Positions 1 to 57,868 of a stretch of 57,868 nucleotides of DNA are shown here, piece by piece. The DNA is from Octopus bimaculoides (lineage: Eukaryota): the NCBI RefSeq assembly GCF_001194135.2, contig NC_068988.1:24258238-24316105 (forward strand). Direction: 5' to 3'. Position 1 is the first letter of the stretch. Each line of letters begins with the position of its first letter. Under the pieces are notes generated by a model. The model worked only from the letters and a program-made list of their open reading frames with translations, was not told the DNA's origin and did not search any database. The position numbers and the translations under genes are program-made.

Positions 1-37
<37 letters not shown>

Positions 38-838
38 CACATAGTGTGCATGTGCACACTTACACATTTAAGTTTACCTGTACACTTACGTACATGAAAA
101 TTCTTTTAATTATACGCATACAAACACACATGCACACGCACACACACACCTACGTATATACTTGTATAAATCTGTTTGCGTGCGTGTATGTATAACTTTA
201 CGTACGCATTTGTGTGTATGTGTTTTTTTTTTTTGTTTTAAAGTTTTGTCGAAAAACTACTTTGATTAATCATTGGCCAACATTTATGGAGTGACATTCC
301 CATAGGCACTGCACATCCAACAAGGAAAATATGCGTGACAATGAGACTAGATATTCTAATCGTTTATATTATTTTATTTTATCTATTTACATTATATTTT
401 TTTATATTTATACATTTTATAAATTTTTATTCATCTTGCGCAAGATATTTTTTTCTCTTAATTTTTATCACTATATTATTTCCTGTTTATTTATTTATTT
501 ATTTATTTATTTTTTCTTATCATTTATTTTACATTTGATAGACTGTATATATTTAAGCTGGAGTTGATTAATCACGTAGAGTTACATTTGTCACAAACAG
601 AAGGAATTGCAATCAAAATCTTGTTGCTTCTCAGACCGTTAACAAAAAAAAAAATATATAGATATAAAAATCTAAAATAAAAAAAATAAAAATAACAAAA
701 GCAACAATATTTTGACAATTATGAGCAGTATATAAACCGCAGAGGTCCAATGGTAGGAATTATGCAGAAATATGGCTAAAAGCCTGAAAGCGTTATACAA
801 TAGTAGAATACTAGTGGAGACGGTAAGTTGGTTTATTT

Positions 839-839
839 A

Positions 840-913
<74 letters not shown>

Positions 914-914
914 T
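839..914. repeat. (AAT)n microsatellite
   Basis: Direct reading of about 25 AAT units. Confidence 0.97.
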
Positions 915-1184
915 AATTGTAATCGACAATAACAATAAAGTTTTAGAAAATATTGAAGTAATATTCAATACAAAACAATTTCAGATTAATGTGAAAGTTT
1001 CCTTTTCAAACTTTCTCGAAATTAATGGCGTCTTTAAAAATGTCTGAAATGATTATGACAAATATCATATTCTACTTTTAATGGCTTCACATTCATTGCG
1101 TAAACAAATAAGCTGGGTATACAAAGAAATGATACTCGAATTCGTTTTAATTACATGCAAGTCGATAAAATCGATACGTTCTAG

Positions 1185-1305
1185 GATGATGAGGATGATG
1201 CTGATTATGATGATGATGATGAGGGGGATGAGGAAGGGGATGGAGATGAAGATGATAAAGATGATGGTGATGATGATGATGACTATGCAAATGATGATGA
1301 TAAAA
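1185..1305. repeat. Degenerate (GAT)n microsatellite
   Basis: Interrupted GAT/GAG repeats; source of the spurious poly-Met ORF 1081-1314. Confidence 0.9.
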
Positions 1306-1357
1306 AGAATATAAAATAATATAAAAATAATAACAAAAACAACTACAATAATATTAA

Positions 1358-1401
<44 letters not shown>

Positions 1402-1421
1402 TAATAATAATAATAATAATG

Positions 1422-1481
<60 letters not shown>

Positions 1482-1482
1482 T

Positions 1483-1521
<39 letters not shown>

Positions 1522-1538
1522 CAGTAGTAGTAGTAGTA
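1358..1538. repeat. Compound (AAT)n-(TAG)n microsatellite, probably the tail of the adjacent minus-strand SINE
   Basis: AAT run 1358-1481 switches to TAG run 1482-1538, which abuts the SINE 3' end at 1542. Confidence 0.95.
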
Positions 1539-1541
1539 ACC

Positions 1542-1668
1542 CTTTCTACTATAGGCACAAAGTCTAAATTTTGCGGAAGGGGAGTAAGTCGATTATATCG
1601 ACTCCAGTACTCAACTGCTACTTATTTCATCAACCCTGAAAGTATGAAAGGCAAAGTCAGCCTCGGTG
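1542..1668 (-). mobile_element. SINE family A, 5'-truncated copy
   Basis: Reverse complement aligns with the body and tail of the near-intact copy at 38071 (gcctttcatcctttcggggtcgat...agtac...tggggtcgat...tgtgcctatagtagaaag). Confidence 0.85.
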
Positions 1669-1757
1669 GAATAAGTACCAATTGCGTACTGGGGTCGATC
1701 TAATCGACTGGCCCCCTCCCCCAAAAATGTTGGGCTTTGTCCCTAGAGTACAAAAGA
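1669..1757 (+). mobile_element. SINE family A, 3' half (inverted relative to 1542-1668)
   Basis: ataagtaccaattgcgtactggggtcgatctaatcgactggccccctcccccaaaaat matches the 3' halves of copies at 2868 and 32545. Confidence 0.85.
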
Positions 1758-2154
1758 TTCTATGAGAGTTACTATTTTTGCCAATATATTTTTCACACAA
1801 TTTTCAACGCCTTGAAATCCGCATCAACCAACCTAAAAGAGCTGTTCTATTAACCACAATATTACTTCCACCAAACTTTAAATGAATTTAGAAGTTATTG
1901 TTTCTCTTCGACCTGCTCAGAATAACAACGAAATCACTTGTCTTCTAAAGAGAGCAATACAATTCAAGATATGCCGTGCACAACAAAGTGATGGATATTC
2001 CTAGACAGAACACATTTCTCATTCGAGACTGAGAATAAGCTAAATAATAATTTCATGATGAACAAAATAGATCTTACCATTATTTTGGAACTCTGCTTTC
2101 ACTTATGTCTGTGTCTCCAACAAAGTTCTTTGAATACCTCATTTATACACTCTT

Positions 2155-2865
2155 CTTTATTTCATTACATTTGCCGTAAAGGCATAAAACAGATGAAGCT
2201 TTGCGGGCTGGACACAGACACAACGATGATGGAATGAAAAAGGACATGGTTGGTGGCGGAAGCAGCCAACGCACGCCGATTGTTACTTCCCGATAACATT
2301 GTTCTTTTAAAAAAAAATACAAATGAGGTGTTGAACATCTTACAATAATTACAAATTGAGGCGCTAAGCTTCTTACCAATCAAAAAAGTTCAGAAAATAT
2401 TTAGCCTGAGGTGTTACGCCTCTTATCAATCGCCAAGTTCGAATCGAGGCGCTAAGAGCTCTTACTCTGTTCCCCAATTAAGTTCCCTGCCGCCTGCAGG
2501 CAAGCCTGCAGTCGCAAGCCGGGGTCCCATAACAGATAATTATATTTTTCCTTAGTAAAGGAATCCATCACCCTGTAGAAATAATTTTCCTCCATGATCT
2601 CCGCGGCCACCTGCGGAAGCCAATCCGAGCTATCAATGCAAGTCAGGAACTATCAATGCAGCTTCCTCCCGCAGCTTTAGGGTCCTTCCGTGAACAACCA
2701 TTGTTGACTACCTTCTTCCTTTTTTACCACTTTCTTTCCGGGGAGGTCTCTACCCCTCGACTACCTCCATCTCTACCTCCGGAGGAGGAGGGGGCTCTTC
2801 CACAACTAACTGTTCCAGGACCTTACTCTGGTCCTGGATACAGTTCTTTTTGATGTAACTCGGTT
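2155..2865 (-). pseudogene. Decayed GC-rich coding-like relic, probably retroelement ORF1-like or of viral/Polinton origin; unidentified
   Basis: GC content well above flanks. Minus-strand frames give protein-like stretches (KVLEQLVVEEPPPPPEVEMEVVEG; DWLPQVAAEIMEENYFYRVMDSFTKEKYNYLLWDPGLRLQACLQAAGNLIGEQ) broken by stops and frameshifts. AATAAA on the minus strand near 2157-2162. Confidence 0.35.
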
Positions 2866-2867
2866 CC

Positions 2868-3079
2868 AGGCAGAAGCTAGCAGAAACGTTAGCACTTCGG
2901 GTGAAATGCCTAGCGGTATTTGATCTGTCCTTACATTGTGAGTTCAAATTCCGCCGAGGTCGATTTTGCCTTTCATCCCTTTCGGTGTCGATAAATTTAG
3001 TACCAGTTTCGTACTGGGTTTGATCTAATCGACTGGCCTCCTCCCCAAAATGTTCAGGTCTTGTGCATATAGTAGAAAG
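2868..3079 (+). mobile_element. tRNA-derived SINE family A, full length
   Basis: Head ggcagaagctagcagaaacgttagc with B-box-like GAGTTCAAATTCC; more than 10 homologous copies within the window. Confidence 0.9.
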
Positions 3080-4735
3080 AAATATGTATTGCATTCAACT
3101 CCAACTTTCCACTTCAACATCTAAAAGTTGATAAAATGAATATCTGACATGTCTTAGATTAGATTAGATTAACTTTCTACTGAGGGTGATGGGTGACCTA
3201 CTGCTTAGACTTTCGTATTTAATATATTATGCGCTCAGTTTCCGACGAGGCTAGATGTTCGTTTCAACATTCTAGTAGCAGTAAATAATAGCAAATTGTG
3301 ACGTGGGTTTAATCGACAATACTATTTCTCCAACATTTCTTGGTTGTGTGCATAATTCAGAAATTAATGTTTATTTGTGCCACTGGCTTATTTCCACAAA
3401 ATTCTAAATTCAAAATCTAAACAGATATGTAGATCAGTCTCGGTTAAATACTTTAACACCAGGACTCCAAGGAATTTGTGTTCGTTTATGTCGGTGACAA
3501 CAATCGCTGCAATGTAGATATGAAGTAAATTTCTGTCAGTTTATTTGGCTTAAGGTGTGGAAAATCCAACGTTTCGGATATTTGTGTGTAATCAAAGAGA
3601 AAATTATATATTGTAATTAAATCTGCAGACCAATGCCGAAACTGCAGAAAATGAATGTATCATTATTTTTGCAAAATAAATTTACCTTTTAAATAACGAA
3701 CGCTAGGGGAAAATTGCATATAATCAATTGTTTGAAGTAGCAGCCGCAAAACTTTGTCAATCACATCCCGCAGTTTTAAAAGAAGGTTACAATAAATAAT
3801 GTTTTCCTGGCTTGCTTCTAAGGTTAAATGATGGCCAATTGAGGAATGTATTTCACCATAAATATAGCTTGTTCATTGATGCCATGGAACAAAATATCAA
3901 CCACAACAATAACCATTTTTATCACACTATTAACTACAAAGGAGTAACGTTATTCCCAGTTGAATATATATCGTAATAATACACCAGGGTGAACTTATGT
4001 TCTGGTAACTAAATCGTGAAAAAATGTTGGAAATTTATTAAGCACGCTCAAATGACTGGAAAAAAAGAACAAGCTTTTAACAATGTTAACGAATAATTTC
4101 TCAGGAAAATTGAAATATTATCTTTCTAATATGTAATTTTAGTGCTAGCTGGGTGCCTTTTCAACACTTAGGCTCAAAGAGTTAGCGAAATTACAATAAT
4201 ACGAAGTTAACATTGAATTCAAAATCATAATTGTGAATCAATATCGGAAATTAATTTTAGAACATTGTGGGTATGTACACCTGAGCTTCAGGTAATGAAT
4301 AATGACTTCTTAAGAACCGTGTGATTAAATTATCAATAATATTTAAGACAGCATTCCTGAGATTACTTAGATAGACTATCATTTATGTAGCTAAGCAGGT
4401 GGTTTCTTAACTTCTCTGACTTCTCTGATATTCATCCAAGTACATTGGCAAGAGACAGTTAGATCTACACAGACTTATTATTGTCTAGATTGGACTCATA
4501 AATTGGATTAGAATTATAAACGTTCACGTTTTTTTTTCTTCTTTTTATTATTATTGTTCTATAGCAAAAATACGATGAGAAGACTGGCAAGATATCAAAA
4601 TATAATACCTTTTGTCTCGATATGATAGTATTTTGAAATCGATTGGTTTCTGTAAAGTTTCTGTGGATGGATATTTTCAAAAGTGAATGTACTAAGAGAA
4701 AAATATCTGACAGTCAAAACTTCGAAGATCAGACA

Positions 4736-4736
<1 letters not shown>

Positions 4737-4807
<71 letters not shown>

Positions 4808-4850
4808 CATAATAGCAATAATAATAACAATAACAGCAACAACAATGGTG
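4737..4850. repeat. (AAT)n microsatellite degenerating to AAC/AGC
   Basis: Direct reading. Confidence 0.95.
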
Positions 4851-4860
4851 ATGAAGATAA

Positions 4861-5115
4861 ATAGGAAAATACCAAGGCTTAGCAAGAGAAATGCGAAGAT
4901 ACTGGAAGATTTATGGATAAGTAGTTAGGGGCTCCGCGGTACTTCCCTTAATGAGATCGGTGTAACTACAAACATTGCCTAAAAAAACTGAAATATTCTG
5001 TATGAATAACAAGAATTGTTCAAAAGGCCTTCCATATCAAAGGAGACCAATTGTAACACGGTATCAAAGACATTGATACCAGATACAACACACTTGTATA
5101 AACCATTCAATAATA
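4861..5115 (+). mobile_element. Degenerate 3' fragment of an R4/Dong-like (REL-endonuclease) non-LTR retrotransposon
   Basis: Frame from 4861 reads IGKYQGLAREMRRYW, resembling the conserved K-x-x-KY-x-x-LA-x-E-x-x-x-x-W motif near the C-terminus of R4/Dong ORFs (recalled motif). Downstream frame is broken. Confidence 0.55.
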
Positions 5116-5118
5116 TTC

Positions 5119-5330
5119 ATTTCTACCATAGGCACAAGGCCTGAGGTTTTGGCAAACGGAGTTAATTGAATAAATCGACCCCAATGGTCAACCGATATTT
5201 ATTTGATCGACTCCGAAAGGATAGAAGGCAAAACCGACTTTTGTAGAATTTGAACTCAGAACGTAAACATGGATGAAATACCGCTAAACATTTTGTCCGT
5301 CGCACTAACGATTCTGTCAACTCACCACTT
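5119..5330 (-). mobile_element. SINE family A, full length
   Basis: Reverse complement aligns end to end with the 38071 copy. Confidence 0.9.
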
Positions 5331-5350
5331 TTATACAATTTGATGATAAT

Positions 5351-5440
5351 CTCTTTTACTATAGGCACAAGGCCTGACATTTCGAGGGATGGAGCTAGTC
5401 GATTATATTGACCCCAGTGCTCGAATGGTACTTATTTTAT
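5351..5440 (-). mobile_element. SINE family A, 3' fragment
   Basis: tactataggcacaaggcctga...gaccccagtgctcgaatggtacttatttta. Confidence 0.8.
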
Positions 5441-5612
5441 TGTTGGGGTGTTTACCTCCCCGTTGCTTACCTGATATGCAAACGGGATCGATAGAGGCAG
5501 TACCAGGCTCCAAAAATTGTACTGGGGTCGATTCGTTCAGCTAAAAGTCCTTCAAGGTGGTGCTCCAACATGGCCGCAGTCTTGTGACTGTAACAACCAG
5601 AAGACAAAAGGA
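5441..5612 (+). mobile_element. SINE family B, degenerate 3' half
   Basis: actggggtcgattcgttc...aaggtggtgctccaacatggccgcagtc matches the 3' part of the 15617 and 27941 copies. Confidence 0.7.
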
Positions 5613-6047
5613 AAATGATATTCTACTCATATTGCTTTGTCAAATTGAATTTACCATTATTTGATCTCAGAATGTATATAGGTGCAACTACGAACCAGAA
5701 TGATTAAGGGTCACTGGTTCTGCTAATTATTTGCCCTGATGTTAGCACCGATTCGACAATGATATTGGCGTACATTTTTCTTTAATTTTTCTTCTGTGAC
5801 GCGTGATGTCTTCGCTATATATAAATATTTACATATATATAGTTATACTAGCTGACCACGTGCCGTCAACAATGACGACTACTTGTAGTATTTTGTACAT
5901 AAATAAGGTAAAAATAAGGTATATAATAATCACACATACAAACAGCCCTGTACTTCCCTTGTACACGCTTATACATACACACATAATATCACACAGAGTT
6001 TCACTGAATTAAAACTTTCCCTTCTCCTCCGCGTCTGGTGTGATTCT

Positions 6048-6092
<45 letters not shown>

Positions 6093-6105
6093 TATACACA
6101 CACAC

Positions 6106-6380
6106 GCCCACCTTCATTTTGGGATCACCACTATTTTATAATCTCCCCTTCTTCCTAGCTCTCCAGTGTAACCCCTCTGTCCGGCATTCGCCATGATAGA
6201 TCGCTAGCCACTACACATTCTTAATTTTCTCCCCGTGTTTCTTTCTGTGTTTCTTTCTATGGAGGAGTGTAGGTTCGAAACGTTAAAGACTTTTTCACTT
6301 CCCGAGCGTTAAACTAATACATCTGTTTGTTGTCTACACCACCTGTCTTCGTCTTTTGGGTTTTTTTGCGAATTCTCCCC
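6106..6380 (+). mobile_element. Short Penelope-type repeat (family E) with a hammerhead-like fold at 6252-6289
   Basis: Homologous to 33673-33845. Contains UCUUU-CUAUGGA-G-GAGU(GUAG)GUUC-GAAAC-GUU-AAAGA. Flanked by (CA)n and (TA)n. Confidence 0.6.
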
Positions 6381-6484
6381 TATATACATACATATATATA
6401 TATATATAAATTAAAATTTAGAGGTAATACTTGACAATTGTAAGCACCTGTGTATGCCAGCTAGTGGTTGAGGTGAAAGAATAA

Positions 6485-7031
6485 ATTGTAAATCCAAAAA
6501 ATAACAACAAAACTACAAAGGATTCCGCGGTACACGTGTTTCAAGCTTTATATGTGTATAATTTACAATATAATTTACAATATAAAGCTATCCTCAGCCG
6601 CAAAATTATTTCCCTCGCAGGAAATTATACCACATCGGCGTTAAAGTGGGAAGAAAGGTGTGATGTAAGAGGTGAAGATCCTTTCGGTATTCTGTATAGT
6701 ACTATACCTCGTATAATTCTCCACCCACACATAATCTCTCCGTGAATCGTGGCAAGGTATGGACGGTTTTCGGAGGACCGGAGAGATTATGTGTGGGTGG
6801 AGAATTATACGAGGTATAGTACTATACAGAATACCGAAAGGATCTTCACCTCTTACATCACACCTTTCTTCCCACTTTAACGCCGATGTGGTATAATTTC
6901 CTGTGAAGGAAATAATTTTGCGGCTGAGGATAGCTTTATATTGTAAATTATATTGTAAATTATACACATATAAAGCTTGAAACACGTGTACCGCGGAATC
7001 CTTTGTAGTTTTGTTGTTATTTTTTGGATTT

Positions 7032-7036
<5 letters not shown>
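6485..7036. mobile_element. Near-perfect 552-bp fold-back (MITE/foldback-like) element: 258-bp arms, 36-nt spacer
   Basis: 6485-6742 is the reverse complement of 6779-7036 at 256/258 positions, checked block by block. The only differences are 6614/6907 and 6617/6904. Confidence 0.85.
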
Positions 7037-7073
<37 letters not shown>

Positions 7074-7552
7074 AATATATATACAAATATATAAAAGCAC
7101 TATGCTCATTATTATGTTAGGAAACTATAGATATTTAGCTTTTGGTATTACACAGTATAGCGGTTTAGCAGAGCATAAGGTAATGTAAGTGTTGTGAAGC
7201 GGTCTTTTGCTACTGTTGTATCTGTCTTTTGACGACGGTTGTCGCTCTGACAGATATTGTTATATTCCGCAGTTGTCGATAGAATGGTTCTGTCTGACAC
7301 TGTATGACCCCCCAGTCGTACAGTGTTATTATCCTCAAACGGTTGGATCGATATAACGTCCACTCATTAAAAGAGTATAATTACTATATCGGCACAGATA
7401 CCGCTATCAAAACAGTCTACACATACTCTAGACCTCCTGACATTCTTCCTGTCGACCGGCCACTGGTCTATTTATATTGGCTGGCTACTACCACTTTTTT
7501 TTTACCGGGAGGGGTGTTCAGTTGTACTATATAACAGTAAATATAAATGTAA

Positions 7553-7889
7553 AAAGGTAAATACCACATTCGGGCATGAATGATCATGTGATTGCTCCTA
7601 GAAAGTTCCCTTCTGAGGCACAAGTCCAGGCAAGGTTGTTTATGGAAGACCAACAGTTGCCGATGCGTACCAATTCCCCTCTCCACACCACCGGTGTCAT
7701 CCAAGGGACAAGCAAAGGTGGATACAGCTTGACACCAATGACGTCGCAACTCATTTCTACAGGCTGAGTGAACCGGAACAACATGGAATAAAATGTGCTG
7801 CTCAACAACACAAAGCCTGATCGGGGAATCGAACTCACTACCTCATGATTGTGATTCCCGCACCCTAACCCCCGAGTCATACGCCTTCA
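7553..7889 (-). mobile_element. tRNA-derived SINE family D, near full length
   Basis: Minus-strand head tgaaggcgtatgactcgggggttagggtgcgggaatcac...gagttcgattcccc (A and B boxes), followed by a unique body and tail. Confidence 0.8.
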
Positions 7890-8780
7890 ATGCACTGTAT
7901 AAAAGAAATTATTTTATGAATTTGTTAGAAAATTTAATCGATAGTTTGTTGGTTTGGACGACGAGTTATTGGACAATATTCTCAATGAACTGTTATACAA
8001 ATGGCTGGGTATTCCACAGGCCTAATAATTTTTAACATAATCCTAATGAGAATCAGCGCGACAATGTATGTACGCAACAGAATTTGACACTTTAACATTT
8101 TGGAATGTGTTGTTCGAAAGACCAACACACAGGTCCTCCCTGTCTCCTTTCGCCTACACACACGAAAGTATCTGCTCACTAAAATATATAAACTTTCCTG
8201 TCACGATCCACACCACAACATATATTGACGCAAAGATTTTTTCAACTCCAACTATACGCCTTTATATAACAATGTATATTTCAGGCTCTAACACTAATGT
8301 ATACGCAAAATGAAATTCACAAAAAATTGATTTATTGATTTGTGTGAAAAGCGTAAATTAGAAATCATTTCTCTTGATTTATAACTGTAACTTTAACATA
8401 TTTTCTCTTGTCTAGCAAGACTAGTTTCTGAATTTCCGCAACACACAGAAGCACAGATCATATGTGTGAGCAGCATATAGAGGTGCAAGCCATACATACG
8501 AACATACTTGCACATAGACACATATAATTTAACAAAGATACAAAGTTTCACATATTACATAATCATGTCCATTCAAATATATATCCGTTTATCCATTTAT
8601 CTGTCTATCTATTTATCTTTCCATCTGTTTCTGTCTCTCACAGGAAACACACACCACAAACACACTACACACACACAAACACGCGCGCGTAGACACACAC
8701 ACGCGCGTACACACATATATATAGATAGATATGTGTGTGTGTATGCATATACATATGCGTGTATATATGTATATATAAAG

Positions 8781-8830
<50 letters not shown>

Positions 8831-9239
8831 TTGCTTGTATGTGTCGCCATGTGTGCGCATCTTTTTATTTGTGTTTGCCTCTTACTGCATCACAACCGGT
8901 GATGTACACAGCAGTGCGCCACAGTCTGCGCCAGAATAAAGCTAATGTTCAAGACGAATAGTGTGGTCGATTGATCTAATGAGTTCACCAGAAAGGAAAA
9001 CAAGAATAAGTTATTTTGCATATCAGGTGATGCTTCTTACTCCGTGTTATCTTTGTGAAGGCATGATTTTCAAATGCAGGTTTTTCAATGATCTGAACGT
9101 TAGAGTACGCTTTAGCGGGCGCGATTTCGTTTGAATATACGCCAAAAGCGGGCGGTTAAATGGTATTATGTTTGGGATTGGAAAATATCGCTGTTTTTCC
9201 CAGTTAGCAAACCGTAATCACAAAAGCAACTAGCTGTCT

Positions 9240-10330
9240 ACTTTTCCGTCTTCTGATAGTCAAACGAAATCATGGATTCAAAGGGTTTATAACAACAGCG
9301 TTCCAGCAAAATCTTTAACAGTTTAACTATTCTCATTCCATTTACTCTGGGTAATGCAACATGTCGTTTTACTTAATAATTCCTTTCCCACAATCTTGAA
9401 GAAATTTCTTTTAAATCGAAATCCAGTTATTGCTGAAATACAATATTCCCTTAATACTACAGTCAAACTTTCTCGGTCCCCTAAATTATTCTTAACTCTA
9501 GAAGTCTCTGGCACTGTATTGTCTAATTTTCCAGCCTTTGAACTTCAAGACTTTCTTCTTGATTAGGGGATTGTTTTCTATTCCAGTCTCTTCACATCCA
9601 ATAATTTATTTCTCTCACAAACTGACATTATGTGTTTCTTGCACCACGCCAAACCTTGAGATTTGTATCACAAAACCTGAGAAAACCAGACAATTAAGAT
9701 CTATTCATGGATGTCGGCCTCATTGGGGAGCAACAGAACATTTAAGTGTTTTGCGTCAATTTTCCAGCCCTTGTCATTGCAAGTGGAACCACTTCAACTT
9801 GCAGAAGCGCTCACAAAGTTTTAGTATCATACAAGTTAATTTCCTTGCTTTGTGTGTCCTCTGCTGCCAAGCCGATCTCATCATCACACTTGTCGAGAAG
9901 GATGAAGCTGTGGTTGTTTTACAAACACGCGTTAGACCATGACAATTCCGCATTCTCTCTCCCCAACATTCCAGACTCATAGATTTGAAAAGCAAAATCA
10001 CTTGTTCTCCATGGATAACGAACTCGTTTCTTCATCTCTCCTTTGCCAAAAATAATGTTCACTCTCATCTCAAACTTCCTCGTCAATAACCGCTTTACAA
10101 TTCTCCTGAGATTACAATTTTTCACAAATCTCTTGTACAAACATCTAAAACTCATAACAAACACTTCAAGGAACTTCCCTCTCATCCCATATAGCTTAAT
10201 GACCCGAGACCCTCTCTCTTCACTTTCTGTCATTCAGGTTCTACCAATGTCAGCATGGCAATGGAGAAATCTGCAGAGAATACTCCTACTTTTTTCGTTT
10301 CTTTTTCAACGTATTTCCTTCATTGTAACA
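9240..10330 (-). pseudogene. Old degenerate coding-like island, probable LINE relic; family not identified
   Basis: Purine-rich minus strand with protein-like fragments across frames (CNDKGWKIDAKHLNVLLLPNEADIHE; FGVVQETH; KKVLKFKGWKI) and many stops. QETH resembles the APE-endonuclease motif, but motif spacing is atypical. Confidence 0.3.
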
Positions 10331-10443
10331 ATTACAATTTTAATTGCGTATCAAATTAATGATTACGCTTTCTTATCAATTTGTCTTCTCTTTTTCTGAA
10401 CGAGTGTGTGTGTGTGCGCGCGCATGTATACATACTTACATGT

Positions 10444-10505
<62 letters not shown>

Positions 10506-11275
10506 ATATGTATGTATACATGTAAACTATGTGTAAAGAAACAAAATATCCACTACTGCAAGCTTTAGGCTCTACTGAAACACACCATGCAGTAAGGCGA
10601 AAAGCACATGCGGCATACAACCGAGTTCAGTTAATAGGCTACATATATTTGCATATGTATATAAAGTTGCACATACAGGAGATTCAGTTAAAGCTAAGCT
10701 TGCATTCATTTATAGAAAAATAATGTACATATACATGCAAGCGAATATAGGCAGATAAACAAACGTATATATACAAATAGTTGTTACATCCACAAATCTT
10801 TTTACTTCGCCATGTAATTGCTTTATCTACACACACATGTATTCATGCATGCATATATATATAGACACACATGCGCGATTTTCGTAAGAACGTAGAGAAA
10901 AAAAGCATTCATTACACGATATAGAGTATACGTATATTTATACGTTTGTGCCTCATGCTCTCTCTCTCTCTATCTGTCTCTCTTTCTTTTTTGTTTCTGT
11001 CTCTCTTTATCTTTCTATACATGTACATATATATATATATATATATATGAATGTCTGTATATATATATATATATGTATATGCATATGTATGCATNNNNNN
11101 NNNNNNNNNNNNNNNNNNNNNNNNNNNNNNNNNNNNNNNNNNNNNNNNNNNNTATATATATATATATACAAATATGTACATGCATCAACCACTCTAAGCA
11201 TAATAAATACATGCATTCATGCATACATACATACATACATACGCACACATACATACATAATACATACATAATACA

Positions 11276-11307
<32 letters not shown>

Positions 11308-12894
11308 CATATACGATCAGCTCCCACTCGCACGCAAGCATGTATGCATTTAGAAAGAATTAAGAATTTAATACCATGTTCGCTGGTAAAATTGATGAGA
11401 CTTTCTTACTTTCTAATAATTTATTTCTTTAATAAAAGGTTTGCATAATGGATCGATGAATCGATTTGGAAAAGAAACAAAGTCACTTTAAATCGGCTTA
11501 TTAGACTAAAGTATTAGTGATCGTAATAATTATTATTAAACGAAGGCATCAGCAAATGTTTCGCAATGTATCAATGACGAACTGGTCACTGTCAAATTTC
11601 TGTAGAAGCCAGTAATTATTGAACTCAACTGTCTTCATAAAAATTGCAAGAACTGTAATTAGCAACATTAGCTAAAACTTGATAAAATAAAGAAACAACT
11701 TTAAAATGTGAGTGTTATCCTGGTTTGTGGAGGAGAATTATAGCTTCGGCGATATCGAAAAAGGCCAGTTGATAGATTTTAATGTCAATCAAACACAGAA
11801 TTAAAGAATTAGGACTGAATTATAAATGGTTAATTAAACTAAACAGAAGAAAAAAAGATTAAGAAAATAAATAAAATTAAATGAAATAGAATGTGTTGTT
11901 GATATCAGTCCAAATTTCCAGAATATAAAGTACACGGACCAACAGCTTCGTAACAAAGGGAAAATGATTCATGGATTATAGAAAATTCTAGCGAGTTGTA
12001 GGAAAGTTGTTGTTAAAGTAAACTGTATGATCGAATGTTCGCACCTCTCGAATATTATTTTTACACATTTCGCACTTTGAGTTTCTAATGCCTTACATTA
12101 CCCGCTGGAAGCCTCGATACCATACAGCAAACACACCAAATACACACTGACACCAAGAGTGGCTGCGTCAGCATTCTCCTCCAAGAACAAGGTAACATAA
12201 AAGCTAGTCTTATGAAGAAAACACCATCGCACCGCACACCATTTAAACATTCAGCTGGATCTCTCAGACTAACTCCTATTGTTGGTTCTAACAATTCCTG
12301 AAAATATTTTCTTAACGAAAAAAAAAATGGTTGACATACCAGCGACTAAGTCATGTTTTCCGAGACAGAATATATTTCATTCTGCAACAATTTTTCATAC
12401 GCTACAAAGATCAGATGATATCTACTAAGAAACAATGCTCTATCTACACACAACTTACACACACGTCATTGGCCTCCTCCTAAGAAGCATAACCTGATTA
12501 ATTGGTATAACACCAATTACAGAGTCGCTGCAAGTTAATACCACAGGCGAAGTATCTGTATTTTCTGCGTTTCTACCGTTGTTTTTGTTAATCAACTTTC
12601 CTACGTCTTGTTGGTTGAGGGGCATACTGACTCGCTTGGGGTATTTCCGTCTCACTTCATTCTTCCCCTCTCTCTCTCTCTCACCTCTCTTTCCACTTCT
12701 CTCTTCCACTCTCTTTCTGACATTCATTTTGCTGTGTACAACTCTTGCACAAATCGCGACAGATTGGCCTTCCAGTAAGTTCGTCTTATACTAAGGAAAC
12801 ATGAAAAAGAATAGCAAGATCGTTGCTGGGTTTAAGAAAAAAATAATAACAGTGAGAGATAAAAACGAGAAGGTATGTGTGCTGAAAAAAAAAC

Positions 12895-13028
12895 ACACAT
12901 ACATACATGCATACATACATAGATGCATACATGCATACATACATACATACATACATACATACATACACACACATACATACATACATACATACATACATAC
13001 ATACATACATACATACATACATACATAC
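12895..13028. repeat. (ATAC)n microsatellite
   Basis: Direct reading. Confidence 0.95.
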
Positions 13029-13378
13029 CGGGATATGTAACACACTGCCTAAATACTAATCCTGAGAAATTAGGCTTCTCAAAACCAGAAAGGAGAAAGC
13101 TAATTCGAAGACTACATATCCAATCCATCACTACAACTGTAAAATCTGTATCACTTTCCTGAAGTTTATCATTTAAATATATACATATATATGAGCATGT
13201 CTATATGCATGAGGATACGTACGTAAAACATACAAATCTGCACATACATACGTACATACATACAAAAAAAATACCCTGTTGTTGATGTTGAAATTCCAAT
13301 TAAAGGAACCGTGGATGTACGTTACAAACCGGTTCTTTCTCTATTGGCAAGAAATCTTAAAATAAACTGAATAATGAC
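13029..13378 (+). mobile_element. 3' end (ORF C-terminus plus 3'UTR) of an R4/Dong-like non-LTR retrotransposon inserted in (ATAC)n
   Basis: Reads GYVTHCLNTNPEKLGFSKPERRKLIRRLHIQSITTTVK then, after a 1-nt frameshift, ICITFLKFII* (stop 13174-13176). This parallels the G-x-V...L..LG...IQ.....T.KI..K C-terminal pattern of REL-endonuclease ORFs (recalled). ATAC/AC repeats lie on both sides. Confidence 0.65.
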
Positions 13379-14619
13379 ACACACACGCATACATACTTAT
13401 ATACATGTAGATAGGTAGATTAATAAATGAGACTAGACAACGCTCACACCCACCCACGTAAAATCATGAAAATATTCCAACACTCAAACACATGTTCTGT
13501 CACTCATGTAGCATTAAGCTAACACCATGTTCATCATATAATATCATTCTTTCTGTATTCATTTCGTTTTAAAACTTGCTTTTGTTTATTTATATTTAAC
13601 ATGAGATGTGCGTGGCTGACTACCTTTCTGTGAGTGCGTGTGTGTATGTATGTGTCATTATGTGTGCGTGCGTGTATGTGAGTGTATCCTGGAAGAAGGC
13701 TGTGTTAATAATAATAAGACCAAGTGATCCAGCAAAACTTTCCAGGCATCCAGTTGCATACGTAAATTTTAAATTCGACATAGGTCTGTTCTTTCCCAAT
13801 CACTGAGTTACTTTAAAAAGTCGTTAGCAAATTTTACGTAATGGAAGACAGAAATTAAACATTTCAAGTACCACCCATGCTTCTTAAAAACTCTCTCCAT
13901 CATCAAAGATGTTATTAAGTAGTGGCATTTTTAAAAGCCAAGCCCTCCATGTGTCTGTAAATTGCATGCATTAAGCCGATTGCTGTTGATTTTTATAAGC
14001 ACGAGGAGACAACGGAATGGATATCATACTTACAGAAGACTTCAGTCTGAAGATGTTTCAGTATATTATTAGATTTTACGCAGCCGAAAAATTAATTTTA
14101 TTTTAGATTTTACAGTTATATTTTAGATTATATATTTAGAAATAAATGGGATTGGTGTTGAGAGATTTAGAAGAAACTATATATCATTTATCAATCAGAG
14201 TGTATGGCTAGTTATGGAAGTTATGGAGTTTGTCTCTGAACTTTATCCAGAAATACATTACAGCTCTGTCATTAACAGTTGATTGAAGGCGTCTATCTGA
14301 AAATTGTGAAATTGTGCTGAGAATTTATTGAAACAAACAATGTATCACAAATTTTATTATATTACGCTGCACACATGTATACGTATGTATATGACGCATC
14401 ATATGTCTGTGTGTGTGTCTGTGTGTGTGTTTGTGTGTGTGCTTGTATAATTATATATGTATACACATATATATACATATATATGTACACATATAAATGT
14501 AATGTTCGTTATATATATATATATATATTATATGCGCATGTATGCATGTACATACATGCACAAGCACTCTCACACACATAGAGTCTTGTGAAGTGATTAA
14601 TATGTAAAATGTATGTGTG

Positions 14620-14634
<15 letters not shown>

Positions 14635-14669
<35 letters not shown>

Positions 14670-14787
14670 GAAAGAGAGAGAGAGAGAGGGAGAGAGGGAG
14701 AGAGGGAGAGGGATAGAGACAGACAGACAGATAAAGAGTGAGAGAGAGAGACAGACTGACAGACAAACACTAACAAAGTGAAAGAGT

Positions 14788-14840
<53 letters not shown>
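14635..14840. repeat. Compound (AG)n/(GACA)n/(GATA)n microsatellite
   Basis: Direct reading. Confidence 0.95.
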
Positions 14841-14842
<2 letters not shown>

Positions 14843-15342
14843 GTGTGCGTGTGTGTATTCAATCAATCCGTCCGAAATCTAATTGATTGATAGAATATTC
14901 GTGAAACGTGATGGGATTCACGAAATCCTCCAGTAATATAATTATATAGTTGTGTAAATAGGATTCTTATTAGTTCGGAACCAGTTATTCACGCCCGTAT
15001 CTGTTGAAATATGTTGCAATTATAGGTGATCGCATACATACACAATTTCTTCATACTATCGAAGTAGATTCTAGGATTTATGCCTGTAAGATGATGCATT
15101 ATCCAGATTGCAGTATTTTTCTTTGCAGAGACGCCTAAACTCTAAGACATAAATTTGGTCTGATGAAGGACGAAAGGTCCATTAAATGTTTATAGTAAAT
15201 TCATTGATGGAAGCACTACCAACGGATATCATTTTAAACTATTTGTCTTTTTGATCATCTTGTGTGAAATTTGTTAACTAGAGATGAATCAAAAATCTCA
15301 ACATTGATGCCCTTGTTTGCGTTTAATTAAGTCATATAAATA

Positions 15343-15575
15343 TATCAGGTCATCCCATGTCTTATCCGAATTTTGAATAAAGAAAACAAGTCATCAAATG
15401 TTATATTTAATTCAAATTTAATCATCAATGTACTTTCCCTGATTATCTATGACTTCCTTCCATCGATGTACGGGCGCGTGGCTGAGGTGGAATCCGTAAA
15501 AGAACTCTTTAAAGCTTTGATTTTGATTTTTAAAGAATTTGTCCAATTTCTGGGGTGCATTTACTTTTACGCCCC
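15343..15575 (-). mobile_element. Mariner (Tc1/mariner) transposon 3' end: transposase C-terminus plus TIR
   Basis: Minus-strand frame ...LDKFFKNQNQSFKEFFYGFHLSHAPVHRWKEVIDNQGKYIDD* matches the mariner C-terminal RW-x-x-V-I-x-x-x-G-x-Y-I motif. It is followed by an AT-rich UTR and the terminus TA-TCAGGTCATCCCA at 15343. Confidence 0.8.
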
Positions 15576-15616
15576 ACATAATCGTTGTATTAATAGTCAA
15601 TATTAGAACTTAGCGT

Positions 15617-16023
15617 AGGAGTGGCTGTGTGGTAAGTAGCTTGCTTACCAACCACATGGTCCCGGGTTCAGTCCCACTGCGTGGCATCTTGGGCAAGTGT
15701 CTTCTACTATAGCCTCGGGCCGACCAAAGCCTTGTGAGTGGATTTGGTAGACGGAAACTGGAAGAAGCCTGTCATATATATGTATATATATATATATGTA
15801 TGTGTGTGTGTTTGTATGTCTGTGTTTGTCCTCCCAACATCGCTTGACAACCGATGCTGGTGTGTTTATGTCCCCGTAACTTAGCGGTTCGGCAAAAGAG
15901 ACCCATAGAATAAGTACTAGGCTTCCAAAGAATAAGTCCTGGGGTCGATTTGCTCGACTAAAGGCGGTGCTCCAGCATGGCCACAGTGAAAAGACTGAAA
16001 CAAGTAAAAAGGTAAAAAGAGTA
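15617..16023 (+). mobile_element. Bipartite tRNA-derived SINE family B, full length
   Basis: Head ggagtggctgtgtggtaag...gggttcagtccc; CORE/MIR-like word caccttgggcaagtgtctt in the family (this copy reads catcttgggcaagtgtctt); internal (TA/TG)n; right half ending in (gtaaaaga)n. Strongly similar to 27941-28350. Confidence 0.93.
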
Positions 16024-16479
16024 AGTGTCCGTACACCCCTTCCCATTTTCATTGTTTGAATTCCAGAAAAAAGTTACGCTGAAAGGTCATTGACAGTATG
16101 TTTACTTGTTGCTGGTGTTGTGGTTGATGATGCTGTTGTTTCTGGAGGCTTTACTATCGATCACTTTTATAGCTGTAATTGTGTCTATGCTTGGAGTGAT
16201 GATATTGGCGGTACTGGTGCTATGGGTGTGCAAATAACTTATTAAAAATCTCCTTACTGCGTCTTTAGACCTTGCTGTTAAAGTGGTCATTTTGTAGAGT
16301 TCTTTTCTCCTGTGTAAAGAAATTTCATGGTGTGTTATTAAACTTGATGTCGCTACTCTGCGTTGAAATTCCGCCGAAACGAACGCTTTTTCAAAACTTC
16401 GACACCGATATATAAAACTCCGATTATCAACTGATTCAGTTTCTCTTGCTTGCTCTATCTTTCTTCTTCCCTCTTGTAG

Positions 16480-16532
16480 TTGACTACGTCAAAGGACAAC
16501 GAGAGCTAGTTTCATGGGACTGTGTTTACCTC
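16480..16532 (+). CDS. Candidate internal exon (x-DYVKGQRELVSWDCVYL), product unknown
   Basis: A pyrimidine tract of about 35 nt plus TAG acceptor, a single open frame, and a CTC|gtgagc donor. No family recognised. Confidence 0.3.
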
Positions 16533-17264
16533 GTGAGCTTGCCAATTTTTTTAACAACATTCTATTGAAAAACAGCACAACTCATTAATTATACACATTC
16601 AATGAAATACCGACGATTAGAAACCGAAGCATCTACCAACGATATTACAGTGACTGTATCACTTGTCCATACATCTGTCACATTTCCCTTCTTTTCATTC
16701 TTATCCCAATAATCACCCGTCAACTCCAACCGCTCTGCCCTGCATATTTGAGAGCTTACTTATCCAACAGTTCCAATTTGTTTTCTATATGACAAACGGC
16801 TATTTGGAGGATTACCACACAATTTTATGAACCATTTCGGAATTTGCCGCCTAATTAACTTTAAAGAGGTTGTTCGAAAGCAGAAGAAAATTAGCAACAT
16901 CAACAACAAAATCAGAAATAAAATTATAAAACAAAAACTAAAAACATGTGCGCAAGTAGGAAAAAAAAGAAAGAAAAATGAAGATAAAATAACATCAATA
17001 AAACAGAAATGTGGTTTTAATTGTTCACACATGTATATATCATGTATAACACGTCTGTGACAAGTGAAGCGTGGTAGTGTCCGATTTGTTTTTCTAATCA
17101 GCTGTTCAACACATTTACATTTCTAAAGCTTCTCCTATTTTAATCAGGCGTGAATAAGGATAACAGATTTCAGCAGATTATACAACATTATGATTCGAAA
17201 CATTTCTTCATTGCCTATCTCACCCTCTAGTTTCTCTTTCTCTCTCTATCTTTATTTCTCACAA

Positions 17265-17267
17265 ACA

Positions 17268-17336
<69 letters not shown>

Positions 17337-17375
17337 TCTCTCCCCTGTATCTCTCTCTCCCTCTCCCTACTCTCT
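17265..17375. repeat. (TC)n microsatellite
   Basis: Direct reading. Confidence 0.95.
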
Positions 17376-17888
17376 CAATTTCTCTATTTATCTCCTTTTC
17401 TCATTACTTTAGCCATTTCGTTCAACATTTTTCAAAACTCTCTGCATTGTATCTTTGTCATCGTTCTGTTGATACACCCACCATTATTTTTATTTATTTA
17501 TTTTGTAAATTTTCGTCTTTGCCTCATTTTACTTCATTCGCATTGAAGTTATTGCTTAATATATGTTTTTTTAAATTCTCGTTTTATTTTCAATCAAACA
17601 AGATTGAAGCTGCTGAAATATATAGTGTATTATTTCGTTCGCTGTTGGTTTGAATTACTGGCAAGCGCCCATGCTGTGGACCCGATTTCACAGGATTTAA
17701 ACGATTGTATATCGTCCTTGCTATATCAAATTATACAAGTTTCACAGAACGGATGTAAAAAATAATAATAAAATTTTAGTCATTATGGATGGACGTTCCT
17801 AATTCGATGCATCAATGTATGTATGTATATTCATATTATGAATATATGCATGAATGTGTAGACGCATATTTGCATGAGTCTATGAGTG

Positions 17889-17938
<50 letters not shown>

Positions 17939-18869
17939 TTAAGCAACATATAGCTCAACCATACATATATATAACGGCTTTTACGCTTTATATAATCAAC
18001 ACGTGTTTTAGAATACCAGCGGCCGTTAATTATGTAAGCCAGTAGTCTTTGTTACGCTACAAAATGCAAAATACTTCGTCAGCATTACTGGCAAGAATAC
18101 AAAACAATGAAAGAAGTAGGCTCTTTTATCCAATAGTATGGAAATAAAAATAAGTTATTATAGTGGAATAAAATAGAGTAAAAAGAAACTAAAACCGTAA
18201 GAAATGTAACTTCAGAATTACACCCGTTTACTTGGTGACAAGAGTGCAGATGTTTGTATGTTCGAGTAGTTGGAAAAATTATTTACTCACAAGGAATTGT
18301 ATGTTAACCTTGAGAATTTTATGAATCTTGACAGTATCATTGGTAAAACAAATTCTGAACAATCAGCTCGGAATTTATGCTAACAACAATGAATCACTGA
18401 AATACACCGAGTATAGATAAAAGATAAAGACTGAAACCAAACACTCAATCATTGCTGAGAAATGTATCTAAAATGGCCATTTAATACAATTTAGTTCAAT
18501 CTATTCTATTGTGTAAATGTGAAATCTAATACTGCCAAGTGTTTGAAAATATTCGCCTCTCAAAAAACAAATTTTACGAAATATTCAAGCAGCAAAATTT
18601 CAAAATTAATTACCTTTACTTAAGGAATATGGGGGGAGATCATTGCATGATTTAAGCGGCTCAAGTCATATAAACATCGACCAAGCAAGAAACCAATCTT
18701 TGAATCTGCATTTGGAATTAAAAATAAATCTAGATATACTCAACCGCCAAAATATAGTAACTAAAATGTTTATCCTTGGGTAACAACTATTATTTGCTAT
18801 TTGCTTACCATTAGAAATTATAAAAAATGGCTAATATTTATCTCAAAGTTTGTTTTGTTATATTTATTT

Positions 18870-19025
18870 AAACCACAAATGATTCCTCTCAGTACATGGC
18901 TATGATACTCCCCCAGTGCTCCTACTCATGATCATAGATGCACATATTGACTGTCATTAAGGACAAGCTTAAGTGGTTAAGGTCAAGGAACTGAGCAGCA
19001 AATCTGAGATATTTAGCAGAATTTT
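18870..19025. repeat. Interspersed repeat family F, partial copy
   Basis: Aligns with 43620-43750 (gcttaa.tggttaaggtcaag...aaatctg.g...tt.agcagaat). Confidence 0.7.
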
Positions 19026-21349
19026 TCCATAACGATATTTCTGCTCCAGCAACTCAGCGCTGAATCTGTCTGAAATGTAGTAGAACATAGCTCAGCTTCA
19101 AAACTTTGATGTCCAAGTCACAAAAGCAAATTTTGAAGGGAATAGTAGTCAATTCTTATGATTTCTATATAGAAGCAAATAGGAAATAGCGACTACTGTT
19201 TCTCTTTCTTTTATTTCTTTTTCTTCTTTTCTACTGTTTTCTTTCTCCCCCTTCCTACTTATTATTAATATCTGATTTTTTCCTTTACTTTCTTTTCCCT
19301 GTAACAACTAACTTGTATAAGCAGACGCCAGGAGATTTTGTGCGCGTGCGAAGTTGTGCGTGCATACACATATATATACATTTGTATATATTTATGTCTT
19401 GCCTATATATGTCTGTATATGTATGCAGCCATGTACCTGTGTCTGTATGTTTAGTGTATATATGTATATTACAGATTGTTTGGTATGTGCATATACTGCT
19501 AAATGTATATGTAATGTAGCGTGCAAATTTTTTTAAACGGATATATCTTTTAATTTATTGATTTATTAATGTTTTGCAGCTAATTATTTACCCTAGGTAT
19601 TCAGGCCTTTTCCTTATTTATAAGCTATTTTTGATTTCAAGGTTTCTTCGATTTTTATAATAATATGATTTTAAACCGCAATTTGTTATTTCTTGCAACC
19701 GGTTATTGAAAAGACCGTTTGTTGAAAGGACCAATGAAACAAAAACTATTTTCAAATGTGTATCTATCAATTGTATATTTGTGCATATAACCTTATTTTT
19801 GCTTCACTCTAAACAAAACTGTCCGACGAACAGGAACGTGAAACTCTGAGTAACGGTTTTTGTCCTATTTTTGCTGCATTTTAATAAAATATATATATAT
19901 AAATCTTTAGTTAAATATATTCAATGAGAATATTATATACTGAATTTATATGGAGTGGTCTATTGTATCAAAGTATTAATACTATTAAAGTATTTATGTA
20001 TTTAATACGTATGTATTTAATAATATATTTTAAAATATATATGATATATTATAATATNNNNNNNNNNNNNNNNNNNNNNNNNNNNNNNNNNNNNNNNNNN
20101 NNNNNNNNNNNNNNNNNNNNNNNNNNNNNNNNNNNNNNNNNNNNNNNNNNNNNNNNNNNNNNNNNNNNNNNNNNNNNNNNNNNNNNNNNNNNNNNNNNNN
20201 NNNNNNNNNNNNNNNNNNNNNNNNNNNNNNNNNNNNNNNNNNNNNNNNNNNNNNNNNNNNNNNNNNNNNNNNNNNNNNNNNNNNNNNNNNNNNNNNNNNN
20301 NNNNNNNNNNNNNNNNNNNNNNNNNNNNNNNNNNNNATATATATATATATATATATATATAGGCTTCGGACTCTTCATAAACTTTTAAGGCAATATCAAT
20401 GCGCAATAAACAAACCGTGAAAGACAAAGATTTTGTATCAGAAAATAACAGTTTAATTAGGTACCGCAACTTCTGAATAATGTCCAACCAAGATGAAGTA
20501 TGTGAATTACAAAGTAATAGAATGTTGCACGCTGAAACTGTAACTAGCAAGGCAGTTAGTCTGTTTTACTTTGATAGTCAGTTCTGTTTTATCTCCTATT
20601 TGATCTCAATTAGAAGCGCACTGCTATGAACCGTTTTTACGCGTCCAACACTTTCAATGAACCAAACAGCGCTGATTTGAATATTGAACTGAATACTGTG
20701 TTGTAATCTATGACAAGCAATATTTCTAACGATCAATGTATGCATGAAACGGAGAATAATTATAGTAGAATGTCCCTTCAAAAGAAAGTACTGTAAATAA
20801 ACATTTTATGAGGACAATCAAATAACCTCACAATATAACACATTCGGAATAGAACCTGTAATTATCTCATATGGCTTAGAAGAATAGATTTTGAAACAGA
20901 TTTCCCAGAAATTAACAGCGCAGGCATTTTTTTTAATATAACAACTTTTCAAAATTAATTGCACTTTGCATGTTCGACAAATAAAATATCTTCAAATGTC
21001 AATGCTTTCCCTGGGGTAGAATACCTGAACAAGCTAGATAAGAATAGTGACACTACATTTGTAATAAGCAATAACGCATAAAACATCATGAAAGCTAACA
21101 GTAATGCCTGAAATAAGCATTAATAGTAATGAAGCCACTCTCAAATTAGATACGAAATTTTAAGGCGTAAAGTATATTTTATTCTTAACGATGGCAGGAA
21201 TAGTTTTGTACTCCAAACTTAGGGAAATGAAAATTTTCTAAATGCGATCTAGAGAAATTTAACAAACATACAGAGCTACGAAGAAGAATTAGAAATGTAA
21301 CTTGATTACAACAACTGCATAATACTAGTGCAACAATTAACTTGTTTAG

Positions 21350-21569
21350 ATATAATGGCTTCAAGTTTTGGCGCCAGTGCAGCACATTCGGGGGAGAGGT
21401 TAAATCGATTACATCGATTTCGATGCTCAATTTGTACTTATTTAAACGTAACCCGAAATAGTGCAAGCCAAGGTGGACCGCCGGAATTTGAACTTATAAC
21501 GTAAAGACGGACGAAATGCTGCTAATAATTTACTCCCCTGCAGTAACAGTTCTATCCGCTCACTGCCTT
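21350..21569 (-). mobile_element. SINE family A, old diverged copy
   Basis: gaatttgaact...gacgaaatgc...ccgctcactgcctta is the reverse complement of the family A head. Confidence 0.75.
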
Positions 21570-21584
21570 AAACTTGTTTCGATA

Positions 21585-21815
21585 TATTGCTTTCAAATTT
21601 TGACACAATGCCAGCAATTTAGAAGAAGGAAGTAAGTAGATTACATCGACCCCAGTGCTCAAATGGTTCTTATTTCATCGATCCTGAAACCTGAAAGGAT
21701 GAAAGTCAATGTCGACTCGACTTCGGTTTAATTTGAGCTCAGAATGTAAGCACGGACGAAATGCCGTTAAGCACTGTGCCCAGCGCGCTAACGATTCTGC
21801 GAGTGCACCAGCTTT
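21585..21815 (-). mobile_element. SINE family A, diverged copy in tandem with the previous one
   Basis: catcgaccccagtgctc...gaaaggatgaaag...gacgaaatgccgttaagc...ctaacgattctgc. Confidence 0.8.
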
Positions 21816-22124
21816 GATATAATAATAATAAAATTAAACAGAAATAAATTTCGTCTTACCTCTTGTAAGAACACCGGATAGAAGAACAACCTAGAGTGGA
21901 TAATCTAATATTGGAGTTTCGAACTTTCCTAATACGCATCTTATCGTATGTTCGGTTAGTCCTCATCAGCTAGATCTACCAAACACGAAATATTAAAATA
22001 TCCGTTACATCAATGTTAGAATATTAGGTTGAATGCCTAGCCGTAAATAGAACCGAATTCAGTGAAAAGGTTTTCATTAAAAAACATAAATAGAATAGTA
22101 TTATTTTCCAGTATTATTTTCCAG

Positions 22125-22226
22125 CTAAGGAGAGCACCGTAAAAGTAGAATTACAAATAGAAAATAGTGGTACAAGAAGGCACCGATTGTTGCTGGAAAT
22201 AACAGTCGATAATACTACGATCCTAT
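22125..22226 (+). CDS. Candidate symmetric (phase 1-1, 102-nt) exon: KESTVKVELQIENSGTRRHRLLLEITVDNTTIL
   Basis: ttattttccag acceptor, open frame, T|gtaaag donor, length divisible by 3. No family recognised. Confidence 0.25.
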
Positions 22227-24930
22227 GTAAAGCTTCGCTGAATATTCCTTTGTATATGTATGTATGTATCTAACTATCTATTTATCTATCAGTCTACCTA
22301 TCCATGTAGCTATTTATCTATCTATCCATCCATCTACCATTCCGTCTATCTACCTATCTATCTATCCATCTAGTCATGTCTGCATGATGACATTTTTATC
22401 CAGGTGGTTTTTTAACCCATATATCTATGCTTGTATATATATATTCACATACACGACGTGCGTACTCTCACGCGCATTTAATTAAGAGATTAGATAACTC
22501 AACTATTTTCCCTAAAATATAATTAATCTGACAGCGAGAGCAGTTCAGAATGAGATTTTATTTCTGATTAAAAGTCTTTTCTGTGACCCAGAGAAATGTT
22601 CTTATATAGAGCAAAACCGTTATCTTAGTTTCCGCAGACTTCCGACATCAAAGTTTACAGATACCTTGAGAAATGTCACGCATTGCTTCCTTGACCGTAC
22701 AAGGGACACTCTTTTATTCATTCTCTGGGGACATTCCGTTATTCATTCTCTGAAACAAGGGACATTCCTTTATTCATTCCCTGAATAACTAAATAGATTA
22801 AACGCCTTTACAAGAGGGTTTCAAATCATGCCACCCTTATACATTTTCTCGAGGTTTACGCCAATTTAATAATGCAGTCGACTTATTTAAACGTAGAGCT
22901 ACAAGTTTGTAGGAAAGCACTATAAGCTGTTTCTATTGTGATCAATACTTCACTTTTACTCAGTAATAATATATAATCTCACACCCAGAAAATGAAAAAA
23001 AGAAAATTAACGTAAATAGATGGCGGAAGTGTTTTAAATTATTTCTCGGTCGGTTCTTTCTTTCGACATCATCTACTGAAGCATCTAAAACTTGTCAGGT
23101 ATTTAGTTAGTGTTCTTATGATTGGTACGCGTACGACCAATTTCACAGATTATAAATATTAACAATTAAGGTACTTGGAAAGTAATGAAGCTGTTTATGT
23201 TTGCTTTTATCATATTCGGTGAAGCACACTTGGTTTATGCATAATTGGTTTAAGATTTAATTGCTCTCGCGAGAGACAGATGTTACTTCAACCCGTCTAC
23301 TATGACAGCCTTGTATTCTGATATTGTGATATGTGCATCTTTGATAATTTAGATCTTCTTGCGATTCCTTTTCCGGCTAACATTTCAATTAATTGGCATA
23401 TTTAAAGTTGAGAGTATGTTGAGGCTTGGCGATATGTTTACTTTAAAAACAAAATATTTGCTATAAGAAATGGTATTGCCTGCAGGTAGGAGGCGAGCGC
23501 AGAGATTTTAATCTTATCGCACCTACTCAAAACAGATCAACTTTCAATCTTCATTTGAAAGTTGGAAAACAAACAAAAATAAATAAAATAAAGCTCAAAA
23601 TTATAAGCCAAAGTTGTTCGTATGCGTAGTATATTTATTTCCATCACATTTTATTTCTACTGAATAGTTGCTTACATTACCCAAATTCAGAGTATCGATT
23701 TCATATTGTAAAACAAAGAATTTCTTATGCTCATGCGATATCAAAACTCAATAGCTGTATATCTGAAAGGTAATGTGGGAATCGGACCACATCCACAATT
23801 CTGTTTCATCGGTAACAAAAGGTAAACTGAAAGTGCGGCAGATGTCCATGCAAAGAACAGAATGAGGTTCCAACGGTCAAGCCTACTAAGATCCCAGCAG
23901 CTGCGATAGTCCTTGGGGGGAGGGGGTCTTCAGCAATGAGACAGATGTCATGCAAAGTGCGAAGTATTTTGCAGAGGACAAATGGTCTTCAAATCACGTC
24001 CTAATATCATATACAAAGGAAGGTGCCATGCTTTAATGGTCGCTATCGAAACAACTTAGGCTAACATAATTTTGCTGGATCGTGCCATACATGTATAAGC
24101 CTGGGCATATAGGTGTAATAAATATCTCAACTTCTAAAAGTACCAAACACGAAAATGGGTTTTAGACGGTCTTTAACCCGTATTAAATTGCCTAGTGTCT
24201 CTAAATAGGTTCTGCTGTCATAAGAAAATGAACGACTCAATGGTCAATATGGCTCTTGCTATATATATAACGGTGGTATTATAAAAGCAGCTCTAGAATG
24301 GTCTTAGCTTATACAACAAACAGTTTTCATTTAGATTAAATTAGACACGTTCTCAAAATACGTAGCTTTGAGAAAACTTATTTGCAAATATATTTGGAAT
24401 TTGGAATCAAATTTCAAAGTACGTCACCAACTGTGCTGACAGAGAGTTTATCTCCTATTATACAGAAGGTAAACTTCCACAATAATATCTTAAATATAGA
24501 GAAGCCATTAGAATTATAATGCAAAGTAAATATTTTTAGTAACGTTTATGCATTTACAAAGACATTAGTTCAAATACATGGAAATGAATATCTAAACCAG
24601 AATTTGAACTAAATTAGTGGATAATTTAATTAATTACAGCACTATCAGGATTATTATTTACATATTCAATATATTAAAAAGTATTTGCAGTTACAGAAAG
24701 TCAGTATCTGATGAATACTGAAGTTCTCAAATAAACACTATGGTTAAGATATGGCTAAACGTTCAGAGTTGCTACTACAATAGCTAACCTCATATATATA
24801 TATAAATATACATATATATTACAGTTCACAGCCATATGGCGTAGTGGTGAAGAGCACGGTCTACTATCCCCATGATAACGAGCTCGATTCCAGGCAGTAA
24901 CCTGAATAATAATAATAATAATAATAATAG

Positions 24931-37430: not shown

Positions 37431-38070
37431 CATGCATATACGTATATATGCATATATACGTGTTTATGTGTGTGTTGTGAGTGTATTCTTTCGCGAGAAG
37501 TATTTTAGCAACCTTTCAGTCAGTCATTAGAGACACTCCAGTATATGGCAGGTTAAGACAGAATCTTAGATTAGCGCAATTAGCTACTTCTAAACATTTA
37601 ATTGGGGCCCATAAAAAAACGTTGTATCCGCCCTCATATAAAAAACCATTCGTATGAAAATTTGTTTTCATGCAATGCAAAATGGAACATTGTATAACAA
37701 ACATACAATTAATGCAATCGACTTAATCATTTTTATTTTTCCTCTATATTTTTCTTTAAAAATTGCTTGGAGATAATAGAAAGGACGTTGATTAGTAATT
37801 CTTGGTTATGCAGAATATGAATTTGTATGCAAACTTCATTACTGTAACTAGTTATTTGTAACATAAATAAAGGGGACAAGTTGAGAGACTTGTCAGAGGG
37901 GAAGTCAAAAGATTATGATATTTGTTCCGTCTCTGATTTCGAATCTAGTCGCTGCCGTCTTTGCCTTTCATCACTGTGTTGTTCATAAAATAAATTACTA
38001 GTCAAAAACAGTGGATTGGTAGAAGTTTCAGAGAATCGGACTAGAGGCCTTGTAATATCTGTGCTATGGA

Positions 38071-38306
38071 AAGGCGGTGAGCTCGCAGAATCGTTATTAC
38101 GCCGGGCGAAATGCTTACCGGTATTTCGTCTGCCGTTACGTGCTGAGTTCAAATTCCGCCGAGGTCGACTTTTCTTTTCATCCTTTCGGGGTCGATAAAT
38201 TAAGTACCAGTTACGAACTGGAGTCGATGTAATCGACTTAATCCCTTTATCTGTACTTGTTTTTTTCTCCTCTATGTTTAGCCCCTTGTAGGCAATAAAG
38301 AAATAA
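38071..38306 (+). mobile_element. SINE family A, near-intact full-length copy
   Basis: ggcggtgagctcgcagaatcgtta...gagttcaaattccgccgaggtcgac...tcctttcggggtcgataaattaagtaccag...aataaagaaataa. Confidence 0.93.
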
Positions 38307-38503
38307 GAAACGTTAGCACGCCAGGCAGGATGCTTAGCGCTATTCCGTCTGTCTTTAAGTTCTGAGTTCAAATTCTGCCGAGGTGGACTTTGCCTTTCAT
38401 CCTTTTTGGGTCGATAAATTAAGTAGCACTTTCGTACTGGAGTTGATCTAATCGAGTGGCACCCTCCCCAAAAATATTGGACCTTGTGCTTACAGCAGAA
38501 AGG
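38307..38503 (+). mobile_element. SINE family A, second head-to-tail unit (5'-truncated)
   Basis: Begins gaaacgttagcacgcc directly at the tail of the previous unit. Confidence 0.88.
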
Positions 38504-38504
38504 A

Positions 38505-38656
38505 TCTGAGTTCAAATTCCACCAACGTCGACTTTGTCTTTCATTTTTGGTGAGTTGATAAATTAAGTAGCATTGAAATACTGGGGTCGATATCATCGGC
38601 TAGTCTCCTCCACAAAAAAAAGAAAAAGAATTCAGGCCTTGTGCTTTGTAGAAAGA
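38505..38656 (+). mobile_element. SINE family A, third head-to-tail unit (5'-truncated at the B box)
   Basis: Begins tctgagttcaaattcc; ends gtagaaag plus an (ATT)n tail. Confidence 0.85.
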
Positions 38657-38961
38657 ATTATTATTATCATTATCATTATTCAGAATGTTTAGTGGAAAAA
38701 TTGGTTCAGACGAAGAAACGAATTCTGGGGTATTTAATTACATTCCTTTATTTTGTCAAGTGAAATCCCATAAGTAGGTATTTTCTCTTTCATCTTTCCA
38801 ACGTCAATAAACTAAATAGCGACTAACAAACAGGGACGACCTTTAATTGACGAGTTATTTTCCTACAAAAATGTTTGGTCTGGAGCCAAAATTAATAAAC
38901 CTTTCTCCTACAAATATTACTTATAATATTATGAGCCATACGTTCTTCACGATTTATGATG

Positions 38962-39060
38962 CAGTAATCCCTCGCCATATCGCGGTTAACCTATCGCGGT
39001 TCACCTATCGCGGTTCACTTATCGTGGTTTACCTATCGCGGTTTACCTATCGCGATTTAT
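38962..39060 (+). mobile_element. pogo/Tigger-like terminal inverted repeat fragment with a tandemly amplified 14-mer
   Basis: CAGTAATCCCTCGCCATATCGCGG resembles Tigger-class termini (recalled). It is followed by about 6 copies of (A)CCTATCGCGGTT(C/T). Confidence 0.55.
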
Positions 39061-39089
39061 TGTCTACGTTTACGTCGATTCCTCCTTGG

Positions 39090-39280
39090 CTTAAACTTTT
39101 GGAGAGTAGAAATGGAGGTAAAGAATCAATCATATCAACACCAGTAGATAACTGGTACTTATCTTATCAATCTCAGGAAAACAAAAGCCAATGTTGTCTC
39201 TGGCATGATTAGAACTCAGAACATAAAGGGATGTAAGCAAATACTGCAAAGTATTTCATTCAACACTCCACCATCCTTGT
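39090..39280 (-). mobile_element. SINE family A, old diverged copy
   Basis: actggtacttatcttatc...agaactcagaac...aaatactgcaaagtattt. Confidence 0.6.
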
Positions 39281-39332
39281 GATGATGATGATGATGATGA
39301 TGATGATGAGGAGGAGGAGGAGGGGGAGAATA

Positions 39333-39529
39333 TTTTCTAATTTTGGCACAAGACCAGAAATTTCGAGGGGACAAAGCAATTACCTCAACTCCACTGGCAC
39401 TTTATTTTATCGACTCTGAAAGGCAAAGTTGACATGAGTGGCATTTGAACTCAGAACGTAACAAGCTGGAAGAAATGCTGCTGAGCATTTCGTTCCGATG
39501 CACTAACGATTCTGCCAGTTTGTCACCTT
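39333..39529 (-). mobile_element. SINE family A
   Basis: ggcacaagaccagaaattt...gaaaggcaaagttgac...atttgaactcagaacg...ctaacgattctgccag. Confidence 0.82.
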
Positions 39530-41134
39530 CATAACAATAATAATAGTAATAATAACAATAATAAATTATTATTGTTATTGTATCGAGAAGGAGCAAACAA
39601 TAACAACAATATGCATATATTTGAGAAAGATAATTGTTTGTTATGATTTAGTTAGGCCATGGGAATAGCGCACTCATGACCTTAATAGGTCTTCCGAAGA
39701 TAACTGAAGGGAATCGGGAACTAATATGTCTCAGTGGATAGAATTCATTCAATGAGGTTCCTTCTATTTTCCGTCTAACGAATACTGCAGGTCAGTTTCT
39801 TAACTTTATGAAAACAAATGCCGTACAATCCTTAGTCATATCGAAATTACGTCTATCCTTTGAAGAACTATATACCTGACTGTTCACTTCACACCTGCTT
39901 CCTTTTATCCGTTGTAAATTCTCATATGTGTAATTAATGCCAAACTCAGACGAAATTTTCCTATACTAATACATAGTCGCACGAATAACATTAAATCAAG
40001 TATTTTACTCATGACATCAGATAGAAGAACTAAATATGTAATTGTGGACAACACATTCTCAAGAAATGGCGAGAAAGGTATCACCAACTTATATACTATG
40101 CATCTCTACATTAAATTATGTAGTTACTGCATTAATCTTCTCATATAACATGTTTCAGCTACGCCAACGTGTCAAGCTGTATATTACATATCTATGTTAA
40201 GAATAATTTAATGTCACCCTGTTCATATCTCTATCTCATCTAACACTAATAAAAATTGACATACATAGATTCAATTAAATGGAGAACAGCGCAATGTATT
40301 CAATGACGGTTGCACGCAAAACAGTTTATTTTGCGGAGGACGGGAAGTAATATTTTATATTCTTACATACAGGTTAGATTCGCAAATTCTCTGCTCTTAT
40401 ATCAAGATGATTATAAACAGAGTGGCTTAAGACAGAAATCAAACAGCATCCATATTTATAATACCGCTAGTAAAGAGAAAGAAACTTTCTACAATTCTCA
40501 GTTGGCTATATTGATGTAATTTTCATTAAGATTCTTTCGTAACCTTCTTGTTCTTTGTTATAGTGTGTCGAACAACAAAGGAAAGATAAGGCGTCAAAAT
40601 TCCGTGCTGAGAATGCAGATTCAAATGAGTGTTTCTTGTTTCTTCTTGAATTCGATTTCTCTTATCTTGATACTATTGTATATTTTTACAACTCTATCAC
40701 ACTACCTCAGCGAATAAAGATTTACGTCTTAGATTTACTGTCGCCCGCTTATCTACAGAGTGACTCCAAAGTTCTGTTCTTACCAGCTCTTCAATGAATT
40801 GTAGACAAAAAAATGGCTTATACTGAGACGCAATTTTACTAATACAACATGTATTGAATTTTGCTCTCTCTCTCAATAGGATTATTGTACATTCCCAAAG
40901 CCTTTCAATCTTGGAAATTATGGCAGTCGTCATATGAGATTTATTGGATCAGTTTATAGAAATATATTCTTTTTTGATTATTCATTTCTTTGATATGCAA
41001 TGTAATGTAAACTATGTTGTTAACACCTGTAGAAAATTTCTCACAATTAATGTTGCTATAATGTTAATTATTTTTTATTGTCAAAAGATCACATATTTTC
41101 AATGTGCAGTTTTAATTGCCTTGAATACATAAGT

Positions 41135-41215
41135 TATTAGTACTTATTTCATCAACACCAGAGAGATGAAAGAGAAAGTTGAGCTCAGGGATATTTGAAC
41201 TGGGAACATACAGAC
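41135..41215 (-). mobile_element. SINE family A, internal fragment
   Basis: gtacttatttcatcaacacc...gatgaaagagaaagttga...atttgaact. Confidence 0.55.
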
Positions 41216-41823
41216 AAAGAATAACTTAAAGATAACGATCATGGCTTCCCAAGTGATATATTCGTGGCAATTACTATATTTTAATTATTCTCCTGACGTT
41301 CATATAAATATAGACAGTTGTCATTAGGATCAAAAAGTGAAGCATTTTATACCAGATTATAGTTATTATATGGGAAGTGAGTGGCGTCTACTGCACTAAA
41401 CAAGCAATCTTAATCGACCGTAAATCAGAGAAACGAGTTTTCTTGGTGGCTTGATCGCCTAGAGTCAACAAACGAGTTTATTTCATATCAGATGATAAGG
41501 TCTTAAAACAAGTAATTAAATATGTTGAAAATGTAGTCCAAAGTTAAATGTGCTAGAAAATAGATGCAGATAGAATTACATTCAGAATGTTTTGGCCACA
41601 AGACGGCATGATCTAGGCTGACCTGCAATTAAACATGTCGCATACTGACAAGCTGTTTTTTGAGTTAGCAAAGGAGAGTCTCACTATAAAATATATAAAT
41701 TCTATCTTCAGCATACACGCACATACGTATATATATGCATTTTGCAGATATATAATATATATAGATACATGCATACAACATGCATACAGACAGACAGACA
41801 AATAGATAGCTAGACAGACAAAC

Positions 41824-41875
<52 letters not shown>

Positions 41876-42190
41876 TGATAGATATTAGACATACAGCTGT
41901 AGACGTACAAATATTTTTTACATATTTATTCCGAAATATCATCGGACTATGGATAACTGAATTACAACAGGTATATAGTCTATTTTTTGTACTATAGTGC
42001 ATTGTTTTACCATTCAAAACTTTTTATTCTTTACAAACAATATACAATGCTTCAAGCGAACTACAATACTCTCCTACATAGAATATAAGCTAAGAGAAAG
42101 AAAGGTGATCAATATTATATATGAAACTGGGGAGAGAGGAATCAAATATATTTACAAAAGTCTCCGTAATCTAAACAGAGACAAGAAAGA

Positions 42191-42256
<66 letters not shown>

Positions 42257-42267
42257 ACATTATACAT

Positions 42268-42435
42268 CCTATGTTTGTTCCCACACCTAGCGGTTCGGCG
42301 TAAGAAACCTATAGAATAGGTATTAGACTTTGAAAGATAGGTACTGGGGCCGATACATTCAACTAAAATTTCTTTAAGGCGGTGCCCCAGCACGGCCGTA
42401 GTCTGATGATTGACACATGTAGAAGATAAAAGATA
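42268..42435 (+). mobile_element. SINE family B, 3' half
   Basis: ctagcggttcggc...tactggggccgat...aaggcggtgccccagcacggccgtagtc...(gataaaa)n. Confidence 0.78.
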
Positions 42436-42444
42436 TTAAAATTC

Positions 42445-42715
42445 TGGATTGTCACGTCTGGAATGCCTTTTGTTTGTGTGTTCGGAGTTGAATGAAAGAA
42501 CAACGTGCCGTCGATGGAACGTATAAGTGGTCGCTCCACCTGCTAGAAATAGCAGCCGAGCATTTCTGTCGCTATATCCTATAATGTTAGGATAAAAGAT
42601 GGATGAGGTAGTGTTGCTTTTATTATACCTAAAATGAGGACAGTGTTCCTTGGAATGCTTTTGATGATAGATCTGCTCAACCATCTCTGATCCGCGATAG
42701 AACACAAGTAAAACA
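42445..42715 (+). repeat. Degenerate interspersed repeat (family G)
   Basis: The ggaatgc(c/t)tttgat word is shared with the reverse complement of 55815-55880, and gctagaaata with 48810/49140. Family assignment rests partly on recollection. Confidence 0.4.
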
Positions 42716-43479
42716 GATGTACATCATCTGTCAAATGAAATACAACACTTTTCCCTTTTATATCTCTTATCCTAAGTTTAAATCTACGCAGAAATATCGA
42801 CTTCCGCTTTACTTTTATCGTTGGTTTCGCAGAAAATACAGGGAAATAGAGAAGTTTTGGCGATTTTTTTAAAAACCGGGTTTAAAGATAAAAATGAAAT
42901 TATATGATAATAGAGGCATGTGAAGCTGTTAATGTGTCGAAGAAGTATCTTCTAGTATATAGTTACGGATCTATACAGTGTGCATTTGTGCATTCACATC
43001 CTGCTTAGATTATTAAAGCTGTCCATCCTTTTTGGATTGATAAAATGAATTACTCGTGAAGAGCACGGCTTCGTGCAACCGAATCCTCTTGTAGCTCAAT
43101 TCTGTATCATTTGGCTAATTATGAGAAGTGAATATTCGTCTTAGAAGCATATGGAGTACTGGCATTACATATGTGACAAATGCGTCTGTTTTCTTTTTCC
43201 TCTTTCATTTCTTTCTCAGTTAACGTTCGAGTTATATTTCAGAGAGATTTGACTTCTATTTCTATCAGAGAAATGACTTAGTAGAGTTTCCTTTAGTGTG
43301 TTCGTTCTTCATATTTTCTTTCTTCATTATTCAAAAGTCAAAAATGCATGCCATCAAAGTGACACTGGTGTACAAATATACGAAGCCCAATATACCTATT
43401 ATGACTACCCGTCTGATAAGCGTACACCTGACACATGTATCACAACGATATGTGCGCGACATGTTGATCTGATATCAAG

Positions 43480-43845
43480 GTAAACAGCACATGACCGTGT
43501 AGGTGAGTCCCACTTAGAATTTTCTTCAGGTCGAGTAGCCCATCGCACTCAGAAGGTCCCTGAATAAGCTTTGTTTAAGGATGATGAACGATACACCTGT
43601 GTTTCCAGCTGTGAATTATTCAAACTCCAAAGAATTTCTCTCAACGCATAGCTATGGTGCTCCCCCACATATCATCAACCACTAAGGGACATGCTTAACT
43701 GGTTAAGGTCAAGTCACTGACAAGTAAATCTGTGTTATTGAGCAGAATATTTGCTGTTGCCCATCTTTTATAGCAAGACAAAACATGTACATGACTGCAC
43801 TTCCAATCAGTTAAGATCAAAAGCCACGAGAGCCACTGCCCTATT
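43480..43845. repeat. Interspersed repeat family F, longer copy
   Basis: Homologous to 18870-19025; GC-richer than its flanks. Confidence 0.65.
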
Positions 43846-44062
43846 AAGGCGGCAAGCTGGCAGAATTGTAAGTACTCAGAGCAAAATTCTTAGCAGTATT
43901 TTTTCTGTCGACATGATCTGAATTCAAATTTCGCCGAAGTCGACTTTGCCTTTCATCCTTTCGGGTTCGATAAATTCAATAGCATTGAAACACTGGGGTC
44001 GAAGTAATCGACTTGTCTCCTCGCACAAAATATCAGGTTCCCTGTGCCTATAGTAGAAAGGA
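43846..44062 (+). mobile_element. SINE family A, full length with a (GTT)n/(ATT)n tail
   Basis: aaggcggcaagctggcagaa...gaattcaaatttcgccgaagtcgactttgcctttcatcctttcggg. Confidence 0.88.
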
Positions 44063-47000
44063 TTGCTGTTGTTGTTATTATTATTTTTAGTATTATTATT
44101 ATTAACATCATTATTATTATAGTTGTTGCTGTCGCTTTATTTTGTTATTTCACTGAAAAACATTTCTTTTTTCACGTATCTTCCAATCGATATCTTTTTG
44201 GAACATACTATTGTTGCATTATTTGTCTATTATAATCGTATCCTCCACGGATTGTTACTATTCTAACAAGCTTTTTCATTACTTCTTTTCCTTATTCTGC
44301 TTCAATATTTTATATACATCCATTCTGATGCAAAAATATTGTAGTAAAAATATATTGCCTATATGAAAAGGTAAAACAAAATAATTATCAACGCTTTAAG
44401 CTTATGTTGTGTTTCAAGATAGAGATGATAACACGTCTCGGGTATCATATTAATAGCGGATGAAAGAAGTGGATAGGTATAAGTAGGGGTACGTTTTGAA
44501 AGAATTTGGTACTGCAGATGGAACCTGATGAGGAATGTTAGATATGTGCAAAAGAAAAATCGGCAGTAGCAGAAACGTGGTATGTGTTGGTCAGAGTAGC
44601 TTTCATGAAAATGGTACGAATATATAGGTTAAGCTGCTTGTATTTCAGGATAATTTCCCTGGTGAAGGAATGGATTAGCTTTGGTTACTAGCATGAACTT
44701 CATTAAGAATATGTGCTTGTTGATTTCGCTGGGCACAGAATTTTGTCCAGTTTATTTATCCCTCTCCAAAATTATGTCTATTATACAGACGACTGTAATG
44801 GTGTCAAGTTTCTCACTCGTTAGCAGCTCACTCCATTAAATTCCTCCATTAAAATAATTGAGCTTGAATGTATAGATATATACATATGCATAAACACATG
44901 TATATGCAGCGTTGATAAATGATCCTTCAACGGTTTCGATGATGAGTATGAATTAATCAATGAAGTCCGCTATCTCCACATTCAATAAACGTGCTGTTGG
45001 CTTTGGATTTCACTGGCAAGTGTGTATCTAAAGTAACTGGTACACCGAAATCGCGTGATTTCAGTGTGCTGCACTTCCTCAGTAACAGAAAATATGTGTC
45101 AATATTGAATCTTTGAGTAACCGCAACAATCCACCCAGTCATTTCCACCCAATCACTCACCCGTGTCACTCACAAACCGCAGGTACACGTGACATTACGT
45201 TAAAAAGCAAAAAAAAAAAATACTTGTTCCACATGACATGCAGTGACATCGATCCCTAGACTTCCCAAGTACAAATCGAAACTCTTAACTTGGCAACGAT
45301 GACAGCATCCACATAGATGTGTGATTCAAAGATTTGCTTCAGAAAGCTGTGGCACGATAGCAATGCACGAAACATTGGTGAAGCGTCTTCAGCCGTAATG
45401 TCACATCAGACATTCAATGAAATCGTATAAAATTGAAAGACGGAAATCGTATGGATGTATGTCGTGACCTACGAGCGCGTGGGTGGTAAACATAAAATGA
45501 AGGATTTATCGCCGGTTAATCACCTCTATCAACCGTTTGCGTCTTATTAATGGAGTCCCTCTCCTGCAAGCGATTTTTAATTTAGGGATAACTTGATACC
45601 TTATAATTATCTTGAAATAATTCTAACTATTACAGCCGGATATAAACCATTTTATCTTCCTCGCTCTCTTCAAATCCCGAAGGACTTATGCAATAAAAAC
45701 ACACGCGTGCGAACACACACTCACACACACACATATATTTCATATACAAATACACAAATATAATATAAATATGTGTGTGCATATATGCATATATGAATGT
45801 ATGTATGCTTGTATGTATATATGTATCTATATATGTATGTGTGCATACGTATACAGGTGAGTGCCTTTCTGAAGTAGGATCTTTATTCTTTTGCTTTCAG
45901 AGCTTCTAATTATCGTTCTTTCGAAATCATAGCGAAGAGAATGGGACGGGAAATTACTGATAGCCACATAGCCAGTAGGGAAGAAATACTTAAACTTTAA
46001 GAAAAGAAAAAAATATCTTGCATTTTTTCTTGTAACTACAAGCACTCTCACACACATAACCATAAGTACAGAAACACACACATACACACACGCGCGCACA
46101 TACATACAGACGTGCATTTTCACGCACATGTATAAATACATACATACTTATACACATATATATATATGTGTGTGTGTGTGTGTGTTTGTGTGAGGGTGGG
46201 TGGGTTTGTGTATATGTATATATTAGACAGAATATATATATATAAGACATATTCCATATATTCAATAAGACATTCAATACTTTATTTCATAGTACCATCC
46301 ATTTTTATTTTATATTATATATTGTATTTTATATTATATATTGTATATTCCATATTCTATATCCCACATTGGTTTTGCAGGAATATAAATAAAACATAAA
46401 AAACAGACAGTGTTGGAACGCTTTTAAACAAAATAATATATTCCTCTATACACAATCATACANNNNNNNNNNNNNNNNNNNNNNNNNNNNNNNNNNNNNN
46501 NNNNNNNNNNNNNNNNNNNNNNNNNNNNNNNNNNNNNNNNNNNNNNNNNNNNNNNNNNNNNNNNNNNNNNNNNNNNNNNNNNNNNNNNNNNNNNNNNNNN
46601 NNNNNNNNNNNNNNNNNNNNNNNNNNNNNNNNNNNNNNNNNNNNNNNNNNNNNNNNNNNNNNNNNNNNNNNNNNNNNNNNNNNNNNNNNNNNNNNNNNNN
46701 NNNNNNNNNNNNNNNNNNNNNNNNGGATACCATATAGATATTTGTTTAATTCAATTATAAAGATAAATTAAATATAGAGATATACTAGTGATAAATAATA
46801 ATTTATTTATAATACAATATTACATTAAACACTACGAATATAATATAAGATAACATAATATTATATAACATAAATAATTATAAAAACCATAAAAGGTCAA
46901 CAAATTGTTTCGACTTATATACATTTTTTTCTGATATTCATAATCATAGCTCCATTATATATAAAGTCACTTCAGGGTCATGATTTAGAAAAAGACGAAA

Positions 47001-47960
47001 TTCCGTGTGAAAGGACGGCTGGATTGTAAAAATTAATTCCAATGTGTATGTGTATGAGATTGGGCGTTAACTATTCAATCATACATCAATTACAATTAAA
47101 AAACTACAAAAATACTTTAGTGAACCAATACGATCTAGTAAGTGCAATCCATAACCATCGAAATTCATCTCAAACACATACCAATTAAAGCACTTTCATA
47201 TCCAAGATAGTTAGTTGTCACCTCAACATACACCAATAAGATATGTGTGTATATAAATGTATATAATTAAGTATCTAAGTCTTCTCCTACGTATAACTGC
47301 AACAAAACATATATAAACAATTACATCTTCAATACAACACTTTTATCTATTTAAATTAGTTGGTATGAAAAAAATTATTGTTTAAATTGATTAATAATCA
47401 TCTTCTATACATATTATTTTCTCGGAGAGATAATTCCGTTGTAGATATGGAAAGAAACTTAATGAAAATTTCTCTTTCTTTTACTTAATCTATAGCAGGA
47501 AGAATTCCGTAATAATTGTTAATAAGGACTTGAGACTTTAAATGCGATAACCAAAATACCCTATATACATAAATATTTCTTATAGGCTACAGCAAGGAAA
47601 ATCAAAGTTGCTAAATTTTTAGGGGTAACCAGATTTGAAGTTACTGAAATAATGATTGTTATTCGCACATCATGCAAGGGAGAATTTAGTGAATCGACAG
47701 AAATCAACAATACAAACCGAACAAGCAACAAGCAGAGTTCTCGATGAATTAATCTATATTATTACTATTTACAAAATGATGGACCACATATGGTGCATAT
47801 CCAAACTCTATCAATACTTTCAGAAGTAACAAACAACATTGTTGTCATAAGAATACAATTTATAAACTATACAATACTATAATAATTATTATTTTGGTTA
47901 TCAAATCTATTTACAAAGTCAAATGAAACGTTTTGTTTATCATACAAATATATATATACG

Positions 47961-48000
<40 letters not shown>

Positions 48001-48749
48001 TACATACATATATACACATGCATACATACATATATATGCATATATACACATATATACATGCATATATATACCTATAGATACATTCANNNNNNNNNNNNNN
48101 NNNNNNNNNNNNNNNNNNNNNNNNNNNNNNNNNNNNNNNNNNNNNNNNNNNNNNNNNNNNNNNNNNNNNNNNNNNNNNNNNNNNNNNNNNNNNNNNNNNN
48201 NNNNNNNNNNNNNNNNNNNNNNNNNNNNNNNNNNNNNNNNNNNNNNNNNNNNNNNNNNNNNNNNNNNNNNNNNNNNNNNNNNNNNNNNNNNNNNNNNNNN
48301 NNNNNNNNNNNNNNNNNNNNNNNNNNNNNNNNNNNNNNNNNNNNNNNNNNNNNNNNNNNNNNNNNATATATAAAGTGTATGTATATTCAATCTCACTGTT
48401 TTTTTCCCATTTGCTGTCGACTACGTCGTTGTTTTTTTTATTATCAGTGTGAGATTTGTTCTTTTTCTATAATTTCGGTTGATTGAATTCCTTTCTTGAT
48501 TTTCACAAATCTGAATTTTTAATATTCATCATATGTTATAACTTATTTACACAATCAGATATATACGTTTTACCGCACACCCACGTATACAAGTGTGCGT
48601 GTGAGTGTGCGCTTGCCTTCATGTATATTAATTAACAGAGAGACAATAGTGTGAAAGTGTGTATGCGTATGTATTTATGTATACACGCATATACACATAC
48701 ACACACACGAAGATATATATATATAAATAGCAGATTCAAATATTTCACC

Positions 48750-49270
48750 AAAGAGGAGAATTATAATCGTTATTAAATGTGACTAGTGTATTATACAACA
48801 CATAGATTGCTAGAAATACGAGCTAAAATGCTCCAATGCTGTAATTAATGCACATGAATGAATGCATATACACTAATAGGGACTTGTCCAAAAAATGCAG
48901 ATCGAGAATTCCTATTACTGACGTCTGTTTCGGCAATTTCCGTTGCCTCACCAGTGAAGCCCACTCAATTTCGGCTTGCATCATTATTAGTGTATATGTT
49001 TTCGACATCCAAATTAATGGATGATTTAGCGATTCGTTAATGTGTATACATAAAATTAATATAAACAACAGGTTGCAATTCAAAAAGGAGAATATAATTA
49101 TCACTAAATGTGACTAGGGTGTTAAGGAACACCTTCATTGCTAGAAATAAGAGCTAAAATGCTCTAATTCTGTAGTTAACGCACATGAAGGAAGACATAC
49201 ACAATAACAGGGAGCTCAATCGTCCGCAAAATGACGATCTTGAATTCATCATAATGAAGGTTCGGTAATT
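48750..49270. repeat. Diverged direct duplication of about 190 bp (48750-48945 / 49082-49270)
   Basis: aggagaat.ataat...aaatgtgactag...attgctagaaata.gagctaaaatgctc...gcacatgaa occurs in both copies. Confidence 0.8.
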
Positions 49271-49289
49271 TTAGTGAGACGGTGTATTA

Positions 49290-49535
49290 GGGTTCTGTAA
49301 TTACTTTGCTGAACAATAATACAGATGGTCTGTTTGTCGTGTTCAAATGTTTATATCAAATTGACATTAACTGTACAGGAGCAGGAGGTGTCTCATGTCA
49401 GATGAGGAAATGATTGCCGAGTAACGTGAAATGAAGTGTTTTGCTCAAGAACTCAACTCAATGCTTGGTCTGCGTATCGAAACCACGATCTCACAATCGT
49501 GAGTGCAACACCCAAACAACTAAGCCATGTAAAAA
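49290..49535 (-). mobile_element. Diverged tRNA-derived SINE, head related to families C/D
   Basis: Minus strand catggcttagttgtttgggtgttgcactcacgattgtgagatcgtggtttcgatac...ttgagcaaaacactt. Confidence 0.6.
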
Positions 49536-49556
49536 CACACATAGAGACAGTCACAC

Positions 49557-49626
<70 letters not shown>

Positions 49627-50232
49627 CTGTTCATCATACTGGTGGCCATGGTGAAAGAATGTGCGTGGTGGACCCGAGCGAAAGGATTAGAGACGAAAAC
49701 TTACTTCTCTGGCCAATCGCTCATCAACTTTTTCAAGTATCACTTGAAAAGAAAGGTGAGAATAGAGAGACAGTTTTTGTCTCGTGAAAGTTTCATTAAA
49801 AGGTGGGTGAATGTAGCAAAGACGGTGCGTGCGAGTGACGCTACCTCTTTGAGCATGATCCTATAAATCGAAACAAAAAAATAAAAAATGTTTTAATGAG
49901 AGAGAGAGCACTTCGCTCACATGTGTCTATTCCCTGCTGAGGTTACCATGGTCTTTTCCGTAGGCTTTTCTCTCCATGGATAAACCTAATGTTACCCCAT
50001 TTTACACTAATAACATTTTCTGTGATATACGATACCCCCATTTCTTTTTTTTTTTTTGCCCCTACCGATCCCTTTTGATGTGAATTTTTTTTTTGATTTC
50101 TTTTTTTTTTAAAGAAAAGCTCCACAGTTGTATTTGTCCCCTCTGTGTGCAGCCCTGTGTGGCTAATAAAAGAAAGTTACCTATCTATCTATCTATCTAA
50201 CCGTCTAACTATTTATCTATCAATGAATCAAC

Positions 50233-50301
<69 letters not shown>

Positions 50302-50322
50302 TACATATAGCTATACATACAT

Positions 50323-50357
<35 letters not shown>

Positions 50358-50414
50358 TATATATATAGTTTTAAATCTCTAAATGAGATCTTTGTAGTTA
50401 CAGTATCGTGTAGT

Positions 50415-51108
50415 TTATTTGCAAACATAACGTTGCCATCCGGCATAGGATTATGTTACTGATTTTTAACTCCTGAAAGACATCTTTTCCAGCTGGTTAT
50501 CGACACATGATTTGTGTCTGAATCATACTGTAAGTAAGGCAGTTTACTACCCACTTCTAACCGTTATCATTACCAGCAACCCAATAGTTTCTGGGTAATT
50601 TCCAATCTTAGGTGCAGGACAACCACCTGCGTAGAGACAGCAGCCACCCGACCTTACTCACAGTATATAATTATCGAAGCCAATTACATTACTCAGAGAC
50701 CAGCTGGGGAAGATGCTTTCCTGGGGTTAAAAAACAACATAATGCTATGTATGACTGCTACGTTATGTTGAGAAATAAACTTTACAACTTCACTCTAGCT
50801 ACATGCATCGTTCAGAGATTTAAAACTAGTTGTTTTTCTCCTTACGAGATCAGCAACTATCAGCCACTTCGATAAGTATGTACTATGAGTAAGGTAAGGT
50901 GGCTAGTGTCTCTAGCGAGGGGGTTGTCCAACACCGGAGACGGGAAATTACCCAGAAACCATTGGTCTTCTGGTACTTCTAACAGCTAGAAGAGTGTAGT
51001 AATCCGCCTTACTTCCTGTGTCGATAACCAGCTGGAAAAATGATTTCCTGGGATTAAAATGTAGTAACACAGTCCTATGCAGGACTGCCACGTTAATTTG
51101 GCAAATAA
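50415..51108. repeat. Diverged long inverted repeat (arms 50415-50679 / 50867-51108) with a third partial copy at 50699-50780
   Basis: Colinear anchors ttttccagctggttatcgacaca, gtttctgggtaatttcc, ggacaacc, accttactca and ttatcgaag are present on opposite strands. Confidence 0.85.
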
Positions 51109-51113
51109 TCTTC

Positions 51114-51149
<36 letters not shown>

Positions 51150-52354
51150 NNNNNNNNNNNNNNNNNNNNNNNNNNNNNNNNNNNNNNNNNNNNNNNNNNN
51201 NNNNNNNNNNNNNNNNNNNNNNNNNNNNNNNNNNNNNNNNNNNNNNNNNNNNNNNNNNNNNNNNNNNNNNNNNNNNNNNNNNNNNNNNATATATATACAT
51301 ATATATATATATATTTATATATATATATATATCATAAACTTTATATATAGATATATGCCCAGAGAGACAGAGAGAGGAAGAGAAAGAAAGAGGGAGACAA
51401 ACAGAGGCGGAGAGACAGACAGAGATAAAGAAAGAACGAGATAAATAAGTATAGACAGATAAACAGATACATAGATCGATAGGTAGATAGATTGGCAGAT
51501 TGGTATATTCACTTATACAAGTATATACAGACATATATCTACACACATATATAATGTACGTCTTCTGTATGCTTGTATGTATGTATGTATGTATGTATGT
51601 GCGTGAGTATTTCTAACGATATATATTTATATATGTGTGTATTTGTATGTGTGTGTGTGTGTGTACATGTGTCTGTGTGTATACATGTGTGTCTGTTTCT
51701 GTACTTTTAGATGATTAGAGTCTAACTCTTCAACATATATGTATAACATTAGACAATAGAAACCAATTTTACAAACAATACGAAAACGAAGCACATTAAG
51801 CATCCGTCACTCAAACTGTAATAATCGACGTCCTGATTATTAGGGTCAAGTCACCTTGTGTCGTTGATAGACTATTTATATGATGCATACACAAAATACA
51901 CCAAAATAAGTAAATAAAATGAAGGAAATATAATTATCACTAAAATATAGAAGACCGATAACGTGTCGTGTTATATTAGCTTTCTGATGCGCTTGGAGAA
52001 AGTCTACGACAACTACATATTAGCTGGAACTCAGTGGTATTTCGACTTTATGAGTTACATTAAATGACCATTCTTGGGAATTTTGATAAGTGGATACATA
52101 ACTAACTTTTGCATAGAAATGGGAATGGTGAAGAAATTGATGATATGAGGAAGTGTTACAGAATAGAGTTTGCGGGGGCATCTATTTTCTTCTTTGGTGT
52201 AGCGTGCGATTTTCATGTGATATTATCTAGGCATGCATAGCTAACCTTAACGTCATTGGCATTAAACAGTTTGTAATTATTATGCATGTGAAAGGATAAT
52301 TGAAGTGTATTTTCATTTACCTATATACCAAACGTGTATATACACACGTATTTG

Positions 52355-52386
<32 letters not shown>

Positions 52387-52933
52387 AACATGATTGTGTC
52401 AGGTGCGTGTATACACACACATAAAACCTGCACACATACATACAAATATATATATATACATACATACATACACACACATACACACACATACACATATATA
52501 TATATATTCATAGACATATATATATATATATANNNNNNNNNNNNNNNNNNNNNNNNNNNNNNNNNNNNNNNNNNNNNNNNNNNNNNNNNNNNNNNNNNNN
52601 NNNNNNNNNNNNNNNNNNNNNNNNNNNNNNNNNNNNNNNNNNNNNNNNNNNNNNNNNNNNNNNNNNNNNNNNNNNNNNNNNNNNNNNNNNNNNNNNNNNN
52701 NNNNNNNNNNNNNNNNNNNNNNNNNNNNNNNNNNNNNNNNNNNNNNNNNNNNNNNNNNNNNNNNNNNNNNNNNNNNNNNNNNNNNNNNNNNNNNNNNNNN
52801 NNNNNNNNNNNNNNNNNNNNNNNNNNNNNNNNNNNNNNNNNNNNNNNNNNNNNNNNNNNNNNNNNNNNNNNNNNNNNNNNNNNNNNNNNNNNNNNNNNNN
52901 NNNNNNNNNNNNNNNNNNNNNNNNNTATATATT

Positions 52934-53029
52934 GGGGTGTATGAAAAGCCTTGACCCTCAAAAAACAACATGGTCCAAGACTTCAAGGCTCAAAACCCTT
53001 CAAGACTCAAACCTTTTCATACACCCCTC

Positions 53030-53030
<1 letters not shown>
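52934..53030. mobile_element. ~100-bp mariner-type MITE
   Basis: 15-bp perfect TIR GGGGTGTATGAAAAG (52934) / CTTTTCATACACCCC (53013-53027). The right end reads TA-CGAGGGG on the minus strand, a typical mariner terminus. Embedded in (TA)n. Confidence 0.7.
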
Positions 53031-53074
<44 letters not shown>

Positions 53075-53548
53075 TAGGCATTTACTTTTTCAGATTAATT
53101 GGTGGAGAGTGTATTAACAATTTATGATGTATTTTTAACAGAAACAAGCCGTGATAGTGAACAATGCAAAGAGAATCATGTTATTATTAGCAAGCAGAGA
53201 CTGCCCTGAGGTACCATTAGAATCAGTGTTAGTCATGGTATGTTTTTCACTGTTAGCAGCCAATAGTATCGGTAAAGTGCTCCTTTGATGGCAGTATTAT
53301 GGTAGATGCTTGTTTCTGTCCAGGGATGCTATATATGAAGTATACACAGGTGCTAGACCTTGTAATTACAAAATTCAGGTGAATAAAACTGTATGTGAAG
53401 GGGTGTTCATACAATGTTGGGAAGTCATTTCCTTGATCGTGGTGTCTCCTGGGATACTGAAATCGAGAATTTTGTTTTCCTTGACACAACTCATTTGAAT
53501 ATTTCAAACACTGGGTTCAGAATGCAGTGGCTATATTCTTTTCAAAAT

Positions 53549-53681
53549 TCTGCGGCACACCTGAACTAAAAATATAATGAAAAGTATAGGGAAAAAATTT
53601 ATATTCAGGTTACAGTGCGGCACACCTTGTCTCGTATCGTGGCACACCAGTGTGCTTCGGCATACCGGTAACGGAACGCTG
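53549..53681 (-). mobile_element. hAT (Charlie-like) transposon end
   Basis: Minus strand CAGCGTTCC terminus with repeated subterminal GTGTGCC(G/A)C motifs, adjacent to CTCTAGAA, which matches the NTCTAGAN target preference of hAT-Charlie. Confidence 0.6.
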
Positions 53682-54512
53682 CTCTAGAATGCAACCTTTC
53701 TTTCCTTTTGTCTTTGTCTTTCTCTCACACCCTTTCTTCCCCTTTCTCTCTTTCTCTCGTTCTCTCTCTCTATCGCTCTCTCTGTTTGTGTCTCTCTCTA
53801 AACATACACACATACAAAGACACACACACACAAATGTACGTGCTTATGTATGCGAGAGAGGCATAAAATAAAAATTGTAAAGAATGAACAATGTGATGTG
53901 ACAAACACCAACGTTTCTGTATGCCACACTCTTACTTCGCCATTACACTCTTTCTCTCTCTATTTCCTTCTTCGTATATCCGCGTTTCCCCGAAAAAGCA
54001 ACCTCTGCTCATCATCCATTATTCTGTTATTCAGTTATACTTAACTGCGTCTGAATTTACGTACAATATTCCGTAAAGGTTCATTGAAAAAGAGCGACTT
54101 TGTCTCAAGACGAACATCCACATAAACACACACACACACACATATACAAAAATATATTTATTGCATATGAATGCAAACATATATATGTGTGTGTGTATGT
54201 GTGTATATGTGTATATGTCTGAGTATACATGTATATCCATTCCTTACTGTTAATTATCCACCTGTCTGTCTATCTTCTCAACTTGTCTTTGTAATAGATA
54301 ATTTAATATTTTGTCCCTCTCAAAGTTTTCCTTCATTTCGTCCATATCCATGTATATTGTAGCAAATGAAAAATCGAATAACTAACAAGCAAATGAAAGT
54401 CACACGATATTGCCTTACACATAAATTATATGTATATGTATACCTCTGTATATATATTGTCCGCCACTACATTCCTCCATGGCTAGATTTAATTTGCGTA
54501 TACAAATTTAAT

Positions 54513-54670
54513 CTGCGATCCATGGGACGAGCCGTTTTAGCGATGCGTCCTGCCCAAGCTCGTCGAAACGCCGGTGTTAAAACGTGGGTGGCTGATGAAG
54601 GAGAATGTTCTCTATGTGGCTCGTGTGTTCTCGTCTACGTTTGTTTGCAATGTCCTGTACCCAGATATGC
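54513..54670 (+). repeat. GC-rich structured short element containing GAAAC and CTGATGA words; possibly Penelope-related
   Basis: 7-bp stem GACGAGC/GCTCGTC directly before GAAAC (54565), and CTGATGA at 54592-54598, but not in a valid hammerhead topology. Confidence 0.35.
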
Positions 54671-54741
54671 ACCTATACATACAGGTGGATGTCGGTATGC
54701 ACATACCTGTACGTATATATGCATATACTCATTTACTATTT

Positions 54742-54791
<50 letters not shown>

Positions 54792-56362
54792 GACGCGTGT
54801 ATCTCTGTGTGTTTTTATGACTGTATTCGTTGCGATGTGCGTATACATCTGACGTCAATGCGTTATCTCCCATGTGCGTGTGAGGGAGTTTTGATGCGTG
54901 TTACTGTAGTATGTGTGTGAGGTATGCTATAGCGTGTGTCAGATATTCATAAGTAAAAGATAGATTGTGAAAAAAACTAAATTGAACTGTCTGCTTAATA
55001 ACATAACATTCTTCATATTTGCTGTACCGTTTCCTGTCACTATCGCTACCGAGTATCAGTTTACATGTACTTTTAAGGCCAATATATATTTGCTGATTCT
55101 CAGCTCCAGCCGTTGGCAATTCTACATTACTTCATTCTGCTTGGAGACCAACAAGTTATGGAAGGAAATTTTAAACATTTGATTATGTACAGATAAAAGA
55201 GAAACTTTATCATAAGTTCAACAAATCTGTTATAACGTCTGTTAAAATAAGAATCAAAAACTACATTTCGGGCATTCATCGACTAAAATATATAATGTAT
55301 ATGTGATTGTTCTGGCTATCAATGCAAGTAGTATTAGATATTGAATTCCTGACATGAGTGTTATGTATCATGCAGTATTGTAATCATCTAAAGATACCTT
55401 CATCTAATTTACAGTACAGTAGAAGTTAGTAAATCTGTTATCTTTAAGAATGTACTAAATACCTCACATACTTTATTACACTGCTGATGAAGTTGGATAA
55501 ATTTTAATTCGTTTTTTAAAATTTTAATTAATTAAAACAGGAATCAGTAGATACCAAATTAGACTATGTAAGATTGTTGTTAAATTATTGCCGACTTCAT
55601 ACAATGAATCGGAACTGGGGAAAAAAGTAAGGCTAAATTATACTAATTGGTTTCTGATTAAAATGTAGAATTAATTAGGAGTATTTTGGATTTTGTTGTT
55701 TTATTATGTTTGATAGGGTAATTAGAACGACTGTTCTCAGTAAGGATTTGGTATATTAGAATAGGATAATGAGTGTGTTGATACTAATGGATATTATCAT
55801 TGTTTTTCTTTCTTAGCCCTAGGCCGTATCTAATGGAACAGAATTGTGATCAAAGGCTTTCTATCTGCAGTCATTTGGTATTTAATACAAATATATCGTA
55901 ACTCCTCGGACTGCATTAAACAAGGCGTCCACCCATTTTTCAACTCTGTAGAACAAGATTTGGAAGTTCATTCTCACTTTTGTAAAAAGATTTACAGTTC
56001 AGAAAGAAGCAACTTGCAATTTCCTCGGCTCAGATTTCTATATAATCCATTGTCGTTGCTGCTGCTGCTACCCTCTTCTGGTTTTCAGCCCGGAACCAAT
56101 TTCGTTCGTATATAACCAAATTCAAACGGGTTCCAATTTTGAACACCAAGTCTGAGATACAAATAGCATGTCAAGTTCCACATTAAGCAATAGGTTCCCC
56201 CTACTTTAAATTATTTGATTTTCGGAGAAATTGGTTGCTATTTCAAGGAAATTGGGTGACACAGTAGAAATTACCTGTTGGACTCGATCGTATTCTAAAT
56301 GACTAGTGTTTGAAAGAAAATAACGACATAACCAGTTTGCACTCTCGTTGGTGTATAGTGAT

Positions 56363-56527
56363 AGGAGTGGCTGTGTGGTAAGTAGCTTGCTTACGAACCA
56401 CATGGTTCCCGGTTCAGTCCCACTGCGTAGCACCTTGGACAAGTGTCTTCTACTATAGCCACGGGCCGACCAAAGCCTTGTGAGTGGATTTGGTAGACGG
56501 AAGCTGAAAAAAGCCCGTCGTATATAT
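56363..56527 (+). mobile_element. SINE family B, left monomer only (ends at the start of the internal microsatellite)
   Basis: Nearly identical to 15617-15780. Confidence 0.92.
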
Positions 56528-57078
56528 GCTGCTTCTGTGACTTTAAGCTCCCGCTGTTTCACCATCCTGTTTTAATATTTTTATAACGACTGCAAAGAAA
56601 TAAATTATAAAGGCGATACAGGGGTATTGAAAGTGCGGAGAGCCAAATGGAAAACTACGATCTGTACTAAACACTTTNNNNNNNNNNNNNNNNNNNNNNN
56701 NNNNNNNNNNNNNNNNNNNNNNNNNNNNNNNNNNNNNNNNNNNNNNNNNNNNNNNNNNNNNNNNNNNNNNNNNNNNNNNNNNNNNNNNNNNNNNNNNNNN
56801 NNNNNNNNNNNNNNNNNNNNNNNNNNNNNNNNNNNNNNNNNNNNNNNNNNNNNNNNNNNNNNNNNNNNNNNNNNNNNNNNNNNNNNNNNNNNNNNNNNNN
56901 NNNNNNNNNNNNNNNNNNNNNNNNNNNNNNNNNNNNNNNNNNNNNNNNNNNNNNNNNNNNNNNNNNNNNNNNNNNNNNNNNNNNNNNNNNNNNNNNNNNN
57001 NNNNNNNGCTATTTAGGTGATGATTTTTTAAGTTAGCTTACCAATTATTTTTGTTGGTAGTTAATTTATAATATATTG

Positions 57079-57117
<39 letters not shown>

Positions 57118-57868
57118 AGTGTATTGTTTGCCATTCATAACATATTTAACCCAAGTACTTGATGAAATATCTCGCTGTGAATTTAAGAGAAATATGCAAG
57201 AAACAATTTAATAAACATAAGTGTATATGTGTGCGTATATGTGTGTGCCCATGCCTGTTTGCGTGCGTGCTTGTATGCGTGGCGACGAGTGTTTACGATG
57301 ATAATCTTACCCAAGTACTTGATGGAATATCTCTTCACTGAGAGTTTAACAGCAATATATTTCAATTATTTCACAGCAGAGGAAGTGTTATTTAAATATT
57401 AATCAACAAAGAACATTTTAAACTGAATTTCTATGTCTTTGAAGTTTAACTGCTATCAAAGAAAATAAAAATCAAACAGCAGATTGGTGCAATGCAATGA
57501 ATATTCTTATTAAAATAAAATTTCAAATTAAGGAGAAATAGAAGTGAGGATTTCGTATTGTTATATTACAAACAATGATTGAAATCAAAGTGAAATTCTA
57601 CGCTTTGGTATTTTTTTATATCTTTGGCGTAAACTCTTTTAAAGGGGCTTCTTGTGGGAGTTGTTATATGTATGTTTGAATGAAAGCTGGAACGTGCACA
57701 ACACGGGTGTTGTGCTAGGCTTTCATAATATTTAGAAAATATTGATATGATGATAGGGGAGATAGTATGTTCTTAATAAGTTTATATCTTCAATAGCTGT
57801 TCGATCCCCGTCATTAAGCTGTAGTTTATTTTATGCACAGCAAGCCTGTATGTTAGCAACATTTTCCG

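What the first reader, a model, noticed from the sequence alone, without database searches (positions are those of the whole stretch)
6485..7036. Near-perfect 552-bp palindrome with nested palindromes and TGT...ACA ends
The 258-bp arms differ at only 2 positions (one gives a G-U pair) around a 36-nt GC-richer spacer, so the element is very young or homogenised by conversion. The arms are non-coding, unrelated to any other repeat in the window, and contain a perfect 14-bp palindrome (GTATAGTACTATAC, 6704-6717), CCGCGG/ACACGTGT/AAGCTT palindromes and a short tandem duplication (ATAATTTACAAT). Trimming 2 bp gives TGT...ACA termini (6487/7034) with AAAT/ATAT flanks, compatible with a Ginger-type or foldback MITE and a degenerate 4-bp TSD. 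It would extrude a cruciform or produce ~260-bp dsRNA (endo-siRNA or ADAR substrate). A hairpin end of a linear viral or Polinton element is an alternative.
Basis: partly seen in the sequence, partly recalled or inferred. Interest (0 to 1): 0.72.

Follow-up and report, generated by a model that had tools for sequence, protein, structure and literature searches.

The report
Young 552-bp non-coding DNA palindrome
A real, almost perfect 552-bp inverted duplication of non-coding DNA sits at the edge of a TA microsatellite in a repeat-rich animal-like genome; it is most likely a by-product of snap-back DNA repair or replication, or else a small foldback transposon, and it is not viral.

Summary
Arms 6485-6742 and 6779-7036 (258 nt) differ at two positions around a 36-nt spacer. 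The pairing continues to 6481/7040 with one more mismatch.

The window is a gapped draft scaffold of an unidentified AT-rich eukaryote, crowded with microsatellites. It has no recognisable genes. The arm has no second copy in the window and no match in any collection I could search.

The nested short palindromes are no more frequent than window background. The viral or Polinton hairpin idea fails because there are no such genes. A Ginger-type MITE fits the TGTAA/TTACA ends but fails the TSD test (AAAT vs ATAT).

A second near-perfect inverted repeat (26609-26727 / 27457-27575) has the same layout: unique flank, arm, short spacer, inverted arm, then (TA)n. It also keeps a fold-back junction next to the unfolded sequence. 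In both structures the outer junction runs 6-7 nt into TA-like sequence with exactly one mismatch.

Ranking:
- Local snap-back inverted duplication captured in the (TA)n tract: about 0.42.
- Foldback MITE: about 0.30.
- Assembly or library artefact: about 0.10.

It belongs to a known kind of structure. Interest is modest.

The parts
6485..6742 (+). Left arm of the palindrome (258 nt, 36% GC). It is open in one frame over its whole length, with no homologue.
   Evidence: arm pairing; 86 open codons, seen in 1.4% of shuffles but in 10% of window 258-mers; no real protein similarity.
6743..6778 (+). Asymmetric 36-nt spacer (53% GC). It contains CGGAG (6771-6775), complementary to the last 5 nt of the left arm (CTCCG, 6738-6742), 8 nt out of register with the turnaround.
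   Evidence: Because the spacer is not itself palindromic, a strand turn-around in an assembly graph cannot explain the structure (inference).
6779..7036 (-). Right arm, the inverted copy of the left arm. It differs at 6904 and 6907.
   Evidence: 98.9% over 262 nt.
6481..6484 (.). Left outer junction. The TA-like hexamer 6481-6486 pairs with the first six bases of the (TA)n tract (7035-7040) except at 6484/7037. I read it as imperfect microhomology; the alternative is a decayed TSD plus target.
   Evidence: The sister structure shows the same one-mismatch pattern at 26611/27573.
7035..7093 (.). (TA)n microsatellite abutting the right arm. It is perfect over 7035-7069 and overlaps the arm end by 2 nt.
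6557..6580 (+). Tandem duplication of a 12-mer (mirror copy 6941-6964). It carries two inverted copies of the terminal 9-mer ATTGTAAAT, inside the loop of a local 10-bp hairpin (6544-6553 / 6580-6589).
6694..6707 (.). Perfect 14-bp palindrome GTATAGTACTATAC (mirror 6814-6827).
6614..6617 (+). The only two differences between the arms (6614/6907 and 6617/6904). Both are transitions, one in a CpG.
6188..6411 (+). Neighbour, not part of the palindrome: a dispersed repeat with a (TACA/TA)n tail. A second copy lies at 33674-33875 (75% identity). It ends 73 bp left of the palindrome.
   Evidence: it is not related to the arm.

Best explanation
The palindrome is a recent, local snap-back (fold-back) inverted duplication. 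It is neither a gene nor a virus end.

Proposed steps (all inferred for this locus):
1. A free 3' end arose just right of what is now the spacer. It was either a broken end or a stalled nascent strand.
2. That end folded back over a loop of about 36 nt and copied about 258 nt of its own strand.
3. The new end was then captured in the neighbouring (TA)n tract through a short, imperfect TA-like match (6481-6486 against 7035-7040). Any DNA that lay in between would have been lost.
4. Two transitions have accumulated between the arms since.

Shown:
- The structure itself and its one-sided contact with the (TA)n tract.
- The absence of coding capacity by homology.
- A sister structure in the same window with a readable fold-back junction.

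Inferred consequences: the DNA can extrude a hairpin or cruciform, and if transcribed it would give about 260 bp of double-stranded RNA.
For: - Layout: unique flank, arm, short asymmetric spacer, inverted arm, then (TA)n on one side only.
- A second, unrelated near-perfect inverted repeat has the same layout: arms 26609-26727 / 27457-27575, one mismatch, right arm running into (TA)n 27569-27598.
- In that sister structure the 11 nt before the right arm (27448-27458, TTTTTGATACA) repeat 26737-26747 in direct orientation. This 11-mer occurs only twice in the window, against 0.2 expected. The inverted arm is therefore joined to the native downstream sequence after an 18-nt spacer with 2 nt (CA) of microhomology, while the left contig runs on unfolded. 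That is the signature of fold-back priming, not of an inserted element.
- Contact with (TA)n is not chance. A random point lies within 3 bp of a tract boundary with probability 0.9%, yet both near-perfect inverted repeats touch one.
- Both outer junctions run 6-7 nt into TA-like sequence with exactly one mismatch (6484/7037 and 26611/27573), although the arms are 99-100% identical. Imperfect microhomology predicts this. A TSD as young as the arms would be expected to be intact (inference: 4 bp x 0.8% gives about 3%).
- No TSD exists beyond the self-complementary AT/TA dinucleotide, and no second copy exists in the window.
- The mechanism is documented. In yeast, fold-back inverted insertions form at breaks by microhomology, with the other end captured by end joining (PMC11724301; PMC7467729). 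Template switching creates hairpins in germlines (PMC5453318 and PMC8794818). Long AT tracts stall forks and break (PMC11797062).
Against: - For this locus itself no unfolded allele and no clean microhomology at the turnaround is visible. The CTCCG/CGGAG pair is 8 nt out of register.
- The documented yeast events are mostly 5-34 bp. This one is 258 bp.
- The ends read TGTAA...TTACA, and the terminal 9-mer recurs twice inside each arm. About 0.03 further copies would be expected by chance in 552 bp. This looks like the subterminal repeats of a transposon.
- The genome could not be searched, so copy number is unknown.
- The argument by analogy depends on a sister structure that spans an assembly gap.
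Confidence: 0.42

Rival explanations
1. A foldback-type non-autonomous DNA transposon (MITE), about 548-554 bp long and almost entirely made of its terminal inverted repeats. It inserted at the left edge of a TA microsatellite. A transposase encoded elsewhere would recognise the terminal and subterminal ATTGTAAAT motifs. Ginger2-like ends are one lead.
For: - TGTAA...TTACA ends match the TGTNR pattern of Ginger elements. Ginger TIRs span 40-270 bp, and Ginger2 prefers AT-rich RTATAY/TATA targets (PMC2836005; PMC3845634).
- All six window copies of the terminal 9-mer lie inside the palindrome.
- Foldback MITEs with almost identical arms that target TA microsatellites exist, for example MuTAnT: 292 bp with 144-bp TIRs (PMC4486113).
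- The left flank keeps a TA-like hexamer. This could be a TSD plus a remnant of the target.
Against: - The flanks AAAT/ATAT are not a duplication, and neither is TATA or CCGG. Shifting the boundary by 1 bp to obtain TATA on the right loses the TGT end and still gives TAAA on the left.
- TA repeats lie on one side only, unlike MuTAnT, and there is no 9-bp TSD.
- There is no other copy, solo end or diverged relative in 53.5 kb, and no transposase-like ORF.
- The sister inverted repeat has the same layout but unrelated sequence and unrelated ends, and it behaves as a fold-back rather than an insertion.
Confidence: 0.3
2. An artefact: the genome holds one arm only, and the inverted copy comes from chimeric fold-back molecules or from local gap filling near a (TA)n tract in a short-read draft assembly.
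For: - The window is a gapped draft with 14 N runs, 9 of which abut (TA)n tracts of at least 6 units. (TA)n tracts are clearly trouble spots for this assembly.
- The two arm differences are 3 bp apart, as a single heterozygous bubble would be.
- The sister structure sits at a contig start next to a gap.
Against: - The spacer is asymmetric. The sequence spacer-plus-right-arm and the junction right-arm-plus-(TA)n must therefore exist in reads, because a graph turn-around needs a self-complementary centre (inference).
- The palindrome lies inside 11 kb of gap-free sequence.
- Random chimeras do not reach consensus coverage.
- Older, diverged inverted repeats of similar size in the window (73-80% identity) show that such structures are real in this genome.
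Confidence: 0.1
3. A retroposon copy with a (TA)n tail whose first-strand cDNA snapped back and copied itself, giving tail-element-loop-inverted element.
For: - A repeat with a (TACA/TA)n tail exists 73 bp away and again at 33674-33875.
- The tail-like tract lies on one side only.
Against: - The arm is unrelated to that repeat (7% and 85% of shuffles scored as well).
- It has no other copy in the window.
- Nothing marks it as a retroposon: Rfam found nothing and no tRNA was detected.
Confidence: 0.04
4. A functional hairpin-RNA locus (a source of endo-siRNA, or a substrate for ADAR editing). This concerns use, not origin, so it can coexist with any origin above.
For: The predicted hairpin is a near-perfect duplex of about 260 bp.
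Against: - There is no evidence of transcription and no Rfam match.
- There is no detectable source gene for the arms.
- A structure this young has had no time to show conservation.
Confidence: 0.05
5. The hairpin end of a linear virus or of a Polinton/Maverick element.
For: Only the hairpin shape.
Against: - No polymerase, integrase, capsid or any Pfam domain appears in the ten largest clean ORFs.
- The longest non-repetitive ORF is 228 codons and is built from dispersed repeats.
- The flanks are ordinary microsatellite and SINE-like host DNA.
- There is no match in viral contigs.
Confidence: 0.01

Closest known systems
Fold-back (snap-back) inverted duplications and templated inverted insertions at DNA breaks (yeast: PMC11724301, PMC7467729, PMC10622511; human: PMC3907307)
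   Same: An inverted copy lies next to its template, separated by a short spacer. One end is made by self-templated synthesis and the other is captured through little or imperfect homology.
   Different: The yeast insertions are mostly 5-34 bp, and the human and yeast chromosomal cases span kilobases to megabases with dicentric intermediates. This one is a 258-bp interstitial event fixed, or at least present, in a germline genome and captured in a TA microsatellite.
Short-range template-switch mutations that create hairpins (PMC5453318, PMC8794818, PMC10710096)
   Same: A single event makes a perfect stem from non-repetitive DNA. The stem can later serve as an RNA hairpin.
   Different: Described stems are tens of bases long, about ten times shorter than this one. 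In the sister structure here the spacer keeps its native orientation, which fits snap-back of a free 3' end (my inference).
MuTAnT / TAFT foldback MITEs that target TA microsatellites (PMC4486113)
   Same: An element of a few hundred bp with almost identical arms forms one hairpin and touches TA repeats.
   Different: MuTAnT has TA repeats on both sides, a 9-bp TSD, 218 copies and a Mutator-like autonomous partner. None of these is seen here.
Ginger2-derived MITEs (PMC2836005, PMC3845634)
   Same: TGTNR ends, long TIRs and an AT-rich target.
   Different: Ginger2 has an identical TATA TSD. Here the flanks are AAAT and ATAT. No integrase-bearing relative was found.
Human palindromic AT-rich repeats, PATRR (PMC7999016)
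   Same: Near-perfect, several-hundred-bp, non-coding palindromes that do not share sequence with each other and are breakage-prone.
   Different: PATRRs are more than 90% AT. These arms are 64% AT, no richer in AT than the surrounding window, and they enclose a 36-nt spacer.

Membership tests
Ginger (Ginger1/Ginger2) DNA transposon or its MITE | TGTNR...YNACA termini | tested here: met
   TGTAA at 6487 and TTACA ending at 7034, but only after trimming 2 bp from the palindrome. I estimate chance at 1-10%, depending on how many known end types are allowed.
Ginger (Ginger1/Ginger2) DNA transposon or its MITE | Identical 4-bp TSD (CCGG/CCGT for Ginger1, TATA for Ginger2) | tested here: not met
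   The flanks are AAAT and ATAT, against the rule. A 1-bp shift gives TAAA/TATA and loses the TGT end.
Ginger (Ginger1/Ginger2) DNA transposon or its MITE | Related copies and an autonomous partner with a Gypsy-like integrase | not testable with these tools
   The window holds no other copy and no integrase-like ORF. No eukaryotic genome collection was available.
MITE (generic) | Terminal inverted repeats and small size | tested here: met
   The arms are 258-262 bp and the whole structure is 552-560 bp.
MITE (generic) | Target site duplication | tested here: inconclusive
   Only the self-complementary AT or TA dinucleotide is shared. I compared the flanks by eye at 2-9 bp and at boundary shifts of -4 to +4 and found no match.
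MITE (generic) | Many homogeneous copies | not testable with these tools
   There are no further copies in 53.5 kb. Viral, metagenome and prokaryote contig scans gave no hits, but those collections do not hold this genome.
Foldback (FB) elements | Long arms built from tandem subrepeats | tested here: not met
   The only tandem repeat is a single 12-nt unit repeated twice.
MuTAnT/TAFT-like TA-microsatellite-targeting MITEs | TA repeats on both flanks and a 9-bp TSD | tested here: not met
   The right flank is (TA)17 or longer. The left flank has only a 6-nt TA-like stretch.
Snap-back / fold-back inverted duplication | Inverted copy contiguous with its template across a short non-palindromic spacer | tested here: met
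   The spacer is 36 nt and asymmetric.
Snap-back / fold-back inverted duplication | Microhomology at the turnaround | tested here: inconclusive
   CTCCG (6738-6742) and CGGAG (6771-6775) are 8 nt out of register. The sister structure shows a clean 2-nt CA microhomology.
Snap-back / fold-back inverted duplication | An allele or ancestor with one arm and the native downstream sequence | not testable with these tools
   None is visible for 6485-7036. For the sister structure, the left contig continues unfolded past the junction.
PATRR | More than 90% A+T | tested here: not met
   The arms are 64% A+T. The definition is from PMC7999016.
Polinton/Maverick or linear-virus hairpin end | Adjacent virus-type genes (polymerase, integrase, capsid) | tested here: not met
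   The ten largest clean ORFs of the window have no Pfam domain, and there is no long clean ORF.
hpRNA / endo-siRNA locus | Transcription and small RNAs from the arms | not testable with these tools
   No expression data are available. Rfam finds nothing.

The most novel reading that the evidence does not exclude
In this genome, snap-back copying followed by capture in TA microsatellites is a recurrent and still ongoing germline process. It mints long, perfect hairpins from ordinary DNA: two young cases in 54 kb, one apparently still present alongside its unfolded form. If so, it would be a steady source of long double-stranded RNA substrates and fragile sites, independent of transposons.
Probability: 0.22. 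Interest if true: 0.55.

Novelty: new member of a known kind. Interest (0 to 1): 0.3.

Why it matters
Long near-perfect palindromes are unstable and usually short-lived, so each one records a recent event.

If the snap-back reading is right, TA microsatellites in this genome act as capture sites that turn ordinary DNA into 100-260-bp hairpins. That is an order of magnitude longer than the template-switch hairpins described so far. It would be a transposon-independent source of fragile sites and of double-stranded RNA.

If the structure is a MITE, it is an ordinary new family. In either case it is not a gene, not a virus end and not a regulatory RNA that any current library recognises.

Tried and rejected
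Searches that found nothing:
- Protein search with the arm and spacer translation: no homologue.
- A 1,670-aa string of the window's largest clean ORFs, separated by X, to identify the organism: no hit.
- Exact look-ups of five window ORFs in public assemblies: none on record.
- Exact-pattern scans of viral contigs, metagenome contigs (two scans) and prokaryote genome contigs: 0 hits. These collections do not cover eukaryotic genomes.
- Full-text search for three 20-21-mers of the window's commonest dispersed repeat, to name the species: 0 papers.
- Rfam and tRNA scans: nothing.
- Pfam on four translations of the palindrome: only sub-threshold noise.
- The species remains unidentified.

Leads rejected:
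- HMMER against 1.84 billion representatives gave 4 hits, the best at E = 2e-23. All are bacterial Ig-like tandem-repeat proteins in which up to 13 weak 34-aa stretches are summed, so I treat them as spurious.
- The arm is not a relative of the neighbouring (TA)n-tailed repeat.
- Nested short palindromes as a special feature: at window background.
- A single arm folds only marginally better than shuffles (z = -2.0 as DNA, -1.7 as RNA).
- The 86-codon open frame across the arm: 1.4% of shuffles but 10% of real window segments show the same, so it is not evidence of coding.
- A strand turn-around in a de Bruijn graph as the cause: it needs a self-complementary centre, and the spacer is asymmetric.

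Full report
**1. The observation**

The palindrome is real and far beyond chance.
- The arms are 6485-6742 and 6779-7036, 258 nt each. They differ at 6614/6907 (C opposite A) and 6617/6904 (G opposite T).
- Pairing continues to 6481/7040 with one more mismatch, at 6484/7037.
- The 36-nt spacer (6743-6778) has 53% GC against 36% in the arms.
- As a single strand the region folds at -463.6 kcal/mol as RNA (z = -47.5) and -311.9 kcal/mol as DNA (z = -48.9).
- One correction: the 14-bp palindrome lies at 6694-6707 and 6814-6827, not 6704-6717.

**2. Context**

- The window is a draft scaffold of an AT-rich eukaryote, with most 2-kb bins at roughly 28-39% GC.
- It has 14 runs of N and 44 rows of tandem-repeat calls. 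It holds 35 (TA)n tracts of at least 6 units in 53.5 kb of real sequence.
- It has no tRNA, no Rfam match, and no Pfam domain in its ten largest clean ORFs.
- It carries several SINE-like dispersed repeat families.
- Nine of the 14 gaps abut a (TA)n tract, so contigs tend to break there.
- The palindrome lies inside 11 kb of gap-free sequence.
- I could not identify the species. No protein, contig, exact-pattern or literature search returned anything. The available DNA collections do not cover eukaryotic genomes.

**3. What the arms are not**

- They have no second copy, solo end or diverged relative in the window.
- One frame is open over the whole arm (86 codons). This holds for 10% of real 258-nt segments of this microsatellite-rich window.
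- No protein resembles it.
- The four HMMER hits are summed weak matches to bacterial tandem Ig-like repeats and are spurious.
- Short perfect palindromes inside the arm are at background: 4 against a mean of 4.3. A single arm folds only marginally better than shuffles.
- Nothing viral or Polinton-like is nearby.

**4. What stands out**

(a) The right arm runs straight into a (TA)n tract (7035-7069 perfect, to 7093 imperfect). The left arm meets unique sequence.

(b) The terminal 9-mer ATTGTAAAT recurs inverted twice inside each arm, within a 12-nt tandem duplication. All six copies in the 57.9-kb window lie in the palindrome.

(c) The window holds a second, unrelated near-perfect inverted repeat with the same layout.
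- Its arms are 26609-26727 and 27457-27575, with one mismatch at 26611/27573.
- The left arm meets unique sequence. The right arm runs into (TA)n at 27569-27598.
- Its arms flank an N gap.
- The 11 nt just before the right arm (27448-27458) repeat, in direct orientation, the 11 nt at 26737-26747. These lie 9 nt after the left arm. The 11-mer occurs nowhere else in the window.
- The simplest reading is that a 3' end at 26747 folded back over an 18-nt loop, paired by 2 nt (CA with TG), and copied the left arm. The left contig keeps the unfolded continuation.
- This is a fold-back junction, not the inner edge of an inserted element.

(d) Two older inverted repeats of similar size also touch microsatellites.
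- One is 50412-50679 / 50867-51111, at 73% identity over the whole arms and 79% over the best 153 nt.
- The other is 1534-1629 / 1667-1762, about 80% identical, with a 37-nt spacer.
- Diverged palindromes cannot be assembly artefacts, so such structures are real in this genome.
- Their origin is ambiguous. The second could be two independent insertions of a dispersed repeat.

**5. Weighing the origins**

The chance that an inverted-repeat end lies within 3 bp of a (TA)n boundary is 0.9% per end. Both young structures do so, so the association is real.

A TA-targeting foldback MITE could explain it.
- MuTAnT is a precedent.
- The TGTAA/TTACA ends fit the Ginger TGTNR rule.
- However, the flanks AAAT/ATAT are not a duplication, and neither is the TATA of Ginger2.
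- TA repeats lie on one side only.
- In both young structures the outer junction enters TA-like sequence for 6-7 nt with exactly one mismatch, although the arms themselves are 99-100% identical. A TSD as young as the arms should be intact; I estimate about a 3% chance of a hit in 4 bp at 0.8% divergence. An imperfect microhomology used to capture a copied end predicts this pattern.
- The two structures share no sequence and no end motif.

Against the snap-back reading:
- The terminal 9-mer repeat looks transposon-like. I estimate p of about 0.03 by chance.
- The turnaround shows no clean microhomology.
- The documented fold-back insertions are mostly 5-34 bp.

My ranking:

| Origin | Confidence |
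|---|---|
| Local snap-back duplication captured in (TA)n | about 0.42 |
| Foldback MITE | about 0.30 |
| Artefact | about 0.10 |
| Other (retroposon snap-back, something unforeseen) | the remainder |

A role as a hairpin-RNA source is a separate, untestable question, which I put at about 0.05.

**6. Artefact check**

- The spacer is asymmetric. The spacer-to-right-arm junction and the right-arm-to-(TA)n junction must therefore exist in sequenced molecules.
- A strand turn-around in an assembly graph needs a self-complementary centre, which is absent here.
- Random chimeras would not reach consensus coverage.
- The two arm differences 3 bp apart could be one heterozygous bubble. They are equally well two real transitions, one of them at a CpG.

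**7. Comparison and novelty**

The structure works like fold-back inverted duplications (PMC11724301, PMC7467729, PMC3907307) and template-switch hairpins (PMC5453318, PMC8794818). It resembles foldback MITEs (PMC4486113) and PATRRs (PMC7999016) in shape.
- It fails the PATRR composition test: 64% against more than 90% A+T.
- It fails the MuTAnT flank test.
- It fails the Ginger TSD test.

It is a new member of a known kind of structure. The one point of wider interest is the possible recurrent link between snap-back copying and TA microsatellites. That needs the genome-wide census and read-level checks listed under next steps.

Noticed in passing
window 26609-26727 and 27457-27575 (gap 26851-27447; 11-mer at 26737-26747 and 27448-27458): A second near-perfect inverted repeat (119 nt, one mismatch), unrelated in sequence to the finding. 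Its right arm runs into (TA)n at 27569-27598. The 11 nt before the right arm repeat the native sequence after the left arm in direct orientation, which gives a fold-back junction with an 18-nt spacer and 2-nt microhomology. The left contig continues unfolded, so the two forms may be alleles.
   Followed up: partly
window 50366-51149: An older inverted repeat: arms 50412-50679 and 50867-51111, 73-79% identical, with a 187-nt spacer. A third inverted copy of the outer roughly 130 bp lies inside the spacer (50699-50828). Microsatellites lie on both sides: (TA)n begins 4 bp from the right arm, and a TA/CA array ends about 43 bp left of the left arm.
   Followed up: partly
window 1534-1629 and 1667-1762: Two inverted 5' parts of the commonest dispersed repeat, heads pointing outward, about 80% identical with a 37-nt spacer. 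The left one abuts a (TAG)n/(ATA)n array. The arms are no closer to each other than to other copies of the family, so this may be two separate insertions rather than a fold-back.
   Followed up: partly
window 1535-1672, 2874-3094, 5113-5440, 21339-21823, 32572-32752, 38070-38665, 39334-39533, 43846-44067: A dispersed repeat family of about 200 bp with a constant start. Several copies lie in tandem at 38070-38665. It accounts for the longest 'ORF' of the window (228 codons). No protein or Pfam match.
   Followed up: partly
window 15616-16022, 27941-28351, 56362-56528, 30061-30244: A second dispersed family. Two copies are 90-93% identical, so it was active fairly recently.
   Followed up: no
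window 6188-6411 and 33674-33875: A repeat containing GGTTCGAAACG, which resembles a tRNA-type internal promoter box (my reading, untested), and ending in a (TACA/TA)n tail. One copy ends 73 bp left of the palindrome. The other runs into an N gap.
   Followed up: partly
window 28851-29658 and 31412-32192: A direct duplication of about 0.8 kb at 81% identity, 2.5 kb apart, with N gaps between the two copies.
   Followed up: no
whole window (N runs listed): Nine of the 14 N gaps abut a (TA)n tract of at least 6 units. The window has one such tract per 1.5 kb. TA microsatellites are where this assembly breaks.
   Followed up: yes
window 6485-6742 translated: HMMER gives E = 2e-23 to a 2,179-aa bacterial protein made of tandem Ig-like repeats. 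The score is the sum of 13 weak matches to one 34-aa stretch. It shows how repeat proteins inflate whole-sequence E-values and is not homology.
   Followed up: yes
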